Virus record (IMG/VR): IMGVR_UViG_3300021960_000046
Location: 22,740 to 86,739 of that record
Origin: a virus
Strand: one strand, 5' to 3'
Length of the DNA stretch: 64,000 nt
Shown: positions 1 through 64,000 of the stretch, piece by piece
How the letters are laid out: each line of letters starts with the position of its first letter
Position numbering within the stretch: the first letter of the stretch is position 1
Made by a program: the position numbers and the translations under genes
The notes under the pieces: generated by a model
Told to the model about the DNA's origin: nothing
The model's database searches: none
The model's input: only the letters and a program-made list of their open reading frames with translations

Positions 1-11
1 CACACATATTT

Positions 12-776
12 TCATTTTTTGTGGAATGGACATTTATATTCTCCGTCTTTTCTCATTTGCTTTTGTTTTTCTTTGTACCCACCATTTAGACCATTAAACT
101 TTGTAAAAATATTTAAAGCACTAGTCTTTCTTTCTTTTTCAAATTCAGGTGTTTCATCAATACATTCAAATTCAAATTCGTTTCTTTGAAAAGGTATGTA
201 CATACACAATGGTGTACCTCTTTTAATCTCTATTGTGCCTTCTTTTTTAACCATGACTTGTTGATTAATTTCGTAGTGAAAATCTGTGTCTATAATGCCA
301 GGTAATACTTCAAAGTCTTCATTGAATTCATAGAACATTGGCATTTGTAACATAGAAACTCCTGGTGGAGTTTTTACAAACCAAGGACATTCTGTTTTCC
401 AACAGAATTTATATGTATCTCTTTGATTGGCAGGTAAGTGGTCAATGAATTGATTGTCACCATGAAATCTCCAAGGCAACTTATCGTTTGGTGTTTCCCA
501 ATTATAAACAACTTCACCGTCATTCAAAGTTTTAATAGTTAATCTACTATCACACCACATTTTCATTACATAACCAATTCTATGAAAATCTGGAAAAGAA
601 GGACAATTCTTAACGGTTGGTAATTTTTCTTCTCCGTCCATGGTAAATCTAGGAGTTTTTGCAAACCATGACGGAATATATTTTGTTGCAACTTCTATAG
701 GTTGAATATCGGCCAAACCTGGAACGGATGACCAGAAAGTTATTTTAGGTTGTTTCTTTTTAAAAAAGTTTATCAT
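12..776 (-). CDS. conserved hypothetical phage protein (possible dUTPase-like beta fold)
   Basis: 254 aa ORF; TVKNCP..D and LPGIIDTD...IKRGTPL.MYIPF motifs seen in marine myovirus hypothetical proteins. Confidence 0.55.
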   Translation of the reverse strand: MINFFKKKQPKITFWSSVPGLADIQPIEVATKYIPSWFAKTPRFTMDGEEKLPTVKNCPSFPDFHRIGYVMKMWCDSRLTIKTLNDGEVVYNWETPNDKLPWRFHGDNQFIDHLPANQRDTYKFCWKTECPWFVKTPPGVSMLQMPMFYEFNEDFEVLPGIIDTDFHYEINQQVMVKKEGTIEIKRGTPLCMYIPFQRNEFEFECIDETPEFEKERKTSALNIFTKFNGLNGGYKEKQKQMRKDGEYKCPFHKK

Positions 777-783
777 TAATTAC

Positions 784-1890
784 TCATCTTATAATATCAA
801 TATTACTATCTTTAGTCCATATCTCTAAATCATTTCGAATACGACCTTCTTCTTTTAACTTGTTATATCTTTTTGTGGCTAGTTTTCTCCACCATGAAAC
901 AATGTTATCTACATTGTATTTATCATAGTTTTCAGCCTTCTTTATTTCATCTGTTTTACCATTTACTATATCAACAAAGTTTTCAATACCATAATTTGAA
1001 ACATAATATCTTTTTTGTTCTGTTAAGTTCTTTGCGTTTGCAATAGTCACATCAAAGTTTTTACGGTCATCACCATCTAGTGCTTTCTTTACTAGACCAA
1101 TAATACCTGTAGTCATTTTAAGTTTACGACTTGACGCACCTTCTTTTACAAGTTGTCCTTTGCCAATAATATCCTCAACATAGTCTACCATATCTAAGTA
1201 AGGTTTACCATGCAACATAGGAATAAAATCTGACATTGTATTGCCTTTGTATCTTAGAAACGGTTTCATACCGTCATACATTGAGGCACCTTTTGTATTA
1301 CCATAGAGTGATGTAGTTTCAAACATTACCAAGTTCATATCATATTTTTTGTTTAATCGTTCTCTAACAAAGTGTGAACAACATACCCCAGCAAGAAGTT
1401 TACCACCGAGGTAATTATAACCAAAGGGCTGGCAAGGAACAATAACAAAACCCATAATTGCTGTCTTATTGAAAGTTGTGAGGTTTGGTACACTTCCCAA
1501 TAAATCATTTCTTGGTTTACAATTAATAACTGGACTCCCAAAACGCATAAAGCCCACAAACTTATTAGTATTATTTTCTTTAACTGCAAGTTTCAATGCC
1601 TTTCCTGGAATACTGACCATATTACTATGACTTGAAATCATATTAATACAGGTGTCCCATGTGTAGTTATCTAATTCAACAACTTCTAAATCCATGTCCT
1701 CTGGTGACATAGTAAAGTCACTAAACATCTCGGAATCTAAACCCATACCAGGCAAAGATGTAGGCAGACTATCAATCTGTGCCATCTTTTGGTCACGCAT
1801 GTACTGGTCTATTCTTTCAAACTGACCAAAATAGTCGTTGAAGATAGCTGCGACATGTTGTGCTTGTTCTTTACTTAGGGTCTTCGCCAT
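784..1890 (-). CDS. DUF4338 (DruA-like), putative Mom-like GNAT-fold protein, copy 1
   Basis: VP.QP.GYN..GGKLLA and ETTSLYG...S.Y motifs; paralog of 17375..18679. Confidence 0.65.
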   Translation of the reverse strand: MAKTLSKEQAQHVAAIFNDYFGQFERIDQYMRDQKMAQIDSLPTSLPGMGLDSEMFSDFTMSPEDMDLEVVELDNYTWDTCINMISSHSNMVSIPGKALKLAVKENNTNKFVGFMRFGSPVINCKPRNDLLGSVPNLTTFNKTAIMGFVIVPCQPFGYNYLGGKLLAGVCCSHFVRERLNKKYDMNLVMFETTSLYGNTKGASMYDGMKPFLRYKGNTMSDFIPMLHGKPYLDMVDYVEDIIGKGQLVKEGASSRKLKMTTGIIGLVKKALDGDDRKNFDVTIANAKNLTEQKRYYVSNYGIENFVDIVNGKTDEIKKAENYDKYNVDNIVSWWRKLATKRYNKLKEEGRIRNDLEIWTKDSNIDIIR

Positions 1891-1963
1891 TCCACATCCA
1901 TAATAATAAAACTGGTATCAATAATATAACTATACTACAAAATATACTAAATGTCAAGCTCAT
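1871..1963 (-). CDS. putative 30-aa single-pass membrane microprotein (MSLTFSIFCSIVILLIPVLLLWMWNGEDPK)
   Basis: Translated by hand; ATG overlaps the gp43 stop (ATGA); long hydrophobic stretch; below the ORF track cut-off. Confidence 0.45.
   Translation of the reverse strand: MSLTFSIFCSIVILLIPVLLLWMWNGEDPK
1929..1957 (-). promoter_or_regulatory. sigma70-type early promoter for DUF4338 copy 1
   Basis: TTGACA-N17-TATAGT on minus strand. Confidence 0.7.
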
Positions 1964-4446
1964 CCGAAGAAAGCCTCCAGACTTGCCTGTGGTTCTGCTT
2001 TCCAACCAATTGCGTCTAAGATAAATCGCATAGGGTCTAAGAAAGTCTTATCAAACATAACATCATAGTCTATGTATTGTTGTAGATTAAACTCGGTTGG
2101 TAGTGTACTAATATAACTGATAACATCAAACTTAAACGGATTGGCTTCTTTGAGTTTTAGAAACTTAATCTTGTCGCCTTCTTGTATCATAGGATACTTG
2201 TTATGTAATTTGAAATTATCAATCTGATGATTATATATCAAAGCACCTTTCACATGAATTGGTGTACCTTTGATGAATATGTTACTACTACTGGTATACT
2301 TTTTAAGATTGTTACAACTTCTAGGAAAAGCAATTGCTTCTGCCGGTAGTTTGAAAAATTCTGTTCTAAAGTCTGCAATAAATTTATGTAGGTCTGTTTG
2401 TTCTTTACCCATAATAATTTTAATTGCTTCTTTAATCTTACCTCTACAAACTTGTGGTGTTGAAGACTTAACGGCTTCGATACCCATAAGTTTAAGTTTA
2501 GGTTCTGCAAGTCTAACACCTTCTTCATCAAGTACATTTAGCATGTATCTCTTCTTTGCAATCCAGATACCTTTGTTGGCAATTACTTCTCGTTTCATTA
2601 CCATGGCATTTTTAAATGCATTAGAATAATCTGCTAGTTCATCAAAACATTTTTCAATATATGGTTCAATCTTTTGTTCACAAACTTTATTTAAGAAGTC
2701 AACAATCTGGTCATTTGTTTTACCTTTGCATGTTACTTCAACTAATTTTTCTAATCGAACATAGATACTATCTGTATCAGACGCCACAATATAATCTTCG
2801 TTATCTGTATTCAATACTTTGTTTAAATAATCATTTACTTTTTTTTCAATGAAACGAATAATAAACTGACCAGCAGTTGTAATACCAGCAGCCTGTCTTA
2901 CATCATAATACCTGAAGTATTGATTACCAACTGCACCATAAGCTGAGTTCAATGCAATCTTTCTTGCCCATTGAATATTATGGCACCTTGCAATCTCTTT
3001 AACTAATTCTGGATTCTTAGTTCTTTGATATTGTTCTTTTGCCTTCAACATTCGTTTCTTATAAATCACTCGTTCTTTATACATGGTCTCCATCATTTCA
3101 GATAGAAACCCTTGGCTGTCTCTCATAAACAATGCACCGTTAGGTGTAATTGTTGCGTTCTTTTCTTTTAAGAAATCTAAATTAATTTCTCTATTCAACA
3201 TCTTCTCAACACCAACGGCTGAATGATGAGAACCAATCAGTTTTTCTGGTGAGATGTTGTATTGAATAAGAATATGTGGATAAAGAGAGTTGATATCAAA
3301 TGAAACCATCCACTTGTGTTGGCCTGGTATAGGGTCTTTTACATAAGCGCCTTCATACTTTTCATTCTTAATGTGGTCTTCTCTTGGTGGTATGCAAATA
3401 TTCTTCTTCATCAAATAGTTTGCAATCAAAGTATCCCACACTCGCACTTGTGAAAAGATATCATCATAGTTAACTTTGGATTCATATGCAACGGTCAATG
3501 CCAGTTCAATCAAACCTAGTTTGTCTTCTAGTTTGTCAACAATCTCCACATCTTGTATGTTGTAATCTACAAACCTTTGAAAGTCTTTCTCATAAAATTC
3601 TTTGAATGTGCCATAAGGGTTATCGTTCTTGTTTTCATCTAGTTCTATTTCACCAATGAAATCTAGTTTATAACTTTCTTGCCTTGTTGGAATAAACCAC
3701 TTATACAAGTCAAGGTAATCTAACATAACGGTACCAAACAAAGTATAAACTCTTTGTGGTCGACCTTGTACATGAATTACTGCATTGTCAATCAATCCCC
3801 AAGGTGACATCTTTTCAATGACCTTTTGACCTGCAACAAGTTTAATTCTTTCCATCAAATATGGTAAGTCAAAAAACTTGGTATTCCAGCCTGTGATAAT
3901 ATCAGGATGATTTTTCATCCAAAACTTCACAAACTCAAACATCAATTCTTTTTCACTCTTACATTTAATATAAGTTACATCTGTTCTATCTGTATGATAA
4001 TCGCCTACACCCCATGTAATGATGTGTTTGTTTGTTTGATTTTTTACCGTAATACATAACAACTCTTCAACTGGATTTTCTACATCTGGAAAACCATTTT
4101 CACAAGTAGTCTCAATGTCTAGTGTAAAAATTTTAATTAGTTTTTTATCCCATTCAATCTCTTGTGGGAATTCTTGGCCAATATACTGATAATGAAACCT
4201 CTCTAAACCATAGACAGGTGTATTCATCTCAGACCTCTCTTTACGATATCGTCTGGCATCCATAATATTATCAAATGTTATTGGTTGTAGATACTGACCT
4301 TGTAGGTTTTTGTAAGGAGATTTAGATGATGTTAGAGAATAGAAAGTTGGCATAAAGTCCAACTTCTCTTTGTATTCTTTACCGCCGTGTATACCACGGA
4401 CTAATAGTTTTCCTCTGTGTTCGATAACATTTTTATAAAAGTTCAT
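1960..4446 (-). CDS. gp43: family B DNA polymerase (T4 gp43-like)
   Basis: Exonuclease DIET motif; polymerase motifs SFDINSLYP, KIALNSAYG, ASDTDS. Confidence 0.98.
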   Translation of the reverse strand: MNFYKNVIEHRGKLLVRGIHGGKEYKEKLDFMPTFYSLTSSKSPYKNLQGQYLQPITFDNIMDARRYRKERSEMNTPVYGLERFHYQYIGQEFPQEIEWDKKLIKIFTLDIETTCENGFPDVENPVEELLCITVKNQTNKHIITWGVGDYHTDRTDVTYIKCKSEKELMFEFVKFWMKNHPDIITGWNTKFFDLPYLMERIKLVAGQKVIEKMSPWGLIDNAVIHVQGRPQRVYTLFGTVMLDYLDLYKWFIPTRQESYKLDFIGEIELDENKNDNPYGTFKEFYEKDFQRFVDYNIQDVEIVDKLEDKLGLIELALTVAYESKVNYDDIFSQVRVWDTLIANYLMKKNICIPPREDHIKNEKYEGAYVKDPIPGQHKWMVSFDINSLYPHILIQYNISPEKLIGSHHSAVGVEKMLNREINLDFLKEKNATITPNGALFMRDSQGFLSEMMETMYKERVIYKKRMLKAKEQYQRTKNPELVKEIARCHNIQWARKIALNSAYGAVGNQYFRYYDVRQAAGITTAGQFIIRFIEKKVNDYLNKVLNTDNEDYIVASDTDSIYVRLEKLVEVTCKGKTNDQIVDFLNKVCEQKIEPYIEKCFDELADYSNAFKNAMVMKREVIANKGIWIAKKRYMLNVLDEEGVRLAEPKLKLMGIEAVKSSTPQVCRGKIKEAIKIIMGKEQTDLHKFIADFRTEFFKLPAEAIAFPRSCNNLKKYTSSSNIFIKGTPIHVKGALIYNHQIDNFKLHNKYPMIQEGDKIKFLKLKEANPFKFDVISYISTLPTEFNLQQYIDYDVMFDKTFLDPMRFILDAIGWKAEPQASLEAFFG

Positions 4447-4771
4447 TGTTCCTCAAATATGCAATTAAGCCATCATGTTTAGGTTCTAGTTCGATTTGAC
4501 AGGACAACCTACTGAGTCCTGGTTTATAGTCTTTTTCGTATTCTAATAAGTCAATTTCAGGACTATTATAAGCCATTTCATCTAATTTGTCAAGCCACCT
4601 TTCATCAATATACACATGACAAGTACCACACGCACAACAACCACCACAGGTGGCTGGTATTTCTTCGATAGGAACAGGTGAATGAAACTTGGCAGCCTCC
4701 ATAAGAGTAGTACCTACAGGCACTTCAACTCTTATCTTGGAGCCGTCTCTGACAAAATATACCGTAACCAT
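4433..4771 (-). CDS. fdx: [2Fe-2S] ferredoxin, adrenodoxin/ISC type
   Basis: CGGCCACGTCHV and SRLSCQI motifs. Confidence 0.92.
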   Translation of the reverse strand: MVTVYFVRDGSKIRVEVPVGTTLMEAAKFHSPVPIEEIPATCGGCCACGTCHVYIDERWLDKLDEMAYNSPEIDLLEYEKDYKPGLSRLSCQIELEPKHDGLIAYLRNNELL

Positions 4772-4772
4772 T

Positions 4773-5099
4773 TTAAAGTTTTGGTAGTTTTGCTTCTGTT
4801 ATGAATTTACTTTCTTGAGCTGACGGTTGTAAAATACCTGAGGTATTTTCTTCGTAGTTCTTTTTGATATCTGATTTAGGATTAATCATTGTGATAACTT
4901 TATCAATCATCACTTTAACTTCGCCGTCATCTGTATAAGGTTGCCATGGTGACAACATCAACTGAATTGGTTGTCCTGGTGCCATCTGTCTTGGAATTAA
5001 GACAAACGATTTTTTTAATACAATGTGGTCAGCATATTCATCAATATCACCGATTACATCTTCGCCTGTTGTTAGACGAATAATTTTAACATTCTTCAT
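4773..5099 (-). CDS. conserved T4-like phage hypothetical protein (Sm-like fold likely)
   Basis: VKIIRLTTGEDVIG N-terminus; AAGGAG RBS favours the ATG at 5099. Confidence 0.65.
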   Translation of the reverse strand: MKNVKIIRLTTGEDVIGDIDEYADHIVLKKSFVLIPRQMAPGQPIQLMLSPWQPYTDDGEVKVMIDKVITMINPKSDIKKNYEENTSGILQPSAQESKFITEAKLPKL

Positions 5100-5118
5100 A
5101 TTCACTCCTTGTTATCAT

Positions 5119-5147
5119 AATATAACACAACTAATTCAATTAGTCAA
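5119..5147 (-). promoter_or_regulatory. sigma70-type promoter upstream of hypothetical-fdx-gp43
   Basis: TTGACT-N17-TATATT. Confidence 0.6.
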
Positions 5148-6528
5148 TGCTGTATTTGGTTGTTATTACATATTTTCTTTGAGGGTTAACCATTACATTT
5201 AATTTGTTCATAAATGCACGGTCAAATAGAATAAGACTTCTCTCATCTCTATCGTCCAAAGTAAATTCTACATCTTTATAGAGACCGCCTGCAAACTCCA
5301 CATCAAGTTTGATAACATATCTGGTCTCATCATAATCTCTTAAGCCGCCTACTGATATGTCTTCTTTACGAATAATGTTTGAGGTTATAGTCTTACCCAA
5401 AAGAGTCCATCTAATTTGTTTACCATCCACCTTATACTTATCAGCGTGTATAACTGGCATGCCTGAATTACCAGTATCAAACTTAGCAACGATTTCCCCA
5501 AAAGGTTTAATTGTGACCACTTCTTTATAGCCACACTCCGTTGGTGTTTTATACCGGTTATTTTTATCAGCAAAGTAGTTGATAACAATGTTAGATATAT
5601 TAAGTTTAGTCGCATCCTCAATTCCCTCAGTACCAGGTGATGAATTCACCTCTAACATAAACGGCGGTTCTTTCTCCCTATTTTTACTAGGTATGAAATC
5701 AACTGCCGACCAATGTCCGTTTACTGCCTTAGCAGCTCTTAGACTTTCTTCAATTTCTAATTCTGTAAGTTCTATCTTTTCTGGTACAGAACCTTGTGAT
5801 ACATTTGACCTGAAGTCGCCTTCAATAACTGGTCGTTTCATAGCTGCAATTACTTTGCCACCTAAAATATGTACCCTTACATCATAATCTGTTTTAATAT
5901 ATTGTTGTGCTAATAAATCTGTGTCTTCATCTTGTTTATGAATTAATTGTACAATACTATCTAAACCTTTTTCTGTATCAACAAATAATACACCAACACC
6001 TTTAGAACCTCTAAGTGTTTTTAGAATAATAGGAAACTTTAAACCAGCTTCTTCAACTAGTTCTACTGATTTTTCGGGGTCATTGATAAGAATAGTTTTA
6101 GGTTCTGTTAAACCATAATCTGCAAGTCTTAATGAAGTTCTATACTTGTCTGCACAAATATTAATACTTTGTCTGTTGTTTACACAACATACATTGGCTC
6201 TTTCTAAGATAGACACAAAGTCCATCCAACTATCTTTTCTGACAACACTACCACGAATGATTGCAACGGTATCACTATCAATTTCAAAACCTTTTTTATC
6301 ATCTTGGTTATGAAATCTACGAACACCGTCCTCGTAAGTAGTATAACCGCCAGTAAGTTTAAAAAGATAGTGTGGATATTTTAACTTATCACACTCTTCT
6401 CTAAGTCTATCAGCAGTATGAAATTCTTTTGCCTTTTCTGGTTCATCTGTAATGATGAGCAGACGCAAGAATTTTTCTTTATCTACTTTAGCTTCTGTTA
6501 AATAGTCTTTAAATTTTGGTACTTGCAT
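5140..6528 (-). CDS. rimK: RimK-like ATP-grasp ligase fused to a C-terminal retropepsin-like (RimB-type) protease
   Basis: ADKY, PIILK..GSKGVGV, DVRV, FRSNVSQG, LEVNSSPG motifs; C-terminal AKFDTGN protease motif. Confidence 0.85.
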   Translation of the reverse strand: MQVPKFKDYLTEAKVDKEKFLRLLIITDEPEKAKEFHTADRLREECDKLKYPHYLFKLTGGYTTYEDGVRRFHNQDDKKGFEIDSDTVAIIRGSVVRKDSWMDFVSILERANVCCVNNRQSINICADKYRTSLRLADYGLTEPKTILINDPEKSVELVEEAGLKFPIILKTLRGSKGVGVLFVDTEKGLDSIVQLIHKQDEDTDLLAQQYIKTDYDVRVHILGGKVIAAMKRPVIEGDFRSNVSQGSVPEKIELTELEIEESLRAAKAVNGHWSAVDFIPSKNREKEPPFMLEVNSSPGTEGIEDATKLNISNIVINYFADKNNRYKTPTECGYKEVVTIKPFGEIVAKFDTGNSGMPVIHADKYKVDGKQIRWTLLGKTITSNIIRKEDISVGGLRDYDETRYVIKLDVEFAGGLYKDVEFTLDDRDERSLILFDRAFMNKLNVMVNPQRKYVITTKYSID

Positions 6529-6963
6529 TTACTTGCCATCTGTTTCACTTTCGCCAGGTTTTTTACCTATATTATATTTAGCTGTCAAGTTCCAGTCATT
6601 TTTTTCTTTATAAGGTAAAACCTTTATCTGGCTTAGTGGTGCTTTGTTGTCAACACTATCCTTTTTAACGATATCAATTAAGTTCCAATCTTGTAATAGT
6701 AGCGCAATTGTATTTCTTCTTTGAATATCATTTTCAACCAAAGTAGATTTCTTACCATCTAAAGCAAATAACTCTTTAAAATGGGTAATATAATACTTAC
6801 CTTGTTTGTGTAAAATATGACAAGATTGATATAGGGTTTTGTCTTTACGACTTGCAACACCTATTCTCGTCAAGGTCTCTCTAACCTTTAGAAAATCATC
6901 TGGTTGTTTGATTGTTACCTCAAGCATATCTGCCTGAGACCATTTTATAATCTCTTCACTCAT
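6529..6963 (-). CDS. regA: translational repressor RegA
   Basis: DDFLKVRETLTRIGVAS...LYQSCHILHKQGKYYITHFKELF. Confidence 0.97.
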   Translation of the reverse strand: MSEEIIKWSQADMLEVTIKQPDDFLKVRETLTRIGVASRKDKTLYQSCHILHKQGKYYITHFKELFALDGKKSTLVENDIQRRNTIALLLQDWNLIDIVKKDSVDNKAPLSQIKVLPYKEKNDWNLTAKYNIGKKPGESETDGK

Positions 6964-7355
6964 TTTTTTCTCCCACCCTTTTCCAAGGACTTTTTAATTA
7001 GTTCCAATTGTTCATCATTTAGTATGGTTAGAGCTTCTTTTGCTTTTTCATTACTATAGCCATAATACTCTTTCACATACTCCATGTCTTTAATCTTCGA
7101 TTGTGATAACCATTTACCACCAAATCGCTTTTTCTTACGGATACTATTTATATAAAAGTCAAATTGTACTTTTTTGTCAAGGAAGTGGAAGCCATTCATC
7201 TCATTGGCTTGTGCTATACAATCGTAATGCATTGACAGGCAACGATTGATAATGTAAGGAGAATATTTTTTCTCCCACATAATATCATCACTATCTAATA
7301 GTTTTTCTTTAGATGTATTGATAGCGTTTAGATAATCTTTTAGTTCATAACTCAT
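6960..7355 (-). CDS. gp62: clamp loader small subunit (gp62)
   Basis: YSPYIINRCLS, VKEYYGYSNEKA motifs; synteny gp45-gp44-gp62-regA. Confidence 0.93.
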   Translation of the reverse strand: MSYELKDYLNAINTSKEKLLDSDDIMWEKKYSPYIINRCLSMHYDCIAQANEMNGFHFLDKKVQFDFYINSIRKKKRFGGKWLSQSKIKDMEYVKEYYGYSNEKAKEALTILNDEQLELIKKSLEKGGRKK

Positions 7356-7371
7356 AATATATTAACCTCAA

Positions 7372-7447
7372 TGGTGCCCTCTGACGGAATTGAACCGCCA
7401 ACCTACTGATTACAAATCAGTTGCTCTACCAATTGAGCTAAGAGGGC
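7372..7447 (-). tRNA. tRNA-Thr(UGU), canonical, CCA encoded
   Basis: GCCCTCT acceptor stem, D-loop with GG, anticodon arm ACTGA-TTTGTAA-TCAGT, T-loop TTCAATT, ACCA end. Confidence 0.95.
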
Positions 7448-7452
7448 AAATT

Positions 7453-7527
7453 TGGAGCGGGTGACAGGATTCGCACCTGCGACATTTTCGTTGGCAACGA
7501 AATGCTCTACTCCTGAGCTACACCCGC
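7453..7527 (-). tRNA. tRNA-Gly(GCC), atypical D and T loops
   Basis: GCGGGTG/CACCCGC-TCCA acceptor, anticodon arm TTTCG-TTGCCAA-CGAAA, T-loop TGCGAAT. Confidence 0.9.
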
Positions 7528-7533
7528 TTATAC

Positions 7534-8478
7534 TCATTTAAATTTACAACTCGCCATAATCTCAGTTAGACAAGCAATTAAGTTAATTTCCTGGTCGGCA
7601 ACAAAGGCAGCCTTGTATTGATAACCAGCGACAATTAATATCATCTGAGGTACAGACGAAGCCTCTAACGCATTGGTTAGAACATCATATACACCTCTGA
7701 ATAAAGAAGATGGTTCTTTGTCTAAGTTCTGAACAACCCATTTACGCATATCATTAAATCGTTTCTCTTTTAAAGAAGCGACCAACTCTTTGTTATTGGC
7801 TTCAGATAAACTAAACAAAATACCACTATCAATTTTACCCCTTACAGAATATCTTTGTAGTTCATTTATAGTTCTACGAAAGTCTGGATAGTATTTCTGA
7901 ATTAACTCAGCCAATACTTTAGGGTCATATTCAACCTCTTCTTTCTTTAGAATGTCCTGTAATCTAGTTAGAAGTTGTTTGGCAGTTTTTACTTTCTGGC
8001 CATTAACAATTCTAAAATCAATTACGGTACATCTACTATGTAGAGGTTCAATGATTTTGTTTTTGAAATTACAAGTAAAGATAAATCTACAATTCTTGTA
8101 AAATGTTTCGATAAAATTACGCAAAGCAGGTTGTACGGACTCGGCATTCATATAGTCTGCCTCATCAATAATAACTACTTTGTGGTTTGCCTCTGCCGTT
8201 AGAGAAACGGTTGAAGCAAAGTTCTTAATCTTGTGTCGTAGTGTATCAATTTGACGGCCTTCATCTGAACCGTTAATGATAATATAATCTACGCCTAGTT
8301 GTTCACATAAAGCACGAGCAACGGTAGTCTTACCAGTACCTTGTGTACCTGATAATAGTAAATTTGGTAACTCGCCTTGTTTTAGAAAACTTTTGAAAGT
8401 CTCTTTAGTATCTTCAGCTAAAATACAATCATCAATTGTCTTTGGCCGATACTTTTCTACCCATAAATGGTCTGACAT
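7534..8478 (-). CDS. gp44: clamp loader large subunit (gp44)
   Basis: WVEKYRP, Walker A GTQGTGKT, IIDEAD, PLHSRC. Confidence 0.97.
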   Translation of the reverse strand: MSDHLWVEKYRPKTIDDCILAEDTKETFKSFLKQGELPNLLLSGTQGTGKTTVARALCEQLGVDYIIINGSDEGRQIDTLRHKIKNFASTVSLTAEANHKVVIIDEADYMNAESVQPALRNFIETFYKNCRFIFTCNFKNKIIEPLHSRCTVIDFRIVNGQKVKTAKQLLTRLQDILKKEEVEYDPKVLAELIQKYYPDFRRTINELQRYSVRGKIDSGILFSLSEANNKELVASLKEKRFNDMRKWVVQNLDKEPSSLFRGVYDVLTNALEASSVPQMILIVAGYQYKAAFVADQEINLIACLTEIMASCKFK

Positions 8479-8500
8479 TTTTTCCTCACTTGTTTCATAA

Positions 8501-9058
8501 TTAATAATTCTTAAAGTATATATTGAAAGACAAACTTATTCTCTCGCTATCTGTTAAATTAGTATCTATACTATGTAGGAGATAACCAGGAAATAAAATT
8601 AATTTACCTACATTTGGTTTATGGCCAAATGGTCTTCCAGCATAATGTTTAAAGATTGATGAATTCGTTTGATACGCTGGTGTATAAAACTTTATATCGC
8701 CATCATCACCACTTGTTTGGTAATAATATACTCCAGATATATCAGCAGTACCATGGTCGTGTTTATGTCCATAATTACCAGGTTTGAATAATGAAAACCA
8801 AGATATGGTTTTATATTCAGGCATATGATAATTTATTTCGTTACAATAAACAGGTAAGTTTTCATCTAATACTTGTTGAAAGTGTTTGAATGTAAATGTA
8901 CTATCAAAGTCACCTCCTAAGTAATGAGATTTCCACTCATCATGGTATTTGAATTCAACCGTTTTCAACAACTCAGATAATTCGGTTTGCACATTGTTTA
9001 ATTGTGGACCTGTTATCTGATTATAATATATTGGTGTTGAAAAAGGTGTTTCAATCAT
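8501..9058 (-). CDS. 2OG-Fe(II) oxygenase (HxH, TIGR02466-like)
   Basis: HDH..ISGVYY, LILFP..L.H, RISLSFN. Confidence 0.85.
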   Translation of the reverse strand: MIETPFSTPIYYNQITGPQLNNVQTELSELLKTVEFKYHDEWKSHYLGGDFDSTFTFKHFQQVLDENLPVYCNEINYHMPEYKTISWFSLFKPGNYGHKHDHGTADISGVYYYQTSGDDGDIKFYTPAYQTNSSIFKHYAGRPFGHKPNVGKLILFPGYLLHSIDTNLTDSERISLSFNIYFKNY

Positions 9059-9356
9059 TCACTTGTTCATCTTCATCATAAGAAAAGGTAACTTCATATC
9101 CACCTTTTCTGTCTGTCCACCAATCATCTTCTCGTTCATAGTCACACTCACTTACAAACTCCCAAAACTTATCGTTTTCTTCGTCTGTAGGTTCTTCGCC
9201 AATAGGTTCTATTTTAGAACCAAACTGCTGTTCTTGGTGTGATAAGATTTCTTTAAATCTTTGTACTGAACCGAAATCTTGTATGATGAATTCATCATCT
9301 ACATCATACTTGAATTCAGAAGCTACTTGGTGCCACTCAGTTTTGCTGAATTGCAT
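9051..9356 (-). CDS. hypothetical acidic protein
   Basis: 101 aa ORF tightly packed between neighbours; ends in DDWWTDRKGGYEV. Confidence 0.6.
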   Translation of the reverse strand: MQFSKTEWHQVASEFKYDVDDEFIIQDFGSVQRFKEILSHQEQQFGSKIEPIGEEPTDEENDKFWEFVSECDYEREDDWWTDRKGGYEVTFSYDEDEQVND

Positions 9357-9358
9357 AA

Positions 9359-10024
9359 TTAAAACTCACTATCAGGTTCTACAGCAATCCAGTATTGCAC
9401 TTTGGTTGTTTTGTTAATGAAATGACTAATCTTTTGTGAAGAGATAGCAACATCATAATCACCATTAATTAACTTAAAGTTCTCTTTCTTAAAGAAAGCC
9501 TTAAAGGTTTTATCAGTTGTACCAATTTCTGATACATAGTCATTAGTAGAAGAATCCTTCTTATCAAACGCAACCAACTTAATAACCTTACCATCACCTT
9601 GAATTGAAATATCTGGTAGATTTAGTTGTGTAGCCACTTTCATAAGTTTATCGAATACACCCTTAACTAAAGTAAAGGTAACAAACTTATCTGGCATTGT
9701 GATTGATTTTGATGGCGTCATCAAAACGGATTTATCAGCGAATACATATTTAATCTTAGACTTACTATTATCATCTACAATGTGTAGAGATTGTCCACCA
9801 TTAAATTGTAATGTACTCTTATCAAACAATTCAATAGCTCGTAAGAAATCTGGCAATTTATATACACCAAATTCCTGTTCAAAGGTTTCATCAATTGTTG
9901 CTTCTGCTAATACATTCTTTTGATTTGAAATCGTAGAGATTGTATTACCAGGTTTGAACAAAATGTTCTCGTTAATATCAGCAAAGTTTTTTAATACTGA
10001 CATTGTGTTAGCACTCAAATTCAT
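9359..10024 (-). CDS. gp45: DNA polymerase sliding clamp (gp45)
   Basis: LKNFADIN..I, FGVY.L..FL, YWIAVEPDS. Confidence 0.95.
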   Translation of the reverse strand: MNLSANTMSVLKNFADINENILFKPGNTISTISNQKNVLAEATIDETFEQEFGVYKLPDFLRAIELFDKSTLQFNGGQSLHIVDDNSKSKIKYVFADKSVLMTPSKSITMPDKFVTFTLVKGVFDKLMKVATQLNLPDISIQGDGKVIKLVAFDKKDSSTNDYVSEIGTTDKTFKAFFKKENFKLINGDYDVAISSQKISHFINKTTKVQYWIAVEPDSEF

Positions 10025-10052
10025 AATATATTTTCTCCTTCATAATATTATT

Positions 10053-10126
10053 TGGAGCGGATGAGTGGTACTGCCCCACTTTCATTTGATTGGAAATCAA
10101 ATATAATACTTTTATACGACATCCGC
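10053..10126 (-). tRNA. tRNA-Gly(UCC), strongly atypical D and T loops
   Basis: GCGGATG/CATCCGC-TCCA acceptor, anticodon arm TTTGA-TTTCCAA-TCAAA; D-loop lacks GG; T-loop GGCAGTA. Confidence 0.82.
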
Positions 10127-10133
10127 ATTATTC

Positions 10134-10162
10134 AATATACACTAGATGGCCGTCTTTGTCAA
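10134..10162 (-). promoter_or_regulatory. sigma70-type promoter for tRNA-Gly(UCC)/gp45, embedded in an inverted repeat
   Basis: TTGACA-N17-TATATT; predicted start at or just before the tRNA 5' end. Confidence 0.7.
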
Positions 10163-10180
10163 GCCTAGGACGGCCATCTA
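10143..10180. terminator. 12-bp inverted repeat (terminator-like hairpin)
   Basis: TAGATGGCCGTC...GACGGCCATCTA directly after the 10191 ORF. Confidence 0.55.
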
Positions 10181-10190
10181 ATTTTACTTC

Positions 10191-10430
10191 TTAGTCTTTC
10201 TTAGTTACAAATGAATATAACTCAGCAGCCTGTTTCATCACCTCGGTTGGTGAATACATTTTAGGCAAATACTTTTCAGTATATTCAGTTATATCTTTGT
10301 TTGCTTCTTTTACTTTGTTTAGATTTTCATAAAAGATACCAACTTGTGTATCATATGCTTTATCTAACATTTCTTTAGCCATTGCTAAAGTATCGAAACG
10401 AATTTCGAATGGGTTTTTTCCACTTGACAT
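10191..10430 (-). CDS. conserved hypothetical phage protein
   Basis: KNPFEIRF..L.MAK motif; AAAGGAGA RBS supports the ATG at 10430 over 10499. Confidence 0.7.
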   Translation of the reverse strand: MSSGKNPFEIRFDTLAMAKEMLDKAYDTQVGIFYENLNKVKEANKDITEYTEKYLPKMYSPTEVMKQAAELYSFVTKKD

Positions 10431-10463
10431 AATTTTCTCCTTTGTGTCTGTGTTGTGTGTTAA

Positions 10464-10486
10464 GGTGGCGGAATATTCCCGCCACC
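10464..10486 (-). terminator. GC-rich hairpin downstream of hsp20
   Basis: GGTGGCGG-N7-CCGCCACC. Confidence 0.55.
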
Positions 10487-10503
10487 AATATATATCCAAT
10501 TAA

Positions 10504-10947
10504 CTATTTAACTTCAATAGTCTTTGGTTGTTTGTGTTCTGGAATAATTCTTTCCAAAGACACTTTTAAAAGGCCGTCTTTTAGTTCGGCACCTTTAACT
10601 TCAACATCATCAGCGATTGTAAAAGCTTTAGAGAAATATCTTTTAGCGATACCCTTATGGATAACACCATCTTCCTCGTTATCTTCTTTTTCTTCTTTGA
10701 TTGATTTGATAGTTAATACACCATCTTCCAAAGATACATCAATATCTTTTTTAGAATAACCTGCTAATGCAAGTTCAACATCATAGGTATTTTTACCTGT
10801 CTTTACAATGTTGTATGGTGGGAAATTAGGGACAGAAAGTCCTCTAAAGTCGTCTTCAAACATTCTTTCGAAATGGTCAAAGACATTATCAAAACCGATT
10901 GTTACCGGTCTTAATTGATTGAATATACTTAGTGCTTTGTTTGTCAT
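10504..10947 (-). CDS. hsp20: small heat shock protein Hsp20 (IbpA-like)
   Basis: FPPYNI, ELALAG, HKGIA.R.F...F, GLLKV.LER.IPE. Confidence 0.96.
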   Translation of the reverse strand: MTNKALSIFNQLRPVTIGFDNVFDHFERMFEDDFRGLSVPNFPPYNIVKTGKNTYDVELALAGYSKKDIDVSLEDGVLTIKSIKEEKEDNEEDGVIHKGIAKRYFSKAFTIADDVEVKGAELKDGLLKVSLERIIPEHKQPKTIEVK

Positions 10948-11011
10948 ACAAACCTCCTTTTATTAAGCAAAGTTTATTGTTATTAAATGAAAGCCCATTA
11001 TGGCACTTTCA
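10948..11011 (-). promoter_or_regulatory. ROSE-like RNA thermometer in the hsp20 5' UTR
   Basis: AAACUUUGCUU-AAUAA-AAGGAGGUUU hairpin sequesters the SD with a bulged G (UUGCU motif); second upstream hairpin UGAAAG/CUUUCA. Confidence 0.6.
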
Positions 11012-11015
11012 CATT

Positions 11016-11023
11016 TATTTATA
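11016..11023 (-). promoter_or_regulatory. T4-type late promoter upstream of hsp20
   Basis: TATAAATA. Confidence 0.7.
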
Positions 11024-11035
11024 TAGGTATTCATT

Positions 11036-11269
11036 TTAAAATGTCAACCCATAATGTATAATTAATCCTACACCAAGAATTACTATCTGTGGTGTAAAAT
11101 TGAGAAGAATACTCTTCTCTTGCCATTTGATACCCACATAGGTCCATAGAATAGCACCTAACATGTGTACTATGACATTATAAGGGTATGCTTCTGGTAT
11201 TGTGTGTAATGCTATCGCTATTAATATAGTCGAAGCAGCCACATACTTTATAATATTCACCATTTTCAT
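11036..11269 (-). CDS. small hypothetical membrane protein
   Basis: 77 aa with about three hydrophobic segments; GAGGA RBS. Confidence 0.65.
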   Translation of the reverse strand: MKMVNIIKYVAASTILIAIALHTIPEAYPYNVIVHMLGAILWTYVGIKWQEKSILLNFTPQIVILGVGLIIHYGLTF

Positions 11270-11280
11270 ATCCTCATATA

Positions 11281-11635
11281 AGTGGTAGTTTCGGTTTAGG
11301 GTCTTAAACTACCAAAGAGAGCCGCAGCTTTAGTTTGGAGATTATAGAGGTGAAACTAAGCGCAAATGCTAAAACCCCTCTGTATCTGGTAGTGGTAGGC
11401 CTCACCCACTTTTACCCTAGTATCTACTTAAAGACACATTTCCCGAGGTCACGCTAGCGACCTTTTACGGCTACGAAGGCCAATGGACCAGATAAGGTGG
11501 TAGTTTTGATAAAGCAGACTACCAACTGCTGACTATTCGGATTGAACCGAGGCGTCACCCCTTCCATCGCTGGAGGTCTTACGAATTGCCTCCACATACT
11601 ATTTATTACACTTCACGGCACAGCAGATGGAACGA
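11281..11635 (-). ncRNA. candidate large structured non-coding RNA (class unassigned)
   Basis: GC-enriched ~350 nt with no long ORF; many helices, a multibranch junction, a T-loop-like hairpin and potential pseudoknots; strand inferred from G-U pairs and context. Confidence 0.65.
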
Positions 11636-11643
11636 AATCTCTA

Positions 11644-11847
11644 TTATTTCATTCTTTCAAGTTTAGCTAATCGCTTTTTAGTATTTTTAATACCTTGCTT
11701 CTTAGCCTCTCTACGAATTTCTGAAGGTTTCATATAGTATTGTCTATCTCTAATTTCTTTGATAAGACCCTCTTTCTGAACCTTTCTTTTAAGAACACGC
11801 ATAGCCTGTTCTAAATTGCCATTTCTTACTTTTATTTCTATCGCCAA
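11644..11847 (-). CDS. rpsU: ribosomal protein bS21
   Basis: I.VRNGNLEQAMRVLKRK...G...E...RQYYMKPSE.RR; TTG start. Confidence 0.93.
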   Translation of the reverse strand: MAIEIKVRNGNLEQAMRVLKRKVQKEGLIKEIRDRQYYMKPSEIRREAKKQGIKNTKKRLAKLERMK

Positions 11848-11875
11848 ATTATACTTTAACCTTTCTTGTCCTTTT

Positions 11876-11912
11876 CAAAAAAGTGGTGGTAGGGACACTA
11901 CCCCCTACCACC
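11876..11912 (-). terminator. rho-independent terminator after the cobS-like gene
   Basis: GGTGGTAGGG/CCCTACCACC 10-bp stem followed by a T tract on the minus strand. Confidence 0.75.
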
Positions 11913-11954
11913 GTTTCGAAAGGACACTCTTCGCTTAATGCGAAGAATTGAGTA

Positions 11955-13151
11955 TTAGATAACCTCTTGGTCATCTGAGGACTCCTCCTCACTCATTTGG
12001 GAAGCAATATCAGATTGTCTTTGCTGTTCTGCTATCTGCTCAGCAGTAGCACCAGCGTCAACTTTCTGGTATAGTTCCATAAATGAATTCTTTGTATCAT
12101 CATCAAATCTGTTTGTACACACTTCAATAGCTTTCATTTTGTTATTGAAGATAGCAAACGCTTGAATGATATGTACTAACCTTCTGGTTGAAATAATCTC
12201 ATCAACACCACCATCAAAGTAGGTTTTTCTGATTACATCAGCCCAAGTTACCAACTTATTACAAAAGTCTTTGTCTTTTTTACCAGACTTTTCTAAAGTA
12301 TTGATAAGGATTTTCTCCTCAACCTTAGCAGTTGGATACTTTTGTTCAAAGGTAATTGGAAATCTTTCCAAGAACGCCTCGTTCAATACATTAGTACCGA
12401 TAAACTTACCATCATCACTACCTTGACCTTTTGTATTGGCAGTAGCAATGACATTGAAACCATCAGCAGGTTTCACAAACTTGTTAATCTTTTTAACAAA
12501 GACACCAGAGCCTTCTAAGATTGGTTGTAAACACATAATCTTATTAGACGCAAGGTCAATCTCATCAAGTAACAAGACAGCGCCTCTTTCCATGGCTTCG
12601 ATAACAGGACCATTTTGCCATACGGTCTGACCGTCTTTAAGTCTGTAACCACCTAAAAGGTCGTCTTCATCTGTCTCAATGGTAATGTTAACCCTAATAA
12701 GTTCTCTCTTATTCTCGGCACAAGCCTGAGTAACACCCATTGTCTTACCATTACCAGACAAACCAGTAATGAAGATTGGATAAAACATTCCAGATTTAAC
12801 AATCTGTTTAACATCTGGATAGTTACCAAATGAAACGAATACTGGATCCTTTTTAGGAACAATATCGCCTGTTAGTGAAGACACAACATAAGCCGCCTCA
12901 TAATTTTTTTGACTTTCTGGTGCCAAAATCTTTTCAGCAACCGGAGTAGTCTCACCAACTCCTTCACCATCAACTGGTAGTTTGAACATAGACTTACCAA
13001 TTTTGTAGTCTGAGTTCTTAATCAACCATTGAGGTGCATATTTACAGCCAAACTTTTTGTTGGCTTCTTTAAGTTGTTGAACCGTTAACTCGGCAGTACC
13101 GAATTTTTGAACGGCATAATCAACAAACTCTTTTTGTTTAGTATTTAACAT
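11955..13151 (-). CDS. cobS: CobS-like/MoxR-family AAA+ ATPase
   Basis: Walker A GLSGNGKT, Walker B LLLDEID, ATANTKG.G, VLNEAFLERF. Confidence 0.9.
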   Translation of the reverse strand: MLNTKQKEFVDYAVQKFGTAELTVQQLKEANKKFGCKYAPQWLIKNSDYKIGKSMFKLPVDGEGVGETTPVAEKILAPESQKNYEAAYVVSSLTGDIVPKKDPVFVSFGNYPDVKQIVKSGMFYPIFITGLSGNGKTMGVTQACAENKRELIRVNITIETDEDDLLGGYRLKDGQTVWQNGPVIEAMERGAVLLLDEIDLASNKIMCLQPILEGSGVFVKKINKFVKPADGFNVIATANTKGQGSDDGKFIGTNVLNEAFLERFPITFEQKYPTAKVEEKILINTLEKSGKKDKDFCNKLVTWADVIRKTYFDGGVDEIISTRRLVHIIQAFAIFNNKMKAIEVCTNRFDDDTKNSFMELYQKVDAGATAEQIAEQQRQSDIASQMSEEESSDDQEVI

Positions 13152-13198
13152 AGTGTATGTCCTTTCATATTTAAGTTAATTTCTCACTTTATGGGTCC

Positions 13199-13227
13199 AT
13201 CCTACAGGAGTTTCCTGAAAATGGCAA
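13199..13227 (-). promoter_or_regulatory. early promoter with A-tract UP element
   Basis: TTGCCA-N17-TAGGAT; CCTGTAGGATGGAC shared with the promoter at 15586. Confidence 0.65.
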
Positions 13228-13297
13228 CCATTATTTTCACTTTTTTTCAACTTTTTTTTCGTTGCCAGGTGTGACTTTCCAAGGTGCGACATCCTGT

Positions 13298-15556
13298 CTA
13301 TGCAACCTCCGCTATAAATTTGTTTAAAATCACTCTGGAAACCAATCTATTTTGCATTGCTTTACCAAACATTCTCTTAAACTCACCAACGGTTTCTTTT
13401 TTAATTTCAGTATCAGACATATCAAAGTTCTCAACTTTAAGTCTTTTACCATCTAGTAAAAAGTATTTGTTATAACCAGGTTTGTCAACAGCAATGGCCT
13501 TGTTTTTGGTCATTTCTTTTCTGGCTAATTCAGTTTTTCTACTTCTTTCCATATAGTCTTTGCCTTCCATATACTTCTCAATATCCCACCTTTTAACTCT
13601 TTTAAGGATAAAGAAACCAAGTATGTTACAATCATATTTGTTTTTAATCATGGTCAACAACTTGTCTGTTAAATCATAGTAACTATCTAATACAATCTTA
13701 TTTTTACCACTTTGCAACACGGCTGTTTTATCATAATCAACCACACTTGATTTGTACCATTCATCACTACCAATCTCTGCTGGGTTATACATTTGCTTTC
13801 TAAAGCTGTTTGCCCCACCATCTGTTAAGGTAATAAAGGTCATTTTCTCAATACCATATTTGTCTTTGAACATTGGTATCAATTCATTACAAAACACCAA
13901 CGCTTCGTTAAGTGGTGTATTACCTAAGTACAATGCATTAGGAACACCAAAACTATTGTATCTAGCCATTCTTAAATCACTATCAAAATCTTTTTGATAA
14001 CAATAATTAGCATTGTAATATTGTGCCATGTGGTACATATACATACCTGCTAATTCAAATTCTTTCTTAGTCATTCTGTGACTAAAGCAATTAACTAGAT
14101 TGAAGTTCTCAAACGACCAATCACCTTCTTTGTAGTTAAATGACTTTTCTTGTTTATCACTTCTCTCACTAGTAAAGAAATAAACTTCAAAAGGAATATT
14201 TACTTTTCTAACAAACTCTACAAGGTTAAGTAATTGCTCAACGGTATTCATTAGAGTATCACTCATAGAACCAGACCAATCAAGTAACATCATCATACCG
14301 TGGTTTTTACCATCAGGTATAATAGTCAATTTCTTAAAGATATCATCTGAGTATTTGTAACTAGGTAGTTTTAAAGGGTCAATAATACCTGTCTTATCTG
14401 TTTGTGCTCTCTTGTAAGCAGTAGCAGCTTTCTTCATCTCAAACTCTTTAACAAGATACATAACCGTTTTCTTGTTTTCTTTTTGAAACTTTTTAAATGT
14501 ATCTTTTAACCATGACATATATGGCACATCTTCATAATTGTATGCTCTATGTCTAATTCTTTCTTCTTGCATTAATTGAAGAAACTTTTTGTAAGTAAAG
14601 ATAGATTTAAGATTTGCTTTTGGTATAGAACCGTAAGTGAAACCTTTTGTCTTACTATCAAGTAGTTCTGATTTCTTTTCTTCGTAAGCTTGGTCAGTTA
14701 CAGCTTTTAAAAGTTTGTTAGATGGTGTGCCATCTGAACCTTTACCGTATTGACCAGGTTCACCAGTTTTTTCTTCTTTATTTTCTGTTTTTTCTTCTTG
14801 TGTACTAGATGAATTTTCATTAGCAGGTTTTTCATCATCTGCTTTTTCATCACCAAAGTTATTGAAATCATTTTTTTCATCTGATTGGTCGTTATCATCA
14901 GCACTATCAAACTCATCTTCAAAGTCATCTTCATTACCAAGTTCATAAGTTTTAACAATAGATAACTCATCAAAGTTAGGAAGTTTTTGCATTTCCTCAA
15001 CTTGTTCTTTCTGCCATGCTAACATCTCTTTAGCAAGTGAAAGTACATCATCAAAGGTAGTCACTTGGTCAACTTTAGCCAACCAGTTATTATCTTGGTC
15101 GTTAAATGAAAAAGGTAGTCTGTTAAGTGATTTACTTCTTAGATTAATCTTGTCGATAATCATTAAGTCTGTATTGATATCTTTACCATAAAGACCAAAG
15201 AAGTTCTTTTTTTCTAAGATATCAAAACCGTTTAGGTAGTTTTTAACTACACCAGGATATTTTGCTTGAATTAATTTGTCAATTCTTGTGTCTTCGATAA
15301 CATTGACATATGACCTTAGTTCTTGGTCAGTAATGCCTTCCCATTCTTCATAAGGTGTATATAATGCGTGTGAACATTCGTGTGCTATAAGCATGTCATA
15401 GACATCACCAGATTGTTCTTTGAAAATTGGTAGGGTTAGAATTCTGTTTTTGACATCAAAAGAAGCAGTCGCAACTTTGTCGTGTCTAACGGTAATATTT
15501 TCGTTTGCTAGAAGTTTAGCGAGATTACTCTTAACTTCTAAATTTATAGTGTTCAT
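13298..15556 (-). CDS. CobT-like protein: HExxH metallopeptidase domain, acidic linker, vWA domain
   Basis: AHECSH...NVIEDTRI; MIDAS LDWSGSM, GNTPL, LTDG; adjacent to the AAA ATPase; start may be 15556 or 15577. Confidence 0.85.
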   Translation of the reverse strand: MNTINLEVKSNLAKLLANENITVRHDKVATASFDVKNRILTLPIFKEQSGDVYDMLIAHECSHALYTPYEEWEGITDQELRSYVNVIEDTRIDKLIQAKYPGVVKNYLNGFDILEKKNFFGLYGKDINTDLMIIDKINLRSKSLNRLPFSFNDQDNNWLAKVDQVTTFDDVLSLAKEMLAWQKEQVEEMQKLPNFDELSIVKTYELGNEDDFEDEFDSADDNDQSDEKNDFNNFGDEKADDEKPANENSSSTQEEKTENKEEKTGEPGQYGKGSDGTPSNKLLKAVTDQAYEEKKSELLDSKTKGFTYGSIPKANLKSIFTYKKFLQLMQEERIRHRAYNYEDVPYMSWLKDTFKKFQKENKKTVMYLVKEFEMKKAATAYKRAQTDKTGIIDPLKLPSYKYSDDIFKKLTIIPDGKNHGMMMLLDWSGSMSDTLMNTVEQLLNLVEFVRKVNIPFEVYFFTSERSDKQEKSFNYKEGDWSFENFNLVNCFSHRMTKKEFELAGMYMYHMAQYYNANYCYQKDFDSDLRMARYNSFGVPNALYLGNTPLNEALVFCNELIPMFKDKYGIEKMTFITLTDGGANSFRKQMYNPAEIGSDEWYKSSVVDYDKTAVLQSGKNKIVLDSYYDLTDKLLTMIKNKYDCNILGFFILKRVKRWDIEKYMEGKDYMERSRKTELARKEMTKNKAIAVDKPGYNKYFLLDGKRLKVENFDMSDTEIKKETVGEFKRMFGKAMQNRLVSRVILNKFIAEVA

Positions 15557-15585
15557 ATTAGTGTCCTTTTTCATCATATGTGTCC

Positions 15586-15614
15586 ATCCTACAGGCCTTT
15601 TCCATATAAGTCAA
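15586..15614 (-). promoter_or_regulatory. early promoter with A-tract UP element
   Basis: TTGACT-N17-TAGGAT with long upstream A tracts. Confidence 0.7.
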
Positions 15615-15648
15615 GCGTTTTTGTGATTTTTTTTTAATTTTTTTTCAA

Positions 15649-15675
15649 CAAAAAACCCTTATAGGACAAGGGTTT
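15649..15675 (-). terminator. rho-independent terminator closing the DUF4338-GIY-YIG-MazG-NTase unit
   Basis: AAACCCTT-N7-AAGGGTTT running into a T tract. Confidence 0.55.
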
Positions 15676-15699
15676 ATGTAGCTGCGTCAAATCGCACAG

Positions 15700-16479
15700 C
15701 TAATTTATTGTATTTTTTCGCTCAATATCGTCTTCCGAGCAGTCCGTTCCATACTGGATTTCGATAATTTTAAGTGGTATATGTTCTTCATTACATAACT
15801 GGTGCCATTCACCTCTCTCTATATGTAAGTTATCAAACATTTTATACTCACCTAGTAGTTCTAAATCTGTGTTACTATTGATTGTATAGACGGTGGCCAC
15901 ACCTTTACTGATAAACCAATGTTCTGACCTATCTTTATGTTTTTGCATAGATAGTCTTTCGCCAGGCATTACAACTAATTCTTTTACTTTAACTACATTG
16001 AGTTCATTATGTATAACTCTATAATATCCCCACGGTCTTTCGGTCTGGTTTGTAGCCCATTTCTCTAAAATGCTTGATGAGGAGTTACGCTTCTCCGTAC
16101 CTCCTACACCAAAAGCAAAGGTAATCCAGTCATCTGATTGGAAATACTTCTCTTCAGGTATGTTCTCGGCAGTTCTATCACCACCATTGGCAAAGATAAT
16201 GTGTGCTTTAGGGTAAAATCTTTTGACTTTTAGAATACACTCAATGGCCGTACCGTCCCAATCATCAAACGGTATTACATTGTGTACAAACGATAGGTTT
16301 TCTACAACCTTTTCTCGTTCATAGAAAGGCATAAAGTATTTGCCTTTCTTTTCTTTTAACCAATTGTCTGAGTTAAGTCCTACAATCAAATGGTCGCCTA
16401 AGGCGGCGGCACATTTCAGGTACTCTATATGTCCTGAATGTAAAGGGTCAAAACCGCCAGTTGCAATGACTACTTTCAT
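15700..16479 (-). CDS. cytidylyltransferase-like (HxGH) domain fused to a mannose-6-phosphate isomerase type II cupin
   Basis: TGGFDPLHSGH, FANGGDR, NSSS; then RPWGYY, LSMQKH..RSEHW, IIEIQYG..CSEDDIER. Confidence 0.88.
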   Translation of the reverse strand: MKVVIATGGFDPLHSGHIEYLKCAAALGDHLIVGLNSDNWLKEKKGKYFMPFYEREKVVENLSFVHNVIPFDDWDGTAIECILKVKRFYPKAHIIFANGGDRTAENIPEEKYFQSDDWITFAFGVGGTEKRNSSSSILEKWATNQTERPWGYYRVIHNELNVVKVKELVVMPGERLSMQKHKDRSEHWFISKGVATVYTINSNTDLELLGEYKMFDNLHIERGEWHQLCNEEHIPLKIIEIQYGTDCSEDDIERKNTIN

Positions 16480-16799
16480 CTATTGTCACCATTGCCACCG
16501 ATAACACCTCGGTTCATTCGGTCTTGTAATTTAACTATATTGTTGTCAGCAATAGTTTGGAGGTCGCAGCCAATATCATCAGCCAATACAGCGATATACC
16601 ACAGGCAATCGCCAATTTCAGCGGATATCTCTTTACGATAATCTTTATTCTTCTCATATCCATCTCTTATTAATTTTTTAACTTTGTTCGCCACTTCGCC
16701 TGCTTCACCGGCAAGTCCTAACGCTGGATATAAAATCTGGTGTTTCTTGTCGTAGATAGCCGTTGTCTTGGCCATTTCTTGGTACTCATTGAAATTCAT
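16476..16799 (-). CDS. mazG: MazG-like nucleotide pyrophosphohydrolase
   Basis: LGLAGEAGEV...KK..RD...EIGD.LWY. Confidence 0.9.
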   Translation of the reverse strand: MNFNEYQEMAKTTAIYDKKHQILYPALGLAGEAGEVANKVKKLIRDGYEKNKDYRKEISAEIGDCLWYIAVLADDIGCDLQTIADNNIVKLQDRMNRGVIGGNGDNR

Positions 16800-16811
16800 T
16801 TCTATTTAGTC

Positions 16812-17375
16812 CTAATTTGTTTTATACACATAACCCTCAGAAAGACCTAATTCTTTCCATGTACGATTACTTTCTTGTATATTTAAATCCGGATACACGC
16901 CATTGATTTTGTGGTATTCATCAACAAACTCTTTCTCTACCGTGTGAAAATCAATAGGTATCTCCTTCTTGTATTTCTTACCATTGAATGTTGGTATCTC
17001 TACTTCAACAATCGGCAGTAGTAAAAAATAGACTTCTAACCTATTACCAGCAAGCAATTCTTGTTTCATATACTTACAGATTGCATAATTTCTCATACTC
17101 TCTGTCTTGCCAATATCGCCTCTGAAATAAGCCGAGATGGTCGCTTCGATACCGCCTTTGTCTTGCGAGCCACCAATCTTTACTATTTTACTATTGTTAG
17201 TTAAAATGTAAAGTCTTCCTCTTGGATTCTTTCTGTATTCTTTTAAACAAGTGGTGTTTAATGATAACTTATTGTCGTTAAGGAATATCTCACCTAGTTT
17301 GACCCATTGAGATAAATCTAAACCATCAATAGAAGTTACTTCTTTGTAACCTAGCATTTCAGCTATCTTGTTCAT
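16812..17375 (-). CDS. GIY-YIG endonuclease (Hpy188I / T4 EndoII-like)
   Basis: GRLYIL...KIVKIGGS variant of the GIY-YIG hairpin; S.RNY, LEVY, VEKEF..EY...NG.YP.LNIQ C-terminal pattern. Confidence 0.65.
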   Translation of the reverse strand: MNKIAEMLGYKEVTSIDGLDLSQWVKLGEIFLNDNKLSLNTTCLKEYRKNPRGRLYILTNNSKIVKIGGSQDKGGIEATISAYFRGDIGKTESMRNYAICKYMKQELLAGNRLEVYFLLLPIVEVEIPTFNGKKYKKEIPIDFHTVEKEFVDEYHKINGVYPDLNIQESNRTWKELGLSEGYVYKTN

Positions 17376-18679
17376 TATCTTCCTACTTGCGACAGATACT
17401 TAGATTTACATTCTTCCCAACTCATATAGATAATATCATCATAGAAATGGCTTTCGGTTGAAACTCTATCTTGTTTCTTTAAAGACGCCAATCTCTTCTT
17501 AGCGTATTTGTTTTTCCATATCTCTGTTAATGCTTCTACTGAATTGTCAAACTTTCTAACTAACTTGTCTTCTTTAATTTCTTCTCTTAAAAATTCGTTT
17601 GTGTTATTAAATAATTCACCAAAGTAAATACCTCTAGCGTGTTCTGATTTAATTAACTTTTTATCAATACCTAATTTGTTATAGGTAAATGTTAAACTTC
17701 TATTTCTATGGTCTCTTTTATGAGGTTGACCACTATCTTTCTTTGCAACATACCATTCAAAGAATTTATATGTGTGGTTTTTCATCAACCATTGTTGAAT
17801 AAGTTTCTGTGTTGGTTTTTCTGGTTCAAATGAAACTGAACCTGCTGTCCAACCCATTTTCTTCCAACCAAATAATCTATCGTATTGTGATAATGGTATT
17901 TCTTTTGTCTTACCATATAGTGATGTTGTTGTAACACCCACAAGTTTATCTTTGTATTGTGCTTCCCAAGTTTTCTCTACCGTATCTGATAAACATAATA
18001 GAGCAAGTAGTTTACCACCTACTAGATTATAACCTAATGGTTGAATAGGTACAATCGTACTACCAATACAAGTATGATTAATCATTCGTTGAGTTTTAGC
18101 TTCTCGTTCCCAACCAATGTGTTTATCTCTTGGTGTTAAATCTAAGAAGTCTGAGGACATACAAGTTACACCAAGAAATTTGCCTGTCTTCTTATCTCTA
18201 ATTAAAAAGTTTAGATTTCTACCAATGTTACTATTGTTTTTCATTGTAGAAAGGAAAGTTCTTAGACCATTCCAAACGGCAGGACCTTGTGCGTTAGTAG
18301 CCTTAGATAATGTTTCGTTAGTGTCTGTGTAAACTAACTCAGGTTCTAAATCAATATATTCTTCGGGGTCTTCTGGCAACCAGAAGTTATTTTTAATCTC
18401 TTGTAGTAATTGACCTTGTGCTGGGTCTTTTAATGTTTTGCCTGTATCATCAAAAAAACTATTAGTTTCAACCGTAGGATATTTGTGTTGTACTTCACAC
18501 CATTTCTGATACAAAGTATATTCTTTTACATCCATAGCAGAAACAAAGGTCAAGTCTTTAATAACTTGCGCCTTTAATTTTTCTGTATCTACATCTGGCA
18601 CTTTGTCTAATGGATTGTTATCTGACCAACTTTGCCATTGGTCGTCAATCGACATGCCTTTTTTCCACGAATAACTCAT
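17375..18679 (-). CDS. DUF4338 (DruA-like), putative Mom-like GNAT-fold protein, copy 2
   Basis: GRNL.FLIRD..TGKFLG, PRD..IGW, VPIQPLGYN..GGKLLA, TTTSLYG...SQY.RL..WK..G.T.G. Confidence 0.7.
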   Translation of the reverse strand: MSYSWKKGMSIDDQWQSWSDNNPLDKVPDVDTEKLKAQVIKDLTFVSAMDVKEYTLYQKWCEVQHKYPTVETNSFFDDTGKTLKDPAQGQLLQEIKNNFWLPEDPEEYIDLEPELVYTDTNETLSKATNAQGPAVWNGLRTFLSTMKNNSNIGRNLNFLIRDKKTGKFLGVTCMSSDFLDLTPRDKHIGWEREAKTQRMINHTCIGSTIVPIQPLGYNLVGGKLLALLCLSDTVEKTWEAQYKDKLVGVTTTSLYGKTKEIPLSQYDRLFGWKKMGWTAGSVSFEPEKPTQKLIQQWLMKNHTYKFFEWYVAKKDSGQPHKRDHRNRSLTFTYNKLGIDKKLIKSEHARGIYFGELFNNTNEFLREEIKEDKLVRKFDNSVEALTEIWKNKYAKKRLASLKKQDRVSTESHFYDDIIYMSWEECKSKYLSQVGR

Positions 18680-18686
18680 AATGTAT

Positions 18687-18715
18687 ATCCTAAACTAAAA
18701 TTCTTAAAATGTCAA
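18687..18715 (-). promoter_or_regulatory. sigma70-type early promoter giving a near-leaderless mRNA for DUF4338 copy 2
   Basis: TTGACA-N17-TAGGAT; 7 nt separate the -10 box from the ATG. Confidence 0.7.
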
Positions 18716-18718
18716 GTC

Positions 18719-19297
18719 TCAAACGAAATTGCAATTAATTATAATACGGTTCTTATGTTTTGTTGGTGATTGGCCTGTATGCATATTGAGGCCATTGAAT
18801 ATGAATAGTCTGTTTGCCTTAGGAGATACTCTTTTTATCTCTGTAAAATCTTCTGGTTTATATGTGTACATAGGGTCTTCTTCATATTTCTTATCATATA
18901 ATTCATCATAAACAATAGTATCACCATCACTATCATTTACATAATAGATTACTGACCAATGGTTTTTATTAGGCATATCAACATGTGGTTCGTGTGTCTT
19001 TTCTTTGTGGCTGTACATAGTCATATCAGCTCTTGCTCTTATGACTTCTTTTGCACCTATTGTGTCTATACAATCATAGAAGAATGGTGTAAAGAATTTA
19101 CCATATGGAGAATTGTTATCTAACATATGAAAAAAACCATAACTAGTTAGTTCATCTGTTTTTATCATCTCACTAGGCAAAGATATATTACTCTTATAGA
19201 ACCATGGAAACATATCACCTTCGAGTATTCTCTTTATCTCGTTATGATATGTTGGTTTTAAAAAGTTATCTATGACTTTAATATAATTCTTTTCCAT
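18719..19297 (-). CDS. 2OG-Fe(II) oxygenase (HxD)
   Basis: FPWF, HVD, YYVNDSDGDT, H...P....R..IN.N. Confidence 0.82.
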   Translation of the reverse strand: MEKNYIKVIDNFLKPTYHNEIKRILEGDMFPWFYKSNISLPSEMIKTDELTSYGFFHMLDNNSPYGKFFTPFFYDCIDTIGAKEVIRARADMTMYSHKEKTHEPHVDMPNKNHWSVIYYVNDSDGDTIVYDELYDKKYEEDPMYTYKPEDFTEIKRVSPKANRLFIFNGLNMHTGQSPTKHKNRIIINCNFV

Positions 19298-19455
19298 TGT
19301 TTAAATCTTTCAGTATTCTTGGTACCCACATATTGTTCACCTGTTTCCATATCAACTATTTTCCATTTCTCAGGTACTCTTGTAAAGATTTCTAAACTCA
19401 TAGGTCTGTTTAGTACATCTACCTCTTTACCATCTTTAAGCTTGCGTTTTGCCAT
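19270..19455 (-). CDS. small conserved hypothetical protein
   Basis: T..PEKWK.VD.ETG..Y.G motif; overlaps both neighbours. Confidence 0.6.
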   Translation of the reverse strand: MAKRKLKDGKEVDVLNRPMSLEIFTRVPEKWKIVDMETGEQYVGTKNTERFKQWKRIILKS

Positions 19456-19996
19456 ATTTCTTTGCCAGTTCTATCTGTTTCATGGCCTTCTTTCTAGCCA
19501 GGTCTAATTTTAACTTTGACATTCCCTCAGTAAACACTCTACCAATCGTATGGTCATATTCATGTTGGAATATTCTACTCATCATACCATCTAAATGGCC
19601 TTCTTTTAAATCACCATTTTCATCTTCGTATTTTACCACTACTTTTCTTGGTCTTTTAATTGATAAGAATAAGAATGGAAAAGTTAGACAACCTTCTTTA
19701 AACATTACCTGTTCCTCACTTGAAGAAATAATCATAGGATTAAAACAAGTTAATTCTAATCCTCTTTCTATCTGTGGGTGTCCACCTAAAACAAACATAT
19801 TGAAAGGCAATCCAACTTGATTGCATGTTAGACCAATGCCACCATATTTTTTCATAGTTGCAAACATAGCCTCTTTTAATTCGTGTCTATCTTTAAATCC
19901 ATGTTCTGATAACATATCATCTTTAAATGGTGCAATAGCACTCAAAACTCTGGGGTCTGTAGGCGGTATTAACTTTAGTTCTTTTACTTCACTCAT
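19436..19996 (-). CDS. def: peptide deformylase
   Basis: GIGL..NQVG, EGCLT, QHEYDH. Confidence 0.95.
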   Translation of the reverse strand: MSEVKELKLIPPTDPRVLSAIAPFKDDMLSEHGFKDRHELKEAMFATMKKYGGIGLTCNQVGLPFNMFVLGGHPQIERGLELTCFNPMIISSSEEQVMFKEGCLTFPFLFLSIKRPRKVVVKYEDENGDLKEGHLDGMMSRIFQHEYDHTIGRVFTEGMSKLKLDLARKKAMKQIELAKKYGKTQA

Positions 19997-20559
19997 GTAA
20001 TTATCCTTCTGTAATTGTAAGCAATGCTAATTCTTGGTTCATCTGAGTTGTGCATTGTTACTGCATGTTTTAAATGACTTCTAAAAATAATCAATTTACA
20101 ATCCTCTGATTTATAAGAAACTTGTGTTGGTCCGTCTGCATAAATCATATCAGTATGTGGATTATCAAATGACACCTTTGTATTCTCATCACCTGCCTTT
20201 AATATGAATATTGCTGATACCATATTCATTGCATGGTGGTGGTACTCTTGGTAGTCACCTCTCTTGTATATATTAAACCAAGATTGTTCTTTTGATAAAT
20301 CACCAAACAAAAATTGTAATTCATTTGTATAGTCTTTTACTCTTTCATCAACCCATTTATTAAGTTCTTTAAAGTCATTATCGGTGTTTAAATCATATTT
20401 GTTAATTGTATTATATACATCTGATTGCCAAAACTCACCACCCTTTTCAATCTTACTTTGTATTTCAAAACATTTGTCTTGTAATTTTTTTATATAACTT
20501 TTATCACCATCATAAAAAGTATATGCGATTGTCTGAGGAAACCACTTCTCTATAATCAT
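19993..20559 (-). CDS. 2OG-Fe(II) oxygenase (HxH)
   Basis: WFN.Y..GDYQEYHHH, IFRS.L.H.V, RISIAYN. Confidence 0.85.
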   Translation of the reverse strand: MIIEKWFPQTIAYTFYDGDKSYIKKLQDKCFEIQSKIEKGGEFWQSDVYNTINKYDLNTDNDFKELNKWVDERVKDYTNELQFLFGDLSKEQSWFNIYKRGDYQEYHHHAMNMVSAIFILKAGDENTKVSFDNPHTDMIYADGPTQVSYKSEDCKLIIFRSHLKHAVTMHNSDEPRISIAYNYRRIIT

Positions 20560-22271
20560 GCTGGTTGTAACCTCGTAAAGTTTTTATATTTCTCATACTT
20601 AATAATATTAGAAAATTTATCAAAAAGAATATCACCTTTATGTGATATAATAAAGATATTTTCTTTTTCTAATGCTTTAATAATTTTAAAGAAATCATCT
20701 GTGCCTTGGCCATCTAAACTACTATCAAAGATTTCATCTAGTATTAATAGATTAGTATTGGTACTATTTTTCATACGAGCAATGTCTCGCCATGTAAATA
20801 ACAAAGCAAGGTCAATTCTCATCTTTTCACCTTCACTAAAATTATTATAGTTAAAGGTATCTCTAAATCTACTTTTTACCGTTTCATTAAACTCTTCATC
20901 TAAATGGAAAGATACAAAGAAATCCATTTGTTGTAAATACTTGTTGATTAAAGTATTCATAATAGGTACATACTTACGAATAATCTGCGCCTTAGCACCT
21001 TTGTCATTTAAGATTTCTCTTAATACATCTACATATGATTTTTCTTCTTGTACATCTGTTAAATGACTTTCTGCCAGACCTAATTCAGCCGACATATCTT
21101 CTAATGATTTTTTAATACTTTCAATGTCAACACTTCTATTAGAAGATTGTCTTAACTCTTCATGTATCTGGTCACTATAGTTTTTTAAACTATCAAGTGA
21201 AGTATTAATCTTTGCAACCTCTACACTCATCTCATTTATCTTAGATGATATTTTTGAGAATTCGGTTACTCGTTCTTCCTGTTTAGTAATCTCTTTTACC
21301 AAGTCTAACATGCCTATTTCTAACTTGTCAATGATTTTTGTTTCTGAGTTACACTTGTCACCTTTAAAATGTTCGTCTATTGGTTGTGTACAAGTAGGAC
21401 AATTATCATTATCTAAAAAGAATTGTAATGTCTTCTTATGTGAATTAAGATTAGTCTCAATCTTTGTTTCAATCTTTTGTAGTTCTCTTAATTTGGTATT
21501 AGTCTTTTCTTGTCCTTCTAGCTTGGATTTTGTTACGGCAATCTCTTCATTCAATTCTTGTAATTTTGTTTCAAATTCTATGGTTTTTTTGTTATATTCT
21601 TCTAGCTTATTTTGTTTAGCCGTCTGGATGTCATTTCCTTGCGCTTGGATGGTAGTTAGATACTTGGACTCTGTTTCGTACTTGGTCTTTATTAACTCCG
21701 CCTTATGACGCACCTCCGTCAATGTTTTTGTGAGGTCACTCTGTTGTGAACGCAAAATTAGGTCCATTAGGCCAAAAACTCTGATATCAAGTATCTCTTC
21801 AACAACTTCTCTTCGATATCGTGGTTTCATCTTCATAAACGGTTCGTATGATGAAGAACCTAGTATGACCACCTGAATGAATGAACGATAGTTCAACTTC
21901 ATAATATTCTGTTCTAAGTATTTTTGATAGTCTATGTTATTTGCGTCTTGGTTTAGTTGTTCACCATTACAAATAATGTCAAAGATATTTGGTTTAATGC
22001 CTCGTTTGACGGTATAGTTCTTTGTGCCTACTTGAAAGTCTACCTCAACCAATGCGTCTTGATTGTTGATAGTGTTTACCATCTGTTCTTTCTTAATGAT
22101 ACGAAATGGTTTATTGAATAATACAAAACATAAGGCGTCTAATAGTGTGGACTTACCACTACCATTAGTACCAACAATCAATGTTGTAGGTGACTTATCT
22201 AAATCTATCTCAATAGGAATATTACCACTAGATAGAAAGTTTTGATATCTAATTTTTTTGAATATTATCAT
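20556..22271 (-). CDS. gp46: recombination endonuclease ATPase subunit (gp46, Rad50-like)
   Basis: GTNGSGKS, CPTC zinc hook, FSEGEKMR, LILDEIFD. Confidence 0.97.
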   Translation of the reverse strand: MIIFKKIRYQNFLSSGNIPIEIDLDKSPTTLIVGTNGSGKSTLLDALCFVLFNKPFRIIKKEQMVNTINNQDALVEVDFQVGTKNYTVKRGIKPNIFDIICNGEQLNQDANNIDYQKYLEQNIMKLNYRSFIQVVILGSSSYEPFMKMKPRYRREVVEEILDIRVFGLMDLILRSQQSDLTKTLTEVRHKAELIKTKYETESKYLTTIQAQGNDIQTAKQNKLEEYNKKTIEFETKLQELNEEIAVTKSKLEGQEKTNTKLRELQKIETKIETNLNSHKKTLQFFLDNDNCPTCTQPIDEHFKGDKCNSETKIIDKLEIGMLDLVKEITKQEERVTEFSKISSKINEMSVEVAKINTSLDSLKNYSDQIHEELRQSSNRSVDIESIKKSLEDMSAELGLAESHLTDVQEEKSYVDVLREILNDKGAKAQIIRKYVPIMNTLINKYLQQMDFFVSFHLDEEFNETVKSRFRDTFNYNNFSEGEKMRIDLALLFTWRDIARMKNSTNTNLLILDEIFDSSLDGQGTDDFFKIIKALEKENIFIISHKGDILFDKFSNIIKYEKYKNFTRLQPA

Positions 22272-22863
22272 TTATCATTCTCAAATTGCCTGATACGGTT
22301 ACTCTTTCTATATCAGATTTAAAAGGCATTACAAAATGTCTCAATTTTGCTGGAAATATAAACATATCTCCTGTTGCCGGAAAGTGTGCATGACTTGAAA
22401 CTACCCAATCGGAATCTTCACCATAAATAAAACTAATAGAACCAGGATCTGGACTATCTCCTTCATGTGCGTCTGCTTCTTTCTTCAATTCATCTGGCAC
22501 TTCTACAAATATAACAAAAGATAAGTCAGCACCATGTATATGTGCAGGATTAAAGTCACCACTTCTCATGTAATTAATCCATAGACCAACAGGTTCAAAT
22601 TGTTTAATCGACCTCTGTTTAAAATGTGCGTCAAACAAATTTGAATATGCGTCAAACTCTTGTTTAAAGTTATCATAAAACCATAAGGACGATTGTTCAT
22701 CAAAATAAAATTGTGACTTTAAATGACCTGCAAGTTTATGATTAAAACTTTGTTTGTTATTTCTAGCTATTGTACCATATTCTTTTAATTTGTCAAGTCT
22801 GGTTTGGTCTACTTTTGTTTGCATTAAAACAGGACCAAAGTAACTAGTTCTAACTGGTATCAT
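22249..22863 (-). CDS. 2OG-Fe(II) oxygenase (HxH)
   Basis: WINY...GDFNPAHIH, FIFPA.L.H.V.PF, R.TVSGN. Confidence 0.85.
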   Translation of the reverse strand: MIPVRTSYFGPVLMQTKVDQTRLDKLKEYGTIARNNKQSFNHKLAGHLKSQFYFDEQSSLWFYDNFKQEFDAYSNLFDAHFKQRSIKQFEPVGLWINYMRSGDFNPAHIHGADLSFVIFVEVPDELKKEADAHEGDSPDPGSISFIYGEDSDWVVSSHAHFPATGDMFIFPAKLRHFVMPFKSDIERVTVSGNLRMINDNIQKN

Positions 22864-23906
22864 TCACTTGCCTCTACATACAACTCTTTTGCAAATTGTT
22901 TTAGTTTTTGTTTATCTACATCTGTTTCTACTTGGTCAATATAATTATTTAAAAATGTTAATGTATCTTCACCTTGTTCTAAAATATCACCTCTGATACT
23001 AGCATTTAAATCTGTAGGGTCTTCAATGATTTGTAGTTCGTGTACATTGATTGCGTTATACATCTTCTCAACAAATCTATTGTACATATCATCATCTGTT
23101 TTTTGTGAGATGAATAGTTTGACATGTGTATTATCATATTCTGATAAATCAAATTGGTTATAATCTGTCTTCTTATCATCATAAACAATCTTTTTAAACA
23201 TTCTAAGTGGATTGGCCACTCGTTCTATTTCTCTTGTTTCTGTATCAAAGATATGAAAACCTTTAGGACATTTGTAGTCTGACCATGTCATTTCATATTG
23301 CGTACCTAGGTAGTGAATACGGCCGTCATCTGACTTTTTATGAAAGTGGCCAGATAATACTTTTTCAAACTTAATAAATTGTTCTTTCTCTAAACCATGT
23401 TCATTGATATGGCCTTTATGCATTTCGAAACCTTTAATCTCTAAATGCCCCATACAAATAGGCGATTGTGATTGGTCAATAGTATGAATACTATCATCTA
23501 AATTATCATCACAAATCCAAGGAAGAAATAAGATATCAAGTCCATCAAATGCGACTTCGGTTGCCTTAGTATAAATGGTGCAATTTTTGTTTAAGTTTAA
23601 ATTCTGTAATGCGTTTACTTCATTTGTATTCTTATAATATGTGTCGTGGTTGCCAATGATAACATGAGTGTCAATGTTTAGTTCTTCTAGCCTGTTCCAG
23701 AATACTTGTTTGAAATTGTGTGCTGTTTTGTGGTTGATAAACTTTCTTCTATCAACTACATCACCTAAGTGAATAAGTGTGGTGATATTGTTTTCTATTA
23801 GATATGGAAAAAACAAGTCATTATAAAACTTGTTCTGATATTCCATAAAAGCAGGACTATCGTTTCGCACCCCAAAATGGGTATCATTAAGTAAGGCTAT
23901 CTTCAA
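22860..23906 (-). CDS. gp47: recombination endonuclease nuclease subunit (gp47, Mre11-like)
   Basis: DTHFG, HLGD, GNHD, SGHFH. Confidence 0.96.
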   Translation of the reverse strand: MKIALLNDTHFGVRNDSPAFMEYQNKFYNDLFFPYLIENNITTLIHLGDVVDRRKFINHKTAHNFKQVFWNRLEELNIDTHVIIGNHDTYYKNTNEVNALQNLNLNKNCTIYTKATEVAFDGLDILFLPWICDDNLDDSIHTIDQSQSPICMGHLEIKGFEMHKGHINEHGLEKEQFIKFEKVLSGHFHKKSDDGRIHYLGTQYEMTWSDYKCPKGFHIFDTETREIERVANPLRMFKKIVYDDKKTDYNQFDLSEYDNTHVKLFISQKTDDDMYNRFVEKMYNAINVHELQIIEDPTDLNASIRGDILEQGEDTLTFLNNYIDQVETDVDKQKLKQFAKELYVEASE

Positions 23907-23917
23907 AGTTCACTCCG

Positions 23918-24415
23918 TTAATAATAATTTATATTGATGTTCATTCTACTGGCAGTATTTGTACATGTGGTACTTGAATGTGGCCTACTGCTATCGAATA
24001 GTAACAATCTATTCTTTACACTTTTTATTTTTGTACCGTCTTCTAATAAGGTATAACCATCATTTGAATTTATATAAAACAAAGCACCCTTATGTGGGAA
24101 GTCAAAATCAGTATGCATTCCGTGTTCAATAATTTCAGGTGTTGCTTGATATAAATTACATTTAATTCTAATAATTGCTTGTGCTTTAATTCTTCTTAGA
24201 ATAGGTTGTGTCAAACTGAAGTATTGACTACTTGGTTGATACGCCTGATACATCAAATGTGCCATATAAAAATGTGGTATATTTGACTTTACTTCTTTGA
24301 AAGGCAAAGCAACTTGTTCACCATAGAACCATGGAAAGTAACTACTTGTTAATTGACTTTCAATATGTTCAAAGTCTGCCTCTGTCAAGGCATTATCTAT
24401 TATTTCATATTGCAT
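23918..24415 (-). CDS. 2OG-Fe(II) oxygenase (HxD)
   Basis: FPWF, HTD, YINSNDGYT, H...TCT....R.NININY. Confidence 0.82.
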   Translation of the reverse strand: MQYEIIDNALTEADFEHIESQLTSSYFPWFYGEQVALPFKEVKSNIPHFYMAHLMYQAYQPSSQYFSLTQPILRRIKAQAIIRIKCNLYQATPEIIEHGMHTDFDFPHKGALFYINSNDGYTLLEDGTKIKSVKNRLLLFDSSRPHSSTTCTNTASRMNININYY

Positions 24416-24916
24416 TTATTTTTTTTTCTTTTTCTTTACGACAATATCTGCATTGTCTGTAGGTAAATTCTTTTGTAAGAATTCGGTGAATTGATTTTTA
24501 AATTCCCTATCTTCACCTGGTTGTAAGGTCATATCATCATAGTTGGCCTCAGCAATCATTCTCTGTTTAATAGTCATCTGTTTCTTTTCTTTTTGTATTC
24601 TACGAACAAATGCATAGTAAATGATTTGTGTAAAATAAGCAAAAGGATTTTGACTTGTTTCAGGATTGAAGTTATCTAAGTATTGTAGGCAGTTTTCTAT
24701 ACCATCAGAAATCATATCGTCTCTAAAAGTATAGTTGATGAAATTTGGTTTGTAAGAAAGGTGATTGGCAATCTTTAAGAAACACTCACCAATATAATCT
24801 GTGACTGGTGGTTTCTCTTTACCAACTGATTTCGCCTCTAGTACGGTCTTTCTGTATTCGGTCATAGCCGCCAGAAATTCCTTGTTATTTACATAATGTT
24901 CTTTTTTTGCACTCAT
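24416..24916 (-). CDS. gp55: late-transcription sigma factor (gp55)
   Basis: HYVNNKEF, KIA..LS.KPNF.NY, MISDGIENC, NPFAYFTQI.YYAF.RRI. Confidence 0.96.
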   Translation of the reverse strand: MSAKKEHYVNNKEFLAAMTEYRKTVLEAKSVGKEKPPVTDYIGECFLKIANHLSYKPNFINYTFRDDMISDGIENCLQYLDNFNPETSQNPFAYFTQIIYYAFVRRIQKEKKQMTIKQRMIAEANYDDMTLQPGEDREFKNQFTEFLQKNLPTDNADIVVKKKKKK

Positions 24917-24925
24917 AATATCCTC

Positions 24926-24954
24926 ACTATACATTATTATTCATTTATTGTCAA
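24926..24954 (-). promoter_or_regulatory. sigma70-type promoter for gp55
   Basis: TTGACA-N17-TATAGT. Confidence 0.7.
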
Positions 24955-24979
24955 TGCTAGGTTGTATATCGTCCTAGGC

Positions 24980-25007
24980 TTGACATGCTTGCCTTAATCT
25001 GTATAAT
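24980..25007 (+). promoter_or_regulatory. consensus sigma70 promoter on the antisense (+) strand
   Basis: TTGACA-N16-TATAAT, back-to-back with the gp55 promoter. Confidence 0.55.
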
Positions 25008-25040
25008 AGCGGTGTCCGCTTTGATTAAGACATAGCTCCA

Positions 25041-25478
25041 TTAGTGTAGAGTTGTCTTGTCATTAAACTCATCAAATATTTCATTCAACTCATTATTGTC
25101 CTCTTCGTCCAACTGCGAGCCCTTTTCGTCTACCTTATTTGGCAACGGCGAAACTGGCAACCTGTCGTATGCATGAGAAAGGTTTACATAACTCTTACTC
25201 ATCTCAACACTTGCATTTGTAATAGTCATAATCTTATCTTTAGGAATAGTAATTATTTTATCTGGTGTATAGGCTGTCCACTTTGTTAAAGCAATATAGT
25301 CTCTGAATCCAGCCTCAGTAAATTGTGGAATGTATTTTATTAATAAAGGTCTTTCTAATCTTAAAAGAGGACCATTATCTGGTAATTGTTTTTCGCCAGT
25401 TAATATTCTACAAATAACATCTTCACCATTAACTAACTTTATTATTTTTATTTCTTCGTTATTTTGGTGCATTTGCAT
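25041..25478 (-). CDS. conserved T4-like phage hypothetical protein (Sm-like fold likely)
   Basis: IKIIKLVNGEDVIC N-terminus; usual position between uvsW and gp55. Confidence 0.7.
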   Translation of the reverse strand: MQMHQNNEEIKIIKLVNGEDVICRILTGEKQLPDNGPLLRLERPLLIKYIPQFTEAGFRDYIALTKWTAYTPDKIITIPKDKIMTITNASVEMSKSYVNLSHAYDRLPVSPLPNKVDEKGSQLDEEDNNELNEIFDEFNDKTTLH

Positions 25479-26952
25479 TTAACTCCACATTATGGATTTC
25501 ATAATCAAAATCTTCTTCATTGTATATATTTATCCTTTCCCTAAAATGGGCTAGAGTGTAGTTCTCTTTCTCATTATAAGTTAAATCGTCCGATATGTCA
25601 TATAAGGTTGCATGACTATTGTTATCTTTTAACCTAAGTCCACGGCCAATAGATTGTAAATTTCTAATCCTGGACTTTGAAGGTGAAGCAAACACAATAT
25701 TATGAAGATTGCGAATATTAATACCAGTTGAGAATGTTCCATAAGAAGCAACAATAATTGCATTATCCGACTTCTCTGTGATTTCTCTGATTTTTTCTCT
25801 TTCATCTGCGTCAACGCCTCCGTAAACATAGAATACTTTTTTATCTTCTGCTTTGTCTCTTATACTTTCATATAAATCTTTGCCATGTTTTTCTACATAC
25901 TGAAATAATACTAATGAGTTGCCTTGTAAACCAGCGGCCAAGTTTCTAATAAACTTGTTTCTTTTATCTGATTGTACAATGTAATCCATTTCTTCTTGGT
26001 AGTTCATACCATGACAATGTTTTCTTTCATCTTTACCGTGTTTTAAAACTAAACATAATATTTTTAATGCGGCCAGTTTTCCTTTTAATTGTAGTTCTGT
26101 CGTAGATACTACCTTGTTAACCGTACCGAATAGTCCTTCTAAGACTAATTTATGAGTTTTAGTTCCGTCTAATGTACCTGTAAGACCAATTCTATGTGAA
26201 CAATTTTCTAACTTAGTTAATATTTTTGTTAGTGATACTGCTTTGAACAAGTGTGCCTCATCACCTACAATACAACCAAATTGTTTAAACCATTTTTTAG
26301 GTTGATTATATATTGATTGCCATGTAGATATAATAACAGACTTATTAGTATCTTTGTCGTGTCCTTGATATATCTTGTGTACATTTCTTTCAGACGACCA
26401 ACCATAGTCTTTAAAGTCTTTAAATAATTGTTCAACCAATGATGTAGTTGGTACAATAATTAAAATCTTATTGTTTTTATTTTCTTTTATTTTAAGTAAG
26501 AAGAACCTAATAAGAAGATAAACAATAAGAGATTTTCCACTAGCGGTGGGTGAAAGTAATAAACACCTATTTTTCTTAATACCATGTACAAATGCCTCTC
26601 TTTGATAATCTCTGACTTCAAAAGGTATCTTTAATGCTTTAATAAAACCATCAATTGCCTTTTCGTCAATCTTAGTGTCTTTAATCTTTGTGCCATCTAC
26701 CACATGAACATCATTCTTTTGACACCAATCTAATATATATGGATATAGACCAACATAAATCTGGCCTGTCGCATATGAATATAATCTAATTTTGCCGTCC
26801 CATACTCTACTACGGTATTGTGGCATAAATTTAAAACCAGGTACTTCAAATGTAAAGTATTCTCCTAGTTCTCTACGAATACTATCGTCTGCTTCTATTT
26901 TTAAATAGACATCATCTTTCTTGTCTATAATCAAATATCTTTGTGAATTCAT
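25459..26952 (-). CDS. uvsW: UvsW SF2 helicase
   Basis: SPTASGKS, GDEAH, GLTGT, QSIGRGLR. Confidence 0.96.
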   Translation of the reverse strand: MNSQRYLIIDKKDDVYLKIEADDSIRRELGEYFTFEVPGFKFMPQYRSRVWDGKIRLYSYATGQIYVGLYPYILDWCQKNDVHVVDGTKIKDTKIDEKAIDGFIKALKIPFEVRDYQREAFVHGIKKNRCLLLSPTASGKSLIVYLLIRFFLLKIKENKNNKILIIVPTTSLVEQLFKDFKDYGWSSERNVHKIYQGHDKDTNKSVIISTWQSIYNQPKKWFKQFGCIVGDEAHLFKAVSLTKILTKLENCSHRIGLTGTLDGTKTHKLVLEGLFGTVNKVVSTTELQLKGKLAALKILCLVLKHGKDERKHCHGMNYQEEMDYIVQSDKRNKFIRNLAAGLQGNSLVLFQYVEKHGKDLYESIRDKAEDKKVFYVYGGVDADEREKIREITEKSDNAIIVASYGTFSTGINIRNLHNIVFASPSKSRIRNLQSIGRGLRLKDNNSHATLYDISDDLTYNEKENYTLAHFRERINIYNEEDFDYEIHNVELNANAPK

Positions 26953-27566
26953 TAAAAGTTTCCAGAAGAATAATCGTCTGAGGATCCTAATTTTCCTCTG
27001 AACATAACATTGAACGAAATACTAACTCTATTAGTATCTGTTTCATTTACAGGAACATAATGTTTTAACCAAGACGGAAATAACATTAATCTATTTTGTG
27101 TTGCATTGTATTGCCATAGAGATGAATTGTCTGTGTTATAATTCTTAATTGTAGGTACAAGTACATCTACTGCTGGCCTAGGGTCTAAAAAAGTAATACC
27201 TGGATGTGCGTCAATACTACTAACATAAAAAACTCCACTTAACATATTGTTTGAATGACCATGTGTTCTGTGCATTTCACCTTTTTCATATACATTTGCC
27301 CACATGTCTGTAATTTCATAATCTTCATATACATACTGCATATTATCAAAATAATACTTTGTACTTTTTAATATAGTATCAGTTAATTCTGAATATAGTT
27401 TTTCATTGTGAAGATTGGCCTTTGATTGCCATTGTTTAAACTCTTCATTCTTTTTTTTGTTTTGTATATCTGATAGAATAGATAATCTTACATCATCAAC
27501 TAAGATGTTATCTTGTATTTGAATAAGTGTAGGAAATAATCTATCATAGAATATAGTTTGTATCAT
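26952..27566 (-). CDS. 2OG-Fe(II) oxygenase (HxH, TIGR02466-like)
   Basis: WAN, HGH.N..LSGVFY, DPRP, FPSWL.H.V, RVSISFN. Confidence 0.87.
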   Translation of the reverse strand: MIQTIFYDRLFPTLIQIQDNILVDDVRLSILSDIQNKKKNEEFKQWQSKANLHNEKLYSELTDTILKSTKYYFDNMQYVYEDYEITDMWANVYEKGEMHRTHGHSNNMLSGVFYVSSIDAHPGITFLDPRPAVDVLVPTIKNYNTDNSSLWQYNATQNRLMLFPSWLKHYVPVNETDTNRVSISFNVMFRGKLGSSDDYSSGNF

Positions 27567-27991
27567 ATCGCACCACTAGTAAACTTACGCCATTCAATTG
27601 CGTTTCTTATTTGCCAATCTCTGCTTGAGATTTGTCTTAAAGTTTTATCTAAGTAATCTACTATAGTTGACAGATAGTCAACCTTTTGTTTTGCTTTGAC
27701 ATATTCTACATCTGATTTAATGTATTGGTCAACATCTTGTTTCAATACTTTTAAATTAAATGGATTGTCAATGTATGTTTGTTGGTCTGATTTGCCTGTG
27801 TAATATTCCCACTTGTCTCTTTGTGTGGTAATTAATTCAGCTTCAGCTCTGCTTAATAACAACTTAAAGTTATTAAGATGTTTCATATATTTGTTGTGTA
27901 GTTGAGGAGTTTTCAGCGATTCCAAATCAAGTTCAGTATCGTTGAGTTTCATATCTTTCTCAACTAAATCTTGTAGTTCTTCTAAAGTCAT
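27563..27991 (-). CDS. uvsY: UvsY recombination mediator
   Basis: LD.ESL..PQLH.KY, WEYY.GK, R.WQI.NAIEW.KF..G. Confidence 0.93.
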   Translation of the reverse strand: MTLEELQDLVEKDMKLNDTELDLESLKTPQLHNKYMKHLNNFKLLLSRAEAELITTQRDKWEYYTGKSDQQTYIDNPFNLKVLKQDVDQYIKSDVEYVKAKQKVDYLSTIVDYLDKTLRQISSRDWQIRNAIEWRKFTSGAI

Positions 27992-28011
27992 AATATCTCC
28001 ATAATCTTACT

Positions 28012-28040
28012 ATAATAACACAAAAACTTTAAAATGTAAA
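28012..28040 (-). promoter_or_regulatory. sigma70-type promoter for uvsY
   Basis: TTTACA-N17-TATTAT. Confidence 0.5.
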
Positions 28041-28044
28041 GCTT

Positions 28045-28671
28045 TTAAGAGGTTACGGTAGTTGTTCTACTATCACCGGCACTTGCAAATTCATATTGTC
28101 TGTACTGAAATGAAACGGTAGCGGTTAAGTAATCCACATCTGTGGCTTGTTGTGTGTAGTTCAATCCACTCAATGATACTGGATAGATATCTGTAAATCG
28201 TACCTCAGTAACAGGATTGTTTTTACTTGTTAGTATTGTTAATGTTGCGTCTGAATATACTGCACCTTGTGATGTTGCACCATATTTAACTTTACCAGGA
28301 TCCGTTGACAAATTGGCACCACTTGAAGTAGGAAATCTATCTCCGCCAGCTCTTAACAAATCTCTGTATTGTTTATTATCTGTAGGAAAACCTAAGCCTG
28401 ATAACCAACCAAATATTTCTTGGTAGTTTTCTAAGTTTTCATCTACTAAGAATGACATCTCAATATTAGAAAAGTCTAGTTTATCTCCAGGTAAAGGAAT
28501 GTCAACTAGAGGTGTTTGAAAAGTTCTAGTTGGTAATGATACAGCTGGAATGTTTACAGCAGTACAGAAATATTCAACCTTAGGCAATTTAATAATATTA
28601 AACTTAAACTGCGTAGGTGAAGCATAGTCTGTTTTTGTAGGCTGTCTGCCATATGAATTAATAGTAGTCAT
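28045..28671 (-). CDS. gp3: tail completion / tube terminator protein (gp3)
   Basis: P.VEYFC..VNIP, FLVDE.LENY.EI..W, F.D..P.SLS, F.Y; position after gp23. Confidence 0.88.
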   Translation of the reverse strand: MTTINSYGRQPTKTDYASPTQFKFNIIKLPKVEYFCTAVNIPAVSLPTRTFQTPLVDIPLPGDKLDFSNIEMSFLVDENLENYQEIFGWLSGLGFPTDNKQYRDLLRAGGDRFPTSSGANLSTDPGKVKYGATSQGAVYSDATLTILTSKNNPVTEVRFTDIYPVSLSGLNYTQQATDVDYLTATVSFQYRQYEFASAGDSRTTTVTS

Positions 28672-28722
28672 TTTTTAACCTTTTATAATACAGGACTATT
28701 TATCCACTCCAGGAAAAAGGCC

Positions 28723-28753
28723 AAAAAAAAGGGGGCGTGAAAGCCCCCTTTTT
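28723..28753 (-). terminator. rho-independent terminator after gp23 (bidirectional)
   Basis: A8-GGGGGC-N6-GCCCCC-T5. Confidence 0.88.
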
Positions 28754-28774
28754 AATATAGTAACTAAACTGATA

Positions 28775-30115
28775 TTACATTAAGTTTGCAACTTGCACTC
28801 TTTGGTAGTATCTGTTTGAGTTAGCAGAACCAGCGTCATTTACTGCTGAAGCAGCACCTGAAATCGCACCAGTTTCCGCAAATGGGTTCGCTACTAGACC
28901 ATATCTAGTTTTGAAACCGATTTTCGGCTGGAAAGTGTCCTGACCAACTGCTCTAACCATTTGTAAAGGTACATATGGGCAGTAGAATAAACCTGCGTCA
29001 TATGGTGAAGTACCTTTGTAACCAATAACATAGTATTGTTTACTAGATGAGTTAGCAGAGTACGGATCAATGTACACTTTGTATCTGCCGTTAAGAACAC
29101 CAGCAAATGTATTGCCTGTGTCATCAACTGATAGATTGTTGTTTAATGCTGGAGTATAGTCTAAAACGCCTGCCATTTGTAATGCACTAGCAACATCAGC
29201 AGAACAGATAATAATATTACCTTTTCCTCTTCTTGTTCTTTGTGCAATTCTGTTAGCGTCTCTTTCTAATTGGAACATCAAACCTTTAAATCTTTCAACT
29301 GACCATCTTCCGTTGGAATCTGTGTCTAAGTCAAAGATACCTGGTGTTGTAACATTACCAGTTTGTGCGCCTTTTTCAGCATTGACATAAACCGTTCTTA
29401 CAACTTCTCTGTTGATTTCCGCAAGGATCTCAGCAGATAGAATGTTTGCAAGTTCAGTCTCAGCGTCTAAACCATGGATTGCTTTTAAGTCTTGTGCAAG
29501 TTCCATAGTGTATTCTGCTTTAAGAGCTCTTGATTTAGCAGTCACCGTTGATTTCTCAATTGAGAATGCCATTTCAGCGAATTGGTTTCCGCTGTCATCA
29601 CCTAGAGCTTCAGCAGCTGCTGTAGTCATTCCACCACCTTTTGTGTAAGTACCTGGTGAGCCGTCATTTAATACAGCTGGGTTAGTACCTGAGTGGTCTT
29701 CTGTAGTGAAGCCATCAACGCTTGAACCAGCAGCGTTTCGACCTGTATAGTCGGAATCTGCTTCGTCAAACATAGCTTCTTGTCCAGTTTGTGAAGTATA
29801 TCTACTTCTCATTGCAAAGATAAGGCCAGTTGGTCCAGTCATTGGCTGAACGCCAGCGATATCATATGCGATTAAGTTTGGCATAGCTCGTCTTACGAGT
29901 GAAATTAGGATTGGGTCCCAATTTGCTACACCACTACCTGTAGAGTTGGTAGGAGCTGCTTCAGACATAAACGCTCTGTCTTCTTTTAAAGCTGCTTCCT
30001 GGTTTTCCAAGATTACAGATGTAACGGCACGCCTATAAGGATCCGAGATTTTTGGTAAATCCGGATGCTCTAGGACTGGCTGCCATTTTTTTTCATGTGT
30101 TTCTGAAAGATACAT
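28775..30115 (-). CDS. gp23: major capsid protein (gp23)
   Basis: LVRR.MPNL, GVQPM.GPTGLIFAMR, SRALKAEYT.ELAQDL.A.HG.DA, FQP.IGFKTRYG. Confidence 0.99.
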   Translation of the reverse strand: MYLSETHEKKWQPVLEHPDLPKISDPYRRAVTSVILENQEAALKEDRAFMSEAAPTNSTGSGVANWDPILISLVRRAMPNLIAYDIAGVQPMTGPTGLIFAMRSRYTSQTGQEAMFDEADSDYTGRNAAGSSVDGFTTEDHSGTNPAVLNDGSPGTYTKGGGMTTAAAEALGDDSGNQFAEMAFSIEKSTVTAKSRALKAEYTMELAQDLKAIHGLDAETELANILSAEILAEINREVVRTVYVNAEKGAQTGNVTTPGIFDLDTDSNGRWSVERFKGLMFQLERDANRIAQRTRRGKGNIIICSADVASALQMAGVLDYTPALNNNLSVDDTGNTFAGVLNGRYKVYIDPYSANSSSKQYYVIGYKGTSPYDAGLFYCPYVPLQMVRAVGQDTFQPKIGFKTRYGLVANPFAETGAISGAASAVNDAGSANSNRYYQRVQVANLM

Positions 30116-30142
30116 GTATTTTCTCCCTATTGCTTTTTTCCG

Positions 30143-31327
30143 TTAAGATATTTTAATATCTTTTGTTTTACTTATAGCGGCGGTATAAGCAGCCATTGCA
30201 TTTGATAGGTCAACATTATCTGTTGAACCACCAGCCGCCACATCCTCTAAACTCTCATTTACATTTGATTTTTTGATTCCAAAGTATGATTCCTTAACGG
30301 TCTGTACCTTGTTTCTAAAATCATCAGCAGATGAGTATTCAATTTCTTCTGTCAGTTTGAAAAACTTTTCTTTAGATGTATCTGCTAAATCGTAAGCTGC
30401 TTCAGCTATGATTTGCGTTCTTACATACTCAGAGTTTTGTTTTGCAAGACTAACATTCTTCTCAACCTCTTCATTGAGTTTGTTTTCCAAAGTCTCAATC
30501 TTTTGTGCTTGGTCTTCTAGCACATCATATTTTTCATCTGGAACATCAATGTAGTGGTCTTCGAAAAGTTTTTTCAAGCCAGAAATAAAATCTTCAGCGA
30601 TTTCGCCTTTGATTCCTCTTTCTAATGCAACTTCGTTGTCTTTCATCCACTCTTCTACTACATAGTTCAAGTAGGAATCAACTTTTTCAACGAGTTCTGC
30701 TTTAGCTTTAGTTGTCTCTTCTTCGAATTTAGTTTGAAAGTCTGTTTCCATCTCTTCAGCGATTTCTTTTACTTTAGATTTAATCGCCGCTTCGAATACG
30801 GTTGCAGCTTTCTGTTTAAATTCTTCGGATAAGTCTGCTTCTCCAGCTACAAGAGCGTCAACATGTTCAGTTACATCTAAGTCTTCTTGTTTAGATTTGT
30901 AACCTTCTTCTTTGTCGCCGTCTTTTTTATCTGCTTTCTTGTCTAAGTATTTTTTTAGACCGTCTGGCATTTCGCCTTCGTTTACAACTTCATCCGATTT
31001 TTCTGTTTCTTCGACTTTAGCACTTTGACCTGGTGTTGCAACCTTAGTTACACCAGCATCCGTGTCAGGATTACCAGCAGTATCAGGTGTTCCACCTTTG
31101 TCAGCAGTAGCGCTAATTTCGTCAGAAACTTTTTTAGTTTTCTTTGTTGCGTCAGGATTGCTGTCTGTAGGTTTAACTACCGCTGGACCTAAATCTTCTG
31201 CCTCATTTGACAAATGAGTAGGCTCAGCCGCTACAGCATTCTTTTTGGGAGCGTCCGCTTGTGGATTACTAGCCTCTGCCACAGCTGCCGCTTCTAACGC
31301 CTCAATTTTTGTTTCTGTATCGGCCAT
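30143..31327 (-). CDS. gp22: prohead core scaffold protein (gp22)
   Basis: LSEEFK.KA..VFEAA, VD.YL.YVVEEW; acidic coiled coil; synteny. Confidence 0.92.
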   Translation of the reverse strand: MADTETKIEALEAAAVAEASNPQADAPKKNAVAAEPTHLSNEAEDLGPAVVKPTDSNPDATKKTKKVSDEISATADKGGTPDTAGNPDTDAGVTKVATPGQSAKVEETEKSDEVVNEGEMPDGLKKYLDKKADKKDGDKEEGYKSKQEDLDVTEHVDALVAGEADLSEEFKQKAATVFEAAIKSKVKEIAEEMETDFQTKFEEETTKAKAELVEKVDSYLNYVVEEWMKDNEVALERGIKGEIAEDFISGLKKLFEDHYIDVPDEKYDVLEDQAQKIETLENKLNEEVEKNVSLAKQNSEYVRTQIIAEAAYDLADTSKEKFFKLTEEIEYSSADDFRNKVQTVKESYFGIKKSNVNESLEDVAAGGSTDNVDLSNAMAAYTAAISKTKDIKIS

Positions 31328-31394
31328 TGAGAATTCTCCCCTTTATTAGTCGTTTCTTAAAAATAAAAAACTAGTTTTTTGTTTTTTCATAAGA

Positions 31395-31402
31395 TATTTA
31401 TA
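31395..31402 (-). promoter_or_regulatory. T4-type late promoter for gp22-gp23
   Basis: TATAAATA. Confidence 0.8.
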
Positions 31403-31404
31403 CT

Positions 31405-32049
31405 TTATAGATTTTTAAGAAAGTTTGCAAAGACTTTTGCCTTAGCTTCCGCTAATGCTCTGCTCTTAGCACTCTTAATCTCATTCTTCCAAGCTTCAAT
31501 ATCTTTCTCAATTAAAACGCCATTATTCCAAACCCACTCTTTATTTTCCATAATGCCTTCTACGAAAGCGTCTGGAGCTGAGGGGTCAGCAACAATGTCG
31601 GCGGCAGTAGCTAGATAAAAGTCATCTTTGACCACATTAGCTCCACCTGATTGCATAATAGAACCCATACCTCGACTAGATACTCCTAATTGAGCACCTT
31701 CATCAATAAGACTTTTTACAATCTTACCGTATGGTGTGTCCATTATCTTTGCTTCACCAATAAAATTATTACCATCTGGATAGAGCTTGCTAATCATATG
31801 ACTAACTCTCTCTAAGTTTACGGTTGGACCATCTGGATGACCTAACTCGCCAAAAGCTCTTTTCTTATTGATAAATTCTCTATTATAACGATTTACTTCT
31901 CGTTCTAAAATTTGTTTTGGATAAACTCGTCCATTTCTATTCTTCAATTCTGATTGAAGGAATATACCTCTAATTTTGTATTCTTTTTTACCGTTATTCT
32001 CTTCTATAAGATATTCGGCATTTGATACTTCTTCGGAAATAAGTTTCAT
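31405..32049 (-). CDS. gp21: prohead protease (gp21)
   Basis: NRNGRVYP, GELGHP, GVSSRGMGS, DIVADPSAPDA. Confidence 0.97.
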   Translation of the reverse strand: MKLISEEVSNAEYLIEENNGKKEYKIRGIFLQSELKNRNGRVYPKQILEREVNRYNREFINKKRAFGELGHPDGPTVNLERVSHMISKLYPDGNNFIGEAKIMDTPYGKIVKSLIDEGAQLGVSSRGMGSIMQSGGANVVKDDFYLATAADIVADPSAPDAFVEGIMENKEWVWNNGVLIEKDIEAWKNEIKSAKSRALAEAKAKVFANFLKNL

Positions 32050-32067
32050 AGTTCTCTCTCTGTCTAT

Positions 32068-32075
32068 TATTTATA
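32068..32075 (-). promoter_or_regulatory. T4-type late promoter for gp21
   Basis: TATAAATA. Confidence 0.75.
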
Positions 32076-32082
32076 AACTTTT

Positions 32083-32478
32083 TTACCTAAACTCTACAAT
32101 TATTGTGTAATTATCGCCATTAGCAAAGTTTCTGGTTGATAATAATACATCTCCAGTAGCTTCTAAAGCGTTATTATTTAACTCATTACCAGCGGCTCTA
32201 AAGTCCCAATACCCATTTCCACTTAAAATAATCGCTGTGGTATTAGCATTTGTGCCTGCCCATAGTAACTCAACAGCTGACTTAGGATTGGTACAATTGA
32301 TAGAGTACCATATCTTACTAATCTTTTTAGTATTGTCTTCACTCATAAATGTTGTTGCTGAAGCGTCAACTTTAGTGACTAAGGATTCTCCTGTTCCATC
32401 TGAATAGTTGGTCATCTTAACAACATACTTAACACCTGAAGTGTCTGCTATTGTTTGTGTTGTAATCTGGTCTGCCAT
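32083..32478 (-). CDS. hypothetical virion protein
   Basis: 131 aa ORF in the head module; beta-rich composition. Confidence 0.6.
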   Translation of the reverse strand: MADQITTQTIADTSGVKYVVKMTNYSDGTGESLVTKVDASATTFMSEDNTKKISKIWYSINCTNPKSAVELLWAGTNANTTAIILSGNGYWDFRAAGNELNNNALEATGDVLLSTRNFANGDNYTIIVEFR

Positions 32479-32481
32479 TTC

Positions 32482-33447
32482 TTATAAACCCCATTTCGTT
32501 GTCAAGTATGATTCCACATCTGACATTTCTGCACTTGATAGTGCTTTGTTAAACATTAAAAATTCTGCTACATCACCATTCATAAACTCAGCGCCATCAT
32601 CACAACCTATAAAGATTGTTCCGTTACTTGCACTAGTTGTAGCACCTACGGTACCTGTGAATGTTAAAGTTTCTGCTGTGCCATCAATTCTGTAAACTAA
32701 TCTAGTAGCATTATCAGCTTGAGTACCATCAAATTTTAAAGTGTGAATATGAAAATCTGCATCAGCAGCCGTACCTGTATCAGCACTTGCACCTGCCATT
32801 GATACATTATAATTTGTGTCTATAAAAATACCCATATCTTCTTGGTCAGTTGTTGTAAGTGTACGAGTTCCAGATGTACTAGTAAATTTTGAAACTGCTA
32901 TTATTGTCATACCTGATAAACTTTGAGCCCACGCAACAGGATTAATACTTAAACAATCATCTGTTCCATCAAATCTTACAACTGACTTAGAATTTAAAAC
33001 AGAAGTTCTAAATGTAGGTCTTGTTGTTGCACCACCAACAGAATTGGCGTTGTGAGCAAAATTAGATTTATCTGTCCATTGTGTAAATATACTGCCGTCT
33101 GTAACAGCAGGAACAAATTGACTATTATCTGCACCATCAAACCAAGATTGTAGAGTTGTAGCTGCGTCTGATACAACTGCTGTAATCGTATCTAATCCAC
33201 CGCCAGCTGCTAGTTGTACATCATAGTAACCTTTATAAAGTTCTCCACGCTCAACACTATCTGCTGTTGTTCTACATCTAATATAAACTTGTAGAGTATC
33301 ACCAGTTACGGGTCTAGTCCATGTTCTTATGCCACTAACAATAACTGAATTCGCACCATCAGCTGAATCCGGATATGTGTTGCTAATTGTAGCAGCGTCA
33401 TCATATTCCCAAATGCCGTTAGAACCAGGTACTGATACCCATGCCAT
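32482..33447 (-). CDS. virion protein with a LamG/concanavalin A-like domain
   Basis: WFD..D, W.DKS, VRFDG.DD.L, G.VAE...FN.ALS..E...VE.YL..KWG. Confidence 0.7.
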   Translation of the reverse strand: MAWVSVPGSNGIWEYDDAATISNTYPDSADGANSVIVSGIRTWTRPVTGDTLQVYIRCRTTADSVERGELYKGYYDVQLAAGGGLDTITAVVSDAATTLQSWFDGADNSQFVPAVTDGSIFTQWTDKSNFAHNANSVGGATTRPTFRTSVLNSKSVVRFDGTDDCLSINPVAWAQSLSGMTIIAVSKFTSTSGTRTLTTTDQEDMGIFIDTNYNVSMAGASADTGTAADADFHIHTLKFDGTQADNATRLVYRIDGTAETLTFTGTVGATTSASNGTIFIGCDDGAEFMNGDVAEFLMFNKALSSAEMSDVESYLTTKWGL

Positions 33448-33449
33448 GT

Positions 33450-33695
33450 TTATACTTCTCCTAATTGTGTTTCTACTTCTTTATCAATATAGTTGTAGAT
33501 AACACTTGTGTTTATATTATGAAACTCGGCAACTTTGTTAACTGCGTCTTCCACATTGTCAACTATATTACCGTCTTCGTTATTACACAATTTAAAAAAG
33601 TCGTTGACCGCCTCTTTATGTAAAGGCGGTAAACCATTATATGTCTTTGTATCTATTTCTGATTTAGAAAATAGATTACTTAGTTTCTGCTTCAT
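33450..33695 (-). CDS. small hypothetical protein (prohead core region)
   Basis: 81 aa ORF between the gp67-like gene and gp21. Confidence 0.55.
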   Translation of the reverse strand: MKQKLSNLFSKSEIDTKTYNGLPPLHKEAVNDFFKLCNNEDGNIVDNVEDAVNKVAEFHNINTSVIYNYIDKEVETQLGEV

Positions 33696-33969
33696 TTGGT
33701 GTAAACTCTATCTGTGAACCGTCTGTATGAATAATATCAGCGGTTGTTGGACTAGGGTCAGTCACATGTGGTTTAGGGTCAGAAAAAGCAGTAGCGCCAT
33801 CTTGTGCGTTATCTGGTGCTTGTGCAAAAATACTTCCTGCAACTTCTTGCCTTTTCACATCCAAAGCAGAACCAACTTTGTCTCTTAATGCGTCTTTAAA
33901 ATGTTCGCCAGCACCGACATTATCGCCAGTTGCTAATGCGTCTATAAAGTTTTTAGTAGCTTCACTCAT
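33676..33969 (-). CDS. prohead core protein (gp67-like)
   Basis: FIDA...GDN..A...F...L..KV..ALD..R.EVA; directly after the portal. Confidence 0.6.
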   Translation of the reverse strand: MSEATKNFIDALATGDNVGAGEHFKDALRDKVGSALDVKRQEVAGSIFAQAPDNAQDGATAFSDPKPHVTDPSPTTADIIHTDGSQIEFTPNEAETK

Positions 33970-33980
33970 GTTTTATCTCC

Positions 33981-35492
33981 TTAAAAGGTATCTTTCATAG
34001 CGCCTGTATCAGGTGCCGAAATAATACCATCTTCAACTTCTCGTTTAATTTGTTTGTTGATATCTTCCATTTCTCTATCGTTCTGTTTAAGAACCTGTCT
34101 TCGAATGAAATCAACTGAATAATACTTACCAACATAGTCTCTCATAGCGTCTGCAAGTCTTAATCTTTCTAACATCATTTCGCTTTCTTTTAACTCTGCA
34201 AAATGACCGTCTGCTAAGAAATCGTATTGTAGGGTATCTCTAATATCCATCCAATCTTTCTCAGCAATAACTTTCTTTAAAACTAACTGAGTTCTAAGTA
34301 TGTCATTAAACAACTCAGTAAATTTCTTTCTTAGTCTTTGAACAAATTTAGTAAACTTTAATTCATCTCTTGTAATTTCAGTAGAACGGCCAAGATTAAA
34401 ACCTTGTGAACCTTCTAATCTACTTACTGGTACATTTAATGAACGATATAGTTTTGCTCTAAAGTATTCAATGTCTGCAATCTCACCTAAATTTTGACCG
34501 CCAGGCAAAGTAGTAATATCAGTACCTCTTCCACCTTCTCTACTCGGTAACCAAAAATCTTCCAACATTGACATATAGTTTCTGTCATCTCTGATTTCTC
34601 CTGTGTTAGCGTCATATACAAGTTTGTTTCTGTATCTTGCCATCACATCTCTAAGGTATTGTTCAGCCTTAACTTTAGGTAAATTACCTACATCAATCTT
34701 AAAAATTCTTCTTTCAGGCGCTCTAGCAATTCTGTAAATTACCGTAGCGTCTTCAATCATTCTTAACTGATTGACCGGTTTAATTGCCTTGTGTAAGTAT
34801 GACAAGACTTGATTTTTATTTTGGTCAATTACACCAGACGGTACAAAAGCAATTGCGTCTGTAGCAATCTTAATACCACCAGATGTAGTGTTAGTTACAC
34901 CTTTTTCATTGAAAAGGAAGTATTCTTCGAATTCATCAACAACTGATAGGCCATATGGTAATGGACCATCAGGTCTTTTCTTTCTAACTTCTCTAATCTT
35001 TTTAATTTTACGAGGGTCAATATATCGTAACTCTGTGATACCTCGGACAGGACTATCCCTATCAATTACTTTATGAAAATATACTCTACCATCAACATAC
35101 CATCTTCTAAATATGTCGTGGCCTTTAGTATTAAAATTTAACAACCTTAATACTTCTTTAAATTCGTCTTCGATTTTTCTACCAATTTCTCTGCCGAAAG
35201 GTAACAACTCAGTATTAACTCTTACTGCGTCTTTCATTTCGTTTGCTACGATAGCCTCATTAATAATATCCTCGATTGCCATGTCGCACTCGGGGTGTAA
35301 TGAGATTTCTCTATATCTACGGATTAAATCTGCCTCAGTTTTGGCACTACCTTCCATATCAAGGTATTGACCAAAATAGCCACCGGCGGCGATGGTTTGT
35401 GTACCATCATCCGCCTGTGGTTGTGTGAAGCTTTGTTTTGGATCCGCCTCTTTTTTGAGACGAGTGATAGAAAATCCAAATAGTTCAGCCAT
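33981..35492 (-). CDS. gp20: portal protein (gp20)
   Basis: SYLHKAIKP.NQLRMIED, RAPERR.F.IDVGN.P, EDFWLP.REGG.GT. Confidence 0.98.
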   Translation of the reverse strand: MAELFGFSITRLKKEADPKQSFTQPQADDGTQTIAAGGYFGQYLDMEGSAKTEADLIRRYREISLHPECDMAIEDIINEAIVANEMKDAVRVNTELLPFGREIGRKIEDEFKEVLRLLNFNTKGHDIFRRWYVDGRVYFHKVIDRDSPVRGITELRYIDPRKIKKIREVRKKRPDGPLPYGLSVVDEFEEYFLFNEKGVTNTTSGGIKIATDAIAFVPSGVIDQNKNQVLSYLHKAIKPVNQLRMIEDATVIYRIARAPERRIFKIDVGNLPKVKAEQYLRDVMARYRNKLVYDANTGEIRDDRNYMSMLEDFWLPSREGGRGTDITTLPGGQNLGEIADIEYFRAKLYRSLNVPVSRLEGSQGFNLGRSTEITRDELKFTKFVQRLRKKFTELFNDILRTQLVLKKVIAEKDWMDIRDTLQYDFLADGHFAELKESEMMLERLRLADAMRDYVGKYYSVDFIRRQVLKQNDREMEDINKQIKREVEDGIISAPDTGAMKDTF

Positions 35493-35527
35493 AATAATAT
35501 TCCTCTTTAGGACTACTTATCCAACGA

Positions 35528-36055
35528 TTAAGTAGTCGTATTTGTTTCAAAGTATTGATAAGCAAATGTAACGGAAAATTCTTCAACCGCTGTTGCTTCA
35601 TCATATGTCAACTCAATAGGAGCAATTGTAGTAGGAAATACACCTCTTAAAGTGTAAGACTTAATAGTTGCACCGTTTCTATCTAACTGGTCAACAAATG
35701 CGTCAACTTGATAATCCGCTGGGTTAGTCAAGCCTTCGTTATCTGTCATATTATTGATACCATTTGACCATCTTTCAAACGCATTTCTTAGTTTGAAATT
35801 TGTATCATTGATAACCGTAATTGACCAATCGTCAATCGTTCTATCTCCTGCAATCTTAATACTTCTACCTCTGAAAGGCACATTAAAACTAGGTACGGTC
35901 ATACCTGGCAATGATGTTGCTCTGCATAAGAAAGCAAGGTCTTCTATTTCGCCACCAACTTGTGCGTAACCAGGAAAAGGCATTGTTACCTTAAACTGAT
36001 TGGCTCTTGCGCCGCCGCCAGCAAGTTTAGCTTTGAAGTCGTTAATGTTCGCCAT
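35528..36055 (-). CDS. gp19: tail tube protein (gp19)
   Basis: GGAR.NQF.V, F.GR..K.AGDRT..DW..TV.ND. Confidence 0.96.
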   Translation of the reverse strand: MANINDFKAKLAGGGARANQFKVTMPFPGYAQVGGEIEDLAFLCRATSLPGMTVPSFNVPFRGRSIKIAGDRTIDDWSITVINDTNFKLRNAFERWSNGINNMTDNEGLTNPADYQVDAFVDQLDRNGATIKSYTLRGVFPTTIAPIELTYDEATAVEEFSVTFAYQYFETNTTT

Positions 36056-36069
36056 TTTCTATTCTCCCC

Positions 36070-37986
36070 TTAACCTGCAACTTCGTCAAAAGAGACGCCA
36101 GTTCTAGTTGCTACGAATTGAAGTGTGATGAAGTTAATGCTTCTAGCAGGTTTAACGAAAATCTCTGCTACGAATTCATTTCTATCAACAACTTCGCCTG
36201 TGTTATTTGTTTCATCACATACTACTAAGAAGTCTGTGATACCTCTTCGACCTTGTACTTCTCGTAAGAAAGGCTCTACAATGTTTCTAAAGTTCGCTCT
36301 TGTAAATTCATCATTGAATTCAAACAATTGGAATTTAGAAGCAGTAGCAATTGCCTTCTCTAATACAATGAATAGTCTTCTTACATTGATACGGTCAAAC
36401 GCACTTGGAGCAGACAATCCAGTTTTGTCACCAAATAATACGGTGCCTTGTCCTGGGAAAGTAGCTACAGGATTAACTCTAGCTCTGTATAAGTCGTCTC
36501 TTTGTGTTTTTGTTGGGTTGTAAGCAAGTTTAACTGCACCTCTAACCACACCTCTATTCAGACCTGCTGGTGAATACCAAGCGTCTGCGATAAGGTCAGT
36601 TCTAGCTGCTAGACCTGCTACATCACCATTTAGTGGAATGTATCTGTATGTATCATTGTATCTGTCGTACATATATTTGTATCCGCTATCGAAAACAACA
36701 TATGAAGATGAACGGATGCCATTGTAGAATGAAACTACATTGCTAGTCGCTGTGTTGCCATCAACACCCACAACATCACTTCTTTCAGGTGAAGCAAAAA
36801 CGATTGCGTCTTTTCTTCTTTCTGCGATTGTGATTAAGTTGTCGATATGAGTTGCGTCACCTTTACCTGCAATGATTAATCCTACATCAACGGTATCTGT
36901 GTCTTCAAACTTTTCGTATGCTGTTCTAACTTGACCGATAGTAGCTGCACCACCGTTGTTACCGTTTTGTAAAGTAACTTCGATTGGGTCAGATACGGCA
37001 GTAAAAGTTGTACCAGAAGCTGCGTTACCCCAGTTAGCGCCACCTGAATTGTGGTCCATCCAATAGATGTAGTTTGATTTATTCATCACTACATTTGGAT
37101 AGTAGTTTGTTTCGCCTTGTGGTAATTTTGCGTCTGAAGCTTTTGACAATCCGTCATATACTTCTAACACATCGCCTTTAGTACCTGTGATAGTGCCATT
37201 AACATCTTCAACAACTATGTGAAGTTCGTCATTAGCGCCACCATTTTGATTTGAGTAAGTTGAAGTACCTGGAGCTTTCTTAACTAAATCGTAATATCTC
37301 CATCTTCTTCTAACATTTGATCCGTCAGATAAAGCGTCAACTAAACCTGAGGAATCACCTGCTGAGAAATAAGCTGGTTCATCTTTTCTTACGATTGTTA
37401 AGTCATTAGTAGATTTACTAATTACTCTGTACTCATAATTATCTCCAAAATTAACTATGTCGCCAACATTGATGTCTGTTCCAGATGTTACGGTAACAAC
37501 GGTATCTCCTGCCGCTGTTGCTGTGTCATTGACGGTAGTTACAGCAGTTTGTTCATACGCTGTCGCACTTGGACATGTATGTACTTTAATGCTGTTACCC
37601 CATGCGCCTGCTGTTCTAGCAGCCCATTGACCAACTGAAGCAGAACCGTTAGCATAGTTATCTTGGTAGTCTTGTAAATTTTTGATTACAAAAGCCGAGC
37701 CGGATTCGGTGGCTGTTGCAACCGCTGAGTTCTGTACACGAACAACTCTAAGAGCGTTAGAATATTGTAAAAAGCTAGCAGCGCTAAAAAAATCTTCGAA
37801 ATTATCAGCGTCTGGTTTGCCAAATACGGAAACTAACTCTTGCTCACTAGAAATAGTCACTACCTCATCTAACGGTCCTTTTCTGAACGAGCCAGCAAAA
37901 GCGCCTGTAGATGTTGAAACGGCAGGAATAATTCTTGTTAGGTCTTTTTCCTGTACGAGAACACCTGGTGATACTTGAAATGCCAT
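36070..37986 (-). CDS. gp18: tail sheath protein (gp18)
   Basis: SPGV...E.D, W.SPAG..RG, LFGDKT, FDRINVRRLF, KPARSINFI. Confidence 0.98.
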   Translation of the reverse strand: MAFQVSPGVLVQEKDLTRIIPAVSTSTGAFAGSFRKGPLDEVVTISSEQELVSVFGKPDADNFEDFFSAASFLQYSNALRVVRVQNSAVATATESGSAFVIKNLQDYQDNYANGSASVGQWAARTAGAWGNSIKVHTCPSATAYEQTAVTTVNDTATAAGDTVVTVTSGTDINVGDIVNFGDNYEYRVISKSTNDLTIVRKDEPAYFSAGDSSGLVDALSDGSNVRRRWRYYDLVKKAPGTSTYSNQNGGANDELHIVVEDVNGTITGTKGDVLEVYDGLSKASDAKLPQGETNYYPNVVMNKSNYIYWMDHNSGGANWGNAASGTTFTAVSDPIEVTLQNGNNGGAATIGQVRTAYEKFEDTDTVDVGLIIAGKGDATHIDNLITIAERRKDAIVFASPERSDVVGVDGNTATSNVVSFYNGIRSSSYVVFDSGYKYMYDRYNDTYRYIPLNGDVAGLAARTDLIADAWYSPAGLNRGVVRGAVKLAYNPTKTQRDDLYRARVNPVATFPGQGTVLFGDKTGLSAPSAFDRINVRRLFIVLEKAIATASKFQLFEFNDEFTRANFRNIVEPFLREVQGRRGITDFLVVCDETNNTGEVVDRNEFVAEIFVKPARSINFITLQFVATRTGVSFDEVAG

Positions 37987-38085
37987 TTAGGTTTCTCCTT
38001 TAATTTGCAAATTAACGAAAGTAGTTTTTTTACTTTCAAATTTCGTAAGTTTTCTTACGCCCATAGTTAAATCTACTTACAATGA

Positions 38086-38093
38086 TATTTATA
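38086..38093 (-). promoter_or_regulatory. T4-type late promoter for gp18
   Basis: TATAAATA. Confidence 0.8.
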
Positions 38094-38112
38094 ATAAACC
38101 GATATTACACAT

Positions 38113-39753
38113 TTAAAAACCCTTTCGGACAACGGGGTGCCATACGGTTCCATACTCATCAATTATCTCTTTTTCTTCTTCTGGTGTACCATCATCTATG
38201 AAACCAAAGGGTGCCATGTCTTGTTCTATAAGGTTTTGTTGTTCCTCGTATAACATTTGTCTTGCGTTTGTGTCTGTCATCTCTTTAAAAAATGGTTGAT
38301 TTGACAACCATCCAAAGATAACTAAACACATCATTAAATCGTCTGTATTACCCTCATCAGCCTGCCAACTCTGGCCTCTTCTAACAAAGGTACTCATCTC
38401 TTCAACGATATTAAAGTCATTAATTATAATTTTGTCACCTTCTACAAGTGACTTGATATTAGAACAACCAATCTTCTTAATCTGTTTGGTCATTTTAACA
38501 CCAAAACCTGAACCTCTACCAGAGAAACCAGCACCTAATATTTGGCCAGCTCTACCTCTTTGTGTAGTCATTAACAGATTATCATACTCTAATTCAAATT
38601 GTAATGCCTCTGCCACTTGTTGACCAAGGTCATTTGTTTCAACTAATACATGTGCGTGATTATACGCTTTACATACTCTATCAATAGTGTGTGGAAATAA
38701 TAATGGTTTAATATCATTATCTCTAAACTTCGCAACAATCTTATATGGCATTTGCGTAACATCTAATATTACAAACGCCGAATAGTCTTTAGTAACACCA
38801 CGAGCCACATCAACGCAACAAACATATGTTGAAGTTTTTTTAGGGTCTTCATATATATCTAAACCTGCATTTGAAACCTTTGGTGTTTGAAAGGTCATAG
38901 TTTTAATTTTAGCAGGACTAATAAGTGTATTAACAGAACCTAAAAACTCACACTCAAACTCTTGTTGAAACTGCTCAGGTGAGGTGTTTCTAATTGTTGC
39001 CTCTTTCCAGGCCTCATCTCTTCCTGGTACCTCAGACCAATGTACTTCAATTGGTATGTAATCGTTTCTTTTATTCTCTGCGTCTGTCCATAACTTATAA
39101 AACTGGTTCATACCGTATGGTGTAGATACAATAATCATCTTTGTTTTTTGTCCAGATGAAATTGTAGGATAAACTGAGCTAAAGAACATCTCTGCAATAT
39201 TGGCAGGTACGAAAGCAAACTCGTCTAAGAAAATAATATTAAATGAACCACCTCGAATTGCACTTGAAGAAGTTGCAGCTGCGACAATCTGTGATTTATT
39301 TTCTAATTCAATATTACCTTTGTTCCAGTTGATTACTCCTTGTTGCAACCACTTAGGAAGATTTTCGTATGCAAGTTGCAATCTTCCGAGAATGTCACGA
39401 GCTGTAGATGATTTATTTGCAAGTATAGCAATATTAGAATTAGGATTAAAAAGCGCATAGTGTAACAAGTAAGAAATAGTCGTTGTTGACTTTCCTGACT
39501 GCCTCGGTAGTTTACAAATAGTAAATCTGTTATCGTGTATGGTTCTTACAATGTGTTGCTGAAAAGGATACATCTTAAATGGTACAAGACCATGGTCAAG
39601 TGAAACCACTTTAATGTATTTTTCCATAAAGTAAACAGGATCCTCGGCGCACTTTTGATATTCTACAATCTGGTTTTTAGTAAACTCTTGTGGTGTGTTT
39701 ACTTTCTTTAGATTAGGATTGCCTAAGTATGCTGAATTATCTGTCGTACTCAT
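38113..39753 (-). CDS. gp17: terminase large subunit (gp17)
   Basis: RQSGKST, IFLDEFAF, STPYG.N.FY, DVARG...DYSA, DDL.M. Confidence 0.98.
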   Translation of the reverse strand: MSTTDNSAYLGNPNLKKVNTPQEFTKNQIVEYQKCAEDPVYFMEKYIKVVSLDHGLVPFKMYPFQQHIVRTIHDNRFTICKLPRQSGKSTTTISYLLHYALFNPNSNIAILANKSSTARDILGRLQLAYENLPKWLQQGVINWNKGNIELENKSQIVAAATSSSAIRGGSFNIIFLDEFAFVPANIAEMFFSSVYPTISSGQKTKMIIVSTPYGMNQFYKLWTDAENKRNDYIPIEVHWSEVPGRDEAWKEATIRNTSPEQFQQEFECEFLGSVNTLISPAKIKTMTFQTPKVSNAGLDIYEDPKKTSTYVCCVDVARGVTKDYSAFVILDVTQMPYKIVAKFRDNDIKPLLFPHTIDRVCKAYNHAHVLVETNDLGQQVAEALQFELEYDNLLMTTQRGRAGQILGAGFSGRGSGFGVKMTKQIKKIGCSNIKSLVEGDKIIINDFNIVEEMSTFVRRGQSWQADEGNTDDLMMCLVIFGWLSNQPFFKEMTDTNARQMLYEEQQNLIEQDMAPFGFIDDGTPEEEKEIIDEYGTVWHPVVRKGF

Positions 39754-40310
39754 TGTTTAAAATCTATATTAATAATTAATCTTTTCCATTTTTTAATAGG
39801 ATGTGAAGCTGCATGTAATAAGTTACCTCTAAAAAATAACCATCTGCCTTTTTTAGGCGAAACTCTTACTTTTACTTTTTCATCTTTGTCAAACAACCAG
39901 GTATCACCATCACTATCGTTAACATAATATAACCCTACATAATGGTCTTCTTCTTGGTCATAATGTGGTTTGTTGTGACTATCCAAGTTGCCGTTTGGTG
40001 CCGTAAACTTTAAGTTTGCCTTACATCTTATTACAGGACTTTGTATCTTTGTAGATTGTAATAATCTATCTAAAATCTTTTTACAATAGTTAGAATTACC
40101 AACACCATCTCTTACAAATACATGTGACATTTGAATATAATCATAGTATTCATGGTTATACTTAGTATAATGTTCACTTTCACCTACACTCAATTCGTTA
40201 TAAAACCAAGGAAATGTATTAGAAAATAAAATATTCTCTATTGTATTTTGAGTATCTACATCTACCAAATCATCAAACACTTGATACTCATTATTTACTA
40301 AATCAATCAT
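39750..40310 (-). CDS. 2OG-Fe(II) oxygenase (HxD)
   Basis: FPWF, PHYD, YYVNDSDGDT, HA..HP...R.IIN. Confidence 0.82.
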   Translation of the reverse strand: MIDLVNNEYQVFDDLVDVDTQNTIENILFSNTFPWFYNELSVGESEHYTKYNHEYYDYIQMSHVFVRDGVGNSNYCKKILDRLLQSTKIQSPVIRCKANLKFTAPNGNLDSHNKPHYDQEEDHYVGLYYVNDSDGDTWLFDKDEKVKVRVSPKKGRWLFFRGNLLHAASHPIKKWKRLIINIDFKQ

Positions 40311-40590
40311 TAACTACAACACCTTCAATATGTGTATAACCTAATTCTAAGGCCGCCTTTACTCTTTGACTGCCACGCCATACACTAAATTCTTTTTCTG
40401 TATATTTAGTACCGTTTGCCCCGTATCTAATTCTATTGGAAATATGATGTCTGATTACTTCTATTGGATTTTCTAATTCTTCACCCTCTAATAGTTCTAG
40501 TAGAGGTGTCATAGACTTAATATGTACTAAATCGTCTAGTTTAAGAATTATCTTCTTTGGATTCTGTTGCTTCGCCTTCAATAACTTCAT
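40303..40590 (-). CDS. small hypothetical protein, possible ParB/Srx-like domain
   Basis: V..GSQR..AA..LGY..I.G.V resembles the ParB G.HR..A...LG motif. Confidence 0.5.
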   Translation of the reverse strand: MKLLKAKQQNPKKIILKLDDLVHIKSMTPLLELLEGEELENPIEVIRHHISNRIRYGANGTKYTEKEFSVWRGSQRVKAALELGYTHIEGVVVND

Positions 40591-41011
40591 TATCTTTCCT
40601 ATTCAATAACTTTTGCAATTCTGCTGTAGAACCTACGAACAAAGCATTCTGTATTTTAGTATCAGATTTCTTTGTTACTTCTTTTAAATCTTTTAGTTTC
40701 TTTTGTAAGTCTTGTAGTTTATCTGTTACTTGTGCAACTTGGCCAATTAATTGTCCTGCAACTTCATAAGCTCTAGGGTGTTGGCCTTCTTTTGCAATTT
40801 CTAAAATACCTTCAATTGCTTGTTGACCTTTTTCAATTAGATTATAATAATTTTCTCTACTATAATCATAATCATTATCAATGTCACCTTTACTTTCATC
40901 TACTTTTCTAACAACGGCTTTTGGTTGTTCAAAGTCTGTAACAGATATCTCTTTTTCTTTTTTAGGTTCTAATCCTAAAATTTCATTTACACTATCTTCT
41001 AATTTGCTCAT
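40541..41011 (-). CDS. gp16: terminase small subunit (gp16)
   Basis: DY.YSR..YY.LI.KG, HPRAYEV, NALFVGST.ELQK. Confidence 0.93.
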   Translation of the reverse strand: MSKLEDSVNEILGLEPKKEKEISVTDFEQPKAVVRKVDESKGDIDNDYDYSRENYYNLIEKGQQAIEGILEIAKEGQHPRAYEVAGQLIGQVAQVTDKLQDLQKKLKDLKEVTKKSDTKIQNALFVGSTAELQKLLNRKDNEVIEGEATESKEDNS

Positions 41012-41013
41012 AA

Positions 41014-41805
41014 TTATTCATCTTGTCCCGTCGCTGGATTATATGACTTAGAGTCCGTAAAAAAGTCAATTGTTGTTGTAAAACCAAAATCATCATTTGC
41101 GTCAGCCGATAATGGGTCTGGCACTACGATAATTCGTTCTTGTCTTGCTGTATCTGGCAAATCAACAGCCAAATCTGCTTGTGTCTTTTTAATAATACCT
41201 TGTTCTTGCATTGGACCATACAAATATGTTTTCGCTGTAAATTGCATTGTGTAAATCACAGCTCTTCTATTATTGTATGAACCATCATATGTGTCTTCGT
41301 ATGTAACACCATTTAAAATAATAGGTACATCTGTTTTAATATCTAATTCAGGAACGGCATTAATAGTTACCGTAAAATCTGGTTGAAAGTATGGTAATAT
41401 TTGTTCAATAATTTGTAATCCATTTTCTGCATTAGCTGTAAAAGCATATAAACTAAACCCAATGTTATATGGTACAGGAGAGTAGTTGTAATTCATTGTC
41501 TTGCCGTCTTTTACTTTTACTCTCTTTTGTATCTTGTTTAGTTTTCTACTAGGGTCATAAGATAGACCAGTAATTTCAAAACCCATACGAGGTAATACGA
41601 TAGCAAATTGTCTATTGTTTAAGTCGGCTTGTTGGTCAAGTCTAGTAATAAATTTTTCTTTAGGTGCATATGCTAAAGGCACTCTCATTCTACCTGTGAC
41701 ACCACCTGTAGAGTTTTTAGTTTGTACTTGAATGTTGTTAAAGACTTGACCAAAAGCAATAGTCAATTTTCTTAAACTTTGGTTATAAAAATGAGTACCT
41801 AACAT
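41014..41805 (-). CDS. gp15: tail sheath stabiliser / completion protein (gp15)
   Basis: VPLAY.PK.KF, LPRM.FE, PVPY, QI.EQILPYFQP. Confidence 0.94.
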   Translation of the reverse strand: MLGTHFYNQSLRKLTIAFGQVFNNIQVQTKNSTGGVTGRMRVPLAYAPKEKFITRLDQQADLNNRQFAIVLPRMGFEITGLSYDPSRKLNKIQKRVKVKDGKTMNYNYSPVPYNIGFSLYAFTANAENGLQIIEQILPYFQPDFTVTINAVPELDIKTDVPIILNGVTYEDTYDGSYNNRRAVIYTMQFTAKTYLYGPMQEQGIIKKTQADLAVDLPDTARQERIIVVPDPLSADANDDFGFTTTIDFFTDSKSYNPATGQDE

Positions 41806-42620
41806 TATTCGTAATCAACCTCTCCGAATGGATTTCGTTCTGTGAAATCTAATATATCATCTGTTAATGAACCAGTTGTCATTCCAGCTTCTGTGTTTAA
41901 ATTTAAGTTGTCTGCATATGGAGATTGGTTCTGAATATTTTGTACAACATATTCCTCATTTAATAAGAAAGCAGGTTGACCTGTAGAGTAACCTCTTTCT
42001 AATTGAATAGAACCTTCACCGCCTAATGCAGCTTGACCAGCTTCAAGTGTGAATTTAAATAGTAACTGGTTAAGTGTGTATTCATCTTCGTGTTGGTCGA
42101 TTGTTTCGTTACCTGTATTGAGTTGTTCAGACGAATACTCCCAACGAGTAACTTTAAGTTTGTAAACTGGTAGATTGCCTAATTGAAAGAATGGTTCTTG
42201 GTCTTCAACGAATAGTATTTCAAAAAAAGAATTCATCAAAGGTACAAAGATAATGTCACCTTCGTTTGGTCTACCAGAGGCAATTAGATTTGCCTTATTG
42301 CCTACATGAAAATCCCAACTTCTTTTAGCAACAACTAGTGTAGTATCATCTCTGATTTCTAAACCAAACTTGTTGATAATTTCTTGTTCACCAGCAAAAC
42401 CCTCATTTGTTTCAAAGTACATTTCAATAGCATAACTATCATCAAAACGAGATGATACATCTTCGCCTAAGATTAAGTCGTGGTTTACTAATGTACGAGG
42501 AAGATAATGAACATCTTGTCCATAGATTTTAATACCTTCGATAATTAGGTCTTCGTGTAACCTTTTCTCGTTGGTGTTACCAATGCCTCTTCCTGATTGA
42601 AAATAGTGGTTAACTGGCAT
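41805..42620 (-). CDS. gp14: neck protein (gp14)
   Basis: E.I..YG.DV.YLPR, KFG..I.D, P.EGD.I..P, PF.QLG. Confidence 0.94.
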   Translation of the reverse strand: MPVNHYFQSGRGIGNTNEKRLHEDLIIEGIKIYGQDVHYLPRTLVNHDLILGEDVSSRFDDSYAIEMYFETNEGFAGEQEIINKFGLEIRDDTTLVVAKRSWDFHVGNKANLIASGRPNEGDIIFVPLMNSFFEILFVEDQEPFFQLGNLPVYKLKVTRWEYSSEQLNTGNETIDQHEDEYTLNQLLFKFTLEAGQAALGGEGSIQLERGYSTGQPAFLLNEEYVVQNIQNQSPYADNLNLNTEAGMTTGSLTDDILDFTERNPFGEVDYE

Positions 42621-42625
42621 GACAT

Positions 42626-43432
42626 TTATCCAATCATCATTGCCGGATTTAACTCAAATGTTGAACGAATTTCTCCCTCTAATTTTTCAATTTCAGCAAG
42701 TGATTGTGTGTAGATTTCAACACCATTAAGTGTCACACCACCAATCATTGCTACGCCTCCAAATTTAGATAAGTTGGAACCCCATTGTTTTTTAAATAAA
42801 GCAGTTACATATCTTTTTAGGTAAATGTCGTTATATACATCTGTATATACATCCGGGTCTAACTTTCTATATGCTTCAATTACTAGATATTCACCAACTT
42901 GTAAATCGTTCTTCCAATCCATGTCAATGTATAATCTATTATCGTGTTGATTAAATCGTAATGGTTTTTCACCTACTAAAATGTGGTCTAAGAAATCTAA
43001 ATGTCTTAAAACGATATCATAATTGATAACACTTGTTGATGAGAAATCATATAAATCATTTAATCTTAACTGATATCTAACATCAAATAAATTTAGGTTA
43101 CCTTTATCTGAAAACGGAAATATATTGATAACAGAAATAACACTTTCTGGAACGGTAATATAATTATTTTGTTCTAGCCATGTAGTTGAGACTGAATTCT
43201 TTGTAATTGTCTCACTAGTGTTACCTAAAATTCTTGCTTTATCGGCAGCTGTATATTGATATTTTAAATAAGTCCGTCTAATTGCGTCATAATGATACTG
43301 AGCAAAGTATTGTAGACCTTCATCAATTCTATCTTCCAGCTGGTCGTCATCAGCATTAATTTCGATAACAGGATGGCCTAACGCTCTTAAAGCGTATTGT
43401 TTTAATTGTTCTCTGCTTGATGGATTTGCCAT
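42626..43432 (-). CDS. gp13: neck protein (gp13)
   Basis: LR.LG.PVIEIN, K.Y.TAL.K.QWG.NL.KF, GGV.LNG. Confidence 0.94.
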   Translation of the reverse strand: MANPSSREQLKQYALRALGHPVIEINADDDQLEDRIDEGLQYFAQYHYDAIRRTYLKYQYTAADKARILGNTSETITKNSVSTTWLEQNNYITVPESVISVINIFPFSDKGNLNLFDVRYQLRLNDLYDFSSTSVINYDIVLRHLDFLDHILVGEKPLRFNQHDNRLYIDMDWKNDLQVGEYLVIEAYRKLDPDVYTDVYNDIYLKRYVTALFKKQWGSNLSKFGGVAMIGGVTLNGVEIYTQSLAEIEKLEGEIRSTFELNPAMMIG

Positions 43433-43461
43433 TCTAATATCCTTTTGTACCTTCTACGGTA

Positions 43462-43469
43462 TATTTATA
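43462..43469 (-). promoter_or_regulatory. T4-type late promoter for gp13
   Basis: TATAAATA. Confidence 0.8.
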
Positions 43470-43473
43470 AGAT

Positions 43474-44160
43474 TTATTTTATCTTCGGAAAGAGATTATC
43501 TGAGCAGAATAACTTTATATCATCTTCAGGCAAACCAAGTGATTCCATTACTCTAGGAGTGTGTGGATTTTGCTGTTGGTTCTCACAATAGTAGTTTTGT
43601 GCTTCAATTACATCATTTTCCTCACTATCGCCATTATATGAACCTATCATATTTAGATAAGCAGAAAGGTTACCTATTGCAATATCACATATATTCTTTA
43701 ACTCAACAATATCTTGTACATTGCCAGCCGCTATCATACCACCGCTGAATATTCTCTTAGCCCAATCAGGCAATTCTCGTTCTTTACTAGGTTTAAAATC
43801 TTTAACTTCGTTAATAAACCACTTTGTTAATGGATGTTCTTTCTGTAATAAAGGAGAAAAATCATGGAATGCACCAGTAACTTTATTCTTACCTGCAATT
43901 ACATCAAAACCATAAATTGGTCCACCATTTGTTTTGTTTGGAAATAAACATACATGCATCATCCAAAGTTTCTTACTATCTCTTACATCAACAACATCAA
44001 CATGAGCTCTTCGTACATTATTATTTTTCCATGTTCTATTGACCCAGCCATATTCTGGATTGTTAAATCTTTCCATACCTGGTTCATCATACTCTTCACA
44101 ATGACGGTCTAATAAATCGACCATCTTGTCTTTACAATTAATTAAAGTTTCCCAAATCAT
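43474..44160 (-). CDS. pcyX: ferredoxin-dependent bilin reductase (PcyX/PcyA-like)
   Basis: RRAH, MMH.C.FP, PIYG.D, AFHDFSP, R.LP.WA..IFS, Q..YC..Q..NPHT; next to heme oxygenase. Confidence 0.82.
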   Translation of the reverse strand: MIWETLINCKDKMVDLLDRHCEEYDEPGMERFNNPEYGWVNRTWKNNNVRRAHVDVVDVRDSKKLWMMHVCLFPNKTNGGPIYGFDVIAGKNKVTGAFHDFSPLLQKEHPLTKWFINEVKDFKPSKERELPDWAKRIFSGGMIAAGNVQDIVELKNICDIAIGNLSAYLNMIGSYNGDSEENDVIEAQNYYCENQQQNPHTPRVMESLGLPEDDIKLFCSDNLFPKIK

Positions 44161-44722
44161 GCATTTCCTTCATTTCTTTAAACAACATTGTTGCACTTTC
44201 AAAACAATATCTAGCTTCTGCTAAAACATTAATTTGATAAATGTTCATGTACATATTAACTCGTTCTTTTACAATTCGTTTATACTCTATAACTTCAGTA
44301 TTTGTAAATCTATAATATCTATTAGGACCTGGAGTTTTCTTTCTAATCATTTGACCGCCAGATAAATCTCCTAAATGTCTTACATAGATATGTGCATATA
44401 ATTTTTCTGCACTTTCTGAGATAGACTTAATATGTTCTATATATTTGTTTGTACTTTCGGTTAACGGTGGTTTACCATTTTCATGGTTCCATAAAGCATT
44501 GTAATCGTAATGTAATGCTTCACTTCTAGGTAGTGAATTTAAATCTTTAAATAGCGATAGTTGTTGTGCGTGTTTTTCTAATTCAGAATAACAAGCTAAC
44601 TGGTTGTACAAATAACAAGCATATAATTGTTTGTTAATATTACCAGACATTAATATTCTCACAAAGTCCTGGCGTTCAGCGTCTTTGTGGTGTTCCATTG
44701 TCAATTCTTTTATATCATACAT
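44138..44722 (-). CDS. hemO: heme oxygenase (HemO/Ho1-like)
   Basis: T...H..AE, AH.YVRHLGDLSGGQ. Confidence 0.92.
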   Translation of the reverse strand: MYDIKELTMEHHKDAERQDFVRILMSGNINKQLYACYLYNQLACYSELEKHAQQLSLFKDLNSLPRSEALHYDYNALWNHENGKPPLTESTNKYIEHIKSISESAEKLYAHIYVRHLGDLSGGQMIRKKTPGPNRYYRFTNTEVIEYKRIVKERVNMYMNIYQINVLAEARYCFESATMLFKEMKEMHDLGNFN

Positions 44723-45380
44723 ATATTTTATAGTCCATTGCTATAGAAATTCTATCATCATCACTTTGATTTTGTTCCACCTCATGTTTAATGTGAGCTG
44801 GAAAAATGATAAATCTTCCTGGTTTAGGTTTGTAAAAATATCCAAAACTATTTAGATTGTTAGAATTGCTTTGTTTTAAATACAAATCATTAAACTCCAT
44901 TCTAACATCTGGTGATTTTAATACTAAGTTACCAAGTTCTTTATTTTCATCACCTTTTATAAAGAATACTACTGAAAAATTTGATGTGACATGTGAATGT
45001 TCTGGTGCATAATCTCCAGGTTTGTTTACATTAATCCACGCAGCTGTTAAATCTACTTTTCTAGGTGTCTTTATGTTTAATACATCAGCAAAGCCATTTA
45101 CATGAGGTTGTATAAAGTCTGTAAATTTTTTTAATATAGTTTCTTTACTTAACTCTTCATTGAATTTAGACTTAGTATTATTAATAAATTCAACTTGGTG
45201 TCCTGAAACATTACCCTTATGACCTAAATGTTTATATGCCAATTTTTCAATAGCACTAATCATATCAACATCTTCACATTGTCCTATTGCTATTGGTGTT
45301 ACAAATGCTGGTACAATATCAATCATCAAACGAATACCATCCGGTTGCAATATATTTTTCATGTTTCTCTGATATAACAC
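44715..45380 (-). CDS. 2OG-Fe(II) oxygenase (HxH); true start may be internal (MIDIV)
   Basis: WINVN.PG....EHSH, IIFPA...H.V, DRISIA. Confidence 0.82.
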   Translation of the reverse strand: MLYQRNMKNILQPDGIRLMIDIVPAFVTPIAIGQCEDVDMISAIEKLAYKHLGHKGNVSGHQVEFINNTKSKFNEELSKETILKKFTDFIQPHVNGFADVLNIKTPRKVDLTAAWINVNKPGDYAPEHSHVTSNFSVVFFIKGDENKELGNLVLKSPDVRMEFNDLYLKQSNSNNLNSFGYFYKPKPGRFIIFPAHIKHEVEQNQSDDDRISIAMDYKIYV

Positions 45381-46035
45381 CTCTGTGTATGTGTGTCCAA
45401 TCAGTAGGCCAAAATACGGTTAATCCTTTTTCTGCCTGTAAAGTTACATTCTGATATTTCCAATGTGTGCCACCGTCTGGTACATCATTTAAATAAGTCA
45501 TAAAAACTAAAAATCTTTTAGCAGATTCCACACAATCTCTTTCAAAGTGATTAACTTTATAACCACCTCCTGGAGGATAGTATTGTAAATTAGTTGTCAT
45601 ACCTCTAAGTGACCAAGGTGTGGTCATATTAGTTTCTGGATACAAAGGGAAGAAGTTTTTTAAAGCAGCTTGTAGTTCTCTATGATAAGCAACAATCCTT
45701 TTATCTTGGTTATCAATTGTAAATCCACATTCAATACTATCTTTTCTTTCTTTGTTTACTTGTCGTTGACCAAAAGCACCTGGTTCTTTCTCAGGATTTT
45801 CTTTATACCATTCGATAAGTCCATCACAAATACTATTGTCATTCATATAAAAACCAGCAATAAACTTTTCTGGTTGTGAATTTATTTCATGTGGTCGTCT
45901 TTTATTCTCATCACTTAAAGTAACATGTGTAAATTTGTTATCATCACTTAAATGAGGAAATTTCCTACCATACATTTCTGTGCCATCATTTATAGTCATC
46001 TTTACCTTCAAAGAATTCATCTCGTAAAAACTCAT
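45319..46035 (-). CDS. 2OG-Fe(II) oxygenase, prolyl-4-hydroxylase-like; start uncertain
   Basis: QYY.PGGGY...HFE, FMTYLNDV..GGT, WP..WTH.HRG, KYI.TGW. Confidence 0.85.
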   Translation of the reverse strand: MSFYEMNSLKVKMTINDGTEMYGRKFPHLSDDNKFTHVTLSDENKRRPHEINSQPEKFIAGFYMNDNSICDGLIEWYKENPEKEPGAFGQRQVNKERKDSIECGFTIDNQDKRIVAYHRELQAALKNFFPLYPETNMTTPWSLRGMTTNLQYYPPGGGYKVNHFERDCVESAKRFLVFMTYLNDVPDGGTHWKYQNVTLQAEKGLTVFWPTDWTHIHRGVISEKHEKYIATGWYSFDD

Positions 46036-47581
46036 AAGTTGATTTGAGTTTAGAAGCTTGTTCTTCCCAATCCCTTCTTCTACTATCTAATCTAGTTGTT
46101 ACTTCGTCCCAAGAATTATGATAATGCCTTTTATCAGAATTACAATTTTCTTGTGCAATTCTATGAAAGTCATGTACAAACCATCTCATACCTGGAGCAA
46201 TACATTGTAATCCCTCTGATAGTTCCCAACGACCATCTCTTTTTCTTCTAAAGGAATCTTCAAAAGCATTTCCCTTTTTAACAGGCCATTTTTGAGACCA
46301 TTGTCTTCTTTGAACATCTTGCCAATATGGCGTATCTTCTCTATTTGATAATGAGTAATGCATAGCCACGAAAGCCGCAAAACCATCAAACATTTTACTA
46401 GTTAAGAAGTTATATTCTTCTCTATCATACTCTGTGTATTTGTCTCTTTCACCACCAATTTTAGCCACTAAATGTCTTAAAAATTCATGTACTGAATATA
46501 GTCCATTACTTTCTAGTGGTTCAATAAAACCAGCAGATAAACCAATAGCGACAACATTATTGACCCACATTCTTTCGTGTCGACCAACTCTCATTTTAAT
46601 TTTCTTAAATTCTAATTCTTCTACAGGTACACCACTATAGTTTTTATCTTTAATGAATTGTTTAAACTCTTCTAAAGCATTTTCATCACTAATATATTTG
46701 TCTGAATAAACATAACCTGTACCCCAACGAGTCCATAAAGGAATTTTCCATACCCAACCATTATTATGTGCAATACAATCGGTGTATAGATTAATTTCTT
46801 TTTCTTTATCTTTATAAGGCAGTCTTGTTGCCCAAGCTGAGTTGTTTGGCAATACATCAGCAAAGTCAATAAACTTTTCACCTAATGCTTTGCCTAGTAA
46901 TAATGATTTGAAACCTGTACAATCAATCCATAAGTCAGCTTCATACTTGTCTCCGTTTTCTAATACAACGGATTCTACATTATTGTTTTCATCTGTGATT
47001 ACATCTGTAACATCACCTAATACATGTTGTACACCTTCGGGAATACAAACCTCATCTTTTAAGAATAAACCAAACTTAGTTGCGTCAAAATGATACGCTT
47101 TATCTTTATTATAATTAAAATTAGGAAAGTTTTCTCCTAATGTGTTTTTATTAACCATAGCCATTTGAGAATAGTTTGTATCTGCAAAATCAGTTACAGG
47201 AGTATCAGGTAAAAAACATTTTTTATAATACCAATCATTTGTGCCATCTCTGTTACCAAATGTCACAGGTAATCCAAAAGGATAATGAAACCCACCATCA
47301 TTGACATCATAGAAATTTTCAAAACGAATACTTAGTTTAATTGTTCCGTCTGTGTGCTTTACAAATCTTTTAGGATCATTCAATCCAATTAATTCTAACC
47401 AATTAGAAATACCACCAATTGTACTTTCACCAACACCTACGGTTGATATATTAGGACTTTCAATTAGTGTAATCTTGGTGCCTGGTTTACAGGTTCTAAT
47501 CAGAGTAGCCGCTGTCATCCAGCCTGCACTTCCGCCACCTACGATTTTAATGTCATTGTATTTGTTGTATAGTTTACTCAT
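45986..47581 (-). CDS. flavin-dependent halogenase (tryptophan halogenase/PrnA family)
   Basis: GGGSAGW, VGEST, catalytic Lys in GTIKLSI.F, DCTGF, WxWxIP (GWVWKIPL), FIEPLES. Confidence 0.9.
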   Translation of the reverse strand: MSKLYNKYNDIKIVGGGSAGWMTAATLIRTCKPGTKITLIESPNISTVGVGESTIGGISNWLELIGLNDPKRFVKHTDGTIKLSIRFENFYDVNDGGFHYPFGLPVTFGNRDGTNDWYYKKCFLPDTPVTDFADTNYSQMAMVNKNTLGENFPNFNYNKDKAYHFDATKFGLFLKDEVCIPEGVQHVLGDVTDVITDENNNVESVVLENGDKYEADLWIDCTGFKSLLLGKALGEKFIDFADVLPNNSAWATRLPYKDKEKEINLYTDCIAHNNGWVWKIPLWTRWGTGYVYSDKYISDENALEEFKQFIKDKNYSGVPVEELEFKKIKMRVGRHERMWVNNVVAIGLSAGFIEPLESNGLYSVHEFLRHLVAKIGGERDKYTEYDREEYNFLTSKMFDGFAAFVAMHYSLSNREDTPYWQDVQRRQWSQKWPVKKGNAFEDSFRRKRDGRWELSEGLQCIAPGMRWFVHDFHRIAQENCNSDKRHYHNSWDEVTTRLDSRRRDWEEQASKLKSTYEFLRDEFFEGKDDYK

Positions 47582-48150
47582 TTTTTCCTCATATAGTTTA
47601 TATTCATAATTACTCTACGGTCTTTATCAGTTTGAGTAAAAGCCGAGTGTACTAAATTGCCATCAAATAGAATTAATCTATTTTCTTTTGTTTCGAATTC
47701 TTTATCGCCAATAATACTAGCACCATTGTCACTAGTAAAACATAGTATGCCTGTTATATATTCAAAATTATTATTGGTTGTTTCGTAAAAATCTGTATGT
47801 TTAGCTAGATATTTTACTTTGTTTTGATTTGTGTACAGATTTAACTTCCACTTCAAAGGTTCACCAATAGGAACATTATGTTCATGTAAGGCGTCTGTTA
47901 TAGGGAAAAAGTTTCTGTACATATCACTAGTAGGACCTTTAGGTGTAAGAAGAACATTATGTAACATAAATGTTCCTACATCTTTAGTATCTACTTTTGT
48001 GATTGTGGGGTCTTGTGGGTTATAATCAAAGTCGGACCAATGCCAAGGAAAATCAATCCCTAAGACAAAGTTTTGTAACCTGTTAAATGTGTGTTTTGGA
48101 AGGAAGTCATCAATACACTTCACAAATCCATTATCAAAATTATCAATCAT
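47578..48150 (-). CDS. 2OG-Fe(II) oxygenase (HxD)
   Basis: FPW, HTD, NR..LFDG...H, R..MNINY. Confidence 0.8.
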   Translation of the reverse strand: MIDNFDNGFVKCIDDFLPKHTFNRLQNFVLGIDFPWHWSDFDYNPQDPTITKVDTKDVGTFMLHNVLLTPKGPTSDMYRNFFPITDALHEHNVPIGEPLKWKLNLYTNQNKVKYLAKHTDFYETTNNNFEYITGILCFTSDNGASIIGDKEFETKENRLILFDGNLVHSAFTQTDKDRRVIMNINYMRKK

Positions 48151-48155
48151 AATAT

Positions 48156-48163
48156 TATTTATC
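48156..48163 (-). promoter_or_regulatory. variant late promoter upstream of the 2OG-halogenase-bilin cassette
   Basis: GATAAATA (1 mismatch); the same variant lies upstream of gp3 near 28697. Confidence 0.45.
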
Positions 48164-48189
48164 CATCTATAGGAAAGACGGTTATGATA

Positions 48190-48648
48190 TTAGATGTCTG
48201 TTTGGTCTTCCCACTCGTTAGTGCTAGGATTCCATCTATACCAAGTAGTCATTTCACCTGTTTTTTTCGCATACCATCTATTAGTAAGTTCACTCCATTT
48301 CATACCTGAATATGTATTACCATTGCTGGTTGTTTCATATTGATGAGGTGCAACCCAATCGCCAATAGTTTTATCAATTCTCCAACTTGTACAAGGATTG
48401 CCGTTCAAATCTTCATATAAATCTGGATGAAAACATTTTAATTCAGCATTCCAATTACTACCTTTATTGGCTTCTCCATTTACATTACTAAGATTAGCAA
48501 TATAAGTTCCTGCACCAAAAGTTTTAATACAATATTGTTCTACTTTTTCTTGTGTGATAGTACCGGTAGCATCCATACCATAGTTTCTGTTAATAGAAAA
48601 AGTATTTTCTACTTTGTCGTTACTATCTAATTTTGCAACTTCTATCAT
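48190..48648 (-). CDS. Trp-rich partner of Gly-rich fibre protein, copy 3
   Basis: VAKLD..NKV, PC.SW, W.AP, W.E....W; paralog of 50045 and 51892. Confidence 0.6.
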   Translation of the reverse strand: MIEVAKLDSNDKVENTFSINRNYGMDATGTITQEKVEQYCIKTFGAGTYIANLSNVNGEANKGSNWNAELKCFHPDLYEDLNGNPCTSWRIDKTIGDWVAPHQYETTSNGNTYSGMKWSELTNRWYAKKTGEMTTWYRWNPSTNEWEDQTDI

Positions 48649-50036
48649 TAAATTCTACCTTTATATCTGATTACTACTATACCGTCTGCGCCTTTACCGC
48701 CATAGTGAAGTTGTGAAGCGTTACCATCACATCCTCCGCCACCGCCGCCTGTGTGTTCTTCGGCCATTGCACCGCCACCTTGAGCACCGCCACCGTGTCC
48801 GCCACCAGCAGCTGAAGTATGATTGTGACCGGATGCGCCGCCACCACCTGCATACCAAATATCTCTGCCTGTAATATCATTTCTTTCACCTCTACCGCCG
48901 TGGCCACCTTCGTGGTGACCGTAATTGTCAGAACCTCTTTGATGAGCACCACCGCCACCACCGTGTGTATGACTTTCGTGGGTACCACCTCTGTTACCTG
49001 AACCTTGTCCGTTAGCATTTCCATGAGTATGACCATGAGCAGCACCTCCGCCTGAACCACCGTCTCGGCCTCTGGAGTTACTTGAACCTCCTCCGCCACC
49101 GCCACCTGATACCATGCCGTCAAATGTTGATGAACCGCCATCATGTCCGTGTGAGTTAGATGTTCTTTGTGAACCGCCTGTACCAACTACAACTGCGTAA
49201 TTTTGTGCTGTAATGGCATAATTTTTTGAGTTGTTTGCTCTGTATCCACCAGCACCACCGCCACCTGCGTGGTGTGTACCGCCTGAACCGCCACCGCCAA
49301 TGATTAGATATTCAATCTTATCACCTAATACGGAATCTGTACCTAGAGCATGTACTTTAAAAGTACCTGATGTTAAAAACTTGTGAACAACATCATCGCC
49401 GTCTATATAAATTTCTTCAGCGTCTGAGGTAGCAATTGGCCATCTTCGTGAGCCAACATTTTTAACTGCAACACCTCTATTTGTTTGACCGCCTAATTCT
49501 TGGTTATAATCTGATTGAAATTTAGTAACTCTCCAACCACCATCACCTGAAATACCGTCATCAAAAGTAAATTCTACAACTGCACCTTTTTGATGAATAA
49601 CCCAATCGTCTGGTTGTCCTTCAATTAATTGTCCACTTCTATTAATAGTTACAGGATTTTCAGAGAAAGTTCCTCTGTAATCCGAAATCTGAATTTGGTC
49701 ACCTCTTTGAGGAGCTGCTGGAAATGTAATCGTAACAACACCGTTTGTTGTATCTACAAAGTATGCGTTTTCACCTGTAGCAGAAAAGTTTGATGTTCTA
49801 ATGGTATTGTGCGCCATTTTTTCGGCTGCCGTACCTTTAGACATATATCTCCAATAAGTGGAGTTTTCTGCTTCACCTGTCGCTGGTGCTTGATTTGTGT
49901 GACCTAACACACAAATGAATGTACTCGTAATACCTGAATGTTGGTACTGAACGAAATCATCCACTTCATAAGCAACGGAGTTTTGCCATTGCCCCTGATA
50001 AGTTGGTTTTAATTTGCCTAAGTCTATTGCTGCCAT
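48648..50036 (-). CDS. Gly/His-rich tail fibre or adhesin, copy 3
   Basis: IDLGKL N-terminus, YFVDT...TITFP..P..GD domain, H.F...GTF.V, C-terminal polyglycine domain ending GIVVIRY. Confidence 0.75.
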   Translation of the reverse strand: MAAIDLGKLKPTYQGQWQNSVAYEVDDFVQYQHSGITSTFICVLGHTNQAPATGEAENSTYWRYMSKGTAAEKMAHNTIRTSNFSATGENAYFVDTTNGVVTITFPAAPQRGDQIQISDYRGTFSENPVTINRSGQLIEGQPDDWVIHQKGAVVEFTFDDGISGDGGWRVTKFQSDYNQELGGQTNRGVAVKNVGSRRWPIATSDAEEIYIDGDDVVHKFLTSGTFKVHALGTDSVLGDKIEYLIIGGGGSGGTHHAGGGGAGGYRANNSKNYAITAQNYAVVVGTGGSQRTSNSHGHDGGSSTFDGMVSGGGGGGGSSNSRGRDGGSGGGAAHGHTHGNANGQGSGNRGGTHESHTHGGGGGAHQRGSDNYGHHEGGHGGRGERNDITGRDIWYAGGGGASGHNHTSAAGGGHGGGAQGGGAMAEEHTGGGGGGCDGNASQLHYGGKGADGIVVIRYKGRI

Positions 50037-50044
50037 TTTTTTCC

Positions 50045-50494
50045 CTATTCTGTTACTTCAATCCAAGTTTGTGTAGCAGTATCCCAATAACTTTGTTTAG
50101 AAGTCTCAACCATTTGTGATGGATAAGAATACCATTTTTGTTCTGCTTCGTCCCAATCAAATTTAGCTCTATTGGCTTCATCTTTGAAAGGACCTATCCA
50201 AAAACAATTCTCATTTAATGTCCATGAATTGCAAGGGTTGCCGTTTCTATCTACAGGTCTAGGACCATGAAAATGTCTATCTTCAGCATGCCATATATCA
50301 TCTACACTAGGATATGTACCTGCCATATCATCTGTGTATAGTATATATGTTCCTGCACCATTTACTGCTTCAGCAAATGCTTGTGCTTTTGTTTGTGATA
50401 CTACACCAGTAATATCTGCAATTTTTTTAGGATTAGCAGTTATAACCTGTGTTACTACATTGTTCTCATCAATTTTTGCTATGTAATTTGCCAT
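50045..50494 (-). CDS. Trp-rich partner of Gly-rich fibre protein, copy 2
   Basis: AKIDENN.V..V, PC.SWTL, WDE..QKW. Confidence 0.6.
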   Translation of the reverse strand: MANYIAKIDENNVVTQVITANPKKIADITGVVSQTKAQAFAEAVNGAGTYILYTDDMAGTYPSVDDIWHAEDRHFHGPRPVDRNGNPCNSWTLNENCFWIGPFKDEANRAKFDWDEAEQKWYSYPSQMVETSKQSYWDTATQTWIEVTE

Positions 50495-50496
50495 AT

Positions 50497-51867
50497 TTAT
50501 CTAACCCTATATCTGATTACTACTATACCATCACCGCCGCCGCCACCTCGTCTGTGACCACCAGAAGTACCATCTGTACCTCCGCCACCGCCTCCGGTAC
50601 CGTTAACTCCGTATCCACCGCCTGCTTGGCCTCCACCACCTTCACCGCCTGCTGGGCATGAAGTGTGATTGTGTCCGGCTGCGCCGCCACCACCTGAGTA
50701 GTGTTGTGGAATTCCTGTAATATCGTTTTCGTAGCCTCTGCCACCGTGACCTGCCATGTGGTTACCATAATGGTCTGCACCTGGTTCAGCAGCACCGCCT
50801 CCGCCACCACCATTGTGATGTCCGTTTGAACCGCCTCTATGACCTTGACCTTGTCCGTTTGCGTCACCGTGTCCGCCTGTGTGATTACCACCACCGCCAG
50901 AACCACCTGAACGACCACCGCCGTTTGGATGTCCGCCACCGCCTCCGCCACCTGCACTTGTTAAACCAAATGCCGTAGAAGCAGAACCAGTTTGTCCGTG
51001 TCCGTCACCGCCGTATTGTGAACCGCCGGCACCAACTACGATTGAATATGCTTGAGCAGTTACAGCTTGTGCGAAAGAGTTATTTGCTCTATATCCTCCT
51101 GCACCACCACCTGCGCCATGGTGTGTTCCACCTGAACCACCGCCACCTACAATTAGATACTCGACTACATCGCCTAATGCGGAATCTGAACCTGTTGAAT
51201 GTACGGTAAATGTGCCAGATGTTAAAAACTTATGTACCATATCTCGGCCATCTAAGTAAACTTCTTCGGCATCCGAAGTAGCAACTATATATCTTTTAGA
51301 ACCTAATCCTTGATGTCCTTTTGTTTTTAAACCTGAATTTTCTTCGTTACTATAAGTAACAAATTTCCAACCTTGACCACCTGTACCATTGTATGCTAAT
51401 TCTATAACGGTACCTTTTGCATTTAAAACAAAATCATCAGGTTCGCCTTCAATCAATGAACCGTTACCTGCTAATGTACAAAAATTAGTGTTGAAAGTTT
51501 TTGCGTAATCTATAATTTTTAAATATGTGCCATCACTAGGTGCTGATGGTAATGTAACCGTAATTGCACCACTTGAAGTATCTACAAAGTAAGCACTTGA
51601 ACCTGAAGCTGTAAAATCTGCTGTTGAAACTGATTGATAAGCAATAGCAATCTGGTCAGTACCTTTTGCCATAAATTTCCAGTAAGTAGAATTTTCTGTT
51701 CCACCAGTTGCTGGAATTTGGCCTGTACTATTTGTAACAGCAATAAATGTACTTAAAGTACCACCATCTGAATATTGTACGATATCGTCTTTCTCGTAAG
51801 CAGTGCCAGACGACCAAGTACCTTTGGGCGTTAATGCTAATTTTCCTAAATCAATTTGTATTGCCAT
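50497..51867 (-). CDS. Gly/His-rich tail fibre or adhesin, copy 2
   Basis: Same architecture as 48648..50036. Confidence 0.75.
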   Translation of the reverse strand: MAIQIDLGKLALTPKGTWSSGTAYEKDDIVQYSDGGTLSTFIAVTNSTGQIPATGGTENSTYWKFMAKGTDQIAIAYQSVSTADFTASGSSAYFVDTSSGAITVTLPSAPSDGTYLKIIDYAKTFNTNFCTLAGNGSLIEGEPDDFVLNAKGTVIELAYNGTGGQGWKFVTYSNEENSGLKTKGHQGLGSKRYIVATSDAEEVYLDGRDMVHKFLTSGTFTVHSTGSDSALGDVVEYLIVGGGGSGGTHHGAGGGAGGYRANNSFAQAVTAQAYSIVVGAGGSQYGGDGHGQTGSASTAFGLTSAGGGGGGGHPNGGGRSGGSGGGGNHTGGHGDANGQGQGHRGGSNGHHNGGGGGGAAEPGADHYGNHMAGHGGRGYENDITGIPQHYSGGGGAAGHNHTSCPAGGEGGGGQAGGGYGVNGTGGGGGGTDGTSGGHRRGGGGGDGIVVIRYRVR

Positions 51868-51891
51868 ATTTTTTTTAACCTATCCTATTTA

Positions 51892-52356
51892 TTATAGCTC
51901 CGTGCTATTAGTATCTACCCATGATTGTGTACTATTGTTCCAAGTCCACCAAGTGTTATATTCCACACCTGCTCTTTGAGCATACCAAGTAGCATTACTT
52001 TCTCTCCAATTAAATTTTTTCATAGTGATTGTGCCATTTGCACCATATTGGTGTGGTGCTTGCCATTCGAATTCTGTATTAGAATATGTCCATGAAGCAC
52101 ATTCAACACCTTCAATATCTTTAGGTCTGATATCTCTAAAAGAGTTTGAGGCTGCATGATATTCCTGGCCAATTTCAGGTGAAGTGTTTGTATGCATATC
52201 ACATTTGTATGTATAACCTTCGCCCCATAATTTTGTACAAACAGCATTAATGCTATGATGTGTACATGAACCTGTAGATTTGTCAATACACTTTTCAACT
52301 TTAAGAATATGAACATCTACTACTTTATTATTACTATCTATTTTAGCTACTTTCAT
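51892..52356 (-). CDS. Trp-rich partner of Gly-rich fibre protein, copy 1
   Basis: VAKIDSNNKV, C.SW, W.APHQY, W.E....WY. Confidence 0.6.
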   Translation of the reverse strand: MKVAKIDSNNKVVDVHILKVEKCIDKSTGSCTHHSINAVCTKLWGEGYTYKCDMHTNTSPEIGQEYHAASNSFRDIRPKDIEGVECASWTYSNTEFEWQAPHQYGANGTITMKKFNWRESNATWYAQRAGVEYNTWWTWNNSTQSWVDTNSTEL

Positions 52357-52357
52357 A

Positions 52358-53728
52358 TTACTTAACCTTATACCTAATTACTACTAGTCCTGAACCGCCA
52401 GCGCCACCATAGTTTGCTTGACCTGTAGAACCATCTGTTCCACCGCCACCACTTCCACTAAATGGTTCTGCACTACCGCCATTTCCTGAACCGCCGCCAC
52501 CTAAGCCGCCGCCACCAGGACCTCCGTGTTGATGTGTTCCTGCACCACCGCCTCCACAATACCAACGATTTTCGCCTGTAATGTCTGAAGCTGTACCGGA
52601 TCCACCGTTACCACCCATGTGATGTCCGTATTGGTCACCACCTCTAGTGTATGAACCGCCACCACCGCCATGAGTATGACTTTCGTGGTTACCACCTCTG
52701 TTACCTGAACCTTGTCCGTTTGCGTTACCATGTGTGTGATTGTGTCCCGAACCACCACCTGAAGCACCATCTCGGCCTCTTCCAGCATTCGAACCACCAC
52801 CGCCACCGCCACCTGATGTTAAACCAAATGCACTTGAAGAACCTCCGTCATTACCTGTAGTGTTAGAGTATCTTCTATCACCACCAGCACCTACGGTAAT
52901 TGTATATGCTTGTGGCGTAACTGCTTGGTTATAAGCTGCGTTATCTCTGAAACCACCAGCACCACCGCCACCAGCATGGTGTGAACCACCTGAAGCGCCA
53001 CCGCCAACAATTAAATATCTTACATTTGAACCGAAAACGGAATCTGAACCTACTGAATGAACGGTAAATGTTCCTGAACTTAAAAACTTGTGTACCATGT
53101 AATCGCCATCTAAGTAGACCTCTTCTGCGTCTGAGGTTGCGTTAATCCATCTTTTTGAACCAACACCTGGCGATACTGCTTTATCTTTATTATTAATTTC
53201 GTCTGAGTTAAATGAAGTAATCTTCCAACCATTTGAACCTGAAACTGAACTATCATATGTGAAGTACACATGTGTACCTCTACTATTTAAAACCCAATCA
53301 TCCGGTTCACCTTCAATAGTGTTACCGTTTGCAGCTAATGTTACTTGATTAATATGGAATGTTCTTGCTCTATCAATAAATGCAATTTGGTCACCGTTAC
53401 TTGGTGAGGCAGGCATTGTAATTGTAATTGCGCCTGCTGTTGTATCGACAAAATAACCAGTTGAACCTGAAGCTGTAAAACTTGATGTTTCTGGAGCACC
53501 CCATGTCATTGATACTGCGTCTGTACCTTTTGCCATTAATGCCCAATAAGTTGCATTTGGATTACCAGCAGTTGAAGGCACCTGATTTGTACTATTTGCT
53601 ATAGCAATGTATGTACTTGTAACACCTGTATCAGTATATGTAACCATATCGTCAACTTCATAAGCTGTACCGCCTACATAAGCGCCTCGATATTTTACTT
53701 TTAATTTTCCTAAATCTATTGTTGCCAT
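52358..53728 (-). CDS. Gly/His-rich tail fibre or adhesin, copy 1
   Basis: Same architecture as 48648..50036. Confidence 0.75.
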   Translation of the reverse strand: MATIDLGKLKVKYRGAYVGGTAYEVDDMVTYTDTGVTSTYIAIANSTNQVPSTAGNPNATYWALMAKGTDAVSMTWGAPETSSFTASGSTGYFVDTTAGAITITMPASPSNGDQIAFIDRARTFHINQVTLAANGNTIEGEPDDWVLNSRGTHVYFTYDSSVSGSNGWKITSFNSDEINNKDKAVSPGVGSKRWINATSDAEEVYLDGDYMVHKFLSSGTFTVHSVGSDSVFGSNVRYLIVGGGASGGSHHAGGGGAGGFRDNAAYNQAVTPQAYTITVGAGGDRRYSNTTGNDGGSSSAFGLTSGGGGGGGSNAGRGRDGASGGGSGHNHTHGNANGQGSGNRGGNHESHTHGGGGGSYTRGGDQYGHHMGGNGGSGTASDITGENRWYCGGGGAGTHQHGGPGGGGLGGGGSGNGGSAEPFSGSGGGGTDGSTGQANYGGAGGSGLVVIRYKVK

Positions 53729-53743
53729 TTACTCTGCCTAGTC

Positions 53744-53977
53744 CTAGTTATCAATTGTTGCTATTAAGTGACCGTTTGTCGGATCAATTGAAAATACAAA
53801 TCCTGAAGCTGCGAATATTACATCATCAAAGCTTGCCATTTGAGCAGCTGTGATATTTGACGCACCCCCATTAGTTGTAATTACTTGTAAAGTATCATTA
53901 ATGCCGTCACCGTCCGAATCCGTTTTAATGAACCCGTAAACCTCGGCCTTACCTGTAAAATCTCGTAATTCAGACAT
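53744..53977 (-). CDS. small hypothetical virion protein
   Basis: 77 aa; GGAG RBS; behind a late promoter. Confidence 0.6.
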   Translation of the reverse strand: MSELRDFTGKAEVYGFIKTDSDGDGINDTLQVITTNGGASNITAAQMASFDDVIFAASGFVFSIDPTNGHLIATIDN

Positions 53978-53999
53978 TTAAAATACTCCCTTATTTGTA

Positions 54000-54007
54000 T
54001 ATTTATA
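54000..54007 (-). promoter_or_regulatory. T4-type late promoter
   Basis: TATAAATA. Confidence 0.75.
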
Positions 54008-54014
54008 ATTCTTA

Positions 54015-57000
54015 TTATACATTCTCTACTAATTTCCATCCATAAGTTGTACCTGTGTAAACTAAACCGACAGCGGCGTTGTCTGTAGATAAAACAAATG
54101 TTTGATTTAAACCCATAACTTTTGCACCGTTACCTTGTACATCACAATTGTTTGTTGCGAAGTTATCTGTTAAGTCCATAATTCTTAATTCATCTCCAAC
54201 TTGAGGTGAAGCAGGCAGTCTAACAATTGCCTTGCCACCAGATGTATCAACAAAACTACGAGAACCAACATCTAAAGTTATAACCGTAGAACCGTCACCT
54301 GTGAGTGTAGCCCAAGGTAAGAAACCACTTAAACCTGTCCATTGTCCTGAGTTGTTGTAACCTTCCCAAGTATTCTTATCAGTATTAAATCTGATACCAC
54401 CTGCAAACAAGTTAATACCTGCATTTGATGGTCTTTGAGCAGTTGTACCAATCGGTACCGTAAAGTGTCCTGGTCCCATACCATTTCTTTGAGTGTATCC
54501 AACAATTGCTCGTTCTGTAGGAACTGAGGTATCGGAATCACCGGCCATGGTTGGGTCAGTTGAAAATTCATTAATAGTTGCGCCAAGTGAAGCACCAATA
54601 GAACCTAGTTGTAATTCTGTCAAACCAGAAAGGTCAAATGCGTCTGCGTTCAATGTCGCAATACCAGTTGACTGCTGGATTCTGAATAAATTACCAACTC
54701 TAAAGTCACCGTTTTGGTCAGTTGAAGAGAAGTAAACTCTACCACCATTTAATTCTACCGTTTCATCATCTTGGTCAGCAGGTTGTGTTACACCTACTGC
54801 GTTTGGATAATTTGTATCAGCAAAAGAACCAGTACCAATATCTAAGAAGTCGTGGCCTGTTAATCTGATATTTGAAAATCTATTTGTTTGACTTATTGTA
54901 GTACCAGGCGCTTTTGCGTCTGAAGCTGTAATAGCAGGATTAACTTTAATAATCGCTGTCTCATTTACTAAGTTTTCTTCGGATACTTGTGTAATTCTGT
55001 AATAGTTTGTATCGCCATCTACAGCACCTGTAAATGCGTTAGAAGCTAAGACAACTACATTAGCAGAACTTAATGTTCCGTCTGTAGATGAAATTGGAAT
55101 TACGAAACCTTGAATACCTGAAGAACCAACCGTTGAAGGAGTTGGTTCACCAAACAATGTTGATAATTGGAAAGTATAAGTTGAACTATCAGCTTTTGTA
55201 CCAGTTACGGTTTCACCTTTTTGGAAATCACCTGTAAGGTTTTCAATGTAAATGTACTTAGCGGATGTTTGTAAATAGAAAATTGTACCTGTTGCACCAG
55301 AAGTATTACCAACTAGTGTTTGACCTAATACTAAGTTATTTTCATCATTTGAACCACCTACGAAAGTTTTGGAATCAAACTCAAGCATTTTACCTCTTGT
55401 TTGATATTGTACAGGAACTTCTTCGTAGTAATTACCATCTGCAACAGCACCTTGTTCTCCGTATGCCATTGAAGAGTTAAGTGAACGAACAAAACCACCA
55501 CCTGTTGCATAAACAGCCTTATCACAATAGTATGTGAAGACTGATACAATCTCTGCACGGCCGTTGTTCAATGCATGAACACCTATACCATCTGAGTTAA
55601 TTTGTGTAAAGTCGTTTGCCAACATTGATTTGTTGGAATTTGGATATGAATATCTATGTAATGCACCATCAATCTCGATACCAGTTGCGTTGGCATTGAT
55701 TGAAGTCATGTTTTGACAATAAGGTGAAGCAGTTGTAATATTACCAGTTGGGTCTAATGAAGTAACTGCCGCTTTTCTTGTACCACCAGTATTTGCTGGT
55801 ATACCTGTCAACCCTTGTGAAGACATTTCTAATAAGTTTGTGTTGTTATTTAACAACCACATTTTAGCTGCATTATTTAATTCTAATGAAGCAACGGTAG
55901 CAGTAATTGTTGCGTTACCGCCAAGTTGTGAACTATCTAAAGTAATTGTTTCGTTTAGTTGATAACCATGACCGCCATGGTAAACAACAACCGTAGGAGC
56001 TGAAGAACCATCTGCTATTACCGAAAGAATACAACCCTTACCATTAAGACTTGATGTAGTATGTTTAAAGTGATAAGAACCTGGAGTACCACCTGTACCG
56101 CCTGTAATATTGTTAAGTGTAGCAATCTGTGTTGAACTGCCTGAAGCAGGTCTAACTTGTGTACTTCTTAAAGATGTACCTTTAACGGTAACACCTGCTG
56201 GAATAACTAATGGTAATTGTTCTCTATAAACACCGTTTGCGATATGAATTGCGTCACCAACTGATACTGAGATTACATCAAAAGTTAAATCAGTTGCGCC
56301 ACCTAATTGTGTACCTGTAATTGTGATTACATCACTAATTGAGTGACCTGAACCGCCATCTGTAATTTCAATAAATGGTGTAGATGAACCATCAATTGTA
56401 ACACGAGCAGTAATATTTGTACCTGAACCAGAAGATGTACCTGTTACATCATTGTAAACACTAGGAACTCCGCCTGTACCACCTGATACATTGTTAAAGT
56501 CTGCAACATCACCAGAAGTCGCTACTGATAATGCTTTGTGAATTGTTCTGAATGGAAATTGTTTTGAACCGTCATATGTATCTTTACCGTTGTTTGCAAC
56601 ATAGATAACATTTCTGTCCTCTGAACCACCCCATAAAATATCTGTACCATTTGAAGTTAAAACTGAACCTCTAGGACCTACACCTAATCTTTCATTGGCT
56701 GTAGAACCTCTAACCATAATATCGCCTCGTCTAGTAAGCACATTGTTACTATCACCTTGCGACATCAAATTCCATTTTGTATTATCTGTTCCTGGTTCAA
56801 CATTCAATACATCATATTCAATACAAATGTATGATGATGTTGAAAATTCTACTACATGACCTTTTTGATATGTTGAAGAAACACTATAGTTGCCTTCCCA
56901 TTTCATACCTTCGTTGATTACTTCCCATTTAGCTGGGTGACTTGAAGGTGTTTGACCTGCTGAAGTATCTACAATACAAACATATGACCAACCACCAAAC

Positions 57001-57560
57001 TGCATTGTATCTCCAGTTTTGTATAGTGTAGCCGCATTGTAATCGCCTGTAGCATTAAAGCCTGTTGTCAATACTTGCCAATATGCACCTGCAACTGGAG
57101 TTTGACCTGAATGGTTTTGTAAAGCTGTGTAAGAATAACCACCATAAGTAACAATATCACCGTCTTGGTAATATGTTGATGGATCCCATGAATTTTCGAA
57201 TTGTAAACCTTCGTTGTAAACTGCAAATTTAGTTAAATCTAAAATGCCTGTATTGTCCGAAGTGTGTTGTGTTGTAACTCTGTATTGTTGAGCACCAAAT
57301 TTTACAACATCATTTAATTTGTAAAAAGTATTAGCTGTATGTTCAGCTGCTATAAATCTTAATCCTTCAGTATGTAAATTCCATTTACCTGAAGTTATGT
57401 CTGAGTAGAAAGCTGGGTCATCTACACCTGATGTATGGTTCGTAACACAAACATATGTATTCGCACCGTATTTTACAATATCATCTACGACATAAGAAGT
57501 AGTGGCTGACCAGTTACCTCTCCATTTGAATTTTAATCTACCTAGTATAAAATCTGCCAT
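54015..57560 (-). CDS. large tail fibre / virion structural protein with N-terminal repeats, a beta-helix-like region and a C-terminal gp9/gp10-like domain
   Basis: About 5 W....Y...D.V.(Y/F)G...Y.C repeats; YVA.NG.D...GS...PF.TI..A; MLANDFTQIN..G.G; C-terminal FVDTSGG...V.LPASP..GD. Confidence 0.75.
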   Translation of the reverse strand: MADFILGRLKFKWRGNWSATTSYVVDDIVKYGANTYVCVTNHTSGVDDPAFYSDITSGKWNLHTEGLRFIAAEHTANTFYKLNDVVKFGAQQYRVTTQHTSDNTGILDLTKFAVYNEGLQFENSWDPSTYYQDGDIVTYGGYSYTALQNHSGQTPVAGAYWQVLTTGFNATGDYNAATLYKTGDTMQFGGWSYVCIVDTSAGQTPSSHPAKWEVINEGMKWEGNYSVSSTYQKGHVVEFSTSSYICIEYDVLNVEPGTDNTKWNLMSQGDSNNVLTRRGDIMVRGSTANERLGVGPRGSVLTSNGTDILWGGSEDRNVIYVANNGKDTYDGSKQFPFRTIHKALSVATSGDVADFNNVSGGTGGVPSVYNDVTGTSSGSGTNITARVTIDGSSTPFIEITDGGSGHSISDVITITGTQLGGATDLTFDVISVSVGDAIHIANGVYREQLPLVIPAGVTVKGTSLRSTQVRPASGSSTQIATLNNITGGTGGTPGSYHFKHTTSSLNGKGCILSVIADGSSAPTVVVYHGGHGYQLNETITLDSSQLGGNATITATVASLELNNAAKMWLLNNNTNLLEMSSQGLTGIPANTGGTRKAAVTSLDPTGNITTASPYCQNMTSINANATGIEIDGALHRYSYPNSNKSMLANDFTQINSDGIGVHALNNGRAEIVSVFTYYCDKAVYATGGGFVRSLNSSMAYGEQGAVADGNYYEEVPVQYQTRGKMLEFDSKTFVGGSNDENNLVLGQTLVGNTSGATGTIFYLQTSAKYIYIENLTGDFQKGETVTGTKADSSTYTFQLSTLFGEPTPSTVGSSGIQGFVIPISSTDGTLSSANVVVLASNAFTGAVDGDTNYYRITQVSEENLVNETAIIKVNPAITASDAKAPGTTISQTNRFSNIRLTGHDFLDIGTGSFADTNYPNAVGVTQPADQDDETVELNGGRVYFSSTDQNGDFRVGNLFRIQQSTGIATLNADAFDLSGLTELQLGSIGASLGATINEFSTDPTMAGDSDTSVPTERAIVGYTQRNGMGPGHFTVPIGTTAQRPSNAGINLFAGGIRFNTDKNTWEGYNNSGQWTGLSGFLPWATLTGDGSTVITLDVGSRSFVDTSGGKAIVRLPASPQVGDELRIMDLTDNFATNNCDVQGNGAKVMGLNQTFVLSTDNAAVGLVYTGTTYGWKLVENV

Positions 57561-57561
57561 A

Positions 57562-57975
57562 TTACGCTTTCCAATTCCTTACGGCGCCATCCTTATTGTC
57601 ATAGGGATAATCTGCCAAATATCTTGCTACCAACCATCCGTCTTCATTAATAAAATAACTTACTTTGTTATCATCAAATCTGTGTTGTTCAAATGCTCTT
57701 GCTCTTTTATCAAACTGCCAACTTTCAGTTGGTACTTCAGCATTGGTTCTAACACTTTCATTAACGGGTTGGCCGTTGTTTAATTTGTTTTCTTCCAGAT
57801 GTTCTAATCCGCCATAAGCAAATGCTGAACCATCTGATACTTTCACAGCTTCGTCACTAGCCAAATACACTCTTGTATATCTAAGTAAACCATCATCTTC
57901 CCTCGTCAAAGCATGTAAAGCCTTGTGGGTATGGAATGTGGTATGTGTATTGTCTCCGAACGATAAGTATGCCAT
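57562..57975 (-). CDS. hypothetical virion protein
   Basis: 137 aa; HAL.R..DG.L.YT and YFIN.DG.LVAR motifs. Confidence 0.6.
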   Translation of the reverse strand: MAYLSFGDNTHTTFHTHKALHALTREDDGLLRYTRVYLASDEAVKVSDGSAFAYGGLEHLEENKLNNGQPVNESVRTNAEVPTESWQFDKRARAFEQHRFDDNKVSYFINEDGWLVARYLADYPYDNKDGAVRNWKA

Positions 57976-57989
57976 GTTTATTCCTTATT

Positions 57990-58005
57990 TATTTATATAT
58001 TTATA
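57990..58005 (-). promoter_or_regulatory. tandem T4-type late promoters
   Basis: TATAAATA twice, directly adjacent. Confidence 0.7.
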
Positions 58006-58012
58006 CCAGATT

Positions 58013-58360
58013 TTAAGTAACTTCCAAAATACTTGCAAAAGCTTCTATTTGAGGAATCGTACTATCCTGGTTCTCTCTTACTATAAGTCTTAATCTATCA
58101 CCAGCCGCCATATTGATTGGTTTATCAATTGTTAGTGTATTTTCTTGTGGTACATTAATATTCTTAGTAATATGCTTAAATGTAGTACCACCGTCAATTG
58201 TACACTTCACATCCACATTAGCATTGATAGTTTCACTATGATTAGTGATAAACAATGCATGAATAACTGCTTGAGCGCCAGCCGGACATGTGTATATATC
58301 ACTAGAAGTATGGTCTAATGATGTTAATGTCAAACCTGCATTTTTAAATGTACTTGCCAT
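58013..58360 (-). CDS. hypothetical virion structural protein
   Basis: MA..FKNA, YT.P, S.LE motifs typical of small tail-associated proteins. Confidence 0.6.
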   Translation of the reverse strand: MASTFKNAGLTLTSLDHTSSDIYTCPAGAQAVIHALFITNHSETINANVDVKCTIDGGTTFKHITKNINVPQENTLTIDKPINMAAGDRLRLIVRENQDSTIPQIEAFASILEVT

Positions 58361-58362
58361 AT

Positions 58363-58743
58363 TTAACTACCAAAAACTATAGCATATGCCAAAGCGTCAC
58401 CAACGGTAGCAAGTGTACCTGATTGATTAGGTAACTTAACTTGTCTATCAGCCGTAGGTTCTTCTACAGATAAAAATGTTTCGAAAGCATTTTCTAAGAA
58501 GCCTTCGAATACTAAAGATGAACCGTTTAATGTGATATTGTTAGTAGTTACTGCGTTTGTGTTTGTGACATCTTGTAAACCAATCGCACCAGCACCACCC
58601 ATTTCTTTAACATTGCCTAAACTATCTTTGGTAAAAAATTTACCATCAGCAATGTTCATCGCCAATTCACCTACTTGCAAAGAAGCACCTGAAGGTATTG
58701 ATAATGTTGTTTCTGACCTTTTTGGTTTAATGACAACAGCCAT
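58363..58743 (-). CDS. short tail-fibre-like protein
   Basis: KRS.....P....L..GELA.N.ADGK.F.K fibre N-terminal motif. Confidence 0.6.
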   Translation of the reverse strand: MAVVIKPKRSETTLSIPSGASLQVGELAMNIADGKFFTKDSLGNVKEMGGAGAIGLQDVTNTNAVTTNNITLNGSSLVFEGFLENAFETFLSVEEPTADRQVKLPNQSGTLATVGDALAYAIVFGS

Positions 58744-58745
58744 TG

Positions 58746-58946
58746 TTATTTCCTACTCTTTTTAATTTGTGAGATGAGTTTTGCTTTAGTTAATCTTCTA
58801 TCTAATTCAATACCCAATTTTCTGCCCAATTTTTCTAATTCTACTTTTGTTTTCTTTTCTAAATCTTTTAAATTGATTTTTATTTGTTCTTGCTTTTTAA
58901 AACCTGGCATTCCAGAAATTAAAAAGTCTTTAATTTTTTTCCACAT
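58746..58946 (-). CDS. small basic protein, possible Rho-N/HeH-like domain
   Basis: L.KKTK.ELE..GR..GIELD.R.TK..LI..I. Confidence 0.55.
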   Translation of the reverse strand: MWKKIKDFLISGMPGFKKQEQIKINLKDLEKKTKVELEKLGRKLGIELDRRLTKAKLISQIKKSRK

Positions 58947-60670
58947 TAATATGTTCCTCCGTCAATTTGTGTAACAGCAACTTCACCTGTTGTAACTGAG
59001 AAGTTGTCGCTAGTAAATGAAGCAACACCAATATTTGATGTTGAAGCTAATTCACCGACAATCTGTATTGTTCTACCAGAAGCAATAGTATTAATACCTT
59101 CTCCTGCTAAGAACTCTAATGTACCACCTAATGGTACACTTCCTTGTGTAGAACTTTCATCTGTGAAATATAATGGGTCAGCAAGTTTGTTTGAAGAAAT
59201 AGAACCAGCTAACATTGCGTCTGTAATACCTAATGCTTTAACTCGTAAAGCGTCAGCAAAAACTTCGATTGAAGAATTATCAACTTCAACATTTAAAGTA
59301 TTACCTGTTTTACTTAATGCGTCTCCGGCTGTAACTTGACCTAGACCTGAGAATTGTACAAAGTCAAATGGGTCTGTACCAATTGTACCAACACCCTCTG
59401 CAAGTACCCAACCTGAATTGTTATATGTTGTACCGTGTGTAATGAATACAAAGTCACCACCTGCGGCCTCAGTAGGAGTATCAAAGTCTAAAGCTCTTGT
59501 TAATAATGATGTTGATGTAAGTACATAGATACCATTATGAGCTTTATTAGTTTCGCCGTTAACTATAATTCTATCACCTACTACAATATCTGTATCACCG
59601 TCTAAATCACCACCTGCAATATCAAGTGCTGTAGAAAGTGTTAAGGTTGCACCAACACCAGCAGTACCATTGTTGTATGTAACGGTATCGCCTGTGATTG
59701 TTGCTAATGGTGTAGTAAGAATAGCATGACATTGTTCGTGTACATGTAAACCTTCTGCAACTGCGTCAACATATCTTTTGTTAACAAGTGAGTTGTCGTT
59801 TAGACCTGCTCTATTTTCGTAACCACTAGGAACATTAACAACACCTGTACCGTGTGGTGCTAATTCAATATCTTTGTTGCTAGCAGTAGTTACAATTGAT
59901 TGCCCATTTACGGTAATGTCATCAACAACTAAAGAGGTTAATCCTGCAATATCTGTTGTTGTAGCACCAAGTTGAATTGTAGTTGAACCTAAAACAATTT
60001 CACCGTTTGTAGATAACTTAGCATTTGTTACTGCGTCATCTTTAATTTGTGCTGTATCAACACCTGAGTTTGTGATGTTGATTGTAATTTCGTTGTTTGT
60101 AACTTCGGTATCTAATCCAGTACCGCCTGTAAATGTTAATGTCTCAGCAGTATTGTAAACATCTGTTCCGACATCACCATCTAAATTAATAAACTGATTA
60201 ACGGTACCAAATGATAGTACACCAGAACCATCAGTTTTTAAGAACTGACCTGCTGTGCCGTCACCATTGGGTAGTGTGAATGTTGTTGATGTTGTTACAT
60301 CATTAGGTGCCTTTAAGGCAATGAATGAAGTACCATTATTAGTAGCTTCGTTAAATCTTAAAATACCAGCAGTAGATGATTGGTTACCAATGTTTAACTC
60401 ATCAATAGCAGAGTTATTATCTGTTATGATTGCTGAACTAGGAGTTAATTCGCCGTGTACATGGTCTAAAAGAGCGGTAAAATACTTACCACCAATTATA
60501 TCAATACTGGTTGCGTCACCGTTAAGGTCAACGGGACCAGTACCAATAAACATTCTATCGCCATTATTTACCTGCGTACCTGTTCCGTATGCGTAGGCTA
60601 ATTCACCTTGTTTGAGTGTACTAGGTGTACTAGTGGACGAACTTCGTTTTATCTGTACTATTGTTGACAT
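58946..60670 (-). CDS. tail fibre-like structural protein
   Basis: IKRS....P..L..GELAY N-terminus; LP..DG..GQ.L.TDGSG.LS; NGIY, RA.DFD; ends IDGGTY. Confidence 0.72.
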   Translation of the reverse strand: MSTIVQIKRSSSTSTPSTLKQGELAYAYGTGTQVNNGDRMFIGTGPVDLNGDATSIDIIGGKYFTALLDHVHGELTPSSAIITDNNSAIDELNIGNQSSTAGILRFNEATNNGTSFIALKAPNDVTTSTTFTLPNGDGTAGQFLKTDGSGVLSFGTVNQFINLDGDVGTDVYNTAETLTFTGGTGLDTEVTNNEITINITNSGVDTAQIKDDAVTNAKLSTNGEIVLGSTTIQLGATTTDIAGLTSLVVDDITVNGQSIVTTASNKDIELAPHGTGVVNVPSGYENRAGLNDNSLVNKRYVDAVAEGLHVHEQCHAILTTPLATITGDTVTYNNGTAGVGATLTLSTALDIAGGDLDGDTDIVVGDRIIVNGETNKAHNGIYVLTSTSLLTRALDFDTPTEAAGGDFVFITHGTTYNNSGWVLAEGVGTIGTDPFDFVQFSGLGQVTAGDALSKTGNTLNVEVDNSSIEVFADALRVKALGITDAMLAGSISSNKLADPLYFTDESSTQGSVPLGGTLEFLAGEGINTIASGRTIQIVGELASTSNIGVASFTSDNFSVTTGEVAVTQIDGGTY

Positions 60671-60673
60671 GCG

Positions 60674-60946
60674 TTAATAATTCCCACAATTAAATGTTAG
60701 TGTACCTGTTGTTGTTATAATTTCGTTTCTTGTAACAAATTTACCGTCACTTGCCCGATACTGCAACATAGCACCATCTTCGACATTAGCGGCGTCAACA
60801 TCACCGAGTAGTTTTAATTGTAAAGTGGAATTCTGAGCCGCTTGTCCGGACGGTAGCGTAACCGAAACTTTCTGTGGACCTGAGCTGGTATTAACATTAA
60901 TATCAGCGGTTATATTATTCTTGGTTCCAATTGTGGCGTCTACCAT
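60674..60946 (-). CDS. hypothetical virion protein
   Basis: L..L.DV......DG..L.Y fibre-type repeat. Confidence 0.55.
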   Translation of the reverse strand: MVDATIGTKNNITADINVNTSSGPQKVSVTLPSGQAAQNSTLQLKLLGDVDAANVEDGAMLQYRASDGKFVTRNEIITTTGTLTFNCGNY

Positions 60947-60970
60947 AATTCTCTCTCTTCTACTCTTCTA

Positions 60971-60978
60971 TATTTATA
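60971..60978 (-). promoter_or_regulatory. T4-type late promoter
   Basis: TATAAATA. Confidence 0.75.
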
Positions 60979-60991
60979 AAGGATAGATTTG

Positions 60992-61330
60992 TTAAATGGA
61001 GACTTGTGGTCTTACTTGAATAAGACCTTCAATAACTCTAGTAACCTCACCAGCGGCGCTTGTGATTTCTAAATCATAGACATATCTAGTTGCATCCAAG
61101 GCGGCAGTTTGAGCTGCTGTCATGGATAATGTAACAATACCAGTTGTAGGGTCTGTAGCAATTGTACTGGTTATTGTGCTTCTTGTTTTTGTGCTAGCAT
61201 ACCCTTTGGCCATTTTGGCCTCTGCTGTATATCCAGACAAATTAAAAAGATTTCCGTTTGCGTCTTTTACCGTAACATCTGAGTTAAATGTTGCGCCTTG
61301 GTCTATAGTTAGGTTAGCTATTGCTGCCAT
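60992..61330 (-). CDS. virion structural protein (BppU-N-like)
   Basis: NL.IDQGA.F, G...LS.T..QT..L, RYVYD.EI, RV.EG...V.P. Confidence 0.65.
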   Translation of the reverse strand: MAAIANLTIDQGATFNSDVTVKDANGNLFNLSGYTAEAKMAKGYASTKTRSTITSTIATDPTTGIVTLSMTAAQTAALDATRYVYDLEITSAAGEVTRVIEGLIQVRPQVSI

Positions 61331-61331
61331 T

Positions 61332-61526
61332 TTATTTCTTTGTCTCTACTTTTAACAATTCTGATATTTTACCGTTGTAATAAGTAGTCAGTACATCAAT
61401 TTTCTCAATTTCTAATTCCAATCGAGTTTTGTTTACTTGAATTTCTTGTCGAACGGTAATGTAGTTTTGCAATTCAGGACTAAACTTAGTCTCATCATAT
61501 TCAACTCCATCAATTTTTATAGTCAT
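61332..61526 (-). CDS. small coiled-coil hypothetical protein
   Basis: I.IDG.EYD N-terminus; AAGGAG RBS. Confidence 0.6.
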   Translation of the reverse strand: MTIKIDGVEYDETKFSPELQNYITVRQEIQVNKTRLELEIEKIDVLTTYYNGKISELLKVETKK

Positions 61527-61544
61527 AATTATCTCCTTTAGTTA

Positions 61545-61552
61545 TATTTATA
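61545..61552 (-). promoter_or_regulatory. T4-type late promoter
   Basis: TATAAATA. Confidence 0.7.
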
Positions 61553-61943
61553 ACATAAATTCAGCCTTGTACCACTTTTTTATGTCTGGTACCATGCCTT
61601 TATCTTCATCTATAGGCAACACCTTATCTAAAATTGCGTTATATTCTTCTTTAGAGGCACCATATGGCCTAAAATAAGGGTCATTACCATAAAGTAAATC
61701 TTTGTCATTTAGTAAATCATAAAAATCTTCTTTAAAGTCATGTGTCAACCACCATGCATAACAAATAGCAACTGCATAACTCTTAGCTGGGTATATCCAC
61801 CCCATGTCTTTTTCATTAAAGTATCTAATAGCGTTATCTATAATATCTTCACTTTTAAACACTTCGACCATAGATAAATCATCTTCATGTTTAGGATTCA
61901 ATCTATGATATAATTCTTGTTTTATTTTCCAGTCTTTCATCAT
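61548..61943 (-). CDS. hypothetical protein associated with the radical SAM cluster
   Basis: 131 aa; YPAKSYAVAI.YA and L.D.DLLY.NDPYF.PY motifs. Confidence 0.6.
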   Translation of the reverse strand: MMKDWKIKQELYHRLNPKHEDDLSMVEVFKSEDIIDNAIRYFNEKDMGWIYPAKSYAVAICYAWWLTHDFKEDFYDLLNDKDLLYGNDPYFRPYGASKEEYNAILDKVLPIDEDKGMVPDIKKWYKAEFML

Positions 61944-62847
61944 ACCAATCTAATAATCCTTTGTAACCGTTACAACCGTTGGTTAAGTCTTTTACATACC
62001 TATAATGTTCTGTCAAACATGTGCCGTAGTATGCACATTGACGACAAATATCTGAGACATTTTTTATAGGCTCCTGTTCTGCCCATTGTAGATAGTTTTC
62101 AAAAGTTTCTAACTCTTTAAAGTATTCATTATCATTTATATCAAATTCTAATACTGCAAATTTACCACTAGGTGTAATATATATGTGGTCATCAGAAAAG
62201 GCATTATACTCACCTCTTAAACTCATAATAATTTTGCCTTCATTAACAAAATCAAATTTCTTTCTGATAGGGCTATCTATCCACTTTTTAACAAATTCTT
62301 CAAAATCTTTATGTGTTACATTATGTTGATTTGCTTGATTAGTTGAATATGGTTTTATCTCAACACTTTCAACACTAGAACAAGCATTTAACATAATAAT
62401 CATTTCTTCAACATCTTTTTCAATTACTTGTTGACTTGCAAGTATTAATACGGCAATAGGCACCTCACTTCTTAACATATTCTGATAAACTTTATCAGAT
62501 TTCTCCCTTGCCTCAAAGTCATAACTTACTGATAAGTAAAAGTCATTTTCAAAAAAACCTTCATGCAACATTGAGAAGTTAGTAATAATATTTATTTTCC
62601 CACCATAATATTTTCTTATCACATCTCTCATGCCATAAAAGTAATCTTTCTTTAAGGCGCCTATTTCTCCCCCGTATAAGTCTATCCAATCAATTTCTCT
62701 TTTCTTGGATATTTCGTCAAGTCTTTTATCTAACTCGACTAAACTAATTCTTTTTTGGTCTCTTAATTGTTCTGGTGTTAAGTAACAAAAGTCACAACTA
62801 AAATTGCAAAAGTAACTAGGATTAATTGATATGGTTATAGGTTTCAT
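61903..62847 (-). CDS. radical SAM enzyme with C-terminal Cys cluster (SPASM/twitch-like)
   Basis: CNFSCDFC, YGGE, C-terminal C..C.....C...H...C. Confidence 0.85.
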   Translation of the reverse strand: MKPITISINPSYFCNFSCDFCYLTPEQLRDQKRISLVELDKRLDEISKKREIDWIDLYGGEIGALKKDYFYGMRDVIRKYYGGKINIITNFSMLHEGFFENDFYLSVSYDFEAREKSDKVYQNMLRSEVPIAVLILASQQVIEKDVEEMIIMLNACSSVESVEIKPYSTNQANQHNVTHKDFEEFVKKWIDSPIRKKFDFVNEGKIIMSLRGEYNAFSDDHIYITPSGKFAVLEFDINDNEYFKELETFENYLQWAEQEPIKNVSDICRQCAYYGTCLTEHYRYVKDLTNGCNGYKGLLDWYDERLENKTRIIS

Positions 62848-63401
62848 TTGTATATTGTCAAATCAACTGGCATTGCTAATCTTATTTTACCTTTAAATGT
62901 TTCTACATTGTGATATAGAAAACTAGGAAACATTAAAACATCACCTGTTTGTGGAGAAAATCTTAACGGTTCAAACATTTTATTAAATTCAGGTAAATAT
63001 CCTCGGTTTGCATTTGTACGAGGGTCGTGTAATACAATATCACCACCGTGATTGTTTTCACATAACAAATAAAACACAGCACTTATATGACTACCAGAAT
63101 GATTGTGTTTAGGCATAGCATAATTTGCACCATATCCTGTCAACCAACCTCTTAAATCATAATCTCTTTCATATAACTCTAAGTATGGACTACAATAAGC
63201 TCTAAAGATAGGTAACACATTTTCATCTCTAAAAGTCCTTAAAAATGGGTCATCTAAAATATTATCACCACTTACATTAGCAGATTTCTTATTTGCGTCA
63301 CCATACTTTGTTAATAAATGTTGAACAACTCCAGTATTCTCTTCAATAGATGATTTTAAAATTGGTGTTGCAAATGAAAAATTTAAACCTTTAATAATCA
63401 T
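62844..63401 (-). CDS. 2OG-Fe(II) oxygenase (HxH)
   Basis: HNH.G..ISAVFY, DPR.NANRG, FPSFLYH.V. Confidence 0.82.
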   Translation of the reverse strand: MIIKGLNFSFATPILKSSIEENTGVVQHLLTKYGDANKKSANVSGDNILDDPFLRTFRDENVLPIFRAYCSPYLELYERDYDLRGWLTGYGANYAMPKHNHSGSHISAVFYLLCENNHGGDIVLHDPRTNANRGYLPEFNKMFEPLRFSPQTGDVLMFPSFLYHNVETFKGKIRLAMPVDLTIYK

Positions 63402-64000
63402 ATACTTTCGTCCACATAAGGTGTTACTTCTTTATTTAGTCCATTGATTTTTAGTATATCTGGTGCTATACTTTTCATCTTACGACAATGTTGTTCTACT
63501 AAACCATGTTCTTTATAATCTTTAATTGTCTTTCTACAACCATTACATATTTGAAACATAGGACAAGTTAAACAAGATTGTTTCATCATTGACAAATTCA
63601 TATCACTTGATAATGGTTGAAAGAACTCACCTTGCATTTCTTTTTCAAAATTAATAGGTTTATCTTTATCATCACCAAATGCACCACAAGAATAGTAATC
63701 GCCACCTGGATTAAAGGCACGAATACCTGCGTCACAGGTTCTATGTAAAGGACAAAGAGTTTGTTCTCTTCTTAATCTCTTCGCCATTTGTTTTGTGTTA
63801 AACTCCCAAGGTGCTAAACCTTGATTGTATATCTCAACATATGTTTTGTATATGTCACCTTTTAAAAATGGTCTCTCTTGTTCACCACTTGCCATTGCAT
63901 AATTTAATTTACATTCTACACCTGTTTTGTCTTTAGATAAATTTTCAAATGTATTATCTGGTTCAAAACCTGCTGACATTTCATAAGCCAATTCTACATT
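63398..64000 (-). CDS. C-terminal part of a radical SAM/SPASM protein (5' end beyond the window)
   Basis: CP....C, G..YSC, C..C.....CNGC...C SPASM pattern; frame open to the window edge. Confidence 0.75.
   Translation of the reverse strand, partial: NVELAYEMSAGFEPDNTFENLSKDKTGVECKLNYAMASGEQERPFLKGDIYKTYVEIYNQGLAPWEFNTKQMAKRLRREQTLCPLHRTCDAGIRAFNPGGDYYSCGAFGDDKDKPINFEKEMQGEFFQPLSSDMNLSMMKQSCLTCPMFQICNGCRKTIKDYKEHGLVEQHCRKMKSIAPDILKINGLNKEVTPYVDESI

What the first reader, a model, noticed from the sequence alone, without database searches (positions are those of the whole stretch)
11281..11635. About 350-nt complex structured non-coding RNA directly downstream of bS21
This is the longest gene-free stretch in a densely packed window, and it is GC-enriched. 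Minus-strand pairings read by eye: TTCCATC.GCTG/CAGCGATGGAA (11621-11632 with 11562-11572) around TGGAGG/CCTCCA; TGAC/GTCA capped by a T-loop-like TCGG-TTCAAT-CCGA (11537-11550); TGGTAGT/ACTACCA (11498-11524) with a possible AGCAG/CTGCT pseudoknot; TATCTGGT/ACCAGATA (11487-11494 with 11383-11390) closing a junction of four hairpins; interlocked AGAGG/CCTCT and TTAGTTT/AAACTAA helices; and a final GGTAGTTT/AAACTACC hairpin whose loop ACCCTA could pair with TAGGGT at 11414-11419. The TTGGTAGT...AAACTACCAC module occurs twice. A late-promoter-like AATAAATA (11600-11607) lies inside, so two isoforms are possible. It lacks tRNA, tmRNA and RNase P signatures, and I cannot assign it to a known class. 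It could be a ribozyme, a ribosome-associated RNA or a protein sponge.
Basis: seen in the sequence. Interest (0 to 1): 0.85.

Follow-up and report, generated by a model that had tools for sequence, protein, structure and literature searches.

The report
Pseudoknotted RNA trailing phage S21 gene
The gap behind the ribosomal-protein S21 gene of this SAR11-type ocean phage encodes a real, intricately folded RNA of about 350 bases with four pseudoknots that no RNA catalogue holds and that follows the S21 gene in every related phage examined, though its job is still only inferred.

Summary
Confirmed. The 374-nt gap (11270-11643) between phage bS21 (11644-11847, minus) and a 77-aa DUF6552 ORF is the longest ORF-free stretch of the window. 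It has 0.47 G+C against 0.35 for the window.

On the minus strand it holds a modular structured RNA (about 11284-11632):
- helix P1, which encloses a late-promoter-like box (AATAAATA) and hairpin P2 with a near-invariant loop;
- a variable hairpin P3;
- an H-type pseudoknot, PK-A;
- a junction-plus-pseudoknot domain, M4;
- two further pseudoknots, PK-B and PK-C.

Compensatory changes support P2, PK-A S2, three M4 helices, PK-B S1 and PK-C S2. Alignment-free tests support P1 and the pseudoknot S1 helices.

No Rfam 15 family matches the window or 18 relatives, and ARAGORN finds nothing. All 80 of 80 loci fetched through bS21 carry P2 downstream. The element is single-copy in this record, HTVC008M and Mosig. 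RNA-library contigs of 4 of 4 laid runs cover it.

This scan met the same family before on at least eight other genomes. Its function is inferred: probably a two-isoform, protein-binding RNA of the bS21 transcription unit.

The parts
11644..11847 (-). bS21 (rpsU) gene, 67 aa, TTG start; the RNA starts just behind its stop codon
   Evidence: ORF list. PF01165 match at 62 bits, over the cut-off. 70.8% identical to Mosig bS21 and 50% to HTVC008M bS21.
11562..11632 (-). P1 helix (5' strand UUCCAUC 11626-11632 plus GC 11623-11624; 3' strand GC 11569-11570 plus GAUGGAA 11562-11568). It encloses the AT box and P2.
   Evidence: Coordinates. In 43 relatives the two strands differ in sequence yet stay complementary. 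Best-helix score over 76 unique sequences: own partner 18.6, other sequences' partners 13.8, own 3' region shuffled 12.7.
11600..11607 (-). AT box AATAAATA, a late-promoter-like NATAAATA, in the 5' side of the P1/P2 internal loop
   Evidence: Of 85 unique 5' domains, 39 carry ATAAATA, 45 a TATATAT-type box and 1 another. The box ends 5-8 nt before P2 in 30 of the 39. ATAAATA is depleted in the window and 20 of 21 sites are on the coding strand. Many sites lie 20-45 nt before start codons.
11571..11594 (-). P2 hairpin: stem UGGAGG/CCUCCA and 12-nt loop CAAUUCGUAAGA (family consensus C-N-N-Y-Y-C-R-U-A-A-G-W)
   Evidence: 42 distinct sequences: the two top G-C pairs are invariant (42 of 42) and six lower pairs carry changes on both sides. 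71 cells changed on both sides against 29.0 +/- 4.5 in shuffles (0 of 500). Slid controls reach 19-55% paired against 81.9%.
11529..11558 (-). P3 variable hairpin (outer stem UGAC/GUCA; inner UCGG/CCGA)
   Evidence: Read from the sequences: the outer stem differs and stays complementary (UGAC/GUCA, GACA/UGUC with GACC/GGUC, ACCAG/CUGGU, GCUUG/CAAGC). Not counted with a tool. The inner cap is not conserved.
11499..11530 (-). PK-A, an H-type pseudoknot: S1 AGCAG (11526-11530) with CUGCU (11513-11517); S2 GGUAGU (11518-11523) with ACUACC (11499-11504); A-rich loop 3
   Evidence: S2: 6 pairs, 3 with changes on both sides, 100% paired in 19 sequences. S1: 38 unique modules, own partner 10.7 against 8.2 for others' partners. 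The S1 columns were misaligned by MAFFT and were left out.
11386..11491 (-). M4 domain: closing helix Pa CUGGU/ACCAG; single strand CCAUU; GGCCU (11477-11481) paired with AGGCC (11398-11402) in the loop of hairpin Pc GUGG/CCAC (a pseudoknot); two inner hairpins (11447-11462 and 11420-11437); conserved UCGUAGC and UAGGGUAAAA
   Evidence: Pa has 3 of 5 pairs with changes on both sides. The pseudoknot has one covarying pair (U-A in 11, C-G in 8, no exception). Pc pair 2 is A-U in 13, U-A in 4 and G-C in 2. A fourth Pc variant (GCGG/CCGC) and a new Pa (UGUGGC/GCCACA) occur in the stand-alone copy in L277.
11322..11381 (-). PK-B: S1 AGAGG (11377-11381) with CCUCU (11346-11350); S2 UUAGUUU (11353-11359) with AAACUAA (11330-11336); near-invariant loop 1 GGUUUUAGCAUUUGCGC; trailing AGCUGCGG (11322-11329)
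   Evidence: S1: 3 of 5 pairs changed on both sides, 100% of aligned cells paired. The variants AGUGG/CCACU, GGUGG/CCACC, AGAGG/CCUCU, UGAGG/CCUCG and UGAGG/CCUCA can be read. S2 never varies among 31-32 sequences, so it is neither supported nor contradicted; L050 shows one compensating change by eye.
11284..11321 (-). PK-C: S2 GGUAGUUU (11306-11313) with AAACUACC (11284-11291); probable S1 between 11315-11321 and AAGACC (11300-11305); A-rich loop 3
   Evidence: S2: 4 of 8 pairs changed on both sides, 100% paired. S1 is weaker: 19 unique sequences, own partner 11.7 against 9.1. No terminator-like site is called here in the window. The closest relatives L004, L006 and L030 have a run of 7-8 U behind it.
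11036..11269 (-). 77-aa membrane ORF (DUF6552) inserted between the RNA and hsp20; its GAGGA Shine-Dalgarno (11271-11275) lies 8 nt behind PK-C
   Evidence: Pfam PF20189, E 5.2e-08. RNA-library contigs of relatives join 11029-11047 to 11278-11283 and so lack this ORF.
10504..10947 (-). hsp20 (small heat-shock protein), the usual downstream neighbour of the RNA, with its own TATAAATA box at 11016-11023
   Evidence: 85.9% identical to Mosig Hsp20. Of 164 loci with bS21, 139 have hsp20 within 560 nt of the bS21 stop.

Best explanation
This is a member of an uncatalogued, modular, pseudoknot-rich RNA family that belongs to the bS21 transcription unit of SAR11-type T4-like phages (pelagimyophages).

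Shown:
- The fold: P1, P2, PK-A, M4, PK-B S1 and PK-C S2 are kept by compensatory change.
- The constant position, starting 0-13 nt behind the bS21 stop codon.
- One copy per genome.
- Presence in RNA libraries.

Inferred, step 1: the RNA is made in two forms. Transcripts reading through from bS21 contain both strands of P1. Transcripts from the embedded late-type promoter box start at the foot of P2 and cannot form P1. This is the device T4 uses at genes e, soc, 49 and I-TevI. Because the 5' strand of P1 abuts the stop codon in most members, a ribosome terminating on bS21 would also open P1.

Inferred, step 2: the P1-less form, with a 5'-terminal P2 hairpin followed by triplex-prone H-type pseudoknots, accumulates as a stable RNA.

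Inferred, step 3 (weakest): its near-invariant single-stranded surfaces (the P2 loop and PK-B loop 1) and the two invariant G-C pairs at the top of P2 are binding sites for a protein. The phage's own bS21 is the prime candidate. The RNA would then buffer, deliver or feed back on the viral ribosomal protein during the take-over of translation.
For: Fold:
- Searches give covariation well above the shuffled and the slid controls.
- Searches give self-against-cross pairing tests for P1 and for the pseudoknot S1 helices.

Linkage with bS21:
- RNA-first searches: 85 of 102 sources have bS21 just upstream.
- The bS21-first search: 80 of 80 loci carry P2 within 450 nt downstream. 71 match the strict pattern and 9 have a UCCGUAAG loop variant.
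- One copy each in the own record, HTVC008M and Mosig.
- Where other genes are inserted between bS21 and hsp20 (13 loci with gaps of 700-1789 nt, the window among them), the RNA stays within 55 nt of bS21 in the window, L008, L009, L028, L035 and L039, the ones printed.

Two isoforms:
- The box is conserved and correctly spaced.
- ATAAATA is depleted and strand-biased in the window and sits before many genes.
- The HTVC008M-type short form has CATAAATA followed by P2 and no P1.
- The T4 precedent is read in passages of PMC3014915.

Presence in RNA libraries:
- 24 metatranscriptome runs of 18 studies hold 6-20% of the sampled words.
- In 4 of 4 laid runs, contigs cover parts of 11270-11600. One is a 130-nt contig of depth 980 at 11392-11492.

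Protein-binding reading:
- bS21 binds a structured non-coding RNA (OLE) at a Shine-Dalgarno/anti-Shine-Dalgarno-like duplex, where conserved G-C pairs are the determinants (PMC12054373, section 6 read).
- The window's P2 stem is UGGAGG/CCUCCA, and its two top G-C pairs are invariant in 42 of 42 sequences while the lower pairs vary freely.

Not coding:
- The frame through the P2 loop differs between the window and the L010 type. The frame through PK-B stops at different places in different relatives (sequences).
Against: - No transcript end was mapped. All RNA runs were contigs, which show neither starts nor strand, and DNA can be present in RNA libraries.
- 45 of 85 unique 5' domains carry TATATAT-type boxes rather than NATAAATA. 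Their promoter activity is less sure, and the box could instead be an AU-rich RNA element such as an RNase E site.
- The T4 device masks a ribosome-binding site. Here no conserved start codon follows the 3' strand of P1. MFE folds of the P1-less form of 24 members show no common alternative partner for that strand.
- The Shine-Dalgarno-like P2 stem of the window is not conserved; only AGG/CCU at its top is common.
- bS21 linkage could be plain synteny within one lineage. All loci share the order cobS, bS21, RNA, hsp20, and bS21 genes in other contexts lack the RNA: 0 of 3 (Melnitz, Vibrio phage 2.275.O, PA5oct), and none in the whole Melnitz record.
- The M4 module occurs alone, without bS21 or P2, in one unrelated contig (L277). 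At least that module therefore does not need bS21.
- No binding was tested.
Confidence: 0.45

Rival explanations
1. It is a cis-acting long leader for the genes downstream (hsp20 in most phages, the DUF6552 ORF here). It would be a riboswitch-like sensor, or a put-like nascent-RNA element made right behind the late promoter, controlling termination, read-through or translation of what follows.
For: - 139 of 164 loci have hsp20 within 560 nt of the bS21 stop, so the RNA usually ends at the hsp20 promoter.
- In the window PK-C ends 8 nt before the Shine-Dalgarno of the next ORF.
- PK-C S2 is followed by a U7-8 run in L004, L006 and L030.
- The near-invariant core of PK-B looks like an aptamer core.
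- RNA-library contigs span the RNA and the hsp20 5' region in relatives (X7 record 17).
- manA RNAs are reported in potential 5' UTRs of ibpA chaperone genes, among other genes, and some manA RNAs occur in T4-like cyanophages (PMC2864571, section 12).
Against: - hsp20 has its own TTGAMA-N17-TATAAATA promoter and its own leader hairpin behind the RNA.
- The downstream gene varies: DUF6552 ORF, a 323-aa ORF in Mosig, a methylase-like ORF in L009. In those loci the RNA stays with bS21, not with hsp20.
- No terminator-like site is called at PK-C in the window.
- No known riboswitch model matches.
- A contig across two genes does not show a single transcript (tool note).
Confidence: 0.22
2. It is a 3' UTR armour and processing element. 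The chain of stable pseudoknots blocks 3'-to-5' exonucleases, and the AU-rich loop between P1 and P2 is an RNase E site. On this reading the RNA seen in libraries is a nuclease-resistant remnant of the bS21 mRNA with no function of its own.
For: - It lies directly behind the stop codon, and P1 covaries, so the read-through form matters.
- The repeated H-type pseudoknots have U-rich loop 1 and A-rich loop 3.
- Contig depths differ along the region, with M4 highest in X1.
- T4-type phages rely on host RNase E and 3' exonucleases for mRNA turnover (table in PMC3014915).
Against: - Simple protection does not need near-invariant loop sequences such as the P2 loop (27 variants, all fitting one consensus) or the 19-nt identical PK-B core.
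- It also does not explain a junction-plus-pseudoknot domain that occurs alone elsewhere.
- Short forms do with one pseudoknot.
Confidence: 0.18
3. It is a tmRNA-like or tRNA-like mimic acting on ribosome rescue or on tRNA enzymes. The pseudoknot string and the ...ACUACC-ACC ends would imitate tmRNA pseudoknots or acceptor arms.
For: - A string of pseudoknots is a hallmark of tmRNA (recalled).
- PK-A and PK-C end in ACUACC followed by AC(C/U).
- The phage carries other translation genes (tRNAs; bS21).
Against: - ARAGORN finds no tmRNA or tRNA here.
- No Rfam tmRNA or tRNA model matches at E up to 10.
- No acceptor/T-arm domain is present, and the T-loop-like cap is not conserved.
- The only alanine-first frame (GCA UUU GCG CUU AGU UUC ...) stops at different places or runs on in different relatives.
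- The 3' flanks are not CCA.
Confidence: 0.04
4. The region encodes small proteins, as annotated in Mosig (two ORFs of 38-39 aa) and as the 47-aa and 33-aa ORFs of the window would allow.
For: - ORFs 11454-11597 and 11304-11405 exist on the minus strand.
- Mosig_00014 and Mosig_00015 are annotated in the homologous stretch.
Against: - Substitutions are pairwise compensatory in stems, not synonymous.
- Indels of 1-2 nt are frequent.
- The start ATG of the 47-aa ORF is absent in Mosig.
- Frames through the conserved blocks differ between relatives.
Confidence: 0.02

Closest known systems
T4 late promoters placed inside helices that only longer early transcripts can form (genes e, soc, 49, I-TevI; review PMC3014915, passages read)
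   Same: A TATAAATA-type box lies between the two strands of a helix (P1). Transcripts starting at the box lack the 5' strand. The lineage is T4-like.
   Different: In T4 the 3' strand hides a Shine-Dalgarno or start codon. Here it is followed by a further 300 nt of structured non-coding RNA, with no conserved start codon. About half of the family has a TATATAT-type box instead of NATAAATA.
bS21-binding site in stem P6 of OLE RNA (Wencker, Lyon and Breaker 2025, PMC12054373; abstract and section 6 read)
   Same: A large structured non-coding RNA is tied to bS21. The proposed site is a duplex resembling a Shine-Dalgarno/anti-Shine-Dalgarno helix, with conserved G-C pairs as determinants. The window's P2 is UGGAGG/CCUCCA with two invariant G-C pairs.
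   Different: There is no sequence or model similarity to OLE. OLE is about 600 nt, cellular and from Bacillota, and is not next to rpsU as far as the parts I read say. The Shine-Dalgarno-like stem is not conserved in this family. Binding is untested here.
manA RNA motif (Weinberg et al. 2010, PMC2864571; section 12 read)
   Same: An orphan structured RNA found mostly in marine metagenome sequence. It is reported in potential 5' UTRs of ibpA (hsp20-type) chaperone genes among others, and some copies lie in T4-like cyanophages.
   Different: No match to the Rfam model in the window at E up to 10, nor in 18 relatives at gathering score. No manA match was found next to hsp20 in the two cyanophages looked at. 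The present RNA stays with bS21 when genes are inserted.
Pseudoknot string of tmRNA (recalled; no paper read)
   Same: Several H-type pseudoknots in a row in one RNA, connected with translation.
   Different: No tRNA-like domain, no conserved tag frame, and no hit by ARAGORN or the Rfam tmRNA models.
L17 downstream element (candidate 3' UTR element of a ribosomal-protein gene; PMC2864571, passage seen)
   Same: A conserved structure located downstream of a ribosomal-protein gene.
   Different: It is a small motif of Lactobacillales and Listeria. No similarity was found.
T4 gene 32 leader pseudoknot (mentioned in PMC10690425, passage)
   Same: An H-type pseudoknot in a T4-type phage transcript that nucleates binding of the protein encoded beside it.
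   Different: It lies in the 5' leader of the regulated gene, as a single pseudoknot followed by an unstructured AU-rich tract.

Membership tests
tmRNA (one-piece or permuted two-piece) | tRNA-like domain (acceptor stem, T arm, 3' CCA) recognised by dedicated finders | tested here: not met
   ARAGORN finds only tRNA-Thr and tRNA-Gly elsewhere in the window. No tmRNA family appears at E up to 10 over 11150-11950.
tmRNA (one-piece or permuted two-piece) | Conserved short tag reading frame with a resume codon and a stop | tested here: not met
   The GCA-first frame in PK-B ends at different places or runs on in different relatives (sequences).
manA RNA motif (Rfam) | Score at or above the family's gathering score | tested here: not met
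   No match in the window or in 18 related loci.
OLE RNA | Match to the Rfam covariance model | tested here: not met
   No match at gathering score over the whole window, nor at E up to 10 over 11150-11950.
OLE-like bS21 binding site (works-like test, not membership) | Shine-Dalgarno/anti-Shine-Dalgarno-like duplex whose conserved G-C pairs are needed for bS21 binding | tested here: inconclusive
   The window's P2 stem is UGGAGG/CCUCCA. Two G-C pairs are invariant in 42 of 42 sequences, and the third pair is A-U in 30, U-A in 7 and G-U in 5. The rest of the stem is not Shine-Dalgarno-like in relatives. Binding cannot be tested with these tools.
T4-type late-promoter-in-helix switch | Late promoter consensus between the strands of a helix that is supported as RNA | tested here: met
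   AATAAATA at 11600-11607 lies inside P1. P1 is supported. 39 of 85 unique 5' domains have ATAAATA.
T4-type late-promoter-in-helix switch | The 3' strand of the helix masks the ribosome-binding site or start codon of the regulated gene | tested here: not met
   No conserved start codon or ORF follows P1. The next gene starts about 290 nt further on.
Known riboswitch classes built on H-type pseudoknots (preQ1, SAM-II/V and others in Rfam) | Match to the covariance model | tested here: not met
   None among the 7 weak matches listed at E up to 10.
Intrinsic terminator (for PK-C S2) | G+C-rich hairpin followed by a U run | tested here: not met
   The scan of 10900-12000 calls terminator-like sites only at 11885-11912, upstream of bS21. 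The relatives L004, L006 and L030 do have a U7-8 run behind PK-C.
ROSE-type RNA thermometers of small heat-shock genes | Match to the Rfam models; pairing of the Shine-Dalgarno of the hsp gene | tested here: not met
   No match. The RNA lies upstream of the hsp20 promoter, not at its Shine-Dalgarno.

The most novel reading that the evidence does not exclude
The RNA is the dedicated partner of the virus-encoded ribosomal protein, forming a viral ribonucleoprotein. P2, and perhaps the second hairpin with the same loop in HTVC008M-type phages, would imitate the 16S rRNA 3'-end/Shine-Dalgarno helix that bS21 contacts on the ribosome. The RNA would capture newly made phage bS21 in cis, since P1 opens each time a ribosome terminates at the adjacent stop codon. 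It would then hold, deliver or feed back on the protein, so timing the re-equipping of SAR11 ribosomes for late phage translation. This would be the first RNA cofactor known for a viral ribosomal protein, and a second, independent case after OLE of bS21 moonlighting on a large non-coding RNA.
Probability: 0.17. Interest if true: 0.9.

Novelty: categorically new. Interest (0 to 1): 0.74.

Why it matters
- **Abundance and context.** Pelagimyophages infect SAR11, among the most abundant bacteria in the sea. bS21 is reported as a core gene of all pelagimyophages and as what sets their translation genes apart from those of cyanomyophages. The same paper argues that no other viral factor is needed for it (PMC7029224, passages read).
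- **A missed neighbour.** A complex, conserved RNA glued to that gene in every relative examined suggests that the paper's view missed a partner.
- **A study system for viral ribosomal proteins.** If the RNA binds bS21 or ribosomes, it opens a direct way to study why viruses carry ribosomal proteins, which is an open question.
- **Value to RNA biology whatever its function.** It adds a large RNA of about 350 nt with four pseudoknots, built from modules that are shuffled between phages and partly used alone.
- **A T4 trick in new use.** It is also an example of the T4 late-promoter-in-a-helix device applied to a non-coding RNA.
- **Annotation.** It corrects two small 'hypothetical proteins' annotated in Mosig, which lie inside this RNA.

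Tried and rejected
1. **Single-sequence folding.** MFE z-scores of -0.89 (minus strand) and -1.18 (plus strand) do not single out the region or its strand. The strand was settled by G-U-containing covariation and gene order.
2. **tmRNA, tRNA-like or tag reading.** Rejected.
3. **ACCCUA/UAGGGU contact and T-loop cap.** Not kept in relatives.
4. **Antisense role of the P2 loop.** 7-mers complementary to the loop are not enriched in the 86.7-kb record: 31 against 43.3 +/- 10.9 in mononucleotide shuffles.
5. **Alternative partner for the 3' strand of P1 in the late form.** None is common to the MFE folds of 24 members (pseudoknots not modelled).
6. **manA next to hsp20 in cyanophages P-HM2 and S-TIM4.** No Rfam match, so no side-by-side comparison was possible.
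7. **Cellular homologue.**
   - The 19-nt PK-B core occurs twice in one genome each of 185,579 species. Both hits are chance matches: the L103 hit lies in a coding frame, and the model scores only 18-21 bits over the core alone in both.
   - The 3' region of the SAR11 host's own rpsU could not be fetched. The top 120 bS21 relatives are all 70-100% identical to the window's bS21 and so too close to be the host's, and the control genomes give no handle.
8. **Covariance model R1.** It did not re-align the window-type PK-B S1, so those rows count as gaps. The MFE-free MAFFT alignments A3 and A5 do not align the 3' strand of P1, so P1 was tested without an alignment. The PK-A S1 columns were left out for the same reason.
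9. **Gaps in RNA-library cover.** Parts of the laid stretch had little or no cover in the RNA libraries (bS21 coding region, the DUF6552 ORF).
10. **Flanking ORFs.** Pfam and PHROGs on the HTVC008M ORF between bS21 and the RNA give only a sub-threshold winged-helix hint.
11. **Not attempted.** Complex prediction was not used, because it takes no RNA.
12. **Literature.**
    - Searches and passages of PMC9723584, PMC6375957, PMC7029224, PMC12753301, PMC5069720 and PMC10690425 mention no RNA behind phage bS21.
    - Supplements are closed. The tables of more than ten thousand viral candidate RNAs of PMC10690425 could hold this motif unnamed.
13. **Loci dropped or unresolved.**
    - Dropped before counts as chance matches: L017, L027, L046 and L051, L064, L066, L071, L083, L094.
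    - Dropped likewise: second hits of the loose P2 pattern, most of them inside coding sequence such as cobS.
    - Not resolved: L072, L077, L082, L099.
    - Cut at the contig end: L012, L042, L092.
    - L088 has P2, PK-B and PK-C behind a different short ORF end.
Full report
**What the window is**

The window is part of an 86,739-base IMG/VR virus record. Its nearest isolate in the phage collection is Pelagibacter phage Mosig EXVC030M, at about 82% identity over the cobT-cobS-bS21-hsp20 block.

On the minus strand the gene order is:
- cobT and cobS;
- a strong terminator-like hairpin (11885-11912);
- bS21 (11644-11847);
- the stretch in question;
- a 77-aa DUF6552 membrane ORF (11036-11269);
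- hsp20 (10504-10947);
- then the sliding clamp.

**The observation**

11270-11643 is the longest part of the window without a minus-strand ORF of 60 aa or more. It measures 374 nt; the next is 178 nt and holds two tRNAs. G+C is 0.466 against 0.349 for the window.

Single-sequence folding is not remarkable (z = -0.89), so the case rests on comparison with relatives.

**Relatives**

A pairwise alignment with Mosig already showed compensating changes in three hairpins. Two exact-word scans of IMG/VR followed:
- a 17-mer from PK-B gave 45 stretches;
- a 16-mer from P2 gave 57 stretches.

Of the 102 sources then held (window plus 101 loci), 85 have a bS21 gene just upstream of the match. The other 17 split as follows:
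- 9 are chance matches by inspection;
- 3 are cut by a contig end;
- L088 carries P2, PK-B and PK-C behind another short ORF;
- 4 were not resolved.

In the reverse direction, a search through bS21 returned 80 loci with 58-76% identical proteins. All 80 carry the P2 motif within 450 nt downstream: 71 match the strict pattern and 9 have a UCCGUAAG loop variant.

The P2 pattern occurs exactly once in the own record, once in HTVC008M (147 kb) and once in Mosig (141 kb). It does not occur in the OM43 phage Melnitz, whose bS21 sits elsewhere. bS21 genes of Vibrio phage 2.275.O and Pseudomonas phage PA5oct also lack it.

**Anatomy (minus strand, window coordinates)**

- **P1.** UUCCAUC (11626-11632) plus GC pairs with GC plus GAUGGAA (11562-11570). 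P1 encloses an AU-rich box (AATAAATA, 11600-11607) and P2.
- **P2.** Spans 11571-11594: stem UGGAGG/CCUCCA and loop CAAUUCGUAAGA.
- **P3.** A variable hairpin at 11529-11558.
- **PK-A.** An H-type pseudoknot at 11499-11530.
- **M4.** Spans 11386-11491. Helix Pa closes a junction. GGCCU pairs with AGGCC in the loop of hairpin Pc. Two inner hairpins and conserved single strands complete it.
- **PK-B.** Spans 11330-11381 and has a near-invariant loop 1.
- **PK-C.** Spans 11284-11321.

PK-A and PK-C share one design: S1, two or three U, S2 GGURGU(UU), S1', an A-rich loop, then S2'.

The family is modular:
- Short forms keep P1/P2 and a single pseudoknot.
- HTVC008M-type phages have a winged-helix-like ORF between bS21 and the RNA and no P1. 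They have CATAAATA directly before P2, a second hairpin with the same CUCGUAAA-type loop, and one pseudoknot.
- A GCUAGCGU-loop hairpin sits inside M4 in the window but behind M4 in other members.
- M4 occurs alone, with new compensating variants of Pa and Pc, in a contig without bS21 or P2 (L277). An earlier report of this scan had said so, and I confirmed one case.

**Covariation**

- **P2 (42 distinct sequences).** 81.9% of cells are paired against 61.3 +/- 1.8 in shuffles (0 of 500). 71 cells are changed on both sides against 29.0 +/- 4.5. Slid controls reach 19-55%. The two top G-C pairs never vary.
- **3' domain.** Sequences were aligned with covariance model R1 (48 matches in 89 sources, 33 distinct rows).
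  - PK-B S1 has 3 of 5 pairs changed on both sides, and PK-C S2 has 4 of 8. All aligned cells are paired.
  - Over the three helices counted, 99.5% of cells are paired against 94.7 +/- 0.3. That alignment was fitted to the model, which favours it.
  - PK-B S2 never varies, so it is neither supported nor contradicted.
- **Middle part (19 sequences, plain MAFFT).** PK-A S2, M4 Pa, the M4 pseudoknot and Pc give 98.7% paired against 89.5 +/- 0.9 (0 of 500). 43 cells are changed on both sides against 14.6 +/- 3.4. Slid controls reach 33-58%.
- **P1 and the S1 helices.** These could not be put in register by MAFFT, so I compared each sequence's best helix with its own partner against partners from other sequences.
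  - P1: 18.6 against 13.8, and 12.7 after shuffling (76 sequences).
  - PK-A-type S1: 10.7 against 8.2 (38 sequences).
  - PK-C S1: 11.7 against 9.1 (19 sequences; the weakest of the three).

**Not a known family, not coding**

- Rfam 15 gives only tRNAs in the window.
- Over 11150-11950 it gives seven weak, unrelated matches at E up to 10.
- In 18 related loci it gives only tRNAs.
- ARAGORN finds nothing here.
- Reading frames through the conserved blocks differ between relatives. The two small ORFs annotated in Mosig are therefore most likely spurious.
- The literature searches and the passages read mention no such RNA. Supplementary tables, in particular those of PMC10690425, could not be seen.

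**Expression**

24 metatranscriptome runs from 18 studies hold 6-20% of the sampled words of 11036-11900. Four runs from four studies were laid and all four carry contigs on parts of 11270-11600. Among them:
- a 130-nt contig of depth 980 at 11392-11492;
- a mismatch-free 111-nt contig at 11472-11582;
- contigs of relatives that join the RNA directly to the hsp20 region, skipping the DUF6552 ORF.

Contigs show presence in RNA libraries. They show neither transcript ends nor strand.

**How it may work**

*Two isoforms.* ATAAATA behaves as a real signal in this window. There are 21 sites against 35.8 +/- 6.3 expected, 20 of the 21 lie on the coding strand, and many sit 20-45 nt before start codons. 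The copy inside the RNA ends 5 nt before P2. Across the family the spacing is 5-8 nt in 30 of the 39 domains that carry the box. A late transcript would therefore start at the foot of P2 and lack the 5' strand of P1. Transcripts reading through from bS21 can form P1.

*The T4 parallel.* This is the arrangement T4 uses at genes e, soc, 49 and I-TevI (PMC3014915). An earlier report of this scan pointed me to that parallel. What P1 masks here is not a ribosome-binding site, and I found no conserved alternative partner for its 3' strand.

*Coupling to translation.* The 5' strand of P1 begins 0-3 nt behind the stop codon in most members and 13 nt behind it in the window. Termination of bS21 translation would therefore also open P1 (inference).

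*Which unit the RNA belongs to.* Where other genes lie between bS21 and hsp20 (13 loci with gaps of 700-1789 nt), the RNA starts within 55 nt of bS21 in the window, L008, L009, L028, L035 and L039, printed, so the extra genes lie behind it. This places the RNA in the bS21 unit rather than in the hsp20 leader.

*A protein partner.* The near-invariant loops call for a specific partner. bS21 is the obvious candidate, because it binds OLE RNA at a Shine-Dalgarno/anti-Shine-Dalgarno-like duplex with critical G-C pairs (PMC12054373), and P2 has two invariant G-C pairs under its loop. That step is a hypothesis only.

**Verdict**

The family has already been met by this scan on at least eight other genomes, with the same overall conclusion. 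The function is open. My best reading (0.45) is a two-isoform, protein-binding RNA of the bS21 unit. The rivals are:
- a cis-acting leader for downstream genes (0.22);
- a nuclease-resistant 3' UTR remnant (0.18);
- a tmRNA- or tRNA-like mimic (0.04);
- small proteins (0.02).

Noticed in passing
window 11885-11912 (minus) and 11848-11884: A strong terminator-like hairpin (11 pairs, 7 of them G-C, followed by a U run) lies between cobS and bS21. bS21 starts with TTG immediately behind a TATAAT-like hexamer. How bS21 is transcribed and started is therefore unclear.
   Followed up: no
window 10989-11023 (minus): The hsp20 leader has a TATAAATA box followed after 5 nt by the hairpin GAAAGUGCCAUAAUGGGCUUUC. 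In relatives its stem changes in a compensating way while the inner GCCAUAAUGGG-like part is kept (sequences). It looks like a second promoter-plus-5'-hairpin unit.
   Followed up: partly
window 10056-10126 (minus): Rfam calls a tRNA here at 43.7 bits, but ARAGORN does not report it. It is an atypical tRNA-like gene between hsp20 and the clamp gene.
   Followed up: no
whole window: ATAAATA is depleted (21 sites against 35.8 +/- 6.3 expected) and 20 of the 21 sites lie on the minus strand, many 20-45 nt before start codons. This is a usable map of candidate late promoters.
   Followed up: partly
L277 (IMG/VR contig), about 1316-1405 on its plus-strand numbering: The M4 junction-plus-pseudoknot module stands alone, behind a terminator-like hairpin and before a TTGACA-N17-TATTAT promoter. 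The contig has neither bS21 nor P2. The module carries new compensating variants (Pa UGUGGC/GCCACA, Pc GCGG/CCGC).
   Followed up: partly
window 11577-11588; relatives' M4 inner hairpin (e.g. L005, L008, L225, L258, L277): An RUAAGA loop motif recurs. It forms the 3' half of the P2 loop (CGUAAGA). It also forms the hexaloop of an M4 inner hairpin whose stem covaries (CUUG/CAAG, CUUA/UAAG, CGAC/GUCG, CUCA/UGAG). HTVC008M-type RNAs have two hairpins with CUCGUAAA-type loops.
   Followed up: partly
L001 (Mosig) 3205-3321 and 3334-3453: Two annotated 'hypothetical proteins' (Mosig_00014 and Mosig_00015, 38-39 aa) lie inside the homologous RNA. They are most likely spurious calls.
   Followed up: partly
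L190 (Pseudomonas phage PA5oct) and L189 (Vibrio phage 2.275.O): In PA5oct, bS21 lies three genes upstream of a heat-shock protein gene and next to clpX. In the Vibrio phage, bS21 sits between IF-3 and an L7/L12/ClpS-like gene. Neither has the P2 motif. The bS21-hsp pairing may recur outside pelagimyophages.
   Followed up: no
window 11447-11462; relatives behind M4 (alignment A7 columns about 290-320): A hairpin with a GCUAGCGU(K)A-type loop sits inside M4 in the window-type RNAs. In other members it lies as a separate covarying hairpin between M4 and PK-B. This is evidence of module shuffling.
   Followed up: no
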